Source: a virus. From it: a stretch of 64,000 nucleotides of DNA. Shown piece by piece: positions 1 through 64,000 of this stretch; within the stretch, counting starts at the first letter, position 1, and each line of letters starts with the position of its first letter. Position numbers and translations under genes: made by a program. Location: positions 10,819-74,818 of the IMG/VR virus record IMGVR_UViG_3300034072_000375; one strand, given 5' to 3'. The notes beneath the pieces were generated by a model, which saw only the letters and a program-made list of their open reading frames with translations, was not told the origin of the DNA and did no database searches.

Positions 1-298
1 TTCTAGCAATCATCAAGTCATCCTCAAGAGATTGAAGTTCTTCCATGAGTTCACAGACCTTATCATCATAAGCACTCTCAACAACCCGCAGGTACTTCCA
101 AGGGATGCACCAATAACGTCCTTGGAAAGTCTCCATAAGTTGTCCATCGGTACTTCGCTTATCCGCAGGGAATTCTACTACACAGGACATGAAACTCAAG
201 GACTCCCGGACAATACCTTTAGAGTACACAAGACCAGAGAAGGGGCAACCGGGGAGAACCTCAATAACATCGTTAATTTTCACTGGGAGGTTTTTCAT
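1..298 (-). CDS. hypothetical protein (partial, runs off window start)
   Basis: ATG at 298 with AAGGAG RBS; frame MKNLPVKINDVIEVLPG... is open to position 1; overlaps the upstream stop (ATGA). Confidence 0.7.
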   Translation of the reverse strand, partial: MKNLPVKINDVIEVLPGCPFSGLVYSKGIVRESLSFMSCVVEFPADKRSTDGQLMETFQGRYWCIPWKYLRVVESAYDDKVCELMEELQSLEDDLMIAR

Positions 299-498
299 GT
301 TTCTCCTTCATAGCGACCAGCACGAAAAATCTCTGTTTTTCCTCTGGGGGTTATTTCTAACTGCACTTTTACATCGCAGGTTTTCATATTGCAAAGCATT
401 CCATCCACATGCGCGCAACCTACTGTCTTATAGACATTGCAGTGCAGAACAGGGTCATCTTTTGACCAAGGAAATAACATCTGAATCAAATTATTCAT
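295..498 (-). CDS. small Cys-rich hypothetical protein
   Basis: Likely start MNNLIQ at 498, coupled to the upstream gene; CNVY..GCAHVDGMLCNMKTC. Confidence 0.55.
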   Translation of the reverse strand: MNNLIQMLFPWSKDDPVLHCNVYKTVGCAHVDGMLCNMKTCDVKVQLEITPRGKTEIFRAGRYEGET

Positions 499-682
499 AC
501 CAGCCTCTTTTCTTTTCGCGTTCTTTACTCCAATCCTTTTTTCGTTTCTTATCTTTGCTTTTTTCTTTCCAAGGCTCCTTGTCTTTACCAGAACCCTTAA
601 GCCCACGGAGATGAATCTCCTTTGTGCTGACCAAAGAACGAGTAGGGACAAAGCCAGAGAGGGTTTCGTTAAGTGTATTCAT
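491..682 (-). CDS. small basic hypothetical protein
   Basis: ORF tightly packed in the leftward early operon. Confidence 0.55.
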   Translation of the reverse strand: MNTLNETLSGFVPTRSLVSTKEIHLRGLKGSGKDKEPWKEKSKDKKRKKDWSKEREKKRGWYE

Positions 683-981
683 TTCGCAGTAATGTTATAA
701 ACCTTAGACTCTCCACCAATTTCTACGAAAGCAACTTCCGTAGGGCTTGGAACTACAGGGAAATACTCCTTGTTCACAGCGTCTACAAGGGTAGTAGCCT
801 TCTCAAAGTCCAAATCAGAAGCTGCACAGAAAAGAAGTTCGTCCTCTTTATCTACAGCATAGCAGTTAAATTTGAACTTGTCTGTAGGGCTTCGCTGGAT
901 GACGTAACCGGCGATTTGTTCTGGGACTACTTGGATAGTCTCGTTGTTCATGGCGTTAAATTCTCCGAATTTTACTTGCAT
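679..981 (-). CDS. hypothetical protein
   Basis: AAGGA RBS, operon packing. Confidence 0.65.
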   Translation of the reverse strand: MQVKFGEFNAMNNETIQVVPEQIAGYVIQRSPTDKFKFNCYAVDKEDELLFCAASDLDFEKATTLVDAVNKEYFPVVPSPTEVAFVEIGGESKVYNITAK

Positions 982-983
982 GT

Positions 984-1196
984 TTATTCCTTTACTTCAG
1001 TTACTGTAACAACCCACTTTTGATTCCCACCTTCAATATCAAAAGAACCTCCGTGGTATTCTGCTTTGTCAATCACAGCTTTCAATACATCGCTAGTTAC
1101 GTCTTTCTTTTGTCCAACAAAGTGCAAACCTTTACTATCAACCTTACCTTCAAATATACGTCCCGTTAAAGCTGATGTTGCGATACGTGTAGCCAT
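984..1196 (-). CDS. conserved small phage protein
   Basis: AGGAG RBS; SALTGRIF..G...KKDVT pattern common in phage early proteins. Confidence 0.7.
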   Translation of the reverse strand: MATRIATSALTGRIFEGKVDSKGLHFVGQKKDVTSDVLKAVIDKAEYHGGSFDIEGGNQKWVVTVTEVKE

Positions 1197-1417
1197 TTAT
1201 TCTCCTTTAATTTTACCAATATACTTCGCTGCAAGCAGCTCATTACCAAAACTTACTAACTCGTTGCTCTTCATCTGAGTCTAGATCATACAGTACTTCA
1301 CTCAAAACTTCACGGAAATCTTCCTCGTTGTTGTAATAAAACCTATCTTGCTCAAAGTCCTGCTGAGTTGGGGTTGCTGGGTGGCGATTTTGTTTTTGTT
1401 TTGGCAAATTTTACTCC

Positions 1418-2440
1418 TTATCTTGCATTAGTCCCAATAGTCTTCGTAATGCAACCCAATCCGTTGCAGTGCTGGCATTCTACTACAGGTTTGTTAATCT
1501 CTAGCATCAAATCCTTCAAATATTGCTGCATGTACTCATAAAGTTCCTTCAGGCTGTTAGCTTCCCAAGGTTCAATGCAAGTATAACCTGTGTACCCACC
1601 TCCGTGGTGAGCGCCCTTCCAAGTCATCTCAAAGATTTTCTGCTGTTTTGTCGTCTTGGTTGCTGTAGTGAATCGTGGAGGTTTGTAGCTACGCATACCC
1701 GAAGTAAGTTTTTCAGTCTTTACTTCGTAGGGCTTAGTCTCAATGACTTTTTCTACTACAAAGCAAAAATCATAATTACTTGTTACACGAGCTGCCTTAC
1801 CATCAATGTTATTCAGGATGTGAGCACGGACAATCTTGTAGACTTGTTCGCTTGTCAAAGAGCAAGGACGAGTGTGCAAGAGGAAATCGGGAGTCAGCAT
1901 TCGCTCAATATCAGCAAAGACGGCAACCTTGCTCAAGTCCTGTACTTGAAGTTTACCACCGTAATTACCATCTTGAACCTGAATCTTCATTTCTGAAGGA
2001 GCTTCGTAGTTTTCGATGTGCAAGTCACGGAGTTTAACAAGTTCTACTTCCACAGGAACAATCTCTGCAGGAAGTTCGGTGCAATCCGCTTGATAGAGGC
2101 TAGCGAGACTTGCATAGGCACCATGATAAGTATATTCATCCTCATCGGAATCCCAGACTTGCTTTAATTGCCCCATGTTGAGAGCCAAAGGAATCTTATC
2201 TGAAGCAAGTTCAGGATTGATCAGCTTCCAGCCAACCTGCTCCTTCTTCGGAGGGTTGCGCTTCTTGAAGTCCTTGAGTTCACCTTCAAAATGATACCAC
2301 CCGTTGTTAGGTACAAGCGGAGTAACGTCCTTACCGTTGATTTCAACAATACCAAAATGTCCTGACAAATCGTAGTGCGAATAATATCCGTCAATCTTGA
2401 AAAATACTCCAATGTTTGTTGAGTAATATTGGATTTTCAT
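1418..2440 (-). CDS. hypothetical protein with C-terminal CxxCxGxG zinc finger
   Basis: 340 aa ORF, GGAGG RBS, C-terminal CQHCNGLG. Confidence 0.8.
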   Translation of the reverse strand: MKIQYYSTNIGVFFKIDGYYSHYDLSGHFGIVEINGKDVTPLVPNNGWYHFEGELKDFKKRNPPKKEQVGWKLINPELASDKIPLALNMGQLKQVWDSDEDEYTYHGAYASLASLYQADCTELPAEIVPVEVELVKLRDLHIENYEAPSEMKIQVQDGNYGGKLQVQDLSKVAVFADIERMLTPDFLLHTRPCSLTSEQVYKIVRAHILNNIDGKAARVTSNYDFCFVVEKVIETKPYEVKTEKLTSGMRSYKPPRFTTATKTTKQQKIFEMTWKGAHHGGGYTGYTCIEPWEANSLKELYEYMQQYLKDLMLEINKPVVECQHCNGLGCITKTIGTNAR

Positions 2441-2780
2441 TTAACCTCCGTAAGTTTTAAAAGCACTAGGTACAGCCCAAATGGTACAGGCCAGTACAGC
2501 CACAAAATACCGCCAAGGTTCGATAGGTTCCTTAGTATACATCTGACCTACAGCCAAAGTCAACCAGACAGTATGGGTAAACAGAACAATCCAAAACATA
2601 ATTACTCCTTATTCAAATATTACGATACGAAACACCCCTGATGAAATCAGGACTCTTTTTCATCTGGCTCAAGTGCCATTCCAGATGCTCCTTTGGTGTA
2701 TCAAAAGAGCGATCAACAAAGCCTTTAGAGGTCTTCTCTTGGAAGGAGATTTTAATGCTCTTGACTAGGGTTTTCTTCAT

Positions 2781-2966
2781 TTAAAGGGCTTTCTCAAGTT
2801 CGATAACGAGTTTTTCTTGTTCAGTATTCAATTCGCTGTACCGGGTGTACTCATAGGAGTTTTCCCACGAAGTCGTCGTAGGGCGATTGTACCAGCTACT
2901 GTACTCATTGTCACGTAGTTGTTCGTACAAATCTTCAATCTTTGCGATAATTTCTGTTTTAGTCAT
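2781..2966 (-). CDS. hypothetical protein
   Basis: AAGGAG RBS, overlaps upstream stop. Confidence 0.6.
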   Translation of the reverse strand: MTKTEIIAKIEDLYEQLRDNEYSSWYNRPTTTSWENSYEYTRYSELNTEQEKLVIELEKAL

Positions 2967-3160
2967 AGTATCTCCTTCTTGTTAGTCGAGTCCTTAGCAT
3001 TATACACACGCATCTTACCGGACTTCGTAATATAAATCTCGATAGAGTCTTTAGGTGTTGTCACGCCAAGATAAATCCAACCTTTCTTCTCATCAGAAGC
3101 TAGGCATTCAATCTTAGCACAGTTCCAGTCAAAGCCGTGAGGCGTTCGTTGTATTTGCAT
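2963..3160 (-). CDS. hypothetical protein
   Basis: AAGGAG RBS. Confidence 0.65.
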   Translation of the reverse strand: MQIQRTPHGFDWNCAKIECLASDEKKGWIYLGVTTPKDSIEIYITKSGKMRVYNAKDSTNKKEIL

Positions 3161-3169
3161 AATTTCTCC

Positions 3170-3282
3170 TTAAATCGTTTTAAACGCTTTTTAAGCCCTT
3201 CTAGCACCTTCAGGCTACCTACCCCTTAGTCAATGCTTTAAGGGGCTTCTAGGTGCCTTTAAAGCGATTCTAGAGGCATTCT
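3170..3282. repeat. phased intergenic element, copy 1 (core TCAGGCTACCTACCCCTTA at 3210-3228)
   Basis: TAA/TAG steps about every 10-11 bp on both sides of the core; core is the exact reverse complement of 9264-9282. Confidence 0.7.
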
Positions 3283-3561
3283 CTATTCCTTAACCTCTTT
3301 GATTCTATTATGAATCGCTTTAACAGCCTCTGTCAAGTACTTTTCTCGTTCTTCGTCGTTGTCGAACATGCCCTTCCATGCGTCATCCTCAAAACGATGA
3401 TAGAACACAAGTTCTCCACCTGTATCGGGATAGTACACTCGGAAGTTCCCTCCACGAAGACGGATATATCCAGATTGCTTTCCTTCTACATCAAGAACAT
3501 CGTATTGCTCAGGGCAGCATTGACAGGTGAGGACTAGGTTATAGTCTAGGATTTGCATCAC
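3283..3561 (-). CDS. hypothetical protein
   Basis: CCPEQYDV..GYIRLRGG pattern seen in phage small proteins; operon packing. Confidence 0.7.
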   Translation of the reverse strand: MMQILDYNLVLTCQCCPEQYDVLDVEGKQSGYIRLRGGNFRVYYPDTGGELVFYHRFEDDAWKGMFDNDEEREKYLTEAVKAIHNRIKEVKE

Positions 3562-3890
3562 AGACTCTCCACCAAAGCCTTCAGCACCTTGTCATCAGGG
3601 TATTGCTGCTGGATGTACAGAAGGAGAAGAGGTTTGTTTGTAGAGGCTTCGTAGGTCTTTGGGGTTTCTACTGGAACAAGGTGTTCAAGAGGTATTGCAA
3701 TTCGTTGTTCAGGGCTATAACGAATACTTTCTCCAATCGGCCCAGATACATACCCAAACCAAGGCGCGTCAGATGTGTCATCTTCTATAAACTCCACAAT
3801 CATTCCGTTTTTGTAGTAAAAAGAATTCTCGTCGTTGATTACACGATACAGTTTACCAACCTCAAATCCCATGTCAGTTGCGATAGTCAT
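3558..3890 (-). CDS. hypothetical protein
   Basis: GGAGG RBS. Confidence 0.7.
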   Translation of the reverse strand: MTIATDMGFEVGKLYRVINDENSFYYKNGMIVEFIEDDTSDAPWFGYVSGPIGESIRYSPEQRIAIPLEHLVPVETPKTYEASTNKPLLLLYIQQQYPDDKVLKALVESL

Positions 3891-4139
3891 TTAAAAGCCT
3901 CCAGTTTTAAAAGTTGTCATTTTAGTTTCCTTTCATTATCGTTTGTAGCTTTGCTACTCACTTTCAATTAAATTTAGAAGCCTCAAGCATACAACTCTTC
4001 AATCATCCTTGCAATCTCTTTCTCAGCCTGTTGCTTATACATCCCTTGAGAGATTTGCTTGTCTCCAAAGAAGATGTAGTACATGCAGCGGTGTTTGCGG
4101 AGTTGGTACATGGGTTAGTCCTTTAGTTAAAGTATTGTG

Positions 4140-4167
4140 ATACTAGCATTAAAATCTACTTTGTCAA
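4140..4167 (-). promoter_or_regulatory. sigma70-type leftward early promoter
   Basis: TTGACA-16-TAGTAT with TG extension. Confidence 0.55.
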
Positions 4168-4398
4168 GCACTTGTTTGAAATCTGCACTACTTATCAACT
4201 TATGTAGTGAATTTGCAACAATTGTTAAAGCACAATCTTCTTCTCAAGTACGCTCTTGTCAGTGTCCTTCCATTTGATTGACATAGGCACAGGACAATCA
4301 ATCTTGAATCTCTCCCTGAACTTGTCTGCCATTGTCAAGACTAGGAGTTCTAGGTGCTCTTTCGCTACAACGAAGCTATCATGCACACAGAGGATAGT

Positions 4399-5301
4399 CT
4401 ACCCCCAAGTTGTTAGCACTGTCAACAACTCTTTCATAACGTCTTTTCTGACTTTTAAATTATTCTTAGGGAGGACTTTCTTTTTAATACTTACTTTTCG
4501 TCTAGGTCGGGATGCTACAGCTTTCACCTCGTTTTTGGCTTTCTGCCAGTAGTTCTTTACTTTCAGCATGAAGTTTTCATCAGAGATAAGGTGCGAATAT
4601 ACACTCTTAAATTCTTCTGTAGGAAGAATCGTACTCGATTGACGAAATTTCTTTTCTTTTGAGCCTTTGCCAATAAAATTAATAAGAAGGTCCGCCTCTT
4701 CCAGCACATCAATTGCAGCATTAATTCTCAAGACGTTTGTATTTCTTCTGAGGTTTAGATGAGCACCTTTGGCCCGCGAGTAAGCAATGCACGCATCCTC
4801 TGTCAATGAGAACAGTAAGTTAGTAACGATAACACCCAACTCTAGACTATACTTAGGCCCAAATCTTCGCATACTGTTCCTCACTTCTTGCGGTATTTTA
4901 ATGTCATAAGATAGGTATCTCTGTACGCTTGCTATGGGTTTGTGCTCATTACTTGTTTCAGGTTTATTTTTATCTTTACAATCGCAAGAGTATTCTATAT
5001 TAGTTTCAGGTGGCTCAAACTCCCTCCAATCAGTAGTATTCCAGTTTCCTTTCCCATGATTGCACACGTTACACAAGACTTGTAGATTAGAAAGTTCAAG
5101 TGCGAGAGACGTATCAACTTTTCTAGGAATAATATGATCAACATGTATCTTAACATCGTTGCTAGGGAGAGGAACAGCACCACAGCACTGACAACGTTTA
5201 CCATATTTCAAGATAGCTTCCATTCTTACTTTTCTCCATTCAAACGTATCAAGAAAAGCATCTGATTTGATGTACGCATCGGTATACTTCATTTTAGTCA
5301 T
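4399..5301 (-). CDS. HNH endonuclease (McrA/gp74-like N-terminus) fused to an uncharacterised, possibly winged-helix C-terminal domain
   Basis: W...R..ILKYGKRCQCCG...HVDHIIP...NLQVLCNVCNHGK; start may be the second ATG (MKYTD) after AAGGA. Confidence 0.85.
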   Translation of the reverse strand: MTKMKYTDAYIKSDAFLDTFEWRKVRMEAILKYGKRCQCCGAVPLPSNDVKIHVDHIIPRKVDTSLALELSNLQVLCNVCNHGKGNWNTTDWREFEPPETNIEYSCDCKDKNKPETSNEHKPIASVQRYLSYDIKIPQEVRNSMRRFGPKYSLELGVIVTNLLFSLTEDACIAYSRAKGAHLNLRRNTNVLRINAAIDVLEEADLLINFIGKGSKEKKFRQSSTILPTEEFKSVYSHLISDENFMLKVKNYWQKAKNEVKAVASRPRRKVSIKKKVLPKNNLKVRKDVMKELLTVLTTWG

Positions 5302-5334
5302 CCTTATTTTAATTATTTTGAAAGACGATTAGAC

Positions 5335-5372
5335 AAAAGAAAACCCCTACAAGCCGTTAAGCTCATAGGGGT
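5335..5372 (-). terminator. Rho-independent terminator (minus strand)
   Basis: ACCCCTA...TAGGGGT stem followed by TTTTCTTTTGTCTAATC; the same tail occurs at the terminator near 36941. Confidence 0.75.
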
Positions 5373-5901
5373 AGTGCAATGGTCTAATTGTAGTGTATTC
5401 TAAGTTATACTCTTAGTTATACTTTAGTATGTTATTAACTTTATGCTCTTTGATTGAAAGCAGGCAAGGTTGAGCAACTTTAGAGGTGAAAAGAAAGTAC
5501 ACGGTGTACCCTTTCACTTCAGGTTGCTACAGCCCTAACTTGCTTTCATTCTGTCATGCTCCACGACTCGAAGGGCAGGTTATCTCGCAGTTATAACTAA
5601 AGAATCAGGGAGACAAGTCTCATGCCGTTTCTAAAGCTGTATACTTCCGTCTGCGAAATCTAGAGAGTGCTGTTGATCACTGCTTCTCTTGGTCTAGATG
5701 TATGGTTACGGTCGGGTCATTACGAGTTGCGCAACGCCTGCTAAGTTCGCTAACCTATCAAAGCTGGTTAGCTCCTACCCTGTGTATCACATTGGGTGTC
5801 GTGGGAGAGAAGACTTGGTGAATCTCATGTGTGATAGCAACTCCATGCTACCCTACCCGCAGGTTCCGAATTTGGCTATGTTGCTATTTCTAGCACATGA
5901 T
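5335..5901 (-). ncRNA. candidate large structured non-coding RNA (~565 nt)
   Basis: Bounded by a strong promoter and a terminator; no minus-strand ORF >=60 aa; many nested and long-range helices (see findings). Confidence 0.6.
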
Positions 5902-5905
5902 TGTA

Positions 5906-5934
5906 ATTTTACCACAGTCTTTCTGGAATTGCAA
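5906..5934 (-). promoter_or_regulatory. sigma70 promoter driving the candidate ncRNA
   Basis: TTGCAA-17-TAAAAT with TGTG extended -10. Confidence 0.75.
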
Positions 5935-5985
5935 GCGAAATCTTCAGAGATTGAACTGTGCCAAACAAACAACACAAATCCTTTG

Positions 5986-6015
5986 TTGACTTCTTTCACA
6001 AGTTCATGCTACACT
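5986..6015 (+). promoter_or_regulatory. rightward early promoter
   Basis: TTGACT-18-TACACT with TG extension, upstream of RBS and ORF 6044. Confidence 0.6.
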
Positions 6016-6043
6016 AAGTTTTTCAACACACAAGGAGTGAAAC

Positions 6044-6247
6044 ATGACTGACAAAGAATACGTGATCTACGCCTGCAAGACGTTCAAGTTTACCCTCCTC
6101 AAGCCAACCAAAGAATGCAAGGACATTCTCGTTATGCAGGACATTAAAGGTTTCATGAAGTGCATTGCTGAAGGTACAACATGGAAGAACATTCGTACTC
6201 AACTGAAGGATTGGCAAGAGGCGCGTTTTCCTGAAAGGGCTTTCTGA
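6044..6247 (+). CDS. hypothetical protein
   Basis: AAGGAG RBS after promoter. Confidence 0.7.
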   Translation: MTDKEYVIYACKTFKFTLLKPTKECKDILVMQDIKGFMKCIAEGTTWKNIRTQLKDWQEARFPERAF

Positions 6248-6434
6248 TGAAAAAGTACTTTATGCGTGTTGGCTTAAAGCAACAAGACGATTCAAAAACA
6301 ACTTGGGTTATTTACTCACCGAATAGGCACATCTTTTGCACAGTAGTCGGCAGGCAAAAGGCTACAAAACTCAGGAACTATTTAAACGAAGAGTTTCTTG
6401 ACGCTTGCCTGTAGCGCAGTTTCTGCGAAACCCC

Positions 6435-6463
6435 TTGACGCCCTCCTGAACTTCGTGCATAAT
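6435..6463 (+). promoter_or_regulatory. rightward early promoter
   Basis: TTGACG-17-CATAAT. Confidence 0.65.
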
Positions 6464-6498
6464 TCAACAAATCGCAACAAACAACTTAAAGGAATCAC

Positions 6499-6691
6499 TA
6501 TGAAGCTCTACGCAATCACTCGGATCACTGAAGACCACTACACATGGATGGATGTGTTTGGTGTCACACCTAATAAGAAAGTAGCAGACAAGAAAGTACA
6601 AGAGCTGCGTGAGGCTGGTCGTTACGGTGAATGGGTTGTCCAAGAATTTGAGAGTAGCGATGTGAAAAACATCACAGGGTTGGAACAATAA
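6499..6691 (+). CDS. hypothetical protein (MKLYAITR...)
   Basis: AAGGA RBS precedes an internal ATG (about 6500) of ORF 6398..6691. Confidence 0.6.
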
Positions 6692-6901
6692 ATGACCCTA
6701 TCCCAAGCCCTACCTAGTCGCATCACCCTTGCTGATGCTCTCGAATTCTCCCGTACTCTTGCAAAGCACAACCCCTTTGTTAGAATGCAACCAGAAGAGC
6801 AAGAACTAGCCAACCAAGCTGGGCCTTTGCTTAGTCGGATGGCTAACACGGAGGAGTTGGAATTTCTGATGAAGAATGAACGCTGGAATGCGTTGTTTTG
6901 A
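6692..6901 (+). CDS. hypothetical protein
   Basis: Operon packing. Confidence 0.6.
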   Translation: MTLSQALPSRITLADALEFSRTLAKHNPFVRMQPEEQELANQAGPLLSRMANTEELEFLMKNERWNALF

Positions 6902-6904
6902 AAG

Positions 6905-7360
6905 GTGAATATGAACAACTTTATTCAAAACGCTAGTAGATTTAATATCATCACTGGTCACCATGCAGACGCTGGTGAAAACTCCATGTTAATTCAAATT
7001 GTGGATTTCTTTGACACTTTCCCGACACCAAAGTACAAGTTCAAAGAAGTTCTGCAGTTTAAGTTCGATGATGTTCTGGACGGCCCTACAGCTTGTACGG
7101 ACTTACAAGCACAAGAGATTGCTAATGCACTGCAACGTGCAAAAGAGCAACACATGAATGTAATTGTGCATTGCTTTGCTGGTCTTTGTCGTAGTGGTGC
7201 TGTGGCAGAAGTAGGAATCATGCTAGGATTCAATCCTCCTGATTGCATTCGTCTTCCTAACTCTACAGTAAAGAATAAGATGCTGAAGGCTTTGGGTATG
7301 AAGATTGATGAAAGTACATCTGTGTTTGCACAGGAGTTTTATAATCGTGAGTTTGATTAA
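6905..7360 (+). CDS. protein-tyrosine/dual-specificity phosphatase-like protein
   Basis: VHCFAGLCRS = HCX5R P-loop; FDD general-acid loop. Confidence 0.85.
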   Translation: MNMNNFIQNASRFNIITGHHADAGENSMLIQIVDFFDTFPTPKYKFKEVLQFKFDDVLDGPTACTDLQAQEIANALQRAKEQHMNVIVHCFAGLCRSGAVAEVGIMLGFNPPDCIRLPNSTVKNKMLKALGMKIDESTSVFAQEFYNREFD

Positions 7361-7369
7361 GGAAAACAC

Positions 7370-7600
7370 ATGAACTACATTATCGTAAAGAACGCCTCAC
7401 AAGAAGTCTGGTATCTATATTTTGATAGCAACCCACAAGCAGGTGTTCACCAAAGCTACAGTGCGCATGACACCTTCACAGGTCAGCAATGCAATATTCG
7501 TAGCTCTTACGCAACAAAAGCATCTGCTGAGGAAGACCTGAAGAAAATGCTTGAAGCAAATCCTAGTGGGTGTTATGCTGTGTGTCCTGTGGCGGTTTAA
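7370..7600 (+). CDS. hypothetical protein
   Basis: AAGGA RBS. Confidence 0.65.
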   Translation: MNYIIVKNASQEVWYLYFDSNPQAGVHQSYSAHDTFTGQQCNIRSSYATKASAEEDLKKMLEANPSGCYAVCPVAV

Positions 7601-7616
7601 ATCTTAAAGGGGGTAT

Positions 7617-8834
7617 ATGAAGAAACCGATTAGCTTTACTTGGGAAGTACGATCTGCTGTCCCCATTATTACCTTGTGGAACTACAGGGGCGAAAAAATT
7701 CATTCTTTTGCTGTCAACAACCCTCCGAAAAGTGCAGCTAAGAATCTCCTCGGAAATAACAAACGCTATCTCAAAGAAGAAGCTAAGAAGTTTAATGAAC
7801 AACACGGTATCCGTGCTACTAATGTAGTGAGGGTTGCTCGTGGTATTGTTTATAACGAAGTCTACAAGCAGTTTCCCGAGTGGTACAGACTTTGTCGCAC
7901 AACGTCATGGACACCTATGGGGCAAAGGTTTGAGTACCTAGAAACTGAAGAGCTTCTACAGCAGTGTAGAAAGGACGGTATTGCTAATATTATTCCTATT
8001 GTTGCTTATTTCAAGAAATCCCCACAGGAACTAAAGAAAACTCTCGGGGAAACTACGTGGAAGAAGTTATGCAAGAACAGTTACAGCCGCAACCGATTAT
8101 TGTTCATGAAGAGTAATGCCCGATTGACGCCTGTAGATTGGAATGTTGTGCCCAGTACAATTCTAAAAAGTAGGACGCATTTCACGCCTGAAGTCTATTC
8201 ATGGCTTATTCGTACTCAAGATATTCCTTTGAAGAATTACTCCAAGGACTATAATATTCAAAGAGAAGCTAGTATCTATATTGATACCCAACGAATGTGC
8301 ATCGGTGCTGGAGAGACTTTCAACCCTAACTGGAGTAAACGCAGAATGAAGGAAGAGCATGACCGTCTTTCTCGGATGCAACAAGAGATTGCTAACCGCC
8401 GACAAGCAGAGCGCAATGCTGAATACGCTAAACTCTTGAAGGTTGACTTCAGGGAGTTACACAAAGGTTTAGAGGTTATGGAGTTCGATTCTGGTGTTGT
8501 AGCTGTTCCATTGGTGAACATGCAGCAAGTTCAAGAGGAAGGTTCCAAGATGCATCATTGCGTAGGTAGTTATGCTAGAATGTGTGCAAAGGGTGAATAT
8601 CTTGTATGGCACTTGACCAAAGGCAGTGTTGAGACTACACTTGGAATTGCAGTACAGTGCGAGAATTACGTCATTGCAATGAGTAAAGACAAGTACAACC
8701 TTCAACAGCACTATGGATTCTGTAATGCAGCAGTAGAGGATGAAGATTTGAAGGCTGCTGCTAAGAGTGTTGTTGAGATGCTTAACAAAAAGAACAAAGA
8801 AAAAGTTATTGACAGAGAGTTAGAATCTGCTTAA
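7617..8834 (+). CDS. PcfJ-domain protein
   Basis: C-terminal EEGSKMHHCVGSY...QHYGFCN, the PcfJ-like signature. Confidence 0.8.
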   Translation: MKKPISFTWEVRSAVPIITLWNYRGEKIHSFAVNNPPKSAAKNLLGNNKRYLKEEAKKFNEQHGIRATNVVRVARGIVYNEVYKQFPEWYRLCRTTSWTPMGQRFEYLETEELLQQCRKDGIANIIPIVAYFKKSPQELKKTLGETTWKKLCKNSYSRNRLLFMKSNARLTPVDWNVVPSTILKSRTHFTPEVYSWLIRTQDIPLKNYSKDYNIQREASIYIDTQRMCIGAGETFNPNWSKRRMKEEHDRLSRMQQEIANRRQAERNAEYAKLLKVDFRELHKGLEVMEFDSGVVAVPLVNMQQVQEEGSKMHHCVGSYARMCAKGEYLVWHLTKGSVETTLGIAVQCENYVIAMSKDKYNLQQHYGFCNAAVEDEDLKAAAKSVVEMLNKKNKEKVIDRELESA

Positions 8835-8837
8835 AGT
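8809..8837 (+). promoter_or_regulatory. sigma70 promoter
   Basis: TTGACA-17-TAAAGT. Confidence 0.55.
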
Positions 8838-8867
8838 TCAGTTGTTTAAATTTTAAAGGAGTAAATT

Positions 8868-9212
8868 ATGTTCAAATTTATCAGTGGTCTTTTTGACTCT
8901 TCTAGTACAGCTAATCTTCAAGAGGGTTTTTCTTGGAATGTACCCTATGACGGAGAATTTCATAAGTATCATGATGGAGAGTCACCATACCTATCACAAG
9001 CAGAAATCCAAATGCTTCAACACATGATGGCTCAGTACATCCGAACGCATGAACAAGTACGCAAGGAGTTCAAGGAAGAAGCCTTGAGCTATCCTGTAGG
9101 GGATGAAATGCGGAATATGCTTTTCCGAGAGCACCGGGAAATCAAAGCAAAACTCAAAAAGCTCTCTGCTCTGCAATATCGCTTGAAGCATAAGATTGCT
9201 GCTCGGGGTTAA
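8868..9212 (+). CDS. hypothetical protein
   Basis: AAGGAG RBS. Confidence 0.75.
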   Translation: MFKFISGLFDSSSTANLQEGFSWNVPYDGEFHKYHDGESPYLSQAEIQMLQHMMAQYIRTHEQVRKEFKEEALSYPVGDEMRNMLFREHREIKAKLKKLSALQYRLKHKIAARG

Positions 9213-9312
9213 AGGCTCGGGAAGGCCCCTAATGGCCCCTAGAAGGTGGTTTAAATGCTGAAGTAAGGGGTAGGTAGCCTGAGGCATAGATAATTGATTG
9301 TAGGCGGTTTAA
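9210..9312. repeat. phased intergenic element, copy 2 (core TAAGGGGTAGGTAGCCTGA at 9264-9282)
   Basis: 19-bp exact inverted match to 3210-3228; ~10-bp TAA/TAG phasing. Confidence 0.7.
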
Positions 9313-9525
9313 ATGGAAATAATCCTAATCATTCAAGGTGTCTTGATTGCCCTTCTGGTTTGGAGGGTGATTCATCTTGGAAACCTTGTAGAGAAAATGC
9401 TAATTTGGCAAGATGATGTGGTAGCATTTCAGAATGCTCAGGTGTATTTGAATGGAATGCAGCGAGAGATTAATTCCTTGCTTGCTAAAGAGGTTAGTAG
9501 TCTTAATTTGATTGTAAAGGACTAA
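9313..9525 (+). CDS. small membrane-anchored protein
   Basis: N-terminal hydrophobic helix. Confidence 0.6.
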   Translation: MEIILIIQGVLIALLVWRVIHLGNLVEKMLIWQDDVVAFQNAQVYLNGMQREINSLLAKEVSSLNLIVKD

Positions 9526-9680
9526 CCATGTGGGTTGTTTATCTAATAGACGCAAGTGGATTCGACTGGGGTCATAAGTACTTTAATCACGAAGAGAACG
9601 CACGAAAGCATTTTGAAATGCTGGAGAAGGTGAAGATGTATTCTTTGCCTTGCATAAATAGAATTCTGACAGAGGACTAG

Positions 9681-10064
9681 ATGAGTCGTAAACGCTATAC
9701 AATTTTCAGCACGACCTTTGATAAAAGAGGGAGGGCTATTGCTACAGGGATGAATGATTACTTCCGAAGTCATCCTTTGATGAAGTTTCATGCAGAACTC
9801 GTAGGAGAGTCCTCGGAGAAGATTTGGAAGCATAGTGAACTTGAAGCCTTGTTGCAGAGTAAGTCGAAAGAAGTGCACAGTATTCTTGTACAGCGTTTTG
9901 ATAGCGAAGGTAGACCGAAGCTTGCAAAGCCTTGTAGGACTTGTCAGAGTATTATCAAGAGCTATGGAGTGAAGATTGTAAGATATACGACTGAAGAAGG
10001 GATCGAAGAGTATGAAGAACAAGCACATCAAAGCCTACATGAAGTGCGCTCAAGCATTTGCTGA
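9681..10064 (+). CDS. cytidine/dCMP deaminase-fold protein
   Basis: HSE...PCRTC zinc-deaminase motif. Confidence 0.8.
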   Translation: MSRKRYTIFSTTFDKRGRAIATGMNDYFRSHPLMKFHAELVGESSEKIWKHSELEALLQSKSKEVHSILVQRFDSEGRPKLAKPCRTCQSIIKSYGVKIVRYTTEEGIEEYEEQAHQSLHEVRSSIC

Positions 10065-10428
10065 ATGCAGCCCTGCTACTCGTGCTAAGGTTGGTGCAGT
10101 GATTGTCAAGGATAACCGGATCATTTCTTGTGGTTATAATGCCTTTCCTGCACACATCGATGGCCCTTGTGAGTTACCAGATGGAACCACCGATCCACGA
10201 CTTCGCCACGCAGAAAAGAATGCGCTGATGGGTCTTGTACGAAACTCTGGAAGTGCTGTTGGTGCTACAATGTTCTGTACATTGAGTTGCTGCGCGTTGT
10301 GCGCAAACGACATTATTGATGCAGGGATTGTCGAATTCCTGTTTCTTGAAACATACCGTGACACCTCTGGGCTTGACTTACTGAAACAAGCAGGTATAAT
10401 CACAAGACAGGTTCAATTTAAGGAGTGA
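10012..10428 (+). CDS. dCMP deaminase
   Basis: KVGAVIVKDNRIISCGYN, HAEKNA, CCALC. Confidence 0.9.
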   Translation: MKNKHIKAYMKCAQAFAECSPATRAKVGAVIVKDNRIISCGYNAFPAHIDGPCELPDGTTDPRLRHAEKNALMGLVRNSGSAVGATMFCTLSCCALCANDIIDAGIVEFLFLETYRDTSGLDLLKQAGIITRQVQFKE

Positions 10429-10432
10429 AATT

Positions 10433-10828
10433 ATGCCTACACTGTATTTGATTCGAGGTATTCCAGGTTCCGGTAAGAGCAGCCTTGCCCGGATTCTTTT
10501 CGCTAATCAGGTTGTTGACGACTGCATTGAAGCTGACGAATATTTTGTGAATGACGGGGTTTATATTTTCAACCCTTACAAACTGAAGGATGCACATGCT
10601 TGGTGTCAAGACCGTACCAGGGTTCTCCTCGGTCGTGGATATAATCTTGCTGTATCCAACACCAGCACCACAGAACAAGAAGTTGAGACGTACCGTAAGA
10701 TTGCAGAAGAATGCAAGGCTAAGTTTATTAGTTTGATTGTCGAGAACCGTCATGGTGGGGAGAACATTCATAATGTTCCAGAAGAAAAGATTCAACAAAT
10801 GAAGAAACGCTTTAGTTTCAAGCTGTAA
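10433..10828 (+). CDS. polynucleotide kinase (AAA_33 P-loop)
   Basis: LYLIRGIPGSGKS, EAD, VSNT, HNVP motifs. Confidence 0.85.
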   Translation: MPTLYLIRGIPGSGKSSLARILFANQVVDDCIEADEYFVNDGVYIFNPYKLKDAHAWCQDRTRVLLGRGYNLAVSNTSTTEQEVETYRKIAEECKAKFISLIVENRHGGENIHNVPEEKIQQMKKRFSFKL

Positions 10829-10836
10829 AGGAAGAT

Positions 10837-11694
10837 ATGCTGAATACCTATGAACAAATGCTTGATCTTGTAAATCAGAAACTTGCGACTGTTTCTGTCA
10901 ATGGGAACTTGTCTACTTTTAAGTACGCCAAACGTGTAATGTTTGATTATCTTTGGGACACCAATCCGTTGCTATCGGAGTGCAGAGGTCACACATATGA
11001 CAACACCACAGGAGAGATTGTAGTTGCTGCTCCGACTAAGAGTTTCAACTATCTAGAGAACAATTGGGGTCGAGAACTACAACCTGATACGAAAGTTCAG
11101 ATTGCTAAGAAGTACAACGGCTTCCTTGCTTGTGTATCTAAACATGAAGGTGAAATCGTAGTCAGCACAACTGGAAGCACTAAGTCTGAATTCGTAGTAA
11201 TGGCTAAGAGTTTGATGCCTTGTTCTGATCCAGATGTTTATGATTCTTCTGTTACAGATTTCTATGAAATTATCCACGAAGATGATCCTCACATTGTAGA
11301 CGAGGGTAAGTTCCGTGCTGAGTGGTTAGGTTGCCGGGATAAGTCAAGCGGAGAAATTCTTGCTTGGGCAGGTCTTTCTGATTTTATGACGCGAGATGAG
11401 GCACTTCAAGTTGCAGCGAACGACAAGGGAGAAGGTTTCATGATGTATGCCGAAGGTGATTATAGTAAAGCGTTCAAATTGAAGACTCCTTATTACTTAG
11501 GCAAGAAAAAACTAATGCGAATGTCCAAAAACAACGTAGATACAATGTACAAGTTACCTAAGACCGTGATAGAATCACTTCCTGAAATGTGGAAACACCT
11601 TCCTGAAATTATTACTGTTATGTTTAGCAAGGAAGAATGGATTGAAATGAACGACCAAGAACGACGAAAGTTTCTTGAGGCTATTGTTAATTAA
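10837..11694 (+). CDS. RNA ligase (Rnl1-like)
   Basis: ECRG, KSFNYLE, KYNG (motif I), EII, EGF, KLK; adjacent to PNK. Confidence 0.8.
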   Translation: MLNTYEQMLDLVNQKLATVSVNGNLSTFKYAKRVMFDYLWDTNPLLSECRGHTYDNTTGEIVVAAPTKSFNYLENNWGRELQPDTKVQIAKKYNGFLACVSKHEGEIVVSTTGSTKSEFVVMAKSLMPCSDPDVYDSSVTDFYEIIHEDDPHIVDEGKFRAEWLGCRDKSSGEILAWAGLSDFMTRDEALQVAANDKGEGFMMYAEGDYSKAFKLKTPYYLGKKKLMRMSKNNVDTMYKLPKTVIESLPEMWKHLPEIITVMFSKEEWIEMNDQERRKFLEAIVN

Positions 11695-11704
11695 GGAGTA
11701 CAAT

Positions 11705-12283
11705 GTGACAACCTATATGACCTCGGATTTGCACTTTTACCATAAGAACATTTGCAAGTTCACAGATCGACACAAGGTAGTCCAGCAAGAGCAACACGAA
11801 GAGTGGTTGATTGACATTTGGAATAATACTTGCACGAAATCTGATAAGGTATGGCATTTAGGTGATTTTACTTTTCTGTCCAGGTACGAAGAAATTGCTG
11901 CACTTGTAAAGAAACTACCGGGTCAGAAGTTCTTCATCAAGGGTAATCATGATCGTACAAAGGTTTTGGATGCTTTGAAGAAAGACGGATTGATTCAAAA
12001 TTGGTATCATTACGAAGAAATCAAGATTGGTGAAACACCTGCGTGTTTGTTTCACTTTCCTATTGCGTCATGGCACAAAGTAGGTTATGGTGCTTGGCAC
12101 CTCCACGGCCATTCTCACGGGTCATATAAAGTCGAGCAAGGGAAAATCCTTGACGTAGGAATTGATAGCGCGTATAATTTATACGGTGAACACAAGTTCT
12201 TCTCGGAAGAAGATATCATAGAGTACATGAGCAACCGACAGATTAAAACTGTAGATCATCACCGAATTGTTGAAAAGGACTAA
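11705..12283 (+). CDS. calcineurin-like metallophosphoesterase
   Basis: SDLHF, LGD, GNHD, HFP, HGHSH; GTG start after AAGGAG. Confidence 0.9.
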   Translation: MTTYMTSDLHFYHKNICKFTDRHKVVQQEQHEEWLIDIWNNTCTKSDKVWHLGDFTFLSRYEEIAALVKKLPGQKFFIKGNHDRTKVLDALKKDGLIQNWYHYEEIKIGETPACLFHFPIASWHKVGYGAWHLHGHSHGSYKVEQGKILDVGIDSAYNLYGEHKFFSEEDIIEYMSNRQIKTVDHHRIVEKD

Positions 12284-12284
12284 C

Positions 12285-12533
12285 ATGCTAACAAACATCC
12301 TAGAATTCTTCCGAGGGAAGAAAGATACTTTTGTAAAAACAAACGTATCTAGAGAGCATTACATGCCAGCTTACGTTGATAGCGACTTAGGAACCTACTG
12401 GCCTTCACAGTGGGATGAAGTACAAGTTGAAGAAATCGACTGGGAAGCCTTTGAGCAAGCCATGAAGGAACTTGAGGAGTCTTTTCAAGAAGGTGGAAGT
12501 AATTCGCACCGTAATCCATTGGTGAAATCATGA
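12285..12533 (+). CDS. hypothetical protein
   Basis: Operon packing, AAGGA RBS. Confidence 0.6.
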   Translation: MLTNILEFFRGKKDTFVKTNVSREHYMPAYVDSDLGTYWPSQWDEVQVEEIDWEAFEQAMKELEESFQEGGSNSHRNPLVKS

Positions 12534-12871
12534 GCGAATACATACCTGATTCATGGGTTATCGTTAAGATTCAATCCGAGAAATATGGAACAATCTATAA
12601 AGTTCTAGCAGGCTGGTCTGGAAGTTATCTCTATGGTGCTTCTTGGAAGCTCTCTTCGGGGATTGTTACCTTTGAAGACAAGGGGGAGCATTACGAATCC
12701 TTGCAAGATTCTGGAAGCACTTACACTCTGTATAAGAGTTCAGAGAGAATGAGTGCTATTATGGCTAGTACTTTTGCAAGTTTTGAAGAGCAACTTAAAG
12801 GGAATGATGGTGCAATTGAAGTGATTGATTCAGGAGATTACGTGAATAATAGCAAAGGAGTGACTGAGTGA
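12530..12871 (+). CDS. conserved phage hypothetical protein
   Basis: PDSWVIVKI..YKVLAGWSGSYLYGASWKLSSGI, a widespread phage family. Confidence 0.75.
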   Translation: MSEYIPDSWVIVKIQSEKYGTIYKVLAGWSGSYLYGASWKLSSGIVTFEDKGEHYESLQDSGSTYTLYKSSERMSAIMASTFASFEEQLKGNDGAIEVIDSGDYVNNSKGVTE

Positions 12872-13188
12872 CCAACAAAATCTACGCTAAAGACCTTGCA
12901 CGAGCAATGTCTGAGACTTCTGATAAGATGTACACCATTTACGAGTGCCAAGATTTCTTGGATATCTTCCAAAGGACTATCGAAGGGTTGATGCTTGAAG
13001 GCACTCAAGTAACCCTTACAGGCTTTGGTTCATTCGCCCCTAAGTACAGCAAGCCAAGGGTTATGACTTCTGGGCTTACAGGAAAGGATTATGAAGTCCC
13101 TGCTGGGATGACTATGAAGTTCGTGGTTAGTCCTGCGTTTCAAGAAAATCTAAAGGCTAAATTCAGTGAAAGGAAGAGTCATGAGTGA
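12868..13188 (+). CDS. HU/IHF-like DNA-binding protein
   Basis: VTLTGFGSF, beta-arm, MKFVVSPAF; HU fold signature. Confidence 0.85.
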   Translation: MTNKIYAKDLARAMSETSDKMYTIYECQDFLDIFQRTIEGLMLEGTQVTLTGFGSFAPKYSKPRVMTSGLTGKDYEVPAGMTMKFVVSPAFQENLKAKFSERKSHE

Positions 13189-13331
13189 CAATAAATCAGA
13201 CGTTGAACGTTTTTACGATGCAGTTGCGGCTAAGTTTGGGGTACAAAAGAAGTTCAGTGAATTGACGCCTATGGAAGTCAATATTCTCTGTCAAGGTGTG
13301 TCAATGATTTTGCAGGTTGTGAGAGACTGAT

Positions 13332-13553
13332 ATGAAAGCACCTTGTACAAGCTTTGGTCAAACTAAAATGGTTGACGTAAATGTTTACCTGAACGGTAAG
13401 AAACTTCAAGAAGTTTTTGAATGGGACGAGGACTATTGGATTTGTCGTCCTGAAGAGTGGTATGGTCTTATGTCAGAATCTTTGAAGTACAAGCGAGTAA
13501 GAGTTATTACCGAGGAAGATTGGAAGAAAGGTACACTATGCAACGACAATTAA
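13332..13553 (+). CDS. hypothetical protein
   Basis: Operon packing. Confidence 0.6.
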   Translation: MKAPCTSFGQTKMVDVNVYLNGKKLQEVFEWDEDYWICRPEEWYGLMSESLKYKRVRVITEEDWKKGTLCNDN

Positions 13554-13933
13554 TCTACTCAGCATGGAAGACACCAGACGGTACGCTTCTACATAGCCGA
13601 CACAGGCATGACTATTGCGAACACTTTGATGCCGTATCTAAGGAATGGTATATTCTTGATGGAGGCGCGGATTACCAAAGATGTTCTATCAATACAGTAC
13701 CTCCAGAAGACTTGACGCTTTATGCTGATGCCCCTCACGAGAAGATCAGAGAAGTCTTTATCTGGAAGTCCTACGGAAAGAACTTCTCGCAGCCTGAAGG
13801 GGTTTATACACTGCTGAAGGATTTGACGGATGATCATTTAGAGGCTATACTTGATACACAGACGCATCTTCCTGAGTATATCTTGGAGATGTTTAGGAAT
13901 GAGCAATTGTTTAGGAAGGAAAACCAATGCTAA
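13538..13933 (+). CDS. conserved phage hypothetical protein
   Basis: TPDGTLLHSRHRHDY...DGGADY motif; likely start MQRQLI. Confidence 0.75.
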   Translation: MQRQLIYSAWKTPDGTLLHSRHRHDYCEHFDAVSKEWYILDGGADYQRCSINTVPPEDLTLYADAPHEKIREVFIWKSYGKNFSQPEGVYTLLKDLTDDHLEAILDTQTHLPEYILEMFRNEQLFRKENQC

Positions 13934-14274
13934 CAATCCAAGACTGGCTTGACGCTGGCTACAAACGCTACGACAATCATGCATACAATAACGCGGACTT
14001 CCTCCTGCAGAAACGCTTCGATGATTCAGAGGGTAAGAAGTACTTCATTGACATTTGGGTGTACGAGCACTCAAAGCATGAGTACTACAGTCGCAACCCT
14101 GCCTTGCCGCCTGTGGGTTTTCAACCTGAAGTACAATTTCAGCGAGGAGATAAGATGACGTTGGACATGACGTTTATCATGAATCAAGACAGCACTATTG
14201 CTGAGATTGAACAAGAGGTTGAGTGCTTTTGGTTGTTTCTGGAGAAGCCTTATTACCGCAAGTGGGAGGAATAA
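13927..14274 (+). CDS. hypothetical protein
   Basis: AAGGA RBS. Confidence 0.7.
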   Translation: MLTIQDWLDAGYKRYDNHAYNNADFLLQKRFDDSEGKKYFIDIWVYEHSKHEYYSRNPALPPVGFQPEVQFQRGDKMTLDMTFIMNQDSTIAEIEQEVECFWLFLEKPYYRKWEE

Positions 14275-14277
14275 ACT

Positions 14278-14517
14278 ATGACAGTAAAAGTTAAATTCAA
14301 AGGCGATAAGATCAAGGTTCAAGCTGGTGAGGGTTATTGCTCGAATGTCAAGGACTTGTTGATTCTTACGGATAACGGGAACGGGTACTTCGTGAAACGC
14401 AAGAGTTATGTTTCAACGGAAGCAGATCAGGTGTTTAACCTAGATTATGCTGCGTTGGAGTACTTGTACTTTGCTTATAAGGCTATTTTGGAGAAGGATG
14501 GACATTGTGAAGATTAA
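14278..14517 (+). CDS. hypothetical protein
   Basis: GGAGG RBS. Confidence 0.65.
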   Translation: MTVKVKFKGDKIKVQAGEGYCSNVKDLLILTDNGNGYFVKRKSYVSTEADQVFNLDYAALEYLYFAYKAILEKDGHCED

Positions 14518-15049
14518 CCAAGCAGACACTTATAAATATGAGATATCTCATTTTGGTAAACTTGTTGAGCACGCAGAAGGTAAGGCGGGAGCTTGTTTTG
14601 ACAACGTGATTGATTACTGCGAGAAGTACAAAGAATTAGGTCAAAACACAGGTGTTTCACTGGTGCTTGGTTTGCGTACATTTGATGACGACAAGTGCAC
14701 AATGTGTTATCATTACTTAGTAAAGAACAATGACACCGGAGAATTCAGTGATCCTCAGTATTGGCGTTACACTTTTGTAGAACTTCATAATTGGTCGTTA
14801 GATGAATACAAACGAGAGATTGAGGAATTTGAAAATGAAAAAGGTTTCCGACAATCATCAGAATTCTTTCAGTGGTATTGTGAAAATAACAATAAAGCAT
14901 TGAAGTCCGTGATTGAACTTATTAAGGATTTAGCTGATTGCAAGGTGAAGCTGACTTCACAAGCAATTCGTGATTATTTTGAATTAGGTTATATCAGCTT
15001 CAAACCCACTTACGGTAAGAAAATGTTTTCTCTTTTGAATGTTGGTTAA
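14498..15049 (+). CDS. hypothetical protein
   Basis: Long ORF filling the gap before the primase. Confidence 0.65.
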   Translation: MDIVKINQADTYKYEISHFGKLVEHAEGKAGACFDNVIDYCEKYKELGQNTGVSLVLGLRTFDDDKCTMCYHYLVKNNDTGEFSDPQYWRYTFVELHNWSLDEYKREIEEFENEKGFRQSSEFFQWYCENNNKALKSVIELIKDLADCKVKLTSQAIRDYFELGYISFKPTYGKKMFSLLNVG

Positions 15050-15055
15050 GGAGGA

Positions 15056-16780
15056 TTGAAAATAGCAAATTTTGTTAAACACACATCCTGTCCAGACTGC
15101 GGCAGTAGTGACGGTTTGGCTGTGTATGACGATTCATCATCGCATTGCTTCGTATGTACAAAAACCATTCCTAGCGAAGAATATAAACAGGAACGAAAAA
15201 GTTATTCTAAGAATAAAAAAGTCAAAGTAAAAGGAAAGGATGAAATGACAGAAAAAGTAAAGGCTTCAGTTACACCAGAAGAAACAGAATCCCTCAAAGG
15301 GAAAACAGGTCTAACTGCTGGTGGATATCGAGGTATTCGTGATGATGTACTGAAAGTGTTCGGAGTACGCACTGAACTAGATGCGTCAGACGAGGTACTC
15401 GCACGTTACTATCCCTGTACAACCGAAGGAGAACTCACAGGATGGAAGCGCAGGGGTCATCCTAAGAACTTTGGAGGAAGCATCGGTAACACAGGAAACT
15501 CTTGCGATCTGTTCGGTCAATTCCGTTTCAAGAACGGTGGTAAAGTATGTCTGATTGTCGGCGGGGAAGAAGACCAACTCGCTGCTTATCAGATGTTGAA
15601 GGATTATTACGTTTCTAAAGGTTGGGACTTTGAACCCGTGGTGGTATCACCAACAGTAGGAGAAACGGGCTGTGCAAAGCAGATTGCCAATCAGTACTCT
15701 TGGTTCGATGGTTACTCCAAGATCGTGATTGGTATGGATACGGATGATGCTGGTAAGGCCGCAATTGAAAAGATTATTGCCGTTCTTCCAAAGGGGAAGA
15801 CTTTCATTGCTAACTGGTCGTTGAAAGACCCTAATGAAATGCTTTTGAAAGGTAAAGAAAAGCAGTTTATCAGTGATTTCTATAATGCTAAAGCGTATGT
15901 TCCGGTTGGAATAATGGCTTCTTCTGATCTTTATGATAAAATCCTGCAACAGGCATCTGTAGAAAAGACACCGTTTCCACCTTGGATGGGTAAACTCAAT
16001 GAGATGTTTGTGGGTGGTATGCCCGGCAATGCTATCATTAACATAGCAGCAGATACAGGTCTAGGAAAAACAACCCTTGTGAACTCTATGGTTGAGTATT
16101 GGATTTTTAACTCTCCGCATACGGTAGGTGTAGTATCGATGGAACTTGATTCTTCTCAGTACGGAGAAGCCCTTCTGGGTCAATATATTCATCGCAAGAT
16201 TTCTTTGATTGCTGACATGGACGAGCGTTTGCGCTTTTTGAAATCAGATGAGATTAAAGGTAAAGCGAATCAGTTATTTCTGAAAGAAGATGGTTCACCG
16301 CGCTTTTATCTTCTTGATAACAGAGATGGTTCTGTAGAAGACATTCAAGCTGCGATTGAAGAACTTGTAGTTGGTTGTGGAGTAAAGATTATCATTCTTG
16401 ATCCGTTGCAAGATGTACTCGATGGTCTATCAAACGAAGAACAGGCTCTTTTCATGAAATGGGCAAAGGGGCTTATTAAATCTCACGGAACAACACTGTG
16501 CCTGATTAATCATATGAGGAAGACCCCTGCCGGTCAGTCTGGGGGTGATCATGAAAGCAACATTATGGGGTCAAGCACTATTATTAAATCAGCTAGTGCT
16601 AATATCTTATTGAAAAGGGATAAAATGTCAGACGACCCGATTTTACGCAACACCACAGAGATTTCGGTCACAAAGAATAGACTATACGGTATTACTGGCC
16701 CAGCAGGTGCTGTTTACTACGACAACCAAACAGCGAGACTGCATAATTTAGATGATTGGTTAAACGAAAACGCAGGATAA
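15056..16780 (+). CDS. T7 gp4-like DNA primase-helicase
   Basis: N-terminal CPDCGSSD..CFVC zinc finger, TOPRIM (GGEED, DTDDAG, KDPNE), DnaB-like ADTGLGKTT, IILDP, KNR. Confidence 0.95.
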   Translation: MKIANFVKHTSCPDCGSSDGLAVYDDSSSHCFVCTKTIPSEEYKQERKSYSKNKKVKVKGKDEMTEKVKASVTPEETESLKGKTGLTAGGYRGIRDDVLKVFGVRTELDASDEVLARYYPCTTEGELTGWKRRGHPKNFGGSIGNTGNSCDLFGQFRFKNGGKVCLIVGGEEDQLAAYQMLKDYYVSKGWDFEPVVVSPTVGETGCAKQIANQYSWFDGYSKIVIGMDTDDAGKAAIEKIIAVLPKGKTFIANWSLKDPNEMLLKGKEKQFISDFYNAKAYVPVGIMASSDLYDKILQQASVEKTPFPPWMGKLNEMFVGGMPGNAIINIAADTGLGKTTLVNSMVEYWIFNSPHTVGVVSMELDSSQYGEALLGQYIHRKISLIADMDERLRFLKSDEIKGKANQLFLKEDGSPRFYLLDNRDGSVEDIQAAIEELVVGCGVKIIILDPLQDVLDGLSNEEQALFMKWAKGLIKSHGTTLCLINHMRKTPAGQSGGDHESNIMGSSTIIKSASANILLKRDKMSDDPILRNTTEISVTKNRLYGITGPAGAVYYDNQTARLHNLDDWLNENAG

Positions 16781-16806
16781 ATTGAAACAAGAAAGGATTT
16801 GTAAAT

Positions 16807-17748
16807 ATGAAACTTATAGACTTAACAGGTAAGAGATTTGAAAGACTTACAGCGGTAAGGGTGTCGGGTCATAAACCCGTTAAGTGGGAATGTGTCTGCG
16901 ATTGTGGCAATGTAGTAAATGTTTCCGCAGGTAATCTCACAAAGAAAACAAATTCAACACGTTCGTGCGGTTGCTTGTGGGCTTCTGATATTAAAATTGA
17001 AGTGGGACAAGTCAGAGATTCAAACTCGGGTAAGTTCGAGGTTGTTGAATTACTTGGAGGAGAAAAAGTCCTTTGTAGATTCGAAGACGGAAATACTGTT
17101 GTTGCACAAAAAGGAAACATCCGAATTGGCAACGTATGGAATCCGTATTATCCGGCCATTCATGGGATGGGATTTGTTGGAGTAGGAGATTACTCAACGA
17201 AAATTAAGGCTCATCATTATTGGTCTAAAATGATGCAGCGTGCGTATTGTCCTATTTATAAAAAAGAACATCCAACGTATGAAGATGTTACCGTGAGTCC
17301 TGATTGGTTAAATTATCAAATATTTGCTGAGTGGTGTACCAAAAGAAAGCAGTACGGAAACATGGGGTACAATCTTGATAAAGATATCATCGTCAGAGGA
17401 AACAAAATTTACTCAGAAGATCACTGTACACTTGTACCTCAAAGAATTAATAAGTTACTGATAACTAAAACAAACGTGCATTCAGATACGCCTCTTGGTG
17501 TAAAAAGAATTAAGGATAAATTTAACAGGGTGATAGGCTACACTGCGACTTGTCATGATAATGGAAAAGAACTATACTTCGGCTACTATTCTAATCCAGC
17601 AGATGCTTTCTTTGCTTACAAAGCAGGAAAAGAAGCCTTGATTAAGAGGGTTGCAGATGAATACAAGCACATGTTAGATGACAAAGTTTACGATGCTTTG
17701 TTAAAGTATGTAGTCTTTGACACAAATGGAATTGTTCAAATAGATTAA
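16807..17748 (+). CDS. free-standing HNH-type homing endonuclease
   Basis: DLTGKRFERL..WECVCDCGN..SCGC; W..M.QRAY; LDKDI...YSEDHC..VP..IN; AP2-like C-terminus. Confidence 0.8.
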   Translation: MKLIDLTGKRFERLTAVRVSGHKPVKWECVCDCGNVVNVSAGNLTKKTNSTRSCGCLWASDIKIEVGQVRDSNSGKFEVVELLGGEKVLCRFEDGNTVVAQKGNIRIGNVWNPYYPAIHGMGFVGVGDYSTKIKAHHYWSKMMQRAYCPIYKKEHPTYEDVTVSPDWLNYQIFAEWCTKRKQYGNMGYNLDKDIIVRGNKIYSEDHCTLVPQRINKLLITKTNVHSDTPLGVKRIKDKFNRVIGYTATCHDNGKELYFGYYSNPADAFFAYKAGKEALIKRVADEYKHMLDDKVYDALLKYVVFDTNGIVQID

Positions 17749-17766
17749 GCAAGATTAAGGAGTAAA

Positions 17767-19965
17767 ATGAAATTAGAAAGTCTTTTTGTTTTTGACATCG
17801 AAACATACAAAGAAGTATTCACCTTCAGCGTTGTTCGCGCAGACGGAAAGTTCAAGAAGACTTTCTCTTGTTCTAAGTTTAAGAATGAAATTGAAGGAAT
17901 CTTCAAGTGCTTGGACTATCTGCACGACAACGACTATTATCTAGTTGGGTTCAACTCCAATCAATTTGACTGGCCTATTATTCAACAACTCATAGACAAG
18001 CGATCAAAGTTACCAAAATCAGGTAGAGCAATTGCTTCTTATGTTTTTGAACTTGCACAAAAACAGATTGATTCTTTTCGCGGAGAGGGGTTTGGTAATA
18101 CGGTAAAGTACGAAGATCAGTACGTAAAGCAAATTGACTTGTTCAAAGTTCATCACTTTGACAACCGCAATCGCATGACAAGCCTGAAGTTGATTGAATT
18201 CAATCTGCGCATGGACAACCTAGAAGACTTACCGTATGACATTCATTCGGAACTTACGGAAGAAATGATTGCAGATATCATCTTCTACAACGAGCATGAT
18301 GTTGAGGCAACTCGATTGTTTCTGCATCAGTCGATCCCTCAGATTGAATTTCGTTTTCAGCTTACTGAAAAGTACGGAAAGAGTTTTCTAAATCACAATG
18401 ACGGTAAGATTGGTAAAGATTACTTTCAGATGGAACTTGAAAACAGAGGTGTAAAACTTCATACGTTCAAGAACGGTAAAAAAGTACTCAAACAAACACC
18501 ACGATCAAAGATTAACATTGGTGAGTGCTTGTTTAGTTATTATGACTTCAAGCGACCAGAGTGCATTGCAGTGAAGGAATGGTTTAGTGAACAAACTATT
18601 TCAGAAACCAAAGGTGTATTCTCTGACATTGAAGAACATCGTCTAGGTGAAGTTGCTCAGTACGCAGAGATGACAGTAAAGCGAAAGAAGTTCAAGGGAG
18701 TTCCTTCTGAAAAAGATCGTGAAGTCTTTCTAAAGGAACATCCTTGTGGATGGATTGAAGAAGAAGAACTGAAAGCTACAGAGTACTTGTTTGACAGTGA
18801 AGGTAATCACGTAACGGAGTACCCTTTGGATTCTGAAGGCTCACCTGATTTCACAAAGAAACCGAAAAAGGTTCGTGTACCGAAGAAATCCTACTGGGGT
18901 TGCTATCGAGTAGCTGAGACATTGAACATTCTTTTGGATGGTCTTCGCGTTGACTTTGGTGTAGGAGGTATTCATGCTAGCTTGTCTGAAAAGCTTGTAA
19001 GGGAAACTAGCAAATACAAGATTCTCGACGCCGATGTAAGTTCAATGTACCCTAACATCGCAATCAGCAATCGTGTGTACCCTGAACATCTAGGAGAGGA
19101 GTTTTGTGACATTTACTTGGATGTGTACGAACAACGTAAGTCCTATGCGAAAGGTACACCTGAAAATGCAATGCTAAAGCTTGCATTGAACTCTGTTTAC
19201 GGGGACTCAAATAACCAATACAGCGTGTTCTATGATCCGATGTACACAATGAAGATTACTGTCAATGGTCAATTGTCGTTGTTGATGCTTGCGGAAAGAC
19301 TTCTGGAAATTGAAGGACTGAAACTTGTTCAGTTGAACACAGATGGTCTAACTGTCGCCCTACCAAGAGACAAGGAAGATGAGTACTCTGCTGTGTGCAA
19401 GAAATGGGAATCAGATGTTGGTTTGGAACTTGAGTTTGTAGAATACGAAAGAATGATGATTCGTGATGTAAACTCTTACTTAGCAATCTACAAGAAAGGT
19501 GGTGTAAAGCGCAAGGGGGCTTATCAGTACGAAGGTCTTGGCTGGCACCAGAATCAGTCTTCGTTGGTCATCCCGATGGCTGCTGAAGCTGCAATGGTGA
19601 AAGGTGAAGAAATTGAGTCATTTGTCCGAGAGCACTTTGCTAAAGGTAATAAGTTCGATTTCATGCTTCGCACCAAAGTTGACAAGAGTTCCAAACTCGT
19701 GTTAGTATCCGATGAAGGTGTTGATGTTGAGCAACAGAGAATCTGCCGATACTATCCGTCTAAGAACGGTGGTAAGCTAGTGAAATTGATGAAAGCACTT
19801 CCTGATTCAGAAGATAAGTCAGATCGTAGGTTGTCAATTGACTCGCAATGGAAAGTCAAAACATGCAACAATATGAAAGATTTCGACGGTGATGTTGACT
19901 TTGATTACTATGTGCAGGAAGCCGAAAAGCTTGTAATTCGTAAAGTGACGGAAAAACCACAATGA
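17767..19965 (+). CDS. family B DNA polymerase
   Basis: Exo motifs FDIET, GFN..FD, YN..DV; polymerase motifs DVSSMYP, KLALNSVYG, NTDG. Confidence 0.92.
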   Translation: MKLESLFVFDIETYKEVFTFSVVRADGKFKKTFSCSKFKNEIEGIFKCLDYLHDNDYYLVGFNSNQFDWPIIQQLIDKRSKLPKSGRAIASYVFELAQKQIDSFRGEGFGNTVKYEDQYVKQIDLFKVHHFDNRNRMTSLKLIEFNLRMDNLEDLPYDIHSELTEEMIADIIFYNEHDVEATRLFLHQSIPQIEFRFQLTEKYGKSFLNHNDGKIGKDYFQMELENRGVKLHTFKNGKKVLKQTPRSKINIGECLFSYYDFKRPECIAVKEWFSEQTISETKGVFSDIEEHRLGEVAQYAEMTVKRKKFKGVPSEKDREVFLKEHPCGWIEEEELKATEYLFDSEGNHVTEYPLDSEGSPDFTKKPKKVRVPKKSYWGCYRVAETLNILLDGLRVDFGVGGIHASLSEKLVRETSKYKILDADVSSMYPNIAISNRVYPEHLGEEFCDIYLDVYEQRKSYAKGTPENAMLKLALNSVYGDSNNQYSVFYDPMYTMKITVNGQLSLLMLAERLLEIEGLKLVQLNTDGLTVALPRDKEDEYSAVCKKWESDVGLELEFVEYERMMIRDVNSYLAIYKKGGVKRKGAYQYEGLGWHQNQSSLVIPMAAEAAMVKGEEIESFVREHFAKGNKFDFMLRTKVDKSSKLVLVSDEGVDVEQQRICRYYPSKNGGKLVKLMKALPDSEDKSDRRLSIDSQWKVKTCNNMKDFDGDVDFDYYVQEAEKLVIRKVTEKPQ

Positions 19966-20130
19966 CACACTTCCACTACTTCTATTGCAGTGAATTCTCC
20001 TGTATAATCAAGTTATCCTCCTCAGGAACAGAACTCCAGCGAATCAGCATCCCTCGTTCCGACCTGATGAAACTTGCCCTCGTTTGCTGGGAGAATTCGA
20101 TTGATAAACTTGCTACGGAAAGGGAATGAG

Positions 20131-20337
20131 ATGAACAGACAAGAACTTAAAGAAGCACTCCGTGATCTTGCACAGCAAGACCCTGAATTCATGAAGGAAC
20201 TGATCGGAGAGGTTGTCAAGAGTAATCTGTCCATTTGTACTGCATCAGACGGAGACTACTACAATCCGGGAATTACCTATGTTTTGGAGTGGAAGACTGA
20301 CGACTACAGTTATGAAGAATTTTCCAAGGCATACTAA
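20131..20337 (+). CDS. hypothetical protein
   Basis: Likely start MNRQEL after AAGGGA. Confidence 0.6.
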   Translation: MNRQELKEALRDLAQQDPEFMKELIGEVVKSNLSICTASDGDYYNPGITYVLEWKTDDYSYEEFSKAY

Positions 20338-20585
20338 TGCACAAGTATCAACAAAAGATTTGGACAAAACAGAGTCCTCGTGATAAGATGATCAGGAACC
20401 GTACTTTCGGTGTAACCCCAGGTTGCATCCCTGACCCAAAGAAAGGTTACAAGCGCTTTGAACGTTGGCTTAAACGTCCTCGGAAAGCTATTGAGTTGTA
20501 TTGGCGAGTACGATGGGTTAAGACTTGGCAGGATATGCAAGGACGCAACGTGGTTGCGGCTGCTCTGCGTAAGGGTTTACATTGA
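20337..20585 (+). CDS. basic hypothetical protein
   Basis: TAATG coupling with the upstream ORF. Confidence 0.55.
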   Translation: MHKYQQKIWTKQSPRDKMIRNRTFGVTPGCIPDPKKGYKRFERWLKRPRKAIELYWRVRWVKTWQDMQGRNVVAAALRKGLH

Positions 20586-20617
20586 AGTAGCAAAAATACA
20601 ACACAGCAAGAAAAAGA

Positions 20618-20647
20618 TTGCACAGAGTAAAGAAGCTGTGCTATAAT
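20618..20647 (+). promoter_or_regulatory. sigma70 promoter
   Basis: TTGCAC-18-TATAAT with TGTG extension. Confidence 0.6.
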
Positions 20648-20685
20648 TCAAGGCGACGACTAAGTCTAGCCGTCTTTCAGGTTAT

Positions 20686-20760
20686 GCAACAGTAGCTCAG
20701 TTGGTAGAGCAAATTACAGGGATGTGACGTAAGACGGTGCTTCGAGAACACCCCGTTGCT
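20686..20760 (+). pseudogene. degenerate tRNA-like element
   Basis: GCAACAG/CCGTTGC acceptor (1 mismatch), canonical D arm TAGCTCAGTTGGTAGAGC, TTCGA T-loop; anticodon arm irregular, no CCA. Confidence 0.6.
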
Positions 20761-20772
20761 TTTAGATTTTAA

Positions 20773-21036
20773 ATGAAAGGAGAAGATATGAAAGCAGAAA
20801 TTGTAGGAAACACAAAAGGTTTTAAGCCTGTGTCAATTCAACTTACGTTTCAAACTAAGTCTGAACTTGCAGCTTGGCTTTTGATGACAAATGATTGGAC
20901 TGTTACTGAAGTTACTGTCGGGGATCAGCTTGCGCATAATCCAGAGTTTGAAGAGTACGATCCGATGAGTGTTGATTTTCAGGCTCTGACTGCTGGAGAT
21001 ATTTGGCAAGAATTGCGCACGCATTTGAATAAGTAA
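20773..21036 (+). CDS. hypothetical protein
   Basis: AAGGAG RBS (start probably MKAEIV). Confidence 0.7.
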   Translation: MKGEDMKAEIVGNTKGFKPVSIQLTFQTKSELAAWLLMTNDWTVTEVTVGDQLAHNPEFEEYDPMSVDFQALTAGDIWQELRTHLNK

Positions 21037-21126
21037 GATTTCTTAATCGGAAAAGAAGTTCGTGATCTTCCATAAAATCACATTTTCGTTAACACATTTC
21101 CAATACATAAGAAAGGGAAAATACAC

Positions 21127-21753
21127 ATGGCTATTTCTAAACTCACCGGCACTCTAGTATACGTGCAGCTTGACACCCCAAAGCCTTGCTTTGATGCAGA
21201 GAAGGGCACTGAATGGAAGGCAAGCATTGTTGTCTCGGAAGATGACGCAGATGAATGGAACGATGCTTATCCAAAGCAAAAAGCCAAGGAGGTAAAGACT
21301 TCTGAGTTTGAGGAAATCTACAAGATTCCTGCACCATTCGCAGATCAACGCAAGCAGTACATTATTACTCTTCGCAAGAACACCAAGCTGGCTAACGGTA
21401 ATCCTGTTCCTCCGCAGTACACACCGAAGGTATTCCAGCAGAAGGGTAAGACTTTGGTTGAAATCACAAGTTCTGTTCTGGTGGCTAATGGCTCTGAAGG
21501 ACAAATCTCTGTTGATCACTATGATGCCAAGATGGGGCCAGTTGCACGACTCAAGAACGTCAAGGTTGATACTTTGATTGAGTACGTGAAGCCAGAGGGT
21601 TCGGGTTACGAAAGTGGCTCCGAGTTTGATTCAGCAGATGATGGTAATGGGGGCACGGTCAAGGTTCCTGCTAAGGCTAAGACTGTAGCAGCACCGAAGG
21701 GTAAGAAGCCTCCGGTTGATTCAGATGGTGACAGCGACAGCGATCCATTCTGA
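21127..21753 (+). CDS. single-stranded DNA-binding protein (T7 gp2.5-like)
   Basis: G.LVYVQL..P, VANGSEG, acidic C-terminal tail ending DSDPF. Confidence 0.8.
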   Translation: MAISKLTGTLVYVQLDTPKPCFDAEKGTEWKASIVVSEDDADEWNDAYPKQKAKEVKTSEFEEIYKIPAPFADQRKQYIITLRKNTKLANGNPVPPQYTPKVFQQKGKTLVEITSSVLVANGSEGQISVDHYDAKMGPVARLKNVKVDTLIEYVKPEGSGYESGSEFDSADDGNGGTVKVPAKAKTVAAPKGKKPPVDSDGDSDSDPF

Positions 21754-21759
21754 TGCAAT

Positions 21760-21861
21760 CTAAAGCCCCTTAAAGGTACTTTCTAGGTCAGGTAATACCC
21801 TTGCCTACCTAGATTACTTAAAGGGCTTATAGAGCGGTTTAAAGCGTTCTAGGGCCTTCTA
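21760..21861. repeat. phased intergenic element, copy 3
   Basis: TAA/TAG at 21761, 21771, 21784, 21810, 21819, 21830, 21840, 21850, 21860; related core TCAGGTAATACCCTTGCCTACC. Confidence 0.6.
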
Positions 21862-21862
21862 T

Positions 21863-21936
21863 CCTCGGTTATCATAACTGGACAATGAACGAATCTTCTA
21901 AATTCGACTATACTCGTTCAAATCGAGTACCGAGGG
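21863..21936 (+). tRNA. tRNA-Arg(UCU)
   Basis: Full cloverleaf: CCTCGGT/ACCGAGG, TCAT/ATGA, CGAAT-CTTCTAA-ATTCG, ACTCG-TTCAAAT-CGAGT; CCA not encoded. Confidence 0.85.
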
Positions 21937-22260
21937 CAGAGGGTCTTAGGACTAGAAATATTTGAAAGGAGAAAACATGAGCAAAATCTGGGTAGTAACC
22001 CAACAAGGTATCCCAATCATGGCGTATAATCAATCTGAAGTAACTCCACTTGAACTGTGGGAGAAGCACTTGGGTTGTTCTGTGTTTGATGTTGAAGTTC
22101 AATAAGGAGGTTTAGATGAAGTATGTAGCTAAGTTTGTAAATGGAGCGTGGGTTTCTTTCAACACAGAAACCTATGAGAACACACAAGTCTTTTATCTTC
22201 GCAAGGATGCGGAAGAAGCGGTGAAGAAGATGAACAACAATCAACGAGGAGGTAAGTAAT

Positions 22261-22449
22261 ATGCAAAAGACCACCCAACAAAAGCCCATTACTGCATGGG
22301 CAGTAGAAATCGAAGGTAAGATTGATCCAGACTTTGTATTCAATAGTCGTGCTACAGCGCGGCATGTTCGGAATACTGAAGCCTCTGTTGGTTTGTATAA
22401 GAAGATTTCAGTGCGTAAGTTGCAACTGATTCCAGTGAAGGGGCGATAA
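22261..22449 (+). CDS. hypothetical protein
   Basis: GGAGG RBS. Confidence 0.6.
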   Translation: MQKTTQQKPITAWAVEIEGKIDPDFVFNSRATARHVRNTEASVGLYKKISVRKLQLIPVKGR

Positions 22450-22451
22450 AC

Positions 22452-22754
22452 ATGAGTGAGATTCTTAAGACCATTCTACTGAAAGACGAAGAAGAAGCTA
22501 AGTACTTCGCATGGGGTGATCATCAGGATTTTGACATTGTAGAAACTGTCAAGGACTATGATGCTCTCTACAAGGATTATTGTCCCGCCACTACGATTGC
22601 AAAGCATATTGAAACTGGTAAGTTCTATGCTCTTGATTGGGATTCTTATGAAAGTCACTACGGTTGTGGAGAGGACATGTTCAATGAACTTTCTGTCTAT
22701 GAAGTAGAGCAACAAGAAGAAGTCCGAGTAACTAAAACATGGGTAGCAGTTTGA
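22452..22754 (+). CDS. hypothetical protein
   Basis: Operon packing. Confidence 0.7.
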   Translation: MSEILKTILLKDEEEAKYFAWGDHQDFDIVETVKDYDALYKDYCPATTIAKHIETGKFYALDWDSYESHYGCGEDMFNELSVYEVEQQEEVRVTKTWVAV

Positions 22755-22948
22755 CTAACTACGAAACATTTGTACTGACAATCGGGTATATCGCTTTCAT
22801 CTTGTCTATCCTAGCTGTGATTGGTATCGGTGGTGTACTGACGGTTATCTCTGCGGCAGTTTGCTTGGTGGTGCATTATCCGATTAAGTTAAGTGATTGG
22901 GTGCTGAGTAAAGTACGAAGCATCTCAGCGAAGCGGGTTTTGAAGTAA
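22739..22948 (+). CDS. small membrane protein
   Basis: Long hydrophobic stretch. Confidence 0.5.
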   Translation: MGSSLTNYETFVLTIGYIAFILSILAVIGIGGVLTVISAAVCLVVHYPIKLSDWVLSKVRSISAKRVLK

Positions 22949-22969
22949 GGTTTTTAAGAAAGGAAATAA

Positions 22970-23170
22970 ATGAAATATGTAGCTATTATTGGTGCTTTGG
23001 TTGTGCTGCTTGGGGTTATTATTGCAGGCCCGTTGCTTACTATAAGTGCTCTGAATACGTTGTTCGGTTTGAATATCGCTTATACAGTGTGGACATATCT
23101 GAGCGTTATGTGGTTGAACATCACAACTTTCGGTGGTTTGGGTTTGTCGATTCGTAGTTTGAAGAAATAA
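22970..23170 (+). CDS. small membrane protein
   Basis: GPLLTISALNTLFGLNIAYT; two TM helices; AAGGA RBS. Confidence 0.75.
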   Translation: MKYVAIIGALVVLLGVIIAGPLLTISALNTLFGLNIAYTVWTYLSVMWLNITTFGGLGLSIRSLKK

Positions 23171-23180
23171 TTTAAAGGAG

Positions 23181-23402
23181 GTGAATATGGTGGCCGCGCC
23201 CCAACTAATAGTAGCTGTTATAGCACTCCCGTTGTTCTTCATGCTTACAATGATGGTGGGGTTTTCAGTACCTTACTTTGGTGTTATCATTATTAACGCT
23301 TTGTTCGGTACTAATATTGTGTTTGCAGTATGGATGCATTGGGTATGCGTGGTAAGTTTTGTGATTGCAGTATTTTATGCTGCATTTAAAATGAAAGGAT
23401 AA
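23181..23402 (+). CDS. small membrane protein, apparent paralogue of the preceding gene
   Basis: INALFGTNIVF vs LNTLFGLNIAY; AGGAGG RBS. Confidence 0.7.
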   Translation: MNMVAAPQLIVAVIALPLFFMLTMMVGFSVPYFGVIIINALFGTNIVFAVWMHWVCVVSFVIAVFYAAFKMKG

Positions 23403-23571
23403 CTGTGTTTACATTGCAAGACTTTGTAATTGCTTTTGAGAAGTGGGAGAATGATTACCGAGTTAATCCCACTAATTACTACACACCAGATGAAACAGCA
23501 GGATTGGAAGTCAGTGCTGTGTCTGTTGGTCGTGCGGAATATTTTATGGATTTGTTGACTGAAAATAAGGA

Positions 23572-23817
23572 GTGAATATGACCGAAGAAGTAAAGAAGAC
23601 TAAGGCTGAGTTGGTTGAAGCAATGAAACGTGAATTCTGCGAGGTAGAAAGCATCATGGAAAACGTAGCTGAATTGAAGGCTCAAGCTAAGGAAGCTGGT
23701 TATGATGCTACATTGCTGGCAAAGATTGCTAAGAGTATGGCTGAGAATCGAGTTGATGAAGTCTTGGAGAAAAACGAGATTTTTGCTAGTCTAGTAGATG
23801 AAGTAAGAAACGGATGA
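23572..23817 (+). CDS. GapR/DUF2312-like DNA-binding protein
   Basis: Helical ELKAQAKEAGYDATLLAKI pattern typical of the GapR/DUF2312 family. Confidence 0.65.
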   Translation: MNMTEEVKKTKAELVEAMKREFCEVESIMENVAELKAQAKEAGYDATLLAKIAKSMAENRVDEVLEKNEIFASLVDEVRNG

Positions 23818-24563
23818 AAAAGTTGTATCACGAGGGTATGATCTTCTTATCCTCATATGGGACTAAGGCTATACTGGTAAAACGTTTAGACTACAAAAGG
23901 TGCATTCTGAGGGTAGAAAATACAGACGTGGAATTTATGTCATATCTTACTCTTCTGCCATCAGGAAAATTTAAAACCCCTTATTGTAAAACAACCTATG
24001 GGGTCGGGTATATAGGAAGTGAGAGTGCTGAAAGCCTTATACACTCACCTGTACATAGAGTTTGGAGCAATATGATTAAAAGGTGCTATACGGACTATAA
24101 AGGAAATAGGTCGCCAGATGTTTATTCAGATACATTCGTAGAAGAATCGTGGCATAATTTTAGTATCTTCAGTGCATGGTATCTTGAAAGAGAGAAATTG
24201 TTTCTAGGTACAAACATAAAACCTAAGCTGGATAAAGATTTGCTCAGTGGGAGCGATCAGGTTTATTCTGAAAAGACTTGTTGCCTAATACCTCATGCTA
24301 TTAATTGTGCTTTAATTGAAAGAAAAAAGAGAGGAAACTTACCCTTAGGAGTTGTTAAACACAAGAAAGAATATTATGCAAAAATAATGGTAGAATCTTG
24401 TGAAAAAGTAATAGGCAATTACACCACTCCAGAAGAAGCTTCGAGAGCATATATTTCCGCTAAGAAAGAGGTGATAAAACAACTTGCATGTAAATACAGA
24501 GATGTTCTTGAAGAGCACGTGTATGGTAAGTTAATTAACTGGGAACCGAAAAGAATTTTTTGA
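23814..24563 (+). CDS. free-standing HNH-type homing endonuclease
   Basis: YGVGYIG..WSNMIKRCY..W.NFS.F..W..LDKDLL..YSEKTCCLIP..IN; same family as 16807. Confidence 0.8.
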   Translation: MKKLYHEGMIFLSSYGTKAILVKRLDYKRCILRVENTDVEFMSYLTLLPSGKFKTPYCKTTYGVGYIGSESAESLIHSPVHRVWSNMIKRCYTDYKGNRSPDVYSDTFVEESWHNFSIFSAWYLEREKLFLGTNIKPKLDKDLLSGSDQVYSEKTCCLIPHAINCALIERKKRGNLPLGVVKHKKEYYAKIMVESCEKVIGNYTTPEEASRAYISAKKEVIKQLACKYRDVLEEHVYGKLINWEPKRIF

Positions 24564-24576
24564 AAAGGAGAGACTA

Positions 24577-25551
24577 TTGAGTAAAGTAATTGCACTTATT
24601 GACCTCGATACCCCTGTGTACAAAGCTGCTGCTGCGGTTGAAGAGAGAGGAATTATTGTTACTCACTCTCCTACAGGAATTCAGAAATCCTTTAGTACAC
24701 GGACAGAGTTCAAGGACTTGCTGAAAAGCAAAGATAAGATTGACAAATTAAGTGAGTACGAGATTGAAGATACACAAGAAGCTGAACCAGCAGAACATGC
24801 TTTTCATGTCTTGAATAATCACATTAAGTTTATCCTTGATTCATTTTGGTGTGATGAGGTCATTTATATGATTTCAGGAAAGACTAACTTTCGCTCTGAT
24901 CTTCCTCTACCAACAAAGTACAAGTCCAATCGGGTTGGTTTGAAACCATTGCTTTTGAAACAAGTCCAGACTTACGCATGGAAGAAGTACAAAGCAATTG
25001 TCACTCAAAACGAAGAGCCTGATGACATGCAGGTGTGGATGGGTTACGAAATTTTGAAACGAGGAGATATTCCAATTCTTTGTACCGGAGACAAGGATTC
25101 CAAGGCGTACTCTGGTTTGTCTTTGTTTAACCCCGATAAACCAGAAGAAGGAGTTCAAGTGATTCCTGATCTTGGTAGTATCTGGGAAGATGATAAGGGC
25201 AAAGTCAGAGCACTAGGAATGAAGCAGTACGGACTCCAGCAACTGATAGGTGACGGAACAGACGGTTTCAAACCCACAGACTTGTGCGGGGTTAAGTTCG
25301 GGGAGAAGTCCGCATTGAAGTTGCTTGAACCTTGCAAGACCGAGAAAGAAGTTCTAGAAGTGGTTGTACAGCAATATCAGAAGTGGTATCCTACTCCATT
25401 TGAATACACAGCTTGGAATGGTGCTAAGATTGAAAGTGACTGGAAGCATATGCTGAACCTCTATCACGCTTGCTGCCGAATGAAAGAGACTAAGGACGAT
25501 CCATTGATTGCGTATGATTTCTATAAACGTTATGGAGTGACACTGGAATGA
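24577..25551 (+). CDS. 5'-3' exonuclease (T7 gp6/RNase H-like)
   Basis: LIDLD, NFR..YKSNR, EPDD, DKD, GDGTDG, GEKSA. Confidence 0.9.
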   Translation: MSKVIALIDLDTPVYKAAAAVEERGIIVTHSPTGIQKSFSTRTEFKDLLKSKDKIDKLSEYEIEDTQEAEPAEHAFHVLNNHIKFILDSFWCDEVIYMISGKTNFRSDLPLPTKYKSNRVGLKPLLLKQVQTYAWKKYKAIVTQNEEPDDMQVWMGYEILKRGDIPILCTGDKDSKAYSGLSLFNPDKPEEGVQVIPDLGSIWEDDKGKVRALGMKQYGLQQLIGDGTDGFKPTDLCGVKFGEKSALKLLEPCKTEKEVLEVVVQQYQKWYPTPFEYTAWNGAKIESDWKHMLNLYHACCRMKETKDDPLIAYDFYKRYGVTLE

Positions 25552-25748
25552 TTCAAATCAAAACACAAGAACTTCGTGATGCTGTGCAAGCTACTTATGA
25601 GTTCGACAAGGAACATGGTAAATGCACTGACGAAAGTACAGGACAATTTACGGGAAACTTTTATCACGAGACTTATGAGTTTGACGGTAAGAGTAAAACG
25701 TATTACTTTGACTCAGGGAAGTTGTTTGGTTATGAGGACGTAGCATGA
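25548..25748 (+). CDS. hypothetical protein
   Basis: ATGA coupling. Confidence 0.6.
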   Translation: MIQIKTQELRDAVQATYEFDKEHGKCTDESTGQFTGNFYHETYEFDGKSKTYYFDSGKLFGYEDVA

Positions 25749-25969
25749 GCAGCAGAATTACTTTCATTGACAACAACATTGACTCAGGGGATTGGTGCGT
25801 GGTCATCTTAAATGGTGAAGTGATTCACGAAGGACATGAATACCCGAGAGGAACTTGGTTTGTGGAATTTTTTGAGTTGTACCAAGGGATCGCAGAAACT
25901 GTTGAACACATTGGAATGACAGACGAAGAGATTCTGAATTGGAGGGAAGTACTTTATGGTGAAGAATGA
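25745..25969 (+). CDS. hypothetical protein
   Basis: ATGA coupling. Confidence 0.6.
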   Translation: MSSRITFIDNNIDSGDWCVVILNGEVIHEGHEYPRGTWFVEFFELYQGIAETVEHIGMTDEEILNWREVLYGEE

Positions 25970-26595
25970 CATTTAAATGCATCAGATGCAACTGCGAAAG
26001 CTACTCCGTCAGAAACCTAATGGATGACCTTCAGGGATACTGCACTTGTAATGAGTGCGGGGCGCATCAGAGGCTTCACAGAGAGGTTAAGGAGGAACCT
26101 AAGCATCTTTATTCACCAACTGACGTAGCAAAGGTTCGTAAGATTCTTTATGAAGAACAAGGAGGTAAGGATGCTCTCACAGGTCTAGAGCTACCAACAG
26201 ACAAGTTGTGTCTAGATCATTGCCATCAAAGTCAATTTGTTCGTGGAGTTCTTCACCGTCAAGTCAATGCAGCTTTGGGGAAACTGGAGGGGGTTCATAC
26301 AAGATACTTGAGCTACTGGTACTCTGATACACTTCCTGACTTCCTACGACAAGCTGCAGATTACCTTGAAAAAGAACAAGATACTCGGTACGTTCACCCC
26401 GGCTGGTTGAAGAAAGCTCAGACGATGTTCAACAGCCTTCCAGAAGGCGATAAGAAGGCTGTTTTAGAGGCTCTAGGGCAGAGGCAAGGGGGTAACAGCA
26501 CCGAACGTAAAAAGCTCTTTAAAAAGGCTTTGCTGACCCGGAAGTTTAGTTATGAGCAGGTGAAAACAATGATTGAAGAAAGGAAGAAGCAATGA
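25966..26595 (+). CDS. endonuclease VII-like resolvase with extra N-terminal Zn ribbon
   Basis: EQGG...LDHCH...VRGVLHRQVNAALGK; N-terminal CIRC..CNEC. Confidence 0.85.
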   Translation: MTFKCIRCNCESYSVRNLMDDLQGYCTCNECGAHQRLHREVKEEPKHLYSPTDVAKVRKILYEEQGGKDALTGLELPTDKLCLDHCHQSQFVRGVLHRQVNAALGKLEGVHTRYLSYWYSDTLPDFLRQAADYLEKEQDTRYVHPGWLKKAQTMFNSLPEGDKKAVLEALGQRQGGNSTERKKLFKKALLTRKFSYEQVKTMIEERKKQ

Positions 26596-26819
26596 AATTT
26601 AAACTACAAGCAACTCACGATGACGGTACAGTTGTTACTCATGAATTTGAAGAGAATTCGTGGTATGCTGCGTTAGATAACTTCGTGAAGTTTCTACGAG
26701 GTAACGGTTATTTTGTTAGCGACAAAAGTGTAGGTATCAATCTGAAAGCAGGGCATTACTGCTATAGTGAAGATGAGCCTTACTACAACATTACATTCTT
26801 TGAACAAGAAAAGGAGTAA
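26592..26819 (+). CDS. hypothetical protein
   Basis: FVKFLRGNGY motif common in phage small proteins. Confidence 0.7.
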   Translation: MKFKLQATHDDGTVVTHEFEENSWYAALDNFVKFLRGNGYFVSDKSVGINLKAGHYCYSEDEPYYNITFFEQEKE

Positions 26820-26821
26820 AT

Positions 26822-27685
26822 TTGACGCAGCATTCACAAAGCACAAAAGATAAGATGAAAGCTCTGAGTGAATTGGGGTTTTCTTCGAGGGAGATTGCTA
26901 AACTTGTTCTTGGGTCAGAGACTAAGAAGAGTAGTGTAAATCGGGTGTTGGCTTCTGAGGGAACTACTTCTAAACCAAAGAAGGATACAGAAGATAACTC
27001 TAGAATTTTGTTTATCTCTGATTTGCATATTCCATTCCACCATGAAGACAGCTTTGATTTTCTTCGGCACCTAAAACAGAAGTACAATCCTACACGAGTA
27101 ATCTGTTTGGGTGACGAGCTTGATAAACACAGTCTGAGCTACCACGAGCATGATCCTAATGGTTACTCTGCTGGGCATGAACTTGAGGTTAGTATTCCTT
27201 ACATCAAAGAACTTGAAGAAATCTTTCCTAAGATGGATATCATTGAGTCAAATCATGGTAGCCTAGTGTGGCGTAAAGCTAAGACAAACGGCATTCCGAA
27301 GCACTACATTAAGAGCTATAATGATGTACTTGGAGTAGGTGAAGGGTGGAATTGGAGTTTTGATCTTACTTTGACGCTGCCAAATGGACAGCAGTGTTAC
27401 GTGCATCACGGAAAGAGTTCAGATGTATTGAAGCTAAGTCAACAAAGCGGTATGAATGCTGTTCAAGGTCATTTCCACGAAAGATTTAAGATTGATTATT
27501 GGGCTAACAGTAACGATCTTTATTGGGGAATGCAGTGCGGTTGCCTGATTGATGATGATCAGTATGCGTTCAATTACAACAACGTTAACATCAAACGGCC
27601 TATTGTCGGCACTGGATTGATTATTGATTCTATTCCTGTGCTTGAACCGATGGTACTTGATTCAAAAGGAGATTGGGTAAGATGA
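26822..27685 (+). CDS. metallophosphoesterase with N-terminal HTH
   Basis: GFSSREIAKLV; ISDLHIP, LGDELD, SNH, HHG, GHFH. Confidence 0.85.
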   Translation: MTQHSQSTKDKMKALSELGFSSREIAKLVLGSETKKSSVNRVLASEGTTSKPKKDTEDNSRILFISDLHIPFHHEDSFDFLRHLKQKYNPTRVICLGDELDKHSLSYHEHDPNGYSAGHELEVSIPYIKELEEIFPKMDIIESNHGSLVWRKAKTNGIPKHYIKSYNDVLGVGEGWNWSFDLTLTLPNGQQCYVHHGKSSDVLKLSQQSGMNAVQGHFHERFKIDYWANSNDLYWGMQCGCLIDDDQYAFNYNNVNIKRPIVGTGLIIDSIPVLEPMVLDSKGDWVR

Positions 27686-28041
27686 AACCCTACCTGCACG
27701 GAAGAATTCACGCCAAGAAGTACGGAGGGGTGCCAGAAGACTACATGGATATTGATGATTTCATTGACTCATCTAAATCTTCCGTCCCTGATATTCGCCA
27801 TCGTGCAATCTTGCATAGTAGCTTTGGTTGTTTTATTGTAGAGAAAGTCTTCGGTGCAACTCGCGTTAATTCTGAAGGTAAAACTTACTCTCCCAGAGAT
27901 GTAGCTGAAGACCATATTACGCAAGACCTTGGATTCATTCCAACAATGGAGCAGTACCTGAACAACATGCAAATCCAGCCTTGGATGAACGGCACAGAGA
28001 AACGTAATACTGCTAAAGTCAAGCAGATTTTAATTGACTGA
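27682..28041 (+). CDS. conserved His-rich phage protein (DUF6915-like)
   Basis: KKYGG..EDY..I..FIDSSK...RHRAILH..FG...AEDHI..DLG. Confidence 0.7.
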   Translation: MKPYLHGRIHAKKYGGVPEDYMDIDDFIDSSKSSVPDIRHRAILHSSFGCFIVEKVFGATRVNSEGKTYSPRDVAEDHITQDLGFIPTMEQYLNNMQIQPWMNGTEKRNTAKVKQILID

Positions 28042-28049
28042 TTTACCTC

Positions 28050-28574
28050 TTGAAAGGAGATAATGTGAAGGAAATTTATAAGATTGAAAAAGAGATTCAA
28101 GCCTTGAACAAAGAACGTCAGGACTTGCAAACGAAATACCAAACAAAGATGCAAGAACATCTGAAGGGTTTGACTAAGGCATTCTTCAAGGACAACCCTC
28201 AAGTAACAGCATTCGTATGGACGCAATATACTCCATACTTCAATGATGGCGATGAATGTACTTTTAGGCGTAATGAAATCTCTGTGACGAACTGCCCGCT
28301 AGATGAGATTGATGACGTTCGCTATGATGAATATGAAGGTGAAACTGAAAATGTCTTCGTAAGTGACTTCTCTGATTTGTTCATGAAGAGCGATTACTAC
28401 AAAAATGAACGTCAAAAGATTATTGATTCGGGGGTAGATATCAAAGCTGTGCAGCAGTTCGTGAAGATTCTTGATAGTATTGACGAAGATGTTTACTTGG
28501 AGACTTTTGGTAATCATGTACGAGTAGTTGCTACTGCACAAGGTTTTGATATTGAAGAATACGGTCACGATTAA
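28050..28574 (+). CDS. conserved phage hypothetical protein
   Basis: WTQYTPYFNDGDECTF motif. Confidence 0.75.
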   Translation: MKGDNVKEIYKIEKEIQALNKERQDLQTKYQTKMQEHLKGLTKAFFKDNPQVTAFVWTQYTPYFNDGDECTFRRNEISVTNCPLDEIDDVRYDEYEGETENVFVSDFSDLFMKSDYYKNERQKIIDSGVDIKAVQQFVKILDSIDEDVYLETFGNHVRVVATAQGFDIEEYGHD

Positions 28575-28578
28575 TACT

Positions 28579-28764
28579 ATGAAAATCAAAATCACCAAGT
28601 CAAGTAATAACCGTTCATGGTATGATAACCGCATAGGGGAGACTTTTCACGTCAGACGTATCGACAGTGATTGCTATTGGGTTAAACCCAATCCCGATGA
28701 CCCCTACTCTGGTTGGAACTTTGTTCCGTTTGAGCACTGTGAAATTTATAAGGAGAAAGATTGA
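28579..28764 (+). CDS. small hypothetical protein
   Basis: MKIKITKS..WY...IGETF. Confidence 0.55.
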   Translation: MKIKITKSSNNRSWYDNRIGETFHVRRIDSDCYWVKPNPDDPYSGWNFVPFEHCEIYKEKD

Positions 28765-29231
28765 AAGAACTAACTTACCTATATGAGAACTCCCTGAAGG
28801 CTTGCGAGATTGCAGGGCAGAACCTAGAGATTGAACCAAAAGCACGAAAACAACAACTCTCGTACATCCAAAGTGAAGTACAAGAACTAGCCGAGGCTTT
28901 GGAAGAAACTGATCTAGTAGAAGAGCTGGACGCTTGCATGGACGCGCTCGTTACGATCTTTGGATACATCCAGAAACTAGAGGCACTGGGAGCACGAGTA
29001 GATGTAGCAATGGTAAAGACTGCTGACAATAATCTTTCTAAGTTTCCGACTACACTAGAGGAAGTTCAACAGACGCAAGAGTTCTACAAGACTGTTAAGA
29101 ACAAGGAGACTGTTTTCGGTTATAATTCTGATTACAAACGCTACGTTGTTCGGGATATGAACGGGAAGTACTTGAAGTGTAAAAGTTTTGTAGAGAATGA
29201 TTTGAGTGGTTGTTTTGGTAAAGGAGAATGA
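28761..29231 (+). CDS. MazG-like NTP pyrophosphohydrolase
   Basis: EVQELAEA...EELDACMD...NNLSKF...GKYLK. Confidence 0.8.
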   Translation: MKELTYLYENSLKACEIAGQNLEIEPKARKQQLSYIQSEVQELAEALEETDLVEELDACMDALVTIFGYIQKLEALGARVDVAMVKTADNNLSKFPTTLEEVQQTQEFYKTVKNKETVFGYNSDYKRYVVRDMNGKYLKCKSFVENDLSGCFGKGE

Positions 29232-29704
29232 TGTTTAAACCAACGCATATGGCAGTAGCAAACCTGAAGGGGTTTATTAGTATTGGTCAAGACTGGCAAC
29301 ACGTCTACGATGACTGGTACATTAATGAAGATGGGGTCATGCTTTGTATTGCAAAACATAATCTTTGCAAGATTGAAGATGTTGAAAAGGCAGACATGCT
29401 CCTCCCAACAGACGCTCAAGAACGAAAGCAAATTCCGATTGTCTCTGGGGTACTTGATTACTTTCCACTGGCTATTGCTGAAGTTGCTAAGTGCTCTTGG
29501 GCTGGTAATCAACAGCATCATCCTGACAAAGAACTTCATTGGGATAAGACAAAGAGCACTGACCACGCAGATTGTATTGGACGGCATTTGATTGATCGAG
29601 GTAAGTTCGATACGGATGGTCAACGGCACAGTGCAAAGCTTGCTTGGCGTGCTCTTGCACTGCTTCAGTTAGAGTTGGAAGAAGAAACTAAGAAAGGAAA
29701 TTAA
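29228..29704 (+). CDS. dATP/dGTP diphosphohydrolase (DUF5664-like)
   Basis: RKQIP..SGVLDYFPLAIAEVA...GN..H...W...D...RHL...D.D...HSAKLAWRALA. Confidence 0.8.
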   Translation: MMFKPTHMAVANLKGFISIGQDWQHVYDDWYINEDGVMLCIAKHNLCKIEDVEKADMLLPTDAQERKQIPIVSGVLDYFPLAIAEVAKCSWAGNQQHHPDKELHWDKTKSTDHADCIGRHLIDRGKFDTDGQRHSAKLAWRALALLQLELEEETKKGN

Positions 29705-29706
29705 AA

Positions 29707-29931
29707 ATGGAAAATCAACATCGACAAATTAAAGGCTATCGAGAACTGTCTCAAGTTGAGATTGATCTTATGAACGAAATTAAAACCAAAGGAGCAGAGT
29801 TGGGAGAATTGGTCAATAAACTACGCACTACAGAAGGTCTTGATCAGCGATGGGTAAGCATTGGTGCTACGGATTTTCAAACTGGTCTAATGGCGCTTAC
29901 ACGTAGTGTAGCTCAACCAACATTCTTTTGA
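29707..29931 (+). CDS. acb2: anti-CBASS cyclic-nucleotide sponge Acb2 (Vs.4 family)
   Basis: MENQHRQIKGYRELSQ.EIDLMN.IK...RWVSIG.TDFQTG.MAL.R.VAQP..F closely matches Acb2. Confidence 0.9.
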   Translation: MENQHRQIKGYRELSQVEIDLMNEIKTKGAELGELVNKLRTTEGLDQRWVSIGATDFQTGLMALTRSVAQPTFF

Positions 29932-29942
29932 AAGGAAACACT

Positions 29943-30242
29943 ATGAAAGAGAACAACGAAGTTGTGAGCGCTAAAACTAAAGAAAACAAAATCCAAGAAG
30001 TAAAGCAAGCTATTGAAAAGGTTGCTGAGAATCGGACTTATAAGCTAGGCGATGAAGTGAAAGCTTATGGGAAGAATTGCAAGATTGTGGAGGTGCTTGA
30101 ACCTAACCGTTTTCATGTGAAGAACCTTGACAGTCCTTTTGATTCATTCGTTGTTCTTGAAAATGAAATCGGAGTGGAAGTTCAGAAGAGCGAACACGAT
30201 CCAGATTTGCTGTATCGTAAGGATGATCGTTTTAGTCTTTGA
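29943..30242 (+). CDS. hypothetical protein
   Basis: AAGGA RBS before MKENNE. Confidence 0.6.
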   Translation: MKENNEVVSAKTKENKIQEVKQAIEKVAENRTYKLGDEVKAYGKNCKIVEVLEPNRFHVKNLDSPFDSFVVLENEIGVEVQKSEHDPDLLYRKDDRFSL

Positions 30243-30251
30243 AAGGGAAGA

Positions 30252-31169
30252 ATGAGTTTTAATTCAGTACAAGTAATTCAAGACAGTATCAATCTCAGCG
30301 GTAATCGCATCACTACATACGAGATTGAAACCTACCGTTATATTTGGGCAGAAGTGCTTACGCACAAAATGCTCAATAAGAATGCTCAATCTTCCCGCGC
30401 TGTTCCGGTTAAGTCCGTTCTGTCTATTAATGAATCTGATCCAGTAACACCTATTGTATGGGGTAAGAATCAGGGAGGGATGTCAGCTTCAGAAGTACTA
30501 GAGGGTGTTGAGTTGGAATCCGCTAAGGCTTTGTGGGCAGAAGCTGCTAAGAATGCTTTTATCTTCTCTAAGCGATTGTCTGATATTGGCCTTCACAAGA
30601 TGTGGAGTAACAGGCTCACGGAACCGTTTAGTCGAATCAAAGTAGTGATGACAGGTACTGAGTGGGGCAACTTTGAATGGCTTCGTGATGATCCAGATGC
30701 TGCACAACCAGAGATTGTTGACCTTGCACGAAAGATTAAAGAAGCGAAGGCTGGTAGTATTCCTTTTGAACTTCGTGCCGGTGAGGCTCATGTTCCATAT
30801 GTAGGTAGGCTACGTAATGATCCACGAGAGGGTGTAATCTATCTAGATAGTAACGACGATATCCTTTCTCTTGAAGATGCTTTGAAGATTAGTGCCAGTT
30901 GCTGCGGACAGGTTTCTTACAGAAAACTAGATGACAGTTTTGAGAAGGCGATGGAGATTTATAATCGCTTGTTTGATGGACCTAAACCGCATTACAGCCC
31001 ATGCGAACATCAAGGTATTGCTATGAAAGTTACGAAGTTGCAGCATCTTTCAGTATTCAACCCTAACGTATGGGAAGAAGGTGTTAGCCACGTAGACCGT
31101 GAAGGTAACTTGTGGAGTGCAAATCTGAAGGGGTTTATTCAGCATCGTAAGCTGTTGGAAAATAATTAA
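30252..31169 (+). CDS. thyX: flavin-dependent thymidylate synthase
   Basis: AEVLTHK...NAQSSRA, NRLTEPF, AQPEI, HYSPCEH. Confidence 0.85.
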   Translation: MSFNSVQVIQDSINLSGNRITTYEIETYRYIWAEVLTHKMLNKNAQSSRAVPVKSVLSINESDPVTPIVWGKNQGGMSASEVLEGVELESAKALWAEAAKNAFIFSKRLSDIGLHKMWSNRLTEPFSRIKVVMTGTEWGNFEWLRDDPDAAQPEIVDLARKIKEAKAGSIPFELRAGEAHVPYVGRLRNDPREGVIYLDSNDDILSLEDALKISASCCGQVSYRKLDDSFEKAMEIYNRLFDGPKPHYSPCEHQGIAMKVTKLQHLSVFNPNVWEEGVSHVDREGNLWSANLKGFIQHRKLLENN

Positions 31170-31170
31170 C

Positions 31171-31199
31171 TAGACATTTTAAGAAGTAAGGGGTATAAT
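31171..31199 (+). promoter_or_regulatory. sigma70 promoter for the RNR operon
   Basis: TAGACA-17-TATAAT. Confidence 0.65.
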
Positions 31200-31231
31200 C
31201 GTTATTCCCCTCTTCTTGCGAAAGGAGAAAT

Positions 31232-31576
31232 ATGGCGCTAAACATTGCAGCTTTTGAAGCTATCAGCTTGTCGGAACTAGAAACAGTGATGCCCTGGATC
31301 AATAAAGAATGGATTGATGATAATCCTGATACTTTCAAGCAAATGCTATATGACTGCGGATTGGATGCATTTAATTTTCCAATTGATGAGCAGATGAATA
31401 CGCATCGTAATCGTTTCAATAATATCATTACAACGTGGCGTTGGGTTTGTATGTCTAGAACGGACAAGGCTTGGGTAGAGTCTGGGTACGCATCGCAAGC
31501 ATCTAAGGATCGGGCAACGGGAAATCGCCTGTTAGTAGACTGCTACCGGTTGCGTGGGGAAGTTGAAAGTGAATAA
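31232..31576 (+). CDS. hypothetical protein
   Basis: AAGGAG RBS. Confidence 0.75.
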   Translation: MALNIAAFEAISLSELETVMPWINKEWIDDNPDTFKQMLYDCGLDAFNFPIDEQMNTHRNRFNNIITTWRWVCMSRTDKAWVESGYASQASKDRATGNRLLVDCYRLRGEVESE

Positions 31577-31600
31577 GATTTAATAACAACAAAGGAAATT

Positions 31601-32566
31601 ATGGAAAAATATCTACTTCCGATTAATGAAAGACAGGAGCCAATAGATTTTGCAGAACAACAACTTAAAGTATTTTGGACAGCAGATGAAGTAAAGGTAG
31701 AGAAAGATATTCAGGACGTTTTGGTTAATTTCACAGAGGCTGAAAAGCACGCTGTAATCACCACGCTTAAACTCTTCAGCATTTATGAAACTCACGCAGG
31801 GGACGAATACTGGGGAGAACGGTTTAAAAAGATTTTTGATGGTGCAGAATTTCATCGTATGGCTTCAGTTTTTGCCATGTTTGAACTTGCAGTTCATGCA
31901 CCGTTCTATAACAAAATCAATCAGCTTCTGCATATCGACACCCCAGAGTTTTACCTAAGTTATCTTGATGACTCTGTTCTGAAAGCAAGAGTAGAACATA
32001 TTGGTGCCTTGATTGGTGACCCTGATGACCTTGTATCATTGGCATCTTTTAGTCTTGTTGAGGGTGGTATCCTATACAGCAATTTTGCCTTCTTGAAGCA
32101 CTACCAATCTCAGGGTAAGAATAAACTGATGAACGTAGTGCGAGGAATTAATTTTTCTGTTCGGGACGAAAATATTCACTCAGTAGCTGGAGCATGGTCA
32201 TTTAAGTACCTGAAGGGGTTGCGTAATCTATCAATAGAGCAAGAGGTAGAACTTGAACAGAAGCTTAGATGCGTTGTTCGATTGATCTATGAGCACGAAT
32301 GTCAAATTATTGCAAAACTATTTGAGAAGGGAGACATTCGTGGTATCACTGCTCACCAACTTGAATGCTTCGTTCAGTCTAGATTGAATGAGTGTCTGAA
32401 GGAACTTGGTTATAAAAAGGAATACGAGGTTAAATACAACCCAATCTCAGAATGGTTCTACGATGGAATCAATAAGTTTCAATTTAATGATTTCTTCTCG
32501 GGTCAAGGCAGAGAATATAACCGCAACTGGGATCAATCTGGTTTTGTGTGGAAAGGAAGTGAATGA
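31601..32566 (+). CDS. nrdB: ribonucleotide reductase class I beta subunit
   Basis: FW..DE, E.AVH..FY (radical Tyr), VEG..LYSNF, RDENIH. Confidence 0.92.
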   Translation: MEKYLLPINERQEPIDFAEQQLKVFWTADEVKVEKDIQDVLVNFTEAEKHAVITTLKLFSIYETHAGDEYWGERFKKIFDGAEFHRMASVFAMFELAVHAPFYNKINQLLHIDTPEFYLSYLDDSVLKARVEHIGALIGDPDDLVSLASFSLVEGGILYSNFAFLKHYQSQGKNKLMNVVRGINFSVRDENIHSVAGAWSFKYLKGLRNLSIEQEVELEQKLRCVVRLIYEHECQIIAKLFEKGDIRGITAHQLECFVQSRLNECLKELGYKKEYEVKYNPISEWFYDGINKFQFNDFFSGQGREYNRNWDQSGFVWKGSE

Positions 32567-34266
32567 GTAATATCTATAAAGAACTTAGTGAAGAACGAAA
32601 GCGTCTACAAGTAGAGGGGTTTGTACCTGAGTGGTACAGTACTGGTGGGTATCAGATGTTCAAAGAGAAGTACGAGTACCAGACGGAAGGACGTAGTGTT
32701 CGTGGGCAATTTGAACGAATTGCTAAGACTGCTGCTAAACACCTAATTGGAACAAGATACGAGAAAGAGGCTGAAAGTAACTTCTTCAATCTTTTGTGGA
32801 ATGGCTGGCTATCTCCGAGTACTCCAGTTCTTGCAAACATGGGGACTAATCGTGGTATGCCCGTATCTTGCTCTGGTACAGTAGTAGAAGACTCCGTAGA
32901 TGGTTTCTACAGTAATCTCCGTGAAGTAGCTCTGCTGACTAAATACGGATTCGGTACAGCAAGTGATCTGAGCCATATTCGCCCAAGAGGCAGCAAGATT
33001 AGTGTAGGTGGTAAAGCTTCAGGCGTTATGCCTGTGATTAAAGAGCATGTTCAAGCCATGCGTAGTATTGCACAAGGTACTGCACGTAGAGGAGCATGGG
33101 CTTGCTATTTGGATATTGAGCATGGAGATTTCCATGAAGTAGTTGAGCATATTCTTGCAGAACCTGATGACCTGAACGTAGGTTGGACCATTAAACAATC
33201 TTTCATTGATAGTCTAAACTCCGGTGAAAAAGAAGCTATTGAGCGCTATCAGAAGGCTCTCAAAGTCAAGATGGTTACAGGTAAGGGATATTTCTTCTTT
33301 GTGGATAAGGCTAACGTCAAGCGTCCTGCTATGTATGTAGACAAGGGATTGTTTATTAACAACTCCCAACTTTGTTCAGAGATTATGCTTTTCAACGACA
33401 ATGAGCATACTTACACTTGTGTTCTAAGTTCAATGAATGTAGCTAAATACGATGATTGGAAAAACACTGCTGCTGTTTATTGGGCAACTATCTTTCTTGA
33501 TTGCGTAGCTTCTGAGTTTATTGAAAAAGCTAAGACTGTTCCCGGACTAGAAAAAGCTGTACGATTCACCGAGAAATCCAGAGCGCTTGGTCTTGGTCAA
33601 GCCGGTATCTGTACTTTGTTTCAACAAAAGATGCTGCCATTCGAAAGCTTTGAAGCACACATGCTAAGTCAAGAAGTGGCTGCAACTATTTGGAAAGAAG
33701 CCACTCTTGCAACTAAAGACATGGCCAGCGAACTTGGAGAACCTGAATGGTGCAAAGGATATGATGTACGTAATACCCACCTGATTGCAATCGCACCGAC
33801 CAAAAGTACGGCACTCTTAATCGGGGGTATTTCTGAAGGTATTAATCCTGATCCTGCAATGAGTTATACTCAAATGACTTCTGCTGGTGAAGTAGATCGT
33901 ACTAACCCTGTCTTGCTTGATTTGATGAAGAAGAAAGGTGTCTATACTAAGAAGCACATCCAAGAGATTACGGATGCTCAAGGTTCTGTTCAAGGCGTGA
34001 GTTGGTTGACTCCTGAAGAAAAGGAAGTCTTTAAAACTGCGTTTGAAATTAATCAGAAAGCTGTTCTTCGTCTAGCTTCTGCTCGTAGTAGATACATCGA
34101 CCAGTGGCAATCTCTGAACTTGTTCTTCTCTGCTGATGAAGACCCGGCTTGGATTGCTGAAGTTCATCAAGAGGCTTTTGTTGATCCTAATATTCTTGCT
34201 TTGTATTACGTCTATACACAAGCTGGGGTACAGGCGTCAAAAGGCGAGTGCGAAGCCTGCATGTAG
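32563..34266 (+). CDS. nrdA: ribonucleotide reductase class I alpha subunit (short, no ATP cone)
   Basis: SPSTPVLAN, VSC, RRGA, QLCSEI, APTKST, YY, C-terminal CEACM. Confidence 0.92.
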   Translation: MSNIYKELSEERKRLQVEGFVPEWYSTGGYQMFKEKYEYQTEGRSVRGQFERIAKTAAKHLIGTRYEKEAESNFFNLLWNGWLSPSTPVLANMGTNRGMPVSCSGTVVEDSVDGFYSNLREVALLTKYGFGTASDLSHIRPRGSKISVGGKASGVMPVIKEHVQAMRSIAQGTARRGAWACYLDIEHGDFHEVVEHILAEPDDLNVGWTIKQSFIDSLNSGEKEAIERYQKALKVKMVTGKGYFFFVDKANVKRPAMYVDKGLFINNSQLCSEIMLFNDNEHTYTCVLSSMNVAKYDDWKNTAAVYWATIFLDCVASEFIEKAKTVPGLEKAVRFTEKSRALGLGQAGICTLFQQKMLPFESFEAHMLSQEVAATIWKEATLATKDMASELGEPEWCKGYDVRNTHLIAIAPTKSTALLIGGISEGINPDPAMSYTQMTSAGEVDRTNPVLLDLMKKKGVYTKKHIQEITDAQGSVQGVSWLTPEEKEVFKTAFEINQKAVLRLASARSRYIDQWQSLNLFFSADEDPAWIAEVHQEAFVDPNILALYYVYTQAGVQASKGECEACM

Positions 34267-34275
34267 GAGGAGATT

Positions 34276-34533
34276 ATGAAGTTATTAAAATTTGGAAGTG
34301 CATGGTGCCAATCGTGCAAGACACAAACTGCTCTGTTAAGTTCTATTGATCTTTCTGAGTACATCGTAGAATACATTGACATTGACATTGACAACCTAGA
34401 CAGACAAGCTTTGTCTAAGATGAAAGTTTCTGGTATTCCTACACTGATCATTCAGGATGACCAAGGCAACGAACTGAAGCGCAAGTCCGGGTCTTTGACT
34501 AAAAAGCAACTTCAGGACTTCTTGGGAATCTAA
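34276..34533 (+). CDS. thioredoxin
   Basis: WCQSC, IPTL. Confidence 0.88.
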   Translation: MKLLKFGSAWCQSCKTQTALLSSIDLSEYIVEYIDIDIDNLDRQALSKMKVSGIPTLIIQDDQGNELKRKSGSLTKKQLQDFLGI

Positions 34534-34537
34534 CCCC

Positions 34538-34566
34538 TTGACAACTAAAATCTAATGCTATAAGAT
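34538..34566 (+). promoter_or_regulatory. sigma70 promoter
   Basis: TTGACA-17-TAAGAT. Confidence 0.6.
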
Positions 34567-34605
34567 ACCCCTCATTGGCTCCTTGTCGGTGAGGGGTTTT
34601 ATTTT
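34567..34605 (+). terminator. Rho-independent terminator of the RNR operon
   Basis: ACCCCTCA...TGAGGGGT followed by TTTATTTT. Confidence 0.7.
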
Positions 34606-34623
34606 AACTACTGAAAGGAAGTT

Positions 34624-35751
34624 ATGCTTAACGTACAAAAGTTCTTAACTGAACAGAAAGAACAAGGCAAGTTCACAACGGAATGCTTCAATGCACTGAC
34701 AGAACAATTTGGAATCAAAGTGAAATTTTATGACGAAGAAGGTATCGTTCTATTGGACTATCATCAAATTGATAGTCCAAAGATGCACCCTGTTGTAATT
34801 GAATGCCGGAGCCTTATCTTGGACACTTTCACTTTTGAAGTAGTCTCCCGTAAGTTTGATCGCTTCTTCAACTACGGCGAAGCTCTGGAGTACTACCACG
34901 ACTTTGACCTGTCCCGTTCTGTGATTATGGAAAAGGCGGACGGTTCATTGATTGGTGTCTACAATCACAACGGTAAGTGGCATATCTCTACCCGTGGCAT
35001 GGCTTTTGCAGAAGGTGAACACATTATGGGTGGGACTTTCCGAGACAAGGTACTAGATGCTTTTGAAGTCAATGAAGATGAATTTCAATTAATCTTTAAT
35101 AGTTATCCCAAGAACACTACTTTTGTATTTGAATATACTTCTCCAGAAAATAGAATTGTTACCAAGTATGAAGAGCCTATGATGGTTATTCTGTCAGCAA
35201 ATGATGGAGAAAAGGATTGGGATTATAAAACACTTGTAAAAGACTTGTGGCTACACCCTTTGAACATCCGTCAAGCGCGAGTATATTCCGCAGACGACAT
35301 GGAAGAAGTAGTAAAGCTGGCTAATTCTCTCCCTGACCTGCAAGAAGGCTTTGTAATTTATGACCCTATCGGTAACAAGCGAATGAAGGTCAAAAGTTCT
35401 CTATATGTGGTAGCTCATTCTATTCGTGGCAATGATCCTCTTCCTACAAAGAAGAATCTACTACGTCTATTGTTTACAGGTGAACTTGATGAGTTTATTG
35501 CTTACTTCCCAGAGTGGAAAGAAAAAGCAATTAATATTGAAAAGGAAGTAGAACAGTCTCTTGAAAAGTTAGCTAATGCTTGGGGCTTATTTAAAAATCT
35601 AGAATCTCAGAAGGACTTTGCCATTGCAATCAAGGATGTGAAGTACAATGGTCTTTTGTTTCAAGCTAGAAAAACTAATACTACCTTGCAAGATGTTTGG
35701 GATCATTATTTGAGCGTTGACAAAAAGATTTCTATGTTTGAGAAGGAGTAA
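34624..35751 (+). CDS. T4 Rnl1-like RNA ligase
   Basis: ECRSLIL, FDRFFNYGE, EKADGS, FEY.SPENRIV, EGFV, KVK. Confidence 0.9.
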   Translation: MLNVQKFLTEQKEQGKFTTECFNALTEQFGIKVKFYDEEGIVLLDYHQIDSPKMHPVVIECRSLILDTFTFEVVSRKFDRFFNYGEALEYYHDFDLSRSVIMEKADGSLIGVYNHNGKWHISTRGMAFAEGEHIMGGTFRDKVLDAFEVNEDEFQLIFNSYPKNTTFVFEYTSPENRIVTKYEEPMMVILSANDGEKDWDYKTLVKDLWLHPLNIRQARVYSADDMEEVVKLANSLPDLQEGFVIYDPIGNKRMKVKSSLYVVAHSIRGNDPLPTKKNLLRLLFTGELDEFIAYFPEWKEKAINIEKEVEQSLEKLANAWGLFKNLESQKDFAIAIKDVKYNGLLFQARKTNTTLQDVWDHYLSVDKKISMFEKE

Positions 35752-35753
35752 AC

Positions 35754-36014
35754 GTGCTAACTACTAAACCAAAAGTTCAAATTAAACTCAAGAAACATGA
35801 GTACATCATTGCTGTTGTTCCCGAATACTGCTCTGGGCCGGGATGGTCTAACTCTGTTCTATGGGTGCATATTGCAGATGGAAACACTCGCACCTATAGA
35901 ACCGAAGCTATTCAACCTGATGAACGCAACAGGGATCAATGGGTGCTGTTCAAGGCTGGAGAAGCAATGCATCGAGCCTTGGTTGACTCTGTTATTGTAA
36001 AGAAGGAGAAGTGA
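35754..36014 (+). CDS. hypothetical protein
   Basis: AAGGAG RBS. Confidence 0.65.
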   Translation: MLTTKPKVQIKLKKHEYIIAVVPEYCSGPGWSNSVLWVHIADGNTRTYRTEAIQPDERNRDQWVLFKAGEAMHRALVDSVIVKKEK

Positions 36015-36015
36015 C

Positions 36016-36345
36016 TTGCAAATCCCTAAAGAAAAAGGCTGGGTTATCCGAGGAACTTGTGATAGAGTTTGGTTCCTACCTTATTCTAAAGTTGTTCAAG
36101 ACTACAAGAACTTCATTATGGAATACGATGGTCTGACTGAAGAACAAGCAGATGAGCGGATTGGAGATGAGGATATCTCCTTTTGGTTCTATGAGCAATA
36201 CATCTGGTCAGAAGTTGAAAGAGATGCTATACTTCTGACTAAACCTGTTCCCAAGAAGTACAAGAAGTTCTTGGATTTCTACAGGGACTATGACAGTTCT
36301 GAACCTTGGCAAGATGCTAGTAGAGTAAATTTTAAGGAGGAATAA
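36016..36345 (+). CDS. hypothetical protein
   Basis: AAGGAG RBS. Confidence 0.65.
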   Translation: MQIPKEKGWVIRGTCDRVWFLPYSKVVQDYKNFIMEYDGLTEEQADERIGDEDISFWFYEQYIWSEVERDAILLTKPVPKKYKKFLDFYRDYDSSEPWQDASRVNFKEE

Positions 36346-36346
36346 C

Positions 36347-36601
36347 TTGCAATCTAAAATTGATAGTCTTATAGAGTCCATACTGAATGTTGGGATTGGC
36401 TTTGGAGTCTCTGTAGTAGCTAACTTCGTAATCTTCCCTTGGGTTGGTATTACAGCTTCTACAACCCAAGTTATTGCAGTCGGAATTTTTATGACGTTTG
36501 TAAGCGTAGCTAGATCATACTTCGTTCGCAGATGGGCTAATAAGTACCTTACTCAATTCCGAGAGAAGGTTGTGAACTTTTTAAAGAAGGAGGTTGCATG
36601 A
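36347..36601 (+). CDS. small two-TM membrane protein
   Basis: QSK..SLIES..NV.IG...SVARSY.VRRW, a conserved phage family. Confidence 0.75.
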   Translation: MQSKIDSLIESILNVGIGFGVSVVANFVIFPWVGITASTTQVIAVGIFMTFVSVARSYFVRRWANKYLTQFREKVVNFLKKEVA

Positions 36602-36942
36602 AAGAAGATTTAATTCGAATTGAAGATTACAAGCGGTATCTCACGGAATACTCAATTCCACGATGGAAGAGAAGGTCTGAGGATGTTAAGGCCAAATACA
36701 ACGCAGCCAAACAAGAGTACGAATCTGGGTGGTTCGCTAAGCTTTTTGGATGTAAATTTGAACACTCGGAAGCTGTTCGTTGGGGTTGGTGGGAGTTCCA
36801 TGAAGATGAGATTGAAGATCGTGAAGCAGAGCTTAACCGTTGCAATTATTTCGAGAAGTTGTTTAATACTCATATTCAACCATCCTTGAATATCCATAAA
36901 TCTTTCTATGAATGGTGCGAAGAAAATAAAGTACCTTATTGA
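36598..36942 (+). CDS. hypothetical protein
   Basis: AGGAGG RBS; last rightward gene. Confidence 0.7.
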   Translation: MKEDLIRIEDYKRYLTEYSIPRWKRRSEDVKAKYNAAKQEYESGWFAKLFGCKFEHSEAVRWGWWEFHEDEIEDREAELNRCNYFEKLFNTHIQPSLNIHKSFYEWCEENKVPY

Positions 36943-36947
36943 TTAGA

Positions 36948-36992
36948 CAAAAGAAAAGCCCCTGGAACCTTTTTATAGGCTCTCAGGGGCTT
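36948..36992 (-). terminator. terminator at the convergence of the middle and late operons
   Basis: AAGCCCCTG...CAGGGGCTT with TTTTCTTTTGTCTAATC tail on minus strand. Confidence 0.7.
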
Positions 36993-37075
36993 AGTTATAT
37001 CCGGGGTATACACACCCCTTAGTTTTTATTTTCAGGCTCTTCTTGGCCTGTTTTAATCGGTTTTAGAGCTATTCT
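36965..37075. repeat. phased element, copy 4 (core GGTATACACACCCCTTAGT)
   Basis: Shares ACCCCTTAGT with copy 1; phased AT/GC flanks. Confidence 0.5.
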
Positions 37076-37577
37076 GCAATCTGAGCTTGTCTAGCTTTTC
37101 CTTTACAGTATCGTATTGCCTATAACAACTCAGCAAACCTTGTCTCAGGGTTTCGGTGGTAAGACCATATTGCGCAAGATTTTCTCCATCTGCTCTTGAG
37201 AGTTTTCCAACAATATCTTTTGGTCTACTTTCTGCATCTCCGGGATTTCCGGGATTGTCGCTGGCACTGTGATGCTTGGGCAAGTTTGACAACCAGCGAT
37301 GAAGAGACTCGTAACGAGCATTAGCACTAGCGAGATTTTTCTTGTATTCAGCATCGGCTTTTTCCTTCTCTTTTTTGAGTTTAATACTTTCATCTTTAGC
37401 AATTTCGATTTGTCTAAAGACTTCTTTAGAGTATTCTAGCTTCAGTTCATTTGTGGCTTGTGTTACTGCTTTATTGACTTCAACTCTGTGCCAAACAAAA
37501 AGAGAGATAAGAACAATAACCAGAATAGTAAGTTTAACTTGCCAGCCGCCTAGTAGATTAGTTATAATCCCAAGCAT
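37053..37577 (-). CDS. Rz-like i-spanin
   Basis: N-terminal TM plus coiled coil, C-terminal Cys, follows the endolysin. Confidence 0.8.
   Translation of the reverse strand: MLGIITNLLGGWQVKLTILVIVLISLFVWHRVEVNKAVTQATNELKLEYSKEVFRQIEIAKDESIKLKKEKEKADAEYKKNLASANARYESLHRWLSNLPKHHSASDNPGNPGDAESRPKDIVGKLSRADGENLAQYGLTTETLRQGLLSCYRQYDTVKEKLDKLRLQNSSKTD
37145..37354 (-). CDS. Rz1-like o-spanin lipoprotein embedded in the i-spanin gene
   Basis: MLNTRKISLVLMLVTSLFIAG-C lipobox, Pro-rich, alternate frame inside Rz. Confidence 0.8.
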   Translation of the reverse strand: MLNTRKISLVLMLVTSLFIAGCQTCPSITVPATIPEIPEMQKVDQKILLENSQEQMEKILRNMVLPPKP

Positions 37578-38047
37578 TGTTTATTCTCCTGCTGTCTACG
37601 TTTAGTCAACCCCGGAAGTGGTTTACCTTTGAACTTATCCCACTTTAGGATTTCATTACAGGCACCTTCGTAGTCATAAGTGTTTAACTTCTTAACAAGA
37701 GTGCTCGAACAAAATGCCTTAGCGCCGATATTGTAGCTGAGAGAAACAAAGCTATCGTACTCATTCTGAGCAAGAGGCACTTTGATACAAACCTTTATTT
37801 GCTTCTCAAATATGCTTACAGTATTACCAAGAAGTTCTGTTGCTTCTTTTCTGGTAATCTTGTCTCCTAGTTGAACTTTAGAGCCATCTGCGTAAGTTGT
37901 ATTGCCAAATCCGATAGTTGGCACATCTCCCGGCACTGGAATGTAAGCTTTATCTCTATAGCCTTCATGAACAGCTATACCACCAAGACCTGCAGCGGAT
38001 ATTACTAAAGCTATAATTGGTTTTCTAATCTTATCTGGTATAGCCAT
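37562..38047 (-). CDS. endolysin, GH24 lysozyme with probable SAR domain
   Basis: IIALVISAAGLGGIAVHEGY (SAR + Glu), DVPTIGFG, GLTKRRQQE. Confidence 0.92.
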   Translation of the reverse strand: MAIPDKIRKPIIALVISAAGLGGIAVHEGYRDKAYIPVPGDVPTIGFGNTTYADGSKVQLGDKITRKEATELLGNTVSIFEKQIKVCIKVPLAQNEYDSFVSLSYNIGAKAFCSSTLVKKLNTYDYEGACNEILKWDKFKGKPLPGLTKRRQQENKQCLGL

Positions 38048-38056
38048 ATCATCTCC

Positions 38057-38395
38057 TCAAATCAACCCTACAGCTTTAGCAATGAAACTAATAGCAGCCA
38101 CAGCAGCCATCCACATAGCTTTGTAAGCTAACCCTACGATTCTCTTAGTTTCTGGCTGTTCTTTCTCAAGAGCATCTAGACGTTTTTCTTGAAGGGTCTG
38201 TTCTTTCTTAATTTCTTCATAATGACTATAAAGATTCATTTGTTTTTCTTCAAGCCTGATTAAGCTTTTGATTGCTTCGGACATTTCTTTGTAACTCTCC
38301 CGCATATCGTTGCGCAAGTCAGTTACATCCCCGTGCAATGAACTGATACGCTCGGCAATTACTTGAACGGTGGCTTCTTCTTTATTCTCCTGCAT
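38057..38395 (-). CDS. putative holin/antiholin (coiled coil + C-terminal TM)
   Basis: Position upstream of the endolysin; C-terminal hydrophobic helix. Confidence 0.55.
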   Translation of the reverse strand: MQENKEEATVQVIAERISSLHGDVTDLRNDMRESYKEMSEAIKSLIRLEEKQMNLYSHYEEIKKEQTLQEKRLDALEKEQPETKRIVGLAYKAMWMAAVAAISFIAKAVGLI

Positions 38396-38475
38396 AAATC
38401 CTCTATTTCTTCTTCCTTTTGTATGAAAAACCAATTAGGAGTGAACACCTGCGGCTTGTAGGTACTTCTCGTAGT

Positions 38476-38937
38476 TCACAGTGCGATCCCCCCCGCTTGA
38501 ATGAACAAGGCGTCAAGCTGCTCGTCTGTCATGCCCAGCCCAGCGGCGGTAGCATTGAGAAACGGGCTGGAGCGCTCCCATGTCAGGGTGTCGTTGAGCG
38601 CCACGTCGGCAAGTGCGCGCTGTGTTGGGTCTTGGATAGATGCCGCGTAATCGAGCACTGCGCCCCACAAGCCCTGCATGATTAGGGCCGCTTTACCTTG
38701 GGCGCGGGTGATCTGTTGCGGAACGGGGATTGGCTGAGGCTCAGGCGGCACATAGGTGGCCTCTACTTCTGCAATTAGCGCCTCGTACTGAGCAGCGTCT
38801 GCGCCAAGATCAGCGCGGAGCATATCCATCTGTGCATTGCTGTACGCTTGGCACTTGATGACCACATCGTTTTCATCAACCCATGTGGCTTCAAGTGCCG
38901 GTGCATTTTCGTAGCGGATCAGTTGTTTGAGGGTCAC
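38476..38937 (-). CDS. tail fibre-associated/assembly protein
   Basis: VPQQITRAQ...LG.T.EQLDALF..A motif; follows the fibre gene; GC-rich. Confidence 0.7.
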   Translation of the reverse strand: MTLKQLIRYENAPALEATWVDENDVVIKCQAYSNAQMDMLRADLGADAAQYEALIAEVEATYVPPEPQPIPVPQQITRAQGKAALIMQGLWGAVLDYAASIQDPTQRALADVALNDTLTWERSSPFLNATAAGLGMTDEQLDALFIQAGGIAL

Positions 38938-40385
38938 GATGTGGCTCCTTTGATGATGGTGAAATTAATGCGCAGCGCCTCGGACAAAGACCCCGCAGAA
39001 ATATTTTTTACGGTTATGTGTGCCCCTGAGGCTAAGACAGAACACGACACTGAGTACTTTTCAGTTGGGTAGCCAATAATTGAAAAGGCGTCGGTTGTTA
39101 AAATTAATGCATCTACTGGTGTGATTAGATTGTTATTCAATTGAAAAGTCGCCAAAGCACCAGCAGCCAACGCCGCGTTGTGCATCGTGATCTGACCAGT
39201 CGGCTTATTCAGCGCCACCGGTGTGGTCTTGCTCGTATCTTGCACCACAGTCCCGCCAGCGCCTGCCCCGTAGCCAAGTGCGCCGCTTGTGGCTAGGACA
39301 TTGCCGGTGGTGGGGTCGATGCGCATGCGGTCTGCATTGCCTACGAAGAAGGTGAGCGGGAGATATGCGCCTGAGCCGGTCTTATATGACGCAAGCGTAA
39401 CGGCAGCCACATCAACGACGAGTGCAGCGACAGACGCATTTTCTGAGTAACTTGACCTCGCTGAAACAGCAGCATAAGTGGCTGTGCCGTTTGGAACAAT
39501 GGTTAGGTCTGTTGCATCGTTCGCCACCCCGGTCTGAAACAGCGTCCGGTTAGCAACCGTGCCGTTGCTGAAATCGCCAGTGATGCGCCGACCGGTGCCA
39601 GTGAAGTTGATGTTCCCGTCAACATCTCCACCCGTCTTGTCGAACTTGGCACTCACCTGAGATTGTAGTTTTCCGATGGCAGCAAGCACAGTGTCTGCTG
39701 CTACTACCACAGCGTTTGTCGCAGTGCTAAGTCCGGTAAGGGTTGCTGCACGAACATCGGTGAAGAAGTCGCGCCAGGTCTTGTCGCCTCGCCAGTATTT
39801 CTCTGTAGGTGCGGATACAGGTGCTGCGATTACTGGCTCTTTTCCATTTAGGGCTGTTTGGGTGGCGCTTGAGATGGGTTTGTTGGCATCGCTTGTGTTG
39901 TCCACATTGCCCAGGCCCACATCGTCCTTGGTAAGAACTACCTCACCCACCCGACCGGCAACAGAAGTAACCGCATCCGTAGAGTCGATCTTATCCCAGT
40001 CGGTGCCGTTATAAATGAGGCTATCGCCTACACTGTATTCTACTCCGCCCAACGTCCCGGCGACACTGATCTTGTAGTAGTCACCAAGCGACGGGGTGGC
40101 GGGGTATGCCCCCGAAGCAGCCGAGTGCGATCCGCGATAGATAAGACCTCCGGTTACGGTGGTCTGAGCCCTATCTGCCCAATGTTTAGCAGAATACTTG
40201 CCAGTCTCAACCTCTACTCCGGGTGCAGCATCAGCCCACTGCTGTGCCTTTACACTAGCAGAAGTAGCAGCCGTAGAGGCGGCTTGTGCTGCTGCAACAG
40301 TTCCATCTAATATAGCCTCGAAGTTATTAAGTTCTCTCCGAATATCCGGGCCGGGTTGCCCGTCATAAAATCTCTGTGTTGCCAT
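38934..40385 (-). CDS. tail fibre protein
   Basis: YSAKHWA, VTSVAGRVG.V.LTKDDVGLGNVDNTSDANKPIS.ATQ fibre motifs. Confidence 0.85.
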   Translation of the reverse strand: MATQRFYDGQPGPDIRRELNNFEAILDGTVAAAQAASTAATSASVKAQQWADAAPGVEVETGKYSAKHWADRAQTTVTGGLIYRGSHSAASGAYPATPSLGDYYKISVAGTLGGVEYSVGDSLIYNGTDWDKIDSTDAVTSVAGRVGEVVLTKDDVGLGNVDNTSDANKPISSATQTALNGKEPVIAAPVSAPTEKYWRGDKTWRDFFTDVRAATLTGLSTATNAVVVAADTVLAAIGKLQSQVSAKFDKTGGDVDGNINFTGTGRRITGDFSNGTVANRTLFQTGVANDATDLTIVPNGTATYAAVSARSSYSENASVAALVVDVAAVTLASYKTGSGAYLPLTFFVGNADRMRIDPTTGNVLATSGALGYGAGAGGTVVQDTSKTTPVALNKPTGQITMHNAALAAGALATFQLNNNLITPVDALILTTDAFSIIGYPTEKYSVSCSVLASGAHITVKNISAGSLSEALRINFTIIKGATS

Positions 40386-40387
40386 AT

Positions 40388-41209
40388 TTAGAATCCTTCA
40401 ATCTGAAATGTTGTATTGTGTAGGTTAAAAGCCGAGAAGGATATAGACCCTGCTTGAGAGGGTTTACCATAAATACTATAGTCCCTTTCTAATACAGGAT
40501 CATCATGCTCGGCTAGTAAAGAGATAAATAAAAACTTACCTACACCTCTTGATATTAACTGTCTAACCCGCTCTCTATCTATGTTATCAATCCAACCTAG
40601 ATCAAATTGCAGTGTACTATTACGTGGCCCCCAGTCTGATTTAATATCACCACTGGCTGTGCGGGTGTTTTGTGTGAGGTCATTAACCCCAATAGAAGCA
40701 CCATAACTCGCCCCGTACTTAGGGGCATGATAACCTCCTGTGATAATCCTAGACATATCAATAAAAGTATTATCAGGGTTCGTAATATCAATAACGACAC
40801 GACGACACGCTACTTGTTCAGAGAGGTAGCAAGCTGTAATAGGGGCTACACCGTCTGTAAAGGCGTTTACATTCAATGCCTGAGAGAAATCCCAGTTCTC
40901 TAATATCGTCCCAGGTGCTGCCCATTTCACCCCGGAATCAGCTAGAATCTGAGTTCCTGCTTCATCTAGGTACGCCCTTACTCGGATGGTACTGGATGGG
41001 CCAAGATTACTTGCAGGTATTACCGCAGCACCAACTGTTTCCAGCTTAAGCCATATTAGTGTAATAGTAGCAGACGAGGCAAGCACCCTGCAGACTTCAC
41101 CCTTGATGTCTGTTTTGAGTTTGTCGCTACCCATACCAGCAGCAGTATTGGCTACAGTAATAGTAGCACGATCTGCTGCGTTGTCGGTGATTATTCTAAT
41201 TTGAGGCAT
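40388..41209 (-). CDS. tail tip/distal tail protein
   Basis: Synteny within the tail module; beta-rich. Confidence 0.65.
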   Translation of the reverse strand: MPQIRIITDNAADRATITVANTAAGMGSDKLKTDIKGEVCRVLASSATITLIWLKLETVGAAVIPASNLGPSSTIRVRAYLDEAGTQILADSGVKWAAPGTILENWDFSQALNVNAFTDGVAPITACYLSEQVACRRVVIDITNPDNTFIDMSRIITGGYHAPKYGASYGASIGVNDLTQNTRTASGDIKSDWGPRNSTLQFDLGWIDNIDRERVRQLISRGVGKFLFISLLAEHDDPVLERDYSIYGKPSQAGSISFSAFNLHNTTFQIEGF

Positions 41210-41218
41210 TTTGGTTTA

Positions 41219-41881
41219 TTAGTAACCGGTTACGTCAACGAGTATAAGACTGCCACCGGCGGGTTGAACCACGATAGGCATACCATCAGTCGGGAGAAGT
41301 CCTACTGTCGTATCCTGTACTACTGCGTAATTGGCCCCGGTAAGTACTCCATCTACGTGAATCTTGGCTACTCCCGATCCGCCACCACTGTCAACTCCAA
41401 CCCTGACAGACGTAACACAAGCTGCCCACTGTCCCGCATAGGGGGCATTAACTTGTAAGGGCGGGAACCCTGCATCTGCATCACTAAAGTCAGGAACCTT
41501 ACCTACTGCACCAATTCTCATAACACTCCAGTCACTACTGAAAGTAACACCACCTCCTGCATCATATACATTTAGACCATATCCAGTTGATGCCGGTACT
41601 GTCTTATCAAAAATAAACCATTTTATGACTGCAGAAGATTCATAATTTGTGAATCTGTAAGTTACATTGGGCAAACTGTTGTTGCTAGAAACCACCACTG
41701 CACCTCCAGATATTGTCTGAATACACATCATTGGTGTATTCAGGCCGTATGCTGTAATTTCAACCCCAAATTCAGAAGCCGGTACATTTATGGTTCCACT
41801 CTGCGCTAGGGCAAGGTTGACATAATTTTCATCTACTTGCACTGAACCTGAATTACCAACTACTCTAAAGCCGTAAGGCAT
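41219..41881 (-). CDS. tail tip accessory protein (MPYGF...)
   Basis: AGGAG RBS before ATG 41881; YGL.VYDA.G..TFSS repeat typical of tail-tip proteins. Confidence 0.75.
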   Translation of the reverse strand: MPYGFRVVGNSGSVQVDENYVNLALAQSGTINVPASEFGVEITAYGLNTPMMCIQTISGGAVVVSSNNSLPNVTYRFTNYESSAVIKWFIFDKTVPASTGYGLNVYDAGGGVTFSSDWSVMRIGAVGKVPDFSDADAGFPPLQVNAPYAGQWAACVTSVRVGVDSGGGSGVAKIHVDGVLTGANYAVVQDTTVGLLPTDGMPIVVQPAGGSLILVDVTGY

Positions 41882-41963
41882 ATTTTCACTCCTAAATTCT
41901 GATAATATATCAATAGACTGAGGGGTGTTGTCTAAACCACCCACACCACCCCCACCACACGCA

Positions 41964-42236
41964 CTAATAACTACCAAAGATGACAACAGAATCTTGTGGC
42001 GCAAAGAACGTATTGGAGAAAGTCCACGTAATTGTATTACCCGATGTAGAAAGGCTGGGAGAACCCGTTGTTGCCCCCATAAGGTCAGCAAAGAACGTGC
42101 CATCGACTGTACCATTGTATGTATAACTTCCATTTGTTGTTCCTGTATTTATTCTACCTATAACTCTACCAAGACTGTGCGTTGAATCAAACACGGTTCC
42201 TCCCGACGAGTTAAATACCTTTATACCGTAACTCAT
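41964..42236 (-). CDS. small tail tip protein (MSYGIKVF...)
   Basis: Same YG..VF...G..FDS motif; follows the J-like gene. Confidence 0.75.
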   Translation of the reverse strand: MSYGIKVFNSSGGTVFDSTHSLGRVIGRINTGTTNGSYTYNGTVDGTFFADLMGATTGSPSLSTSGNTITWTFSNTFFAPQDSVVIFGSY

Positions 42237-43288
42237 GCTAGTAAGTCCCCAATCCTTACACGCAGCACACCACTGGCATCAAACACCTTGATTACATTGT
42301 TCGTAATTTCAAGTCTTGCACCAGATGCTGCGCTTTTTACATTTAATGAACCACTAAAAGTAGCATTCCCTCCAACAACACTAAACCCCGGAGCATAGAC
42401 ATTGCCATCTGATGTAACCTGAAAATATTTCCCGTCATTTGCATTACCCAATAGCAAGCCATAAGGGCCTAAGTGAAACCCATTCTGTCCCGATGCGGGC
42501 CATGCGTAGCCGCTGAATCCGCCAGTATTTAGGCCGTTAGTGTTAATTCTAACTCCACCGATAGTACCGGTATTAGTCTGAATGTCACTGCCGCTAAAAG
42601 TACCTCCTGTAAAAGTCTCACCGGCAAAACTTCCACTCTTAATCTGTGTGGCTATGATCTGACCAGCATAGACAACCCCAGCAGCTAGTTGGCCTGCTCC
42701 AATCTGGTTAGCAGCAAGGCCATTGACGTAGGCAAGTGCGCCAAGGTTATTGACCTGAGTTTTGGCGTCCAAAGCACCCGTAACCTGTGTATTCAGGTTT
42801 ACAGTATTCAATAGGGCTAATGCACCCAAACCCGTTATATTACCCGAATTGAGTTGCCCCGCTACTTGTGTCTGCAAGTTCACATAATCCTGTGCCGCTA
42901 GTGACCCCAGTTTAGTGAGAGTGTATTTACCGTCGTAATTAATACCACCTACAGTAACTCTTGCACGGATAACGGCACTTGCTGTAGTCATACTGGTGTT
43001 GTTGATAACGCAGGTATTACCATTTGGAGATAAGGTTAGCGCACCTGTGACAACAGACCAAACAACCTCACCAGTCAGCCCGCCCTTTAACTCTGCGGTT
43101 AGCGTAATAGAGGTAGGGTTGTTTACTCCAGCAAAAGTACTAGACGTAGCTGTAATATCTACTCTACGCCCCGCATTAGCCAGCGCAGCATCTAACCCTT
43201 CAATATTACTGATAGGGATAGGAATAGGTGCAAGTCGAGGAGATGTAGCTTGAAGCAGTAAATCCCTCGTATTAACAATTGCACTCAT
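42233..43288 (-). CDS. tail tip / J C-terminal-like protein
   Basis: Three LG(S/A)LA repeats; C-terminal ARLEITNNVIKVFD.SGVLRVRIG as in gpJ-like tips. Confidence 0.75.
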   Translation of the reverse strand: MSAIVNTRDLLLQATSPRLAPIPIPISNIEGLDAALANAGRRVDITATSSTFAGVNNPTSITLTAELKGGLTGEVVWSVVTGALTLSPNGNTCVINNTSMTTASAVIRARVTVGGINYDGKYTLTKLGSLAAQDYVNLQTQVAGQLNSGNITGLGALALLNTVNLNTQVTGALDAKTQVNNLGALAYVNGLAANQIGAGQLAAGVVYAGQIIATQIKSGSFAGETFTGGTFSGSDIQTNTGTIGGVRINTNGLNTGGFSGYAWPASGQNGFHLGPYGLLLGNANDGKYFQVTSDGNVYAPGFSVVGGNATFSGSLNVKSAASGARLEITNNVIKVFDASGVLRVRIGDLLA

Positions 43289-44736
43289 ATAAGAACCTCT
43301 ATGGTAACTCGTCTAGAAACCCAATCAGACTGAATACCTACAACAATACCCGTCTTACCTTCGGATAAACCAAATCTAGGAGATACTAGCGTCAATGCCT
43401 GACCAAGTGGTACAGTGAGTAAGTGCGAGTAACCTACAAACTTATACACCGTTCTCGGTTGTTGCCATAAGGTCAGCAAGCGATTCGCCTCTGCTGTAGC
43501 ATCTGATTCCGTAAGTAGTAACGTATCAGTCTGAACAGGCTCAGTATTAAGCTTATAAGTATCTGCTACACTTTGGTTCTTCGCTGTTACACTAAGGTAT
43601 TCTTGCATGAATAAGTCTTTGTGTGAAGCAGGTAATCCTGTATTAAGACCAGTCTGCGTAGTATAGTTTTTACAGTAGCCAACCTTAATCGCAGCCTTCA
43701 CGTCAACCCTTTCCTTAATCTCCAGAGACTTAGCGACATAATCCGAAGGTGTAACCACCAATGGTGTTCCTGTAGCCGGTAGGGTAATCTTCAACAAGCG
43801 AAGCAAGCCCTCTCTAGACATGGAAATCTGCGCACCAACAGAACTAGCTAACTGTTGACACACTTCAATAACATTTGATCTGTCATTCAAGTACACCCCC
43901 ACCGGCTGAGGGTGTTCGGTATTGAATGCTGCAAATTGAGCAGTATCAATATCAGCAGTAGTCAACCTGTCAGATACTTTACCGTATCCCGTTACGAGTC
44001 TAGTGATCGTATCAGCAATACGGTTAGAGTAAGTAGTAGGCTTATCTCCTTGTACACTACAAGTAATTGTTCCGGCTTGTTGAGCAACAAGTGTAAAAGT
44101 GCCATCAATCAGCGATTCGTTTATACTGACGGGTACTCCGTTATCTCGGACTTCAATCAGGCGTTCAATTGCTGATCCGTGTACTTTGTATTTCAAAGTA
44201 GCAGGGTCTACCAGAAGAGGCTCTACATTGTGTACTTCACCAAAACACAAAGGAATTAATCTATCCTTGTTGGACGTAGTACCACCAAGCAAGGTTTCGC
44301 TTACAGGGGTATTAAGTCTTTGCAATTTATCACGCAAGGATATGTTTAGACGATTAGCTGCTCTACTGTTAATGTTGGCCACAATTCCTGTGAAGATTAA
44401 TCTAAAGTCTGCACGAACCCAAGACACATCCCCAATATAGATTCTGATAGGCTTATTGACCCATATATCGTCTAGCCATGAATCTAGTAAACCATCATCA
44501 TTATTAAGTTCAATATCCCCTACACTAAGTGTAGCACTACCGTCCAGAGGCAAGGTTTCCGTAAAGGCAACCCCACCAGATACTACGGGCGAATATACCC
44601 GGTTCGCTGGTGAATCTGTTGGTAGAGTAGTATACGCAACTGTACTAAGATAACGAGGAACAGTAGTATCTACTTCTACGAGTAGCGTGTACCGTCCTCC
44701 TTTCTTTAGCCAATCTGTAAATTCAATCTCTGTCAA
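43285..44736 (-). CDS. tail hub/baseplate protein
   Basis: IPLCFGEVHNVEP motif; directly after TMP. Confidence 0.75.
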   Translation of the reverse strand: MTEIEFTDWLKKGGRYTLLVEVDTTVPRYLSTVAYTTLPTDSPANRVYSPVVSGGVAFTETLPLDGSATLSVGDIELNNDDGLLDSWLDDIWVNKPIRIYIGDVSWVRADFRLIFTGIVANINSRAANRLNISLRDKLQRLNTPVSETLLGGTTSNKDRLIPLCFGEVHNVEPLLVDPATLKYKVHGSAIERLIEVRDNGVPVSINESLIDGTFTLVAQQAGTITCSVQGDKPTTYSNRIADTITRLVTGYGKVSDRLTTADIDTAQFAAFNTEHPQPVGVYLNDRSNVIEVCQQLASSVGAQISMSREGLLRLLKITLPATGTPLVVTPSDYVAKSLEIKERVDVKAAIKVGYCKNYTTQTGLNTGLPASHKDLFMQEYLSVTAKNQSVADTYKLNTEPVQTDTLLLTESDATAEANRLLTLWQQPRTVYKFVGYSHLLTVPLGQALTLVSPRFGLSEGKTGIVVGIQSDWVSRRVTIEVLI

Positions 44737-47700
44737 TTTAGTTTAGCTCCTGAAATAACTTGTTGTGTATAATTACTCTTGTTAATTGCTTCTGTTACCG
44801 CAGTACCAGCTTCGGTTGTTGCTGTTGCAAGGATTTGAGTTTGACTTCTAGTATCTTGCTGTCGCTCTGACCTGAGTAGGATAACTTGAGCAGTAAGATT
44901 ACGAACCTCTTCTACTAGCTGAGAGTTAAGTGAAACCAAACCTTGTGAATCAGATTGCATTGCACTTGCTTGGTTTACAGGGATAATCGCAATAGGTTGG
45001 TTACTTTGACTTTTAGTAGTATGTAACGAGCTATAGTAGCTTGACTGTCCACCACCAAGGCCGTTATTAACTGCATCTAGTACACCTTGATTTGGAGTAA
45101 TACCTAAAGACAACCCCGTAAGGATTGCATTTGATAGCTCAATAAAACCTGAAGATATAAGTTCGCCCACTGCGGTTACACTCTCATCAATACTACCAAG
45201 AAGTTCTAATTGAGATACAGCAGCATCTCTTAGAATTTGTTCATTGTTAGCTTGATCTTGTGTTATGCTTGCAATGAAATCCAACCCTGCTTGAGCAGTA
45301 TTGAAATCAGAGGTGTACTGACTACTGCTTGCGTTGTAGGTTCTGGATGCCTGTAGGAAGGCCGTAATGCTACCTTGCAGGGCATTTTGAGCACCTACAT
45401 CCCCTACCATAGCCAAGGCTAGATTACTCTCGTATTGACGCTTTGCTTCTGCGTACTGTTCGCTTGGGGTCAACGGAGAGAGTTCACCTAGAGTTAACGA
45501 ATCCTTGAATTTCTTTAAGGAGTCGGAGTACGTGCGAAGCCTGTTAATACTACTATCAAGAGCAGTTACCTGACCCTTATAAGCGGAAACTAACTTATCT
45601 TGCGCAGTCCTCGTGTCTTCAATAGCCCATAGTTGACGTTGTAGAACCCTCTCTTGTTCAGTCAAGCCCTGTAGTATATTATTTCTAAGAACTTCAATAT
45701 TACCTGAATTCTGAGATTCAAAAACTGCTTGCTCAAGACTGAGAATGTTCCGGGCAATATCCTCTACTGATCGGGTTTCATTACGTAACGCATTAAGAGC
45801 ATCCGCAACAGTTGTAATAGAGCCAGTTACTTCCGTTGTTACACTAGCGAAAGTCCCAGCAATGGCAAGCAATGCAGCGTAGACTTCTCTACCAGACTCT
45901 GTAGTCAAGTCCTGTGCCTCTACTAAATCTCTAAACTGTTGACGAGCATCAGTGGCATCAATATCAATCATACTAAGACCAAGTTCCTTGAAGGATTTGG
46001 CTAGTTGTTTTTGAACATTTGCTCTTTGTTCTTCAGCAGAGTAGAAGTTCTGATAGTAAGTTGTTGCATTAGCACGTAGAGCCTCAATGCCTCCAGAAAG
46101 AGTCATCAGTGCAGCAAGTGTTTCATCGCTTGCTCCAGATAACTCCACCAAGGTGGTTGTCAGCGTGTTGAAGACGCCTTTAATAACACCAATCTGTTGA
46201 ATAGCTGTAGACAAGGATTCTATAGAGGCTGATTCACCGAGGTCTGTTAGAATCTGATCTGCCCAGCTTGGTAAATCCATGTTGAGGAGCACTTGACGAG
46301 TATCTTTAGCAATTGCAGCTAGGTACTGTTTGTAACCTTCTTCACCATCACCGAATTCTTTAGGTGCCCATTTACTTTGACGGAAGTCATCCCAATTCAG
46401 AATCTCTACGCCTTGTAGTCGAACCCCAAAGGCACCCCATGCACCATCTTTTGACGTATCGTCGGCAAACGCTACAGCTACTTCATAACCTGCAGTCTTA
46501 CCGAAGGTTTTAGCGATACCATCAAAGATTTCAACCAAAGACTTAGACAAGGTTTCCATCGCAGAGATGGTTTCCTTGCCTGTCTCTACTTGACCAAAAC
46601 CAATATCAAACGCAGCGCCTGAATTACCCGAAGTTAGACCGCCACTTCTGCTGTAACGAGAAGCACCGCCAGTGTGTAAAGTGCCGGAGTCATCTAACAT
46701 TGTAGCAATAGCGCCCAATCCAGCGGCAATCCATCCCCACACTGGAACAGCAGCAATAGCATTTCCGATTCCTGATAGTAAACCTGCTGAGGTGGTTGCA
46801 CCTCCTGCAGCAGCAGCAGCACTTGCCGCCGCCGTAGAAGAACCTAAGCCTAAGCCAAGGGATACCCCCGTTCCAATGTTGCCTAATCCGGTAGTAAATG
46901 CCGTCATACCAAGTAAAGAACTTCCTGCACTTGTCAGTACCGAACCTCCAAGACTACCTAGAAGACTACCTCCTGCACTTCCTGCTGCACTAGCTGTTGC
47001 ACCTCCTAAAAGATTTCCTACTAAGCTTCCTAGTACAGTATTAACAACAGCGTTAACCACCATCGTTACAGGCTTGCGTAGCTCAGCCATGACTAAATCT
47101 CTGAACTTCTTAGAACCAGCCTTACCACCTTCAAACAAAGCTGTGACAATAGAATCAGAGATACCGTTCTTGATTGCATCAAACTCTTTTTGGAGGTCTT
47201 CTGCGTATTGAACAGCTACTTCACGGTTGATTGCTTTTTCTTGTTCTGCTGCATCCTTACGGGCTTGAACTTGAGCATCAATCAAAGACTGATAGTCGCT
47301 CTCTGGTAAACCATCTTTTTTAGCTTTTGCAATCTTCTCTTCAATTTCACGCAATTGCTTCGCAAGTTTAATATCAACTTCACGAAGTTTGTTAGCACGG
47401 TTATACTCAATCGAAAGAGCCCTCTGTTCTTCAGCAGTCTTGCCCAACAGAGAGAGTCTATAATCCAAGGATTCGTTCTCTTTGAGCGTGGCCGCTTGCG
47501 AAGCTAGGCTGTCCTCGTTGAACTTACGTGCAGCGGAATTAACATCCTCAAGAGCCTTCTCGTAATCTTTCCAAGCTGGAGTAGCCATGAAGATAGCACG
47601 AGTTAGTTCTTCGATTTCCTCTCTAGACTTACCTAGCAAGGCTGCGTCTTTCTCCATGTTAGCCATGTCAGTGTAATACTGCCGACCAATACCGGAGGAT

Positions 47701-50333
47701 TTACCTAGTAGTCTAAGCAGGCGCTCTTCAGCATCAGCAAGTTTTTCTGTGAGGGCTGTTTGCTTTTCAGCAGCAATGGCCGCTTCATATTTAGAGATTA
47801 CGTCTTGTTTTTGAGTAGCCGTCAGTTTTTCAAATCTAGGGTCAGAACGAACTTCCAGAAGTTTTTGTTCAGACTTTGTAAGCTCTTGAGCAGCGGTATT
47901 AGCAGCGATTGTATTATTCGTTGCTTCACGCATTAAGGTTGCAAAGTAGTTAGCTTCTTTACTACCAAGCTTCTCTTGCGCCTTATCCCACTCTTCCCCA
48001 TAGACTTTGAAGAATTGCTTAATTCTATCCGTATTCAGGGTTGTAGACTCATATTTACCGGCATTCTCCAGAACACCAAGCTCTTGTATCTTGGCGTTGA
48101 TGAAGTCTTGACGCCTCATCTTACTAGCGTCAGCTTTATTCAACTGCTTGTCAAACTCAGACAATGCACCTGAGAACTGCTGGTAGGCTGCTGCTTCATC
48201 TTTCACAGCCTGTCTATTAGCAGCCGACTGCGCTTGCGTTAAAGTCTTTGCTTCCAACAGTGCAATTTCTTGCTTCAGTGCTACGTTTTCTGGGACATTC
48301 TCACTAACACCTGCAGCCAGAGACTTTGCTAGTCTTTCTTTCTTATTGATTAGTTCTAGAGCATCCGAAGTTCCTGGGGCGATGTTAGTAACATCCCACA
48401 TCCAACGACCGAGTATTTTCCAACCAGCAACCAGCTTTTCCAGTGGATGAAGTTGATCCCTCAAAGACTGAGACTGCTTGTCCATGACACCAGCACTAAT
48501 CTTCATTGCAAGATTAACAGCGTCTTGTGACCTGCCCTGCTTTTGCAGTTGCTCTACGGACTTGATTTGTTCAACAGTGAGTTCACCTGTCTTTTTAGAC
48601 AGTTCAAGCAAAGCCTTAACGGGGTCTTTACCTAACTCTGAAAACTGCTTTACGGTGTCCTTGATAGCAACACCAGCATAGTCCTGCATGGCGATGGCTG
48701 CTCTAGAAACTAGTCCGATTTGATCAGCGGTAAAGCCCCCAACCTTGGACATTTCTGTCATGACTTCAATGATACCGAGCGTAGATACATTGGCACTGCT
48801 CAGTGTATCCGCATAGGCCAAAGCTTGTGCTCCGGTCATATTGAACGCATTGCCGCCGAGAACCATAGCTTTATTTAAGTCCGACACAGCAATCATGCTA
48901 TCGTAGGCACCCTTTGCCATCATGGCTAGACCAGCTATAACTACGCCTACGCCTACAGCAAAGACACCCGTCATGATGCTGCTGATAGTTTGAATCATTC
49001 CTCCGAACTTGGAAGGACCATTTTCGGACAGTTTCATGTACAACTTGTCCATAGCACCAGTCATTCCGAAGATACCTGCAATGAAGCCCTGAGTGGCATT
49101 ACCTGCGGCTATCAGCCCATCCACAATCAGTCCGCCAACACCCTTTACAACAGTACGGATGGAAGGGAGCATACTAGAAAAAGCTTCTTTAACGGTTTTA
49201 CCAAAATCAGCGGCTGCTACACCTGATAATTGGAACATATCGTTGACCTGGGCACCTTGTTGTAACAGAACTGTAAGAGGGGACTGTCCAGACCAAAGAG
49301 ATACAGCCACGTCACTGATCTGAGGAGTTAAAGCTCGGGTTAGATGCTGTGCCCTACGCTTCTCTTCAACAGCCGCAACCTGTGCAAGCTGTGCCTTGTA
49401 AGTAGCAAGTTTTTGAGTGGCTACATCCTGTGATACGCCTGACTTACGCAACGCGGATTCATACTTTACAAGCGAATCCGTACCTGCTTTATCCAGGGCA
49501 GCGTTGGAAGTGTTCAATGCAGCAGCCATCTTTTGATCTGCTTGTGTCAGATAGTTTGTGGCGTTTACAGCTTCTTTACGACTCTTAATCACCGCATCTT
49601 CTGCGGAAGTCATCTTGTTGTAAGAAGTAGCAAGATTTACATATTCAGCATTGTGAGCACGAACAGCCTGGCGAATTTCAGAGAAAGACGCCCCCTCCAC
49701 TTTCATCTTTTCAATTAGGCGCTCTTTGTCACGAGCCAGTTCACGAGTCTGCTTTGCCGTAAGATTGGAGTCCGTAGCATACTGACGGACAGATTCTTTC
49801 AGTTCAGTGTATTGGTTTTGCAGAGACTTCAGACCAGACAAGGATTTGTCAAATGGATCGCCTCCCATCAACTTGCGTTGAGTCTCAAGTACTTTACCGA
49901 GTTCGCCAATATCCTCGGCAGCAAGCCCAGCAGCCTTAGCGTAAGCTAAGATACTTGATTGACCTTTTGAAAACCCCTGAGTCTGGAACTCAAGAATGTC
50001 TTTCTGTCGTTGGAGTACACCAACATTCTTGTTAACTACTTCGTTTACTTTTTCGGTAGCTTTGGTTTTCTTTTCAATTGCCGCAGTAGCTTGCTGATCT
50101 GCCTTGTCTGCCGTGATAGTACTCTTCAGGCGAACGTCTTGAGCTTTAGCATTGTCGAGATTGGCCTTGGCGTTATCCTTTGCTGCACGAGCAAGGGTAG
50201 CTTCAGTCTGAGCAGCATCTCTTGCTGCTTTATCAAGTTTACCTACGTTGGTTACTAGTTCACCGATAGCCTTACCTGCGCGGTCAAGTTCAGAGGTATC
50301 GACTTTGAAGGAAATGGTCGAGAGGTCGAGCAT
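44733..50333 (-). CDS. tape measure protein
   Basis: ~1870 aa Ala-rich helical; PQISDVAVSL.SGQSPLTVLLQQG lambda-H-like motif; start likely MLDLST. Confidence 0.95.
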   Translation of the reverse strand: MLDLSTISFKVDTSELDRAGKAIGELVTNVGKLDKAARDAAQTEATLARAAKDNAKANLDNAKAQDVRLKSTITADKADQQATAAIEKKTKATEKVNEVVNKNVGVLQRQKDILEFQTQGFSKGQSSILAYAKAAGLAAEDIGELGKVLETQRKLMGGDPFDKSLSGLKSLQNQYTELKESVRQYATDSNLTAKQTRELARDKERLIEKMKVEGASFSEIRQAVRAHNAEYVNLATSYNKMTSAEDAVIKSRKEAVNATNYLTQADQKMAAALNTSNAALDKAGTDSLVKYESALRKSGVSQDVATQKLATYKAQLAQVAAVEEKRRAQHLTRALTPQISDVAVSLWSGQSPLTVLLQQGAQVNDMFQLSGVAAADFGKTVKEAFSSMLPSIRTVVKGVGGLIVDGLIAAGNATQGFIAGIFGMTGAMDKLYMKLSENGPSKFGGMIQTISSIMTGVFAVGVGVVIAGLAMMAKGAYDSMIAVSDLNKAMVLGGNAFNMTGAQALAYADTLSSANVSTLGIIEVMTEMSKVGGFTADQIGLVSRAAIAMQDYAGVAIKDTVKQFSELGKDPVKALLELSKKTGELTVEQIKSVEQLQKQGRSQDAVNLAMKISAGVMDKQSQSLRDQLHPLEKLVAGWKILGRWMWDVTNIAPGTSDALELINKKERLAKSLAAGVSENVPENVALKQEIALLEAKTLTQAQSAANRQAVKDEAAAYQQFSGALSEFDKQLNKADASKMRRQDFINAKIQELGVLENAGKYESTTLNTDRIKQFFKVYGEEWDKAQEKLGSKEANYFATLMREATNNTIAANTAAQELTKSEQKLLEVRSDPRFEKLTATQKQDVISKYEAAIAAEKQTALTEKLADAEERLLRLLGKSSGIGRQYYTDMANMEKDAALLGKSREEIEELTRAIFMATPAWKDYEKALEDVNSAARKFNEDSLASQAATLKENESLDYRLSLLGKTAEEQRALSIEYNRANKLREVDIKLAKQLREIEEKIAKAKKDGLPESDYQSLIDAQVQARKDAAEQEKAINREVAVQYAEDLQKEFDAIKNGISDSIVTALFEGGKAGSKKFRDLVMAELRKPVTMVVNAVVNTVLGSLVGNLLGGATASAAGSAGGSLLGSLGGSVLTSAGSSLLGMTAFTTGLGNIGTGVSLGLGLGSSTAAASAAAAAGGATTSAGLLSGIGNAIAAVPVWGWIAAGLGAIATMLDDSGTLHTGGASRYSRSGGLTSGNSGAAFDIGFGQVETGKETISAMETLSKSLVEIFDGIAKTFGKTAGYEVAVAFADDTSKDGAWGAFGVRLQGVEILNWDDFRQSKWAPKEFGDGEEGYKQYLAAIAKDTRQVLLNMDLPSWADQILTDLGESASIESLSTAIQQIGVIKGVFNTLTTTLVELSGASDETLAALMTLSGGIEALRANATTYYQNFYSAEEQRANVQKQLAKSFKELGLSMIDIDATDARQQFRDLVEAQDLTTESGREVYAALLAIAGTFASVTTEVTGSITTVADALNALRNETRSVEDIARNILSLEQAVFESQNSGNIEVLRNNILQGLTEQERVLQRQLWAIEDTRTAQDKLVSAYKGQVTALDSSINRLRTYSDSLKKFKDSLTLGELSPLTPSEQYAEAKRQYESNLALAMVGDVGAQNALQGSITAFLQASRTYNASSSQYTSDFNTAQAGLDFIASITQDQANNEQILRDAAVSQLELLGSIDESVTAVGELISSGFIELSNAILTGLSLGITPNQGVLDAVNNGLGGGQSSYYSSLHTTKSQSNQPIAIIPVNQASAMQSDSQGLVSLNSQLVEEVRNLTAQVILLRSERQQDTRSQTQILATATTEAGTAVTEAINKSNYTQQVISGAKLN

Positions 50334-50362
50334 AAGTTTCTTTCTTTTTGTTGTTTTTGTTA

Positions 50363-50391
50363 TTGACAACACAAAAGTTGTCTGCTACAGT
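50363..50391 (+). promoter_or_regulatory. promoter of an antisense-oriented moron
   Basis: TTGACA-17-TACAGT. Confidence 0.65.
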
Positions 50392-50423
50392 CAAGTCTTC
50401 TTTACTTAACCAAGGAGTTCAAA

Positions 50424-50724
50424 ATGAAATTTATTAAGGCTGCTGTTCTGATTGTATTTCTCTGTCCCTGTAATCAGTGCAGCTATTGGAACAGAAGAAC
50501 TTTGCAATCTGTCTGCAGAACGCTCTGTAGAACTAAAGCATTTTTTCAATAGTCATCCAGAGGCATTTTCTAGATTCCTTGAAAAGAACCAACAATCTAA
50601 GTATGATGCAAAGTTCAAAGCTCGTCTTCGTGAACGTGCTTATTGGGTGTATAATCGTCGCACTCTGTCTGACGAAGATATTCAACGCCTTTCATTTATT
50701 CAATGCTTAATTGAAATGAAGTAA
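50424..50724 (+). pseudogene. frameshifted exported protein (moron) between TAC and TMP
   Basis: AAGGAG-ATG at 50424 (MKFIKAAVLIVF) is out of frame with the 50452..50724 body; shift lies in TTTCTCTGT. Confidence 0.6.
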
Positions 50725-50764
50725 TTCTTCATTTAGAGTCTCTTGGAAACTTTAGATGAAGAAC

Positions 50765-50790
50765 GCCCCTTGCGGGGCTATTCTATTTCT
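50765..50790. terminator. GC hairpin, probable terminator
   Basis: GCCCC-TTGC-GGGGC followed by a T-rich tail. Confidence 0.55.
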
Positions 50791-51179
50791 TACCTGTACT
50801 TTTCTGCTTAGCTTTGGCTTGTTCCTTTGCCTGCTGTTTTTGGTAATGCTGCATGGCTATCTTATCGAATGCCTCGATTACTTCTATTTCTACAGGGTCT
50901 GGTACAATACCCATGAGTTCAAAAAACGCAAGCATCTCAGAGTAAGGTATAGCAGAAATACCCATTCCAGAAGGTCTGCGATTGGACAGGCGGATAAACC
51001 ATATCCAGTACTCTCTCATGCAATCTGGTAACTCAACCAAGTCTTCTAATTCTTTAGGGACTCTTTTAAGTTGCCTTTGAGCACTCAGGAGGTTGTCTCG
51101 CTTGGTATTTCCATGAGCATCAACCTCTGACATTTCAAACTCTTGCTCAGCGTAAAGTAAAGCTTGTTCTAGGTCTTCA
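50783..51179 (-). CDS. tail assembly chaperone, frameshifted extension (gpT-like)
   Basis: Frame is open from the slippery run (DEDLEQALLYAEQEFEMSEV...); W.WF..LS..R..G..IPYSE motif. Confidence 0.8.
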
Positions 51180-51584
51180 TCGAAAAAACCCAGTCAGGTC
51201 GTCGGAGTTTTCGAGGACTTGTTCTCGAATCCAAGGGTTATCCTTCAAGACGCGAGTGGCGTTTTCAACTGTGAATGGGACAGGCTGACCATCTTCTTCG
51301 ATACCACGCCATGAGATAATACGTACCACTGCACGTTCAACTGCAAGCATTTCCAACTCTTCGATGCTCATGTCAGCGTCCTTATTCTTGCCCCTTGCAA
51401 TCTTCTCTCGCTTTTGCATGTCGTTCACGACCTTACGGGCGTGATTTTGAACAGTACGGGAATCCTTACCGCGTACACGAACCCATGCATCAAGACCTTC
51501 ACCAGTGGCCGGGTGGACAAGTTCAATATCAATGCCGGATTCGCTAACTTCGCTCACATTCAAAACAGACAAATTCAATGCCAT
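51177..51584 (-). CDS. tail assembly chaperone (gpG-like)
   Basis: ELVHPATGE..RGKDS..W.GI...P.IREQV...F; ends GGG TTT TTT CGA TGA. Confidence 0.85.
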   Translation of the reverse strand: MALNLSVLNVSEVSESGIDIELVHPATGEGLDAWVRVRGKDSRTVQNHARKVVNDMQKREKIARGKNKDADMSIEELEMLAVERAVVRIISWRGIEEDGQPVPFTVENATRVLKDNPWIREQVLENSDDLTGFFR

Positions 51585-51675
51585 AGTAATTTCCTTTCTG
51601 TTGGTTAAAATAAAAAGCCCTCTCTCTTTATGTCATAGGGCTTTGTGATGAGGTTTATTACCACATCATTTGTCT

Positions 51676-51704
51676 ATTATACCACACAGAAAGGAATATT
51701 GCAA
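51676..51704 (-). promoter_or_regulatory. sigma70 promoter
   Basis: TTGCAA-17-TATAAT with TGTG. Confidence 0.7.
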
Positions 51705-51705
51705 G

Positions 51706-52782
51706 CTAATTAACCAACCTCCAGCCTTTACAACTCTTGTTTGGATTCTTTGGTTGAACTAGCGTATCAAAGGTGTGCCCGAACTTTTCTTTAAACTCCA
51801 TACGAGTACCTTTGAAAACTTCCCCGCTTTTGTGCTGGAGACTGTAAACGTTTCTATCCCTATTAGATGTTCGCGTAGCCTCCGCCTCTTTTTCTGCCAA
51901 GCACCAATCTTTAACCGAAAAAGCGGTTTTACAATTAACAAAAAGAGTCCAAACATCTATATTATAAACCTGTTTAAATTCTGATCTTGTTCCTTCAAAT
52001 ATCTCTCCGGTTTTAAGGTTTTTGAACTCATAAGTATTTTTATCCGCACGAGCACACCTCTCCCCTTTTAATGGATTTAGTAAATGCTCTATGGAAAACT
52101 TATCTAATGTCTCTGACATAGCCCAACCCTTGAGGGTTCTTCTATTGCCACTAATTAAATCTGAAATATTAACTCCTACGAGATTCTTGTCAAATTCTAC
52201 CAACTCGTGGCGAGTAAAATTGAAAGTCTTGCCGGTTAAAAGCTGTACAAAAGTATACACTTTATTGTCAACCCTTTTTCCATACTTTCCAGCATATCCG
52301 AAGGTAGATGCTAAGACTTCATCTTTTGTGAGAAAACCCTCTACCGCCCAATTTTTGCTTGTTTTCGAAAATCCAGCCATTATTCCGTTCAACTGTACTT
52401 CAGGGAATTTCTTATTAAATTGTGCCCTGGTTCCTATAAATTGTTCTCCGGTTTTTAAGTTGTGAAATGTATAAATTTCTCGGTCTAGTCTAGGGCTTGC
52501 CTCCCCAGAAACACCATCACCACCGGCTTTTAGGTTTACTAAAGGACCGTCACCTGTGTTGCGCCTTCCGTAATAGTCAATTAGAAGTGTTTCAAGTTCA
52601 AGTGCGTACCATTCTTGCAAATTGTCTGCAACTATCTCTACGGTACATCCGTGTTTTTCATAAACAGCTTCCCAGAATGGGTTTCGGTTATTGAACACCC
52701 ACGCACGATCACGACAACCCTTACCGACATAGAAAACTTCTCCAGTTGTCTTCTTCTTGTGCAAATATACATAAAAATCCAC
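51706..52782 (-). CDS. GIY-YIG homing endonuclease with repeated C-terminal DNA-binding modules
   Basis: FYVYLH..GEVFYVGKG..R, E..LI, LVN; four repeats of Y.F..L.TG..F.GTR..F. Confidence 0.88.
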   Translation of the reverse strand: MDFYVYLHKKKTTGEVFYVGKGCRDRAWVFNNRNPFWEAVYEKHGCTVEIVADNLQEWYALELETLLIDYYGRRNTGDGPLVNLKAGGDGVSGEASPRLDREIYTFHNLKTGEQFIGTRAQFNKKFPEVQLNGIMAGFSKTSKNWAVEGFLTKDEVLASTFGYAGKYGKRVDNKVYTFVQLLTGKTFNFTRHELVEFDKNLVGVNISDLISGNRRTLKGWAMSETLDKFSIEHLLNPLKGERCARADKNTYEFKNLKTGEIFEGTRSEFKQVYNIDVWTLFVNCKTAFSVKDWCLAEKEAEATRTSNRDRNVYSLQHKSGEVFKGTRMEFKEKFGHTFDTLVQPKNPNKSCKGWRLVN

Positions 52783-52804
52783 ACCAAAACTCCTTTCAGA
52801 AATG

Positions 52805-52867
52805 AAAAATCCTCCTAAAGCCCGAAAGCAATAGGAGGATTATAGCACACTAAATTTTAGGTGTCAA
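52805..52867 (-). promoter_or_regulatory. overlapping terminator (tail tube gene) and promoter (GIY-YIG gene)
   Basis: TTGACA-17-TATAAT (52867-52839) abutting hairpin ATCCTCCTA...TAGGAGGAT-TTTT. Confidence 0.7.
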
Positions 52868-52868
52868 C

Positions 52869-54083
52869 TTACAGGGAGGTATCTTGAATCAATAGAGTAG
52901 ACTCAACAAGTCCCGTGGTGGTATTGCTATTCAATAGAGCAGTAAAGGAGTGGTCGCGGGTGATGCCCATTTCGCCATCGGACGGATTATTAGACGACAG
53001 TTTCACGACTGGCATAGAGAAAGAAACAACTTCTGCATCTTTTTCTTCTCCTGTTGCAAGAGCAACAACAACACTGATTCGTGCTTCATCGTCAAAGTAA
53101 TCTCGGAAAGTTCCATCTTGAAAATAAGTGCTCATATTTCCAGACACCCGAATTCTTCCGGTGAATATATCAGCATTGAAATTGGAGCCAACTACCTGAG
53201 CAGCCTCAAGACCACGTTCTACCGTAAAGTCCATGCTGGTAATTAGAGCCACTGGTGCACCGTTAATCACCAACGCGCCCGCCACCGAAGCAAAGATACC
53301 GTCAGTACCTGCTGGAGTTACAGATGTGAAATAAGCAGTAGTAGCTGCACGCTCAAGGTTCTTACCGAGGAAGCTGAAGTCACAGGTAACAAGTCCTGTA
53401 GATGGCAACTGAACCGCCATCGAACCAACCTTCAAGCCCGTGTAGGTCTCCGAGACTCCGATATCTTCATAGAATTCTTCAACGCTGTATGAATCATCAG
53501 TATGTCCGGTCAGAGGAGCATAGGTCTGCTTACCAACAACAGTGGCTGTAACAGAAGCAATCGGGCCTTCAGCAACCAAGGGAGTACCAGAAAGATTAAC
53601 AACCGTAAGTACCGTTGCCGTCATAGAAGCAATCAGCACATTGTTATTAACGTTAGCGGGTGCAAGACCAGCACCAGTCAGTCGTACAACATTACCAACA
53701 TAAAAGTCATCTGCAAGCCAATCGCCCGTTGCGCGAGTAATCGTGTAGAACACACCAGAAGCGGCAATGGTTACAGACAAACCAGTGGCGGAAGAACCTG
53801 CTGTAAAGTCACGGGCAAGAACAGATGCCATAAAATCAGCATAGGAGCCAGGAGAGAGTTCGCCGTTCAAAGAACCATCTACACTACGAATACCATGCCG
53901 CATATCAGCTACTTGATAGTCGGTGCGAATTTCGTTAGACTCATACGCCTCTTTTGTCAAGTTAAAAGTTGCAGTAACCCGACGAAGATACTTAGCACCA
54001 GTGGCACCAGGGAGAACGCCCCATTGACCGGGAGCTTCTTTCTTATAGGCTACTTTTTTGGCCACGCCTTTAGCAATTGTCAT
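52869..54083 (-). CDS. major tail tube protein
   Basis: LRR....NL.K..YES.EIR.D.Q....RHG...V.G...GELS; synteny. Confidence 0.85.
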   Translation of the reverse strand: MTIAKGVAKKVAYKKEAPGQWGVLPGATGAKYLRRVTATFNLTKEAYESNEIRTDYQVADMRHGIRSVDGSLNGELSPGSYADFMASVLARDFTAGSSATGLSVTIAASGVFYTITRATGDWLADDFYVGNVVRLTGAGLAPANVNNNVLIASMTATVLTVVNLSGTPLVAEGPIASVTATVVGKQTYAPLTGHTDDSYSVEEFYEDIGVSETYTGLKVGSMAVQLPSTGLVTCDFSFLGKNLERAATTAYFTSVTPAGTDGIFASVAGALVINGAPVALITSMDFTVERGLEAAQVVGSNFNADIFTGRIRVSGNMSTYFQDGTFRDYFDDEARISVVVALATGEEKDAEVVSFSMPVVKLSSNNPSDGEMGITRDHSFTALLNSNTTTGLVESTLLIQDTSL

Positions 54084-54141
54084 TTTATTTCCTTATTTAT
54101 TATTTTGCAAAATAATCACGCCGATGGCGTATTTACTGTTT

Positions 54142-54549
54142 TCAGTTATCATAGATTTCCACAGTAAGTGGAATCAGTACTGGAACAATAACTCTGTCGC
54201 CAGCAACGGTTGCACCGGCTATTTGAGGAGTCCGTAGAATAATCATACGAACCCCATCCTCTACTAATGTAAGACCTTTATGAAACAAATCCCGAAGAGC
54301 CTGTGCTCTAGTAATTGCTCCAGTAGTTCCTACATCTAATTTATCAGCTACAAAAATCTGAACTTGAATATTCTCTCTATGATAGTAAGTACCAAAAGTC
54401 GGATCAGTAGGAGGATTTACAACAAACTGCAATCTCTGGTACATTCCTGTAGGTGCTGTAAAAGGGATTGCTTCGTAAGCTGTTGGTAGCTGCGGAGACA
54501 AAGTAAGAAGGTGACGCCTTACCGCTTTTTCAGCTTTAATAATTGACAT
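54142..54549 (-). CDS. tail terminator protein
   Basis: Synteny; TAYE..PF..P, QIFV, A..L..LF. Confidence 0.75.
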   Translation of the reverse strand: MSIIKAEKAVRRHLLTLSPQLPTAYEAIPFTAPTGMYQRLQFVVNPPTDPTFGTYYHRENIQVQIFVADKLDVGTTGAITRAQALRDLFHKGLTLVEDGVRMIILRTPQIAGATVAGDRVIVPVLIPLTVEIYDN

Positions 54550-54551
54550 TC

Positions 54552-55040
54552 TTATCCTTCTTTATATAATCTAGGTAAATCAACCTTGTATGTCTGCATA
54601 ATACTATCCAAAGTGGGTTGCATAATACCTAAGTTGTTTGTTTGTGAACTATAATTATTTTCAAGCAACTTAATGTAGAAACCCCTATTACCTACAAATA
54701 CTGTATCTCCGAGCTTGTAACTGCCTAAATCAGCTTTTACTAAAGAGAGTGCTTCGCTACCGGAGTTAACCCCATAGATAGCCTGCATACTAAATTGACC
54801 GCTCGTATTAACCTGCCAAGAACCTCTTGCAAAACCTTCCTTTGGTTCTAACCCTGTTCTGCCTTGTCGTAACTCATACAGCTTGAAATACTCCTCTGAA
54901 TTACCTAGAGGAGTGTTTTCAATTGCAGTCTTGGATATGATGTAAGCAAAGCCTCGCACCATGTTTTCCATTCTACGGATAGTATCTTGATGGTATGCTT
55001 TAAGCTCTTCTATTACTTTAGATACGTCCGCAGAAATCAT
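54552..55040 (-). CDS. neck/tail completion protein (HK97 gp10-like)
   Basis: TP.G..G.ARGSWQV...N...YI..LE..YS.Q. Confidence 0.75.
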   Translation of the reverse strand: MISADVSKVIEELKAYHQDTIRRMENMVRGFAYIISKTAIENTPLGNSEEYFKLYELRQGRTGLEPKEGFARGSWQVNTSGQFSMQAIYGVNSGSEALSLVKADLGSYKLGDTVFVGNRGFYIKLLENNYSSQTNNLGIMQPTLDSIMQTYKVDLPRLYKEG

Positions 55041-55393
55041 TACCCTTTTACTCCGATTAGTTTGTAGAGGATAGTCTTTCCATGAGCTGTGTGCGCTTGG
55101 ATAGAATTAACTCTATATACTTCACCTAGATAAGTAATCTCATCTGAAGGCTTAGGAGTGAAGGTCAAACCATCTGCGGCGAGATAGAACATTACAGTTT
55201 GCTTTCCTACGAGTGCAGGGAAGTTGTACTGCGTAGCTTGCATTGGTCTTGGATAAATCCTAAGCGTAGATGTGCTTAGAACCTCCGTAACGGTGCCTTC
55301 AATGGGATCAACCGTTCTGGTAATGGTAGAGTAAGGTAGGGATTGTCCGTGGCGTTGTAGAGCCCTTGTAGTCGTTCCTATCGCCCAGTCCAC
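55040..55393 (-). CDS. head closure/stopper protein
   Basis: Synteny; beta-rich PKPSDEI..GEVYRV. Confidence 0.65.
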   Translation of the reverse strand: MDWAIGTTTRALQRHGQSLPYSTITRTVDPIEGTVTEVLSTSTLRIYPRPMQATQYNFPALVGKQTVMFYLAADGLTFTPKPSDEITYLGEVYRVNSIQAHTAHGKTILYKLIGVKG

Positions 55394-55819
55394 TTAGAAC
55401 CTCCAGCCTACTGTAAATGGCCCTGTTTGATGCAAGGATTCTGTCTTACCGGGGTTCTCTACGATGTTGTTATCTAGGTCAGCATTGTTGGCTTCCATAT
55501 CGGAGATGGAGACGCCTCCAACGTAGCCTTTGAGGTTATTGTACAAAGGGTTCAGTTGTGGGTTCTTAATATACAACTCAAGAGCAAGACGATATTGTTC
55601 AGCGGCTTTAGACCCACGTACCGAAAACACGTCCACGGTCTCGTCCGTGCGTTGCGAAAGCAAGAGTAAAATAATGCGGGCTGCGTCTACTGCAGCCCTA
55701 ACTACTGAGTTGTTATGTTTCAGGAGCAGGTAGTCATAGTCCGCATCTGAAAGAAGTGGAAAGGCCTGATCCAGATCGGCCACTTCCAATTTAACCTGTT
55801 GAATTAGCGTGTATGCCAT
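55394..55819 (-). CDS. head-tail adaptor protein
   Basis: V.LE..D....LLSD..Y.Y.L; synteny after the capsid gene. Confidence 0.7.
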   Translation of the reverse strand: MAYTLIQQVKLEVADLDQAFPLLSDADYDYLLLKHNNSVVRAAVDAARIILLLLSQRTDETVDVFSVRGSKAAEQYRLALELYIKNPQLNPLYNNLKGYVGGVSISDMEANNADLDNNIVENPGKTESLHQTGPFTVGWRF

Positions 55820-56990
55820 TTAATATTTTACCTATTTTACCGACAACGCCTGCTTCAAACCATTCATTTATTCCGTCTGATTTCCCTCTCGGGGTTATAC
55901 GGTTAGAAAATTTTTCTGCTTCTTTTGGCGAAATTTTGTATGGAGAAAATGCTTTATGAAATAACTTTTCAATTTCATCTGCTTCTTTTCTGGTTTGGAA
56001 CTTCCCTAGCACAAATACAGAAGATTCTCCGCTAAGTTTCAAAATTCTGCGCCTTTGTTCAGGGTCAATTGCCGTACCTATTTTACAATAAGTTTTGTTT
56101 TCAAAATAAACTAGCATTGCATAAACACAAGTAGGAGAACCCCATGTACCTTTGTCTAGATGGCCTCTTTTCTTGTCCATGAAATGACTAACTGTTACAG
56201 TTTTCTTAGCACCATTCGGTAGCTCTACCGTAACGGTTTGTTCAGTATCACTATAGTCCACTAGAGAAGCGCTCTCTTTTGCAATACGTGCTTCGAATGC
56301 AAGTCTTTTACAATTTATACAGCGAGTCCCATCATATTCTTTTTGAAAATCATTTCTTCTGAAGTAACCACATTTCGTGCAGCGGCACAGTGTATGATTT
56401 TCTCCTGTCTGCAGAACCTCAAAATATGCTTGCCGTCTCGCTGTTTTAATTACCCGCTTATCGCAGTTTGCACATTGAAGTTTTAATCTAAAAACAGAGG
56501 AGTAATCTTTTATTGTTCTAGTATCACCGCAAGTTTTACAAATTACTTTAAACCGAACTCCTTGGATATTTTCTACAGCATAGTTATGTGTATCCAGATG
56601 CTCTATGCAGGCAATTTTCTTACACTCAACACAGTCTGCTGGTGTTTTAGTTGCCATCTGCGAGGTGTATCTTTTTAAAGAGTTGCAACCGGAACATTTG
56701 AAATGAATATACCCATCACTTTCGTATAAAAACTTATAAGTTGACTTCGAAAGAGTTTGCTCAATCTTTATAATTGAGCACACAGGGCAAGTTGGTAGTG
56801 ATTTGTACTTAGTAGTAAATTTTTGCAAAAAGCAAGTGTTGCAGTTTTTGCAATGCAAACCTAGAGAGAACTCTCTTGTGTCTGGATCAACGACCTCATA
56901 ATCCTTTACGACAGTGAAATCACTTTCCTTGAGTTGTTTAAGTCTATTTGAGATTAAATAGTCTATAGACTTAAGTCGAATTCTCTTCAT
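55791..56990 (-). CDS. multi-Zn-ribbon protein with C-terminal GIY-YIG (T5orf172/MUG113-like) nuclease
   Basis: About eight CxxC pairs; CVYAM...YCKIGTA..PEQR...EIEKLFH...G.NEWF. Confidence 0.8.
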   Translation of the reverse strand: MKRIRLKSIDYLISNRLKQLKESDFTVVKDYEVVDPDTREFSLGLHCKNCNTCFLQKFTTKYKSLPTCPVCSIIKIEQTLSKSTYKFLYESDGYIHFKCSGCNSLKRYTSQMATKTPADCVECKKIACIEHLDTHNYAVENIQGVRFKVICKTCGDTRTIKDYSSVFRLKLQCANCDKRVIKTARRQAYFEVLQTGENHTLCRCTKCGYFRRNDFQKEYDGTRCINCKRLAFEARIAKESASLVDYSDTEQTVTVELPNGAKKTVTVSHFMDKKRGHLDKGTWGSPTCVYAMLVYFENKTYCKIGTAIDPEQRRRILKLSGESSVFVLGKFQTRKEADEIEKLFHKAFSPYKISPKEAEKFSNRITPRGKSDGINEWFEAGVVGKIGKILNGIHANSTG

Positions 56991-57003
56991 CTATTCTCCC
57001 GAA

Positions 57004-57071
57004 TACCCACTAAGCAACAAATGGCAGGACTGGTGGATAGTCAGTCTTTTCGCTCCGTCGAGCTAGCCATT
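57004..57071 (-). ncRNA. structured 5' leader (three-way junction with possible pseudoknot)
   Basis: AATGGC/GCCATT, GCTC-GACG-GAGC, GACTG/CAGTC; loop TATCCAC complementary to GTGGGTA next to the SD. Confidence 0.55.
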
Positions 57072-57084
57072 GTCTAAAATTAGA

Positions 57085-57113
57085 ATTTTAACACAGAATC
57101 CTGAAGAAATCAA
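57085..57113 (-). promoter_or_regulatory. sigma70 promoter for the nuclease gene
   Basis: TTGATT-17-TAAAAT with TGTG. Confidence 0.65.
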
Positions 57114-57124
57114 GACTCTGAATT

Positions 57125-57144
57125 AAAAGGACTCCGAAGAGTCC
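57125..57144 (-). terminator. terminator after the major capsid gene
   Basis: GGACTC-TTCG-GAGTCC-TTTT. Confidence 0.85.
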
Positions 57145-57161
57145 AATTATTTTGCTATTAC

Positions 57162-58193
57162 TTAGATAGCAGCCTTGGAGCCACCGCTGACAAAAGACGG
57201 ACGACGCATGACGTTAATCATGTTCATTTCACTTTCCAGAGTAACTTGAGTGCCCCGTGGGTCTTCAAAAGTCCAAAGGTAAGTCCGTTCGGCTACAGTG
57301 TTGACGTAATTGAAGCGGTTAGGACTGCCGTAGTAAGTCATGAAAGCACCATCGCCGTCATCTGCAACAAACACGCACTTATCGGTGTCAACCAGAGGAG
57401 TACCGTCAATGCTCTGAGTCACTTCAATCCACTCAATATTGCTAAAGGTGAAGCGACGATACAGAGCCATGCCACCTGCGCGATCACGCGAGATTTGCTG
57501 TGGTGCAGCCACCGCGTACAGGTTGTAAGCAGCTTGAACCTTCGGGTGAGCAATGAAAGCGGAGAAGAAACCGGGAGAGCAGTATGCCACCACACGTTGA
57601 ATTTCTTGACCTTCGGTAGCTTGTGACTGGAAGTTAGAAATAACTTGCTGGCACTTGTCGATAATGTCAGTCGTAGCCGTTGCCAGATCGAAATTAACGT
57701 TTTGGCGGGTAATACCAAAGTCCGTGTAAAAGTTGCCTGCGATAGTACCGTTGGGTGCCCAGATATCGCCGTTAGCAATAGTACGGAAACGTGCGAAGTT
57801 AATAGTACGGTCGTAGGACTTACGAATACGTTCCATCTTCACCATCAGGGCACGATCCTTGCTGTCCAGTTCAGGAGCCAGAGCACCGGGACGCAGCACG
57901 GTAGCAATGTCTTGAGGGAGCAGGGCGTCCATGAAAGGGTGATGCGACATTGGATAGCTGTGCAGCTTACGCAGGTCGTTACCAGTGGTTTGAGGAGCAG
58001 CACCAGGGACTTGATCCTTGACGATGAAGAGGTGACCACCACGCTCTTCAAAAGTAACGGTACGGGTAGTGAGGAATTCCTCGTTCCACATCCCGGAATC
58101 ATTCATCAAAGTCCAGTTTTGGGGTAGTACCAGAATCTCGTTAGTACGGTCTACTACCTCGAAATTGCTTGTTGTGGAGTTATACAGAGCCAT
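57162..58193 (-). CDS. major capsid protein (lambda E-like)
   Basis: 343 aa, strongly biased codons, follows the decoration protein; FYTDFGITRQ.V.F.L, CSPGFF. Confidence 0.9.
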   Translation of the reverse strand: MALYNSTTSNFEVVDRTNEILVLPQNWTLMNDSGMWNEEFLTTRTVTFEERGGHLFIVKDQVPGAAPQTTGNDLRKLHSYPMSHHPFMDALLPQDIATVLRPGALAPELDSKDRALMVKMERIRKSYDRTINFARFRTIANGDIWAPNGTIAGNFYTDFGITRQNVNFDLATATTDIIDKCQQVISNFQSQATEGQEIQRVVAYCSPGFFSAFIAHPKVQAAYNLYAVAAPQQISRDRAGGMALYRRFTFSNIEWIEVTQSIDGTPLVDTDKCVFVADDGDGAFMTYYGSPNRFNYVNTVAERTYLWTFEDPRGTQVTLESEMNMINVMRRPSFVSGGSKAAI

Positions 58194-58225
58194 TTTTAAT
58201 CCTTGTATTTATTATTGTTTAGACT

Positions 58226-58621
58226 TTAGATGGTATCGAGGCACTGAATACCCAGAGCTTCCAGCGATGCGTACACAGCGGCCTTTTCAGGGGCAGTATC
58301 ATACGTTGCATCCAGAACCAAACCATTCTTGCTCACACCCATTGGGCCACGGAAGTAAACCAGAACTTGCGTGTCGGTAGTACCAGCAATAGTCTTAGCA
58401 GCAGCAACGATAGCAGCAGCATTTTGCGAACCGTCAGCAGCGGTTTGAACAGCACGCTTGAACTTACCATCGGCAGTTACCTTGCCAAGAACTGTCCCAA
58501 TTGCCAGAGTACCAGCAGTGTCATTAACCGTTACCAGCTTCTTGCAGTAAGCATAGTCAGCACCATATTCGTGCTTGACAACGTTAGAAATCGTGTGAAG
58601 CGAAGTAGAAATTACACTCAT
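58226..58621 (-). CDS. head decoration protein (lambda D-like)
   Basis: GTVLGKVTADGKF...ADGSQ.AAAI. Confidence 0.88.
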   Translation of the reverse strand: MSVISTSLHTISNVVKHEYGADYAYCKKLVTVNDTAGTLAIGTVLGKVTADGKFKRAVQTAADGSQNAAAIVAAAKTIAGTTDTQVLVYFRGPMGVSKNGLVLDATYDTAPEKAAVYASLEALGIQCLDTI

Positions 58622-58637
58622 CTTATTCTCCTAATTA

Positions 58638-59588
58638 TTATTGTTTTGCTTGATGACGAGCCTTCAGAGCCTTCATCAGTTTGGTTTCACCGGGCTTATC
58701 TTCAGCAGCTTCAGCACTCACACCTTGTTCTTGGAACAGGCCGGACTTTTCCAGCAGATCATTCATGCTCTTGAATACTTCAACCAGTGCGTCAAAATCA
58801 GCTTGGTCTTCCAGTGCCAGAGCAGCCTTTACAACCACAGCAGCTTGCTTTTCATCCTTAACCACAGCCTTGACAGCATCAGTCTTGGACTTTACAATTG
58901 CTTCTTTCTTTTCATCTTCGTATTGCTTGACTTGTGCAAGAGCTTTTTCCAGAGCGATCTTCTGATCTTCCAGGGCTTTCTCAATTGCGGTCAGAGCAGA
59001 CTTTTCAACCATTTCGGTTTCTTGGGTCATTTGCTTTTCCTTTTTCTTCTTACTAGAGGCAGACGCCTCAACTTTGGACTCAACTTTGGTTGAGGTATTT
59101 GCCTCGGGCTTGGCACCCTTGGTAAATTCGGTAAGAGCTTTCTCAATTACTGCCTGATCGGTCAATACATCAAGATAGTCTTGTTCTGTTAGTTTAGACA
59201 ATGCATCTGGAAGGTTTTTTGCTTCGTGCAGCGACTTGATAATACTAAAAGACTGAAAGCGTTCTTCAATCCACTTGTTATAATCATCAATAGCTTCCGC
59301 TTGTTCGTCTTCAGGGGGTTCAACATAACCAAGCAACTGAGAAAGGAATTCAACGTCTTCCTCCCAGAGCATGAAGAACCTCTCCAAAAAATCTGGGATT
59401 GTCATCGTGACTTGAATCGCCTGCATCTTTTGAATAAATTCAGGAGAAGGGTTATTTAGATTTTTGAGAACTAGACTATAATCAGCACCATTGGCAGGGC
59501 CTCCTTGGTGCTTTGATACAAGTGCAATGTGACTCATATCATCTGAAAAATCAATGTTCTTCAGTTTTCTCTTCGGTTTTTGTGTCAT
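58638..59588 (-). CDS. capsid scaffolding protein
   Basis: HIALV...QGG.ANG N-terminus, coiled-coil C-terminus; synteny. Confidence 0.75.
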   Translation of the reverse strand: MTQKPKRKLKNIDFSDDMSHIALVSKHQGGPANGADYSLVLKNLNNPSPEFIQKMQAIQVTMTIPDFLERFFMLWEEDVEFLSQLLGYVEPPEDEQAEAIDDYNKWIEERFQSFSIIKSLHEAKNLPDALSKLTEQDYLDVLTDQAVIEKALTEFTKGAKPEANTSTKVESKVEASASSKKKKEKQMTQETEMVEKSALTAIEKALEDQKIALEKALAQVKQYEDEKKEAIVKSKTDAVKAVVKDEKQAAVVVKAALALEDQADFDALVEVFKSMNDLLEKSGLFQEQGVSAEAAEDKPGETKLMKALKARHQAKQ

Positions 59589-59597
59589 TGTTGTCCT

Positions 59598-59978
59598 TTA
59601 CAATTCTTCTACTTCAGCCATAGCGCCAATAGAGATACCATTAATATCTTCTGACTTAATCATCTCCCAAACATCAGGATCATGAATTTGTAATGTCATC
59701 AACCATGAACCCTTTTCAACAAAGTGCTCATTCAAAGTAACATCACAGGGAATCAGATAAGACTCAATGACTTCAAAAGCGTCCGTCATTGTTAGGTGAA
59801 AAAGATTAGCCCGTTGGGCTGACTTATTGAAAGACTCTTTTGCAAGTCTCACGGTTTCCAAGTCCACCATGTCTCCATGAAGGTCAACTCCCGGCTTCAT
59901 CGCTACGTAAGTAACTTGTTGGAGTTCTTCATTGAGTGCTTTAGCGACCGAAACATTTTTTGTTGTTTCTTTCTGCAT
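59598..59978 (-). CDS. XkdF-like prohead serine protease
   Basis: DLHGD, N.FH, ESY, GSW, W..IK...INGISIG. Confidence 0.8.
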   Translation of the reverse strand: MQKETTKNVSVAKALNEELQQVTYVAMKPGVDLHGDMVDLETVRLAKESFNKSAQRANLFHLTMTDAFEVIESYLIPCDVTLNEHFVEKGSWLMTLQIHDPDVWEMIKSEDINGISIGAMAEVEEL

Positions 59979-60015
59979 CTTTTCTTTCTTTTAATTCTAG
60001 ACAACAGATAAATCA

Positions 60016-60044
60016 ATTATATCATACTTTTGTAATAATTACAA
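60016..60044 (-). promoter_or_regulatory. promoter for head genes
   Basis: TTGTAA-17-TATAAT with TG. Confidence 0.6.
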
Positions 60045-60098
60045 GTGAATTTTATGTCAAGTAAAATATTGGATTATTAATTTATCTGTTTCTATTAA

Positions 60099-62560
60099 TT
60101 ATGCTGCATTCTCGGAGTTCATTGAAGAAGTGTCATTAGTGGCAGCAGAATTCGCTGTACCATTGAGGCCGCCTGTTTCAGAAGATAATCCGTCACCGCT
60201 GCGTGTAGTTGCATCAGGAAGGATATCTTCAATCACAGTATCTTCAGGAAGTTGGTCAATCCCCAGACTATCCAGAACCGCATTAACAACTTCAAGACTC
60301 TTAGGAATATATCCAGTAGCACCCATACGTTGTACAGCCTTAGAGAAGGTTTCTAGATCAGCGGGTTCAATACCATCGTAATCAAATGTACCCATTCGGG
60401 ATTCATTCCATCCGTTGAGGATGTACGTTTGTTTGATTAGATCATTTTGAAGAACTTCTGCGATGTTGGCAATTAGACGTTCAGCGTATGCACCAGCGAG
60501 ACTATTCTTGATAGAACCAAGAGCAAAAGAACCAGTAGATGATTGCCCAAGGGTTAACACATCGGAAAAAAGACTTGTGAATATTAAGTTTTTGTAATAC
60601 TCTTTAATCTTGCTGATATCGAAGTTTTTCTTACCATCTACAGAAAGCAAGTCCAACTTGAACATCGGTGTGCGCGATTCACTGTCTATCACCTGTGGCA
60701 GGATCACAGCAGACTGTTCATTCATTTGCAAATTACGCATGACGTTTTCATAATACAAACGAATAGCTTGTACTTCTGGGGGGGCATCTACAGCAAGGTA
60801 TTGCGCAGGTAAATATAAACATTTATGTTCAGATAAGGTCGTTAATCTTATCCCGCTTTATTCAAGCTGCTATATGTCACCATATAGATCAGACTATATC
60901 ACACTCCAATTTGGAGCCTTCCTATTTCGGGTCACTTGACCCTACTCCCATGCCTGGGATAGTCGTTGCACTTTACTCAAACTATGCACAAAGTTAATTA
61001 GATTCCGTATTCTTTAGATATGTCTTTGTAAATTCTTTTACGTCGTATATCTTGAATAATGTTCTTTGTGATTCTTTTGTTTGTGGTGATTTCGAGAATC
61101 TCACCTTGTGTCAAACCTTTTTGGATTTGCTGACACAACCAGTGAATTGTTTCGCAACTTAGACTTCTACTTCTCTTTCTGAGTTTGTAGTTATTAGAAA
61201 TATGCACCCAACACTTTTTAGTCCTTATCAAACTAATCATGTACTTTGGTACGTCTGTTTCTTTTTCAATGTCAAAGTTACGATAACCTTCCTGAAGCAT
61301 TTCACAGACTTTAGTAATCTGTTCATCTGTGTAAATGCTTGTAGGAGATTCTTCTCCACGTTTAATCAAGTTAGTTCTTTTAGCATGATCCATGTTTTCT
61401 TGATGAGTTACCCATTCAAGATTTTTAACATGATTATTTGTCTTATTACCGTCTATATGGTTAACAAATGGTTTATTCTCAGGGTTAGGAATAAACATCA
61501 TTGCTACTAACCGATTCAGTCTATACCAAGTGTACTTTTTAGTTCCACTATCATAAAGAGCCAGTTCATGATAACCGTTTTTCGTAAGTTTGGGTTTTAG
61601 AATCCCACCCTTACCAGTTATAACTACACCATCTTCTCTTATTGAATAGACTGTATCAAAAATTTGTTTAGTTTTCATAGCACCTCCTACTGTTGTTCGG
61701 GGTGCATAGTTTGAGTCTTAGCTCAGGATTGTCTCAAAGAGAGTTTCCCTGAATTAAAGAAGTTTTTCAAAAGCAATTACTTGCTTAGGCCGCTTTTATA
61801 AGTTAACGGGCAAACCATTCAAGTCCTTAGCTACACCTGTTGCTTCAAGTTCTTCCAGTGCAGTCAAGAATCTCCAAGCAAGGTATGCATCACGCAATGG
61901 AGACTTACCGAAGGGATCGCCACGGTGCTTGCCAGTACGAAACAAGAGAAACTTGCTACGCGGGATATTGATCAGATTAGAACGCTTGCTGAAACGGTTA
62001 TAGATATCATTGATTGCAGAGAGGTTCTGTTGCACACCAATGATTTCATTACCGTCTTCACTGAAGATGAACTTTGAGATACTTTCCTGTACTCGGATAG
62101 GCAGCTTCTTCCATCCAATAATACCATCATCGTAAAGGCTACCGTTTGCCTTGTATCGCTTGCGGAATACCTTTTCATGCACAGAGAATCCAAATACATT
62201 AGAGCTAAGAACATCACGAATGAATTCAGACCAAGGTTGCTCCATGTCTTGCATCATTTGGTTGATAATCTTAGCTTGTTCTTTTTCTTCTTCGGTGGCA
62301 TCAGCCGGGGGCTTGTAAGTCCAAGTAGCTTTAGAGATGATGTTCTCAAAAAGAGTCAGAGGGGCATTCACTGCTGAGTGGTAGCTCATGTCCCGGAATG
62401 TATTAATACTTCTAGGCCAGTTCAACTCTGCTTTTAGTTCATCTTGGGTTACACCCCCGAAGTGGCGAATCCCTAGGCTACCAAGTTCACCCATGCGAAA
62501 CCGTTCAGGTTGATCCAAAGGACTTACAGCCTTTTCAATTACTTTTTTTCTTGCAGCCAT
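60099..62560 (-). CDS. portal protein, spliced: exon 1 62560-61806, exon 2 60819-60099 (491 aa)
   Basis: Junction CCC GT|T TTA TAT restores ...DLNGLPVLYLPAQYL...; PFGKSPLR.AY.AW portal motif. Confidence 0.9.
60820..61805 (-). mobile_element. group I intron (986 nt) in the portal gene, with HNH ORF in L6
   Basis: P1 CCGU/GCGG with U.G, P10 UAUAAA/UUUAUA, P AAUUCAGGGAAA, Q AAUCCUGAGC, R GUGCAACGACUA, S GAUAUAGUC, terminal G. Confidence 0.92.
60998..61678 (-). CDS. intron-encoded HNH homing endonuclease (I-HmuI-like)
   Basis: RLVA..FIPNPENKPFVNHIDGNKTNN...NLEWVT..EN..HA; C-terminal HTH repeats; AGGAGG RBS. Confidence 0.92.
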   Translation of the reverse strand: MKTKQIFDTVYSIREDGVVITGKGGILKPKLTKNGYHELALYDSGTKKYTWYRLNRLVAMMFIPNPENKPFVNHIDGNKTNNHVKNLEWVTHQENMDHAKRTNLIKRGEESPTSIYTDEQITKVCEMLQEGYRNFDIEKETDVPKYMISLIRTKKCWVHISNNYKLRKRSRSLSCETIHWLCQQIQKGLTQGEILEITTNKRITKNIIQDIRRKRIYKDISKEYGI

Positions 62561-62569
62561 AAGGCTCCT

Positions 62570-64000
62570 TTATTTTATGTTGAAAGTAGGTAGAGTGAAG
62601 TTACCTTGGTTCTTACCGTAGGAGTTGTGGAAGGATGGTAGGGATTGACCTGAGACTTGGATGTTGGGGAGGGTCATAATAGGTAACTCCTGTGGCCCCG
62701 AATTCAACGCTTCGATGGCAAGCGATACTGCATCGCACATATCATCGTGACCATTATGCTTCTTACCATTGAACCTTTCGGCCTCTTCAAACCAATCATC
62801 ATTCCAGTCAGCTTCTACTACTCGTGAATAACCAGCTTCTGCAATTGCGGAGAAAGGAAGAAACCGCTGAAGTTTATTCTTCTGCGATTTAATAACCTTG
62901 CAGTAAACACCAAGTTCAGCAATTTTCTTGCGAAGATGATCCACATAAGCCAGTCCAGCACTTCCGGGGTCAACGTTCAATACAACAAAAGTCCCCGGAG
63001 GATCATACTTTGCGTACTCTAAGATAAGTTCCTCTACTTTATGAGGTCTATCTCTTAATGACGCAATATCTTCAATTGTATAAAAACCGTCTTTTGTCTT
63101 AGATACTCTTACGCCTCTAGTCCAATCGGGCGACTGATTTGCCGTTGAGACTGGGGTGGAGGCCGTATCCCAGCTTCTACAAATCTTTGCTGGTTGGTAA
63201 GGCGGGAACTTAACAATCTCACTGAAATGCCTCTTATAATATCCAGCTTCCTCTTCCCTACAAAACCAAGAACCGTCTAAGAAGATTTTCTTCTTGATTG
63301 GTGGCAGGGCTAAAAGGTTATAATAGTAGTCTGGATTATTTTTCATGAGCGGAATATTTTCCGTCACATGAGCACGAATACTACGGAAAGAACGGGGGAT
63401 ACCTTCTCCGTGTTCAGCAACAGCTTCCTCCATGGTATCATACCAAAGGAACTTACCATCTACCATTACGTAATAACGCTCTATATTAGATCGCTCTGGA
63501 ATGGGGATACCTTCGTCATCAAGGTAGAAGTCTTTAATCAGATTTCCAATAGGGTGTCCATACATAGGGTTAGTTGCCCAGTAGCAGCGGGGTTTATACT
63601 TCACCCTTGCATTTCTTAGACGACTCATCAAAGGTAGAATTTGGGTATGAAAGTCAAACAGAGTGGCTTCGTCAAAATAAATTCAAAGTGTTCGTTATAG
63701 GTCGTTAATCTATAACCGCTTTTACGCAGCTTACTGTCACCAGTAAGATCAGATCATATCACCCTCCAAAACTGGAGTCTCTACTATTTCGCTGTACTTA
63801 CAGCTACGTCCGAAGACTGATCGTTAGGCTTTTATGCTTTCGCAATTTAGCACGGTAGGTTATCTTATATAGACTTTCCCCGTTTAAGTAGAGTTTTCGA
63901 TGTGCATTACTACACAAAGCCGCAATTGTTTACGGAATATTGAGCACCAAGATGACTATTCACATCAGAATCATACTGTAAATGCGAGAACTTTATCGTA
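62570..64000 (-). CDS. terL: terminase large subunit (5' partial), spliced: exon to 63932, exon 63683-62570
   Basis: Junction TCC GT|A ATT restores GAQYSVIYFDEA (Walker B); ATNP coupling motif; nuclease SWDTA, HDDMCDA. Confidence 0.92.
63684..63931 (-). mobile_element. ORF-less group I intron (248 nt) in terL
   Basis: P1 CCGU/GCGG, P10 AAUU/AAUU, P7 GAUCA/UGAUC, P9 CUUACUG-GUGA-CAGUAAG, terminal G; in-frame stop if unspliced. Confidence 0.9.

Follow-up and report, generated by a model that had tools for sequence, protein, structure and literature searches.

A candidate family of phage long non-coding RNAs headed by a conserved, covarying two-hairpin element

The DNA analysed here, referred to as the window, is a stretch of 64,000 nucleotides from a viral record (IMG/VR IMGVR_UViG_3300034072_000375). 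Positions 5335-5934 of its minus strand are best read as an autonomous non-coding gene with its own promoter, a folded RNA and a terminator. The sigma70-type promoter has an extended -10 element (TTGCAA-17-TG-TAAAAT, 5906-5934) and matches the consensus at 9 of 12 positions; the predicted transcription start lies near 5899. An intrinsic terminator at 5335-5372 is formed by a 13-bp stem (5372-5343) followed by a U tract. Both features had been pointed out in a preliminary description of this DNA and were confirmed. The candidate RNA between them (5335-5899, about 565 nt) is ORF-free and strongly folded. In agreement with the earlier claim that no minus-strand ORF of at least 60 aa is present, the longest ORFs on this strand between promoter and terminator have 48 and 34 aa. 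The sole long ORF of the plus strand (117 aa, 5698-6051) has no counterpart in the other lineages described below. Antisense coding was rejected, since the frame in which opposite-strand ORFs cross the conserved element is not the same in the window as in L089/L105. The predicted fold of 5335-5900 on the minus strand has an energy of -164.8 kcal/mol, compared with -138.5 ± 6.6 kcal/mol for 100 shuffled sequences (z -3.98), and none of the shuffles equalled it, so that the comparison with shuffled controls proposed earlier came out in favour of a structured RNA. All helices named in the preliminary description are complementary in sequence and the minimum free energy fold holds them, except for the 5′ helix (5880-5887 with 5834-5841 and 5894-5900 with 5825-5831). 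This helix is not conserved and competes with a hairpin (5846-5852 with 5833-5839) that is backed by covariation.

Searches of the window with the Rfam 15 models gave one match, int-alpA at 57006-57073, and none at the RNA. For the region 5200-6100, nothing meaningful was obtained at E values up to 10, including ROOL, GOLLD, HEARO, group I and group II introns, tmRNA, RNase P and C4/CI. The homologous loci L089 and L099 did not match Rfam models either, no tRNA or tmRNA parts were found, and a blastn search of 50,697 phage records with this region returned zero matches. Judged from these searches, the best reading is that the RNA family is not among the Rfam 15 families and has not been described before.

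Near its 5′ end the RNA carries a conserved element on the minus strand, defined by an alignment (A3) and pair counts. The alignment covers 62 nt (5797-5858), with a core of 46 nt at 5807-5852. A hairpin of 7 bp (P1, 5846-5852 with 5833-5839) encloses the hexaloop UGGAGU (5840-5845), which reads NGGAGN across the lineages. It is followed by a linker, ACACAU (5827-5832), that is fixed across the family, and by a hairpin of 4 bp (P2, 5823-5826 with 5807-5810) with the 12-nt loop UUCACCAAGUCU (5811-5822). The 11 pairs of P1 and P2 form in all five lineages (55 of 55 pair cells are standard), with two-sided changes in 8 of them, and a control with slid partners paired only 47-55%. RNAalifold recovers the same two hairpins. 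The covariation among homologues that had been named as a check on the RNA is present in these two hairpins. A model of the element (R1) scores its members at 75-85 bits and nothing above 17 bits elsewhere; with it, G000 and the complete genome G004 each show one copy of the element, and the sister phages none. The 12-nt loop is invariant among the five lineages; because three members came from a pattern search that required the loop, its invariance is independent only for the window versus L089. Further matches of the pattern scan (L090-L095, L097, L098, L101, L102 and L106, as well as L110, L112, L114-L120 and L127-L132) were discarded as chance, being mostly ordinary gene starts or coding sequence. 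Within the RNAs and the phage genome, partners complementary to the loop occur no more often than expected by chance, and a literature search on the loop sequence yielded unrelated papers only.

The five lineages with the element are the window group, L089/L105, L099, L111 and L113. In the four lineages other than the window group, it heads ORF-free, hairpin-rich units of 0.39-1.17 kb, and a promoter scoring 9-11 of 12 is found at the equivalent position. The distance to the promoter is short in every copy, 24-50 nt behind the -10 element. The bodies that follow differ by lineage (0.3-1.1 kb) and usually have an AT-rich tract plus a strong terminator at their end. Strong terminators close the units in four of the five lineages, and the terminator of L089 is homologous to that of the window, with compensating changes in the stem. 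When the bodies were tested against shuffled sequences, four of the five lineages gave z scores of -3.98 (window), -3.83, -6.51 and -9.33. The 748 nt of L111 fold no better than shuffles (z -0.78), and a strong terminator is absent there. Alignment of the bodies between lineages, global as well as local, gave noise outside the 46-nt element; a tentative AGAAAC block was dropped, as it is not retained in L105. The bodies of L089 and L105 have diverged by about 4.5%, with substitutions that do not preserve the predicted pairs, so this part of the RNA may be dispensable. The context is a divergent junction in the window and a co-directional arrangement behind a phosphatase-like gene in L105, and same-direction genes lie downstream in four of the five lineages (window, L089, L099 and L111). 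Using the PcfJ neighbour as an anchor, a single relative (L082) was found, which ends 140 nt short of the RNA. The earlier suggestion of a novel large phage non-coding RNA is strengthened by the homologues in four other lineages, the two covarying hairpins and the negative Rfam result. Like ROOL and GOLLD, the RNA is phage-borne, hundreds of nucleotides long, ORF-free and highly structured. However, ROOL and GOLLD have large conserved cores, whereas here only 46 nt are conserved, the body varies and no Rfam model matches at E values up to 10.

Within the window group, the RNA is considerably better conserved than its neighbour. Compared with the close relatives L103, L104 and L107, the RNA has diverged by 0.35-0.53% and the adjoining HNH ORF by 2.5-4.7%, that is, the RNA is 5-9 times less diverged (p 1e-5 to 1e-7 versus third codon positions). 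The differences in the HNH gene fall mostly on third codon positions. The RNA region also recurs nearly letter for letter in metatranscriptome contigs (X15, X17, X19 and X20) that come from four runs of three studies. These contigs carry no strand, end or level information, their depths are not comparable between genes, and those from three runs stop at 5953-5955, where strains diverge, which makes them uninformative on the start site; they lend the RNA weak support.

Behind the terminator lies a minus-strand gene (4399-5301) for an HNH endonuclease fused to a copy of a phrog_4756-type N-terminal domain, as assigned by Pfam and alignment. The preliminary description was right about a 300-aa protein with an intact HNH domain (Pfam HNH, residues 37-86, E 9e-9). 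The C-terminal domain, which it had left unassigned, can be placed: residues 128-300 match positions 5-180 in a 414-aa polymerase-like family (35% identity, E 3e-25). By Pfam, the protein contains no RuvC or other IscB-like parts and consists of HNH plus a DNA-binding-type domain only. The intact family (P0008, 414 aa) matches phrog_4756 (E 3e-57), and its predicted fold (pLDDT 83) resembles family-A DNA polymerases (Foldseek E 5e-6). phrog_4756 is widespread in T5-like Vibrio and Aeromonas phages. A full-length phrog_4756 protein of ~414 aa is absent from the window. Only the last 57 codons of such a gene are left, including the VHDSFVV motif, at 4225-4398 on the minus strand, following the TAG stop that ends the HNH gene and in frame with it; this remnant is 81% identical to residues 347-414 of P0008. 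The sister phages L083 and L084 carry an intact polymerase-like gene at this site, without HNH gene and without RNA, and the similarity to L084 ends at 5956/5957, which marks the upstream border of the replaced segment. In the set of related phages, the RNA-bearing pair (the genomes of the window and of L089) has lost the polymerase-like gene, and the reverse holds for L083 and L084. As shown by comparison of these genomes, a cassette of RNA and HNH gene replaced most of the polymerase-like gene, and the alignment indicates that in the window lineage the HNH nuclease has borrowed the DNA-binding-type end of that gene.

We rejected two other origins of the locus. A decayed polymerase-like gene does not account for the RNA, which has stops in all frames, and in tblastn the family proteins did not match the RNA region of the near-identical L103 and L107. 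A group I intron carrying an HNH homing endonuclease was likewise dismissed: no intron model matches, the polymerase-like gene has kept just its 3′ end, and the sequence upstream of 5957 is a divergent promoter region and not an exon. The HNH gene itself has the properties of a free-standing homing endonuclease, namely an HNH catalytic domain and presence or absence at one site in close relatives. Phages carry free-standing HNH homing endonuclease cassettes of the T4 seg/mob type, and the gene resembles these in being present or absent at one site, behind a terminator, and in replacing resident sequence. Unlike them, it encodes a nuclease joined to a remote version (35% identity) of the displaced gene's own N-terminal domain, and it is accompanied by a separate gene for a non-coding RNA.

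We tentatively favour, at a probability of roughly 0.4, a new family of long non-coding RNAs made early by phages, whose 5′ element serves as a handle for a conserved factor. This reading builds on the anatomy of the unit, its homologues, the covariation of both hairpins, the independence from the HNH gene and the replacement of the polymerase-like gene, all established by sequence comparison. It further supposes that the RNA would accumulate as a discrete species, that the handle would bind a factor and that the RNA would act in trans. The host RNA polymerase would transcribe the RNA early. A conserved factor would then bind the handle, and a host component is a likelier partner than a phage protein, because the handle is unchanged in phages without common neighbouring genes. 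The stable body and the terminator hairpin would protect the RNA and carry lineage-specific content, and the RNA would act by itself, without the HNH nuclease as partner. Points against a stand-alone RNA are that only 46 nt are alignable, that the fold and terminator of L111 are weak, and that the same-direction genes fit a leader.

Such a cis-acting leader is a possible explanation, which we regard as doubtful. The two-hairpin element would modify the host RNA polymerase or block Rho, as put or the rrn leader do, and the polymerase could then pass through the long untranslated stretch and the terminator into the early genes, here the HNH gene plus a leftward accessory operon. RNA of 565 nt ending at the terminator would arise as a by-product, comparable to the short pR′ transcript of lambda. 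This is consistent with the position of the element, which is always promoter-proximal, with strong terminators after it and, in the window, L089, L099 and L111, co-directional genes downstream. No promoter was found between the terminator and the HNH start, the body of the L089 lineage evolves freely, and invariance across unrelated phages suits a host target such as RNA polymerase. In phage HK022, putL and putR, one behind each of the two early promoters, are cis-acting antiterminator RNAs (put is ~70 nt long, with two stem-loops, and is found just downstream of PL) that work without a phage protein, polymerase read-through being mediated via the beta′ zinc-binding domain (PMC9378689). The feature in common with put is a short two-stem-loop element just after an early sigma70 promoter, followed by terminators. 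As put needs no phage protein, a similar mode of action would explain an element that is unchanged in phages without common genes. On the other hand, put and nut are paired to serve two operons, whereas the R1 element is present once per genome, and the put stems are long and bulged, whereas the stems here are perfect and short, with one large 12-nt loop. Additionally, 0.4-1.2 kb of highly structured sequence free of ORFs follow the element, a costly spacer for a compact phage. Within the window group, conservation is strong over the entire RNA, and the downstream genes possess their own promoter-like sites at 4425-4396 and 4167-4140.

An origin-priming transcript was the alternative raised in the preliminary description. 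It seems unlikely that the locus is a transcription-activated or transcript-primed replication origin, in which a constitutive promoter would drive a structured RNA into an AT-rich repeat tract for duplex opening or priming. The cassette would then be a replicon module replacing one built on the mini polymerase-like protein. Origins of these kinds are known from ColE1 (RNA II) and from T7 and T4. They resemble the present locus in the order of promoter, structured transcript of ~550 nt and AT-rich tract, and in the combination of a strand switch, a skew minimum and a T7-type primase-helicase. The tract (5380-5445, minus strand; 80% A+T over 60 nt) contains 2.6 copies of a 12-nt tandem repeat, GTATAACTNAGA, at 5399-5428. 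Copy number differs between strains, as L100 and L108 lack exactly one unit (5412-5423). In L111 an 11-nt unit is repeated 7.5 times and has the GTATAAC core of the window repeat, and AT-rich 60-mers (78-83% A+T) are also found in L089, L099 and L113. Moreover, the locus lies at the cumulative GC-skew minimum (4-6 kb) and a strand switch, the phage encodes a T7-type primase-helicase and no initiator that could be recognised, and RNA and intact polymerase-like gene exclude each other in the four related phages. However, the skew minimum coincides with the switch of coding strand and is therefore confounded, no DnaA boxes were found, and the features are not uniform across lineages, the repeat motif of the window and L111 being absent from L089 and L113. 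An antisense regulator as in the known systems is absent here, and the cassette sits in a different context in L105. The conserved part is a 5′ RNA fold, whose covariation reflects selection on pairing of RNA (or a single strand), which an origin does not need.

A start site for translation of a tiny peptide appears more improbable still. The GGAG of the P1 loop would be a Shine-Dalgarno sequence and the linker AUG would open an ORF of 11-32 codons (M-x-F-T-K-S-x-L...), whose translation, or a bound ribosome, would stabilise or regulate the RNA. In the window the candidate micro-ORF has 13 codons (MRFTKSSLPRHPM, 5787-5828, minus strand). In each of the five lineages, GGAG stands 12 nt upstream of the AUG and codon 8 encodes Leu, with three different bases at its third position. 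An in-frame 3-nt indel separates L105 from L089, and three lineages have a similar R-(D/H)-P ending of the ORF. Yet a spacing of 12 nt is long for a ribosome-binding site, and only M-x-F-T-K-S-x-L is common to the lineages, with neither ORF length nor the rest of the peptide conserved. Codons 2 and 7 covary as base pairs of the RNA while their amino acids vary freely, codons 3-6 are identical at each base between the window and L089, which was found independently of the loop pattern, and a common GCGUGA block lies in another frame in L113. Judged by this pattern of substitutions, the micro-ORF is probably not the selected feature.

A scaffold or guide RNA forming a ribonucleoprotein with the HNH-fusion nuclease, as the preliminary description had envisaged by analogy with HEARO/OMEGA, is highly improbable: RNA and HNH gene are neighbours with the same orientation in the window, L103, L104, L107 and L108, but the element stands without any HNH gene alongside in L089, L105, L111 and L113 (L099 has only a weak, sub-threshold HNH_3 match, in a divergent neighbour), R1 finds no element in 676 kb around 80 IMG/VR loci of HNH relatives, which share only the N-terminal HNH domain and show no RNA similarity, and a strong terminator separates RNA and gene. 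The proposed co-occurrence thus failed in both directions. IscB with its omega RNA also pairs a structured RNA with an HNH-domain ORF, but IscB has a RuvC domain split by HNH, which is lacking in the present protein; here RNA and nuclease gene occur apart, neither HEARO nor any other Rfam model matches, and the conserved part is tiny and located at the 5′ end.

To our knowledge, few phage non-coding RNAs are understood, and most large ones are known by conserved cores. The favoured early non-coding RNA would have a different design, in which a tiny, strictly conserved and covarying 5′ element precedes long, fast-changing, stable bodies in unrelated phages. That the element stays constant while its surroundings change points to a conserved partner in the cell and provides a handle for pull-down. 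We consider it speculative, and on present evidence unlikely, that a universal 46-nt handle docks onto a core host machine (RNA polymerase, ribosome or RNA chaperone) and that interchangeable bodies confer lineage-specific functions, with the RNA gene functionally replacing a mini family-A polymerase-like enzyme in this phage group, for example as an RNA primer or regulator. The locus nevertheless presents a natural swap, in which sister phages carry either the small polymerase-like gene (phrog_4756) or the RNA cassette, and it yields testable ideas on the roles of the polymerase-like protein and the RNA in early infection.

The RNA gene lies in a siphovirus-type phage (an IMG/VR virus record of 74.8 kb, of which the window covers bases 10819-74818) encoding a 1879-aa tape measure protein, a T7-type primase-helicase with 55-57% identity to its counterparts in Curvibacter phage P26059A and Limnohabitans phage DC31, a ribonucleotide reductase and a homologue of Gad1. 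As genes run leftward left of 5301 and rightward from 6044, the RNA locus falls within a divergent gap of 742 nt (5302-6043). Its DNA has no match among catalogued phages. The preliminary description had placed here a structured, ORF-free RNA with its own promoter and terminator next to an HNH gene, and this observation proved correct. A leftward promoter (TTGCAA-17-TAAAAT with an upstream TG, 5934-5906) and a terminator with a 13-bp stem (5372-5343) followed by a T run enclose a region in which stops occur throughout all six frames and the longest minus-strand ORFs comprise 48 and 34 aa. The 566-nt RNA is predicted to fold with -164.8 kcal/mol, compared to -138.5 ± 6.6 kcal/mol for dinucleotide shuffles (z = -3.98). 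A search of Rfam 15 returned no family at gathering scores and only noise up to E = 10, and the gene at 4399-5301 (-) carries a clear HNH domain.

Several other features were observed in this phage. The RNA cassette heads a leftward operon whose far end holds the homologue of Gad1, a Gabija anti-defence protein (1418-2440, minus strand; Pfam E 1.6e-57). The rightward early operon encodes a PcfJ-like protein (7617-8834, plus strand; Pfam E 1.7e-16) with 90% identity in contig L082. Within 10837-12283 (+), a weak T4-type RNA ligase match (28.2 bits, just below the Pfam cut-off of 28.3) precedes a calcineurin-like phosphoesterase match that is weak and below threshold, a pair that looks like an RNA repair module. 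An int-alpA RNA match (57006-57073, minus strand; 42.8 bits versus a gathering score of 35.8 in Rfam) adjoins a T5orf172/MUG113-domain protein (55791-56990).

Comparison of the window RNA with its homologue in L089, a locus from a complete 87-kb phage genome, revealed a single common block of 45 nt. Pattern scans seeded from this block yielded members in three further lineages (L099, L111 and L113) as well as near-identical copies of the window RNA (L100, L103, L104, L107 and L108) and of the L089 RNA (L105); other matches were dismissed as chance. A gap-free alignment of the five distinct sequences covers 62 nt. On the minus strand, a 7-bp stem P1 (5846-5852 with 5833-5839) with the hexaloop NGGAGN is connected by the linker ACACAU to a 4-bp stem P2 (5823-5826 with 5807-5810) with the 12-nt loop UUCACCAAGUCU. 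Because the loop was fixed in the search pattern for L099, L111 and L113, only the window and L089 provide independent evidence of its invariance. Covariation among homologues was found in P1 and P2 across the five lineages: all 55 pair cells hold standard pairs and both sides have changed in 8 of the 11 pairs, compared to 47-55% pairing and at most one doubly changed pair when the partners were slid by 1-3 columns. RNAalifold, run on an alignment of its own, gave the same two hairpins. The helix that had been proposed for the 5′ end is unconserved and occupies the linker and the 3′ arm of P1. A covariance model of the element (R1) scores the members at 75-85 bits; the window's record and that of L089 each contain a single copy. 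No match to R1 was observed in sister phages with an intact polymerase-like gene, in three further relatives and two cultured Comamonadaceae phages, or across the 676 kb surrounding HNH relatives. A stretch of 21 nt identical to part of the element (CACATGGCATTCACCAAGTCT) occurs, after a GGAG, where a capsid-like gene begins in Leucobacter-type prophages (L098:1628-1647, L116 and L117); given the database size, this likeness is probably due to chance.

In every lineage, a sigma70-type promoter (9-11 of 12 positions) lies 24-50 nt upstream of the element and hairpin-rich sequence without ORFs lies downstream; outside the element, alignment between lineages was not possible. The unit comprises ~565 nt in the window (fold z -3.98), ~560 nt in L113 (-6.51) and ~390 nt in L089 (-3.83), each with a strong terminator. 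The longest member (L099:2165-3335, minus strand) spans ~1170 nt (z -9.33 over 936 nt), with an 11-bp terminator followed by nine T, very long near-perfect hairpins and no ORF above 57 aa; in its divergent neighbour, HNH_3 matches only weakly, below threshold. L111 has 748 nt up to the next gene (z -0.78) and only a weak terminator ~285 nt in. In L105 the cassette is co-directional, behind a phosphatase-like gene, with no divergent junction. The data define an autonomous cassette in which a promoter and the conserved 5′ element precede a variable structured body and a terminator.

Evidence for constraint on the body is mixed. The window RNA differs from its close relatives L103, L104 and L107 at 2-3 of 566 positions, and from L100 and L108 by ~2.8%, mainly because one 12-nt repeat unit is missing. 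The adjacent HNH ORF diverges by 2.5-4.7%, chiefly at third codon positions (Fisher test, RNA versus third codon positions, p = 3e-5 to 1e-7). Between L089 and L105 the body differs by ~4.5% without regard to predicted pairs and the element is identical, so that long-term constraint is demonstrable for the element only. The proposal of a novel large phage ncRNA is strengthened by the homologues, the covarying element and the lack of an Rfam match. Contigs from four metatranscriptome runs (three studies) contain the RNA region with 0-2 differences (5435-5953, 5507-5955, 5569-5922 and 5536-5955), are uninformative on strand, ends and level, and may reflect DNA carry-over. Their common stop near 5955 is the point of strain divergence. 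In contigs from runs X15 and X17, position 5906 is followed by unknown letters and then by 5249, a hint that some strains combine this promoter and HNH gene with a different RNA body or none.

A search with the read-through protein across the TAG stop of the HNH gene returned two groups, HNH fusions of ~297 aa like that of the window and a family of 411-429 aa without a Pfam domain (phrog_4756). The last 68 residues of this family show 81% identity to window 4225-4428, whereas its first ~175 residues show 35% identity to the C-terminal domain of the HNH fusion, previously left unassigned. In its AlphaFold model (pLDDT 83), a winged-helix-like domain at the N terminus is joined to a compact fold similar to that of family-A DNA polymerases (Foldseek E 5e-6, with matches to apicoplast, Bst and Taq polymerases), and the sequence has a VHDSFVV motif. 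Members also occur in T5-like phages of Vibrio and Aeromonas, and the protein may serve as a minimal polymerase or primase. The sister phages L083 and L084 carry the intact gene (6001-7242 in each) directly after the divergent promoter region, with neither RNA nor HNH gene at this site. Therefore, RNA gene and HNH fusion together (window ~5956-4398) have taken the place of the resident gene's first five-sixths. The last 57 codons (4225-4398) remain in frame after the TAG stop (4399-4401); a promoter-like site (4425-4396, 10/12) extends across the junction, as does an alignment to the close relative L103 (residues 6-358). The 35% versus 81% identity indicates that the domain fused to HNH derived from a distant relative and rules out in-place decay of the resident gene as its source. 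At the equivalent site, L089 has a promoter, ~390 ORF-free nt and a homologous terminator, directly followed by the last 34 codons of the polymerase-like gene.

The main alternative, a possible if tentative one, is a cis-acting leader of put or rrn type, which would enable RNA polymerase to read through the untranslated stretch and the terminator. HK022 put likewise consists of two stem-loops directly downstream of an early promoter (PMC9378689). However, put occurs as a pair and differs in shape, whereas the phage element is single-copy in the two records examined. A transcript-primed origin is unlikely. It would fit the T7-type replication genes, the mutual exclusion of cassette and polymerase-like gene, a GC-skew minimum at 4-6 kb that is confounded by the strand switch, and the AT-rich repeats: four lineages have a tract of 78-83% A+T over 60 nt toward the 3′ end, which in the window holds 2.6 copies of a 12-nt unit (two close relatives are short of exactly one unit), and L111:7822-7917, ~320 nt downstream of the RNA start, is an iteron-like tandem array of 7.5 copies of the 11-nt unit AGCTGACGTAT (alternatively 4.2 copies of 23 nt) sharing a GTATAAC core with the window repeat. 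However, DnaA boxes are absent and RNA covariation close to the 5′ end is left unexplained. Still less probable is the start site of a micro-ORF, despite a GGAG 12 nt ahead of an AUG and a common peptide M-x-F-T-K-S-x-L, as codons 2 and 7 covary as base pairs with varying amino acids and the remaining peptide is unconserved. The earlier suggestion of an RNP with the adjacent HNH protein is very improbable, being contradicted by the protein content of the fusion and by distribution: L089 has the RNA at the equivalent site and no HNH gene, and the best 80 IMG/VR loci (676 kb) with the common HNH N-terminal domain hold nothing RNA-like and no R1 match.

The cassette is found in some phages and is missing from their sister phages. 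Our preferred reading, to which we assign a probability of roughly 40%, is that it represents a new family of early phage long non-coding RNAs, in which the conserved 5′ element would act as a handle bound by a conserved factor, probably from the host.
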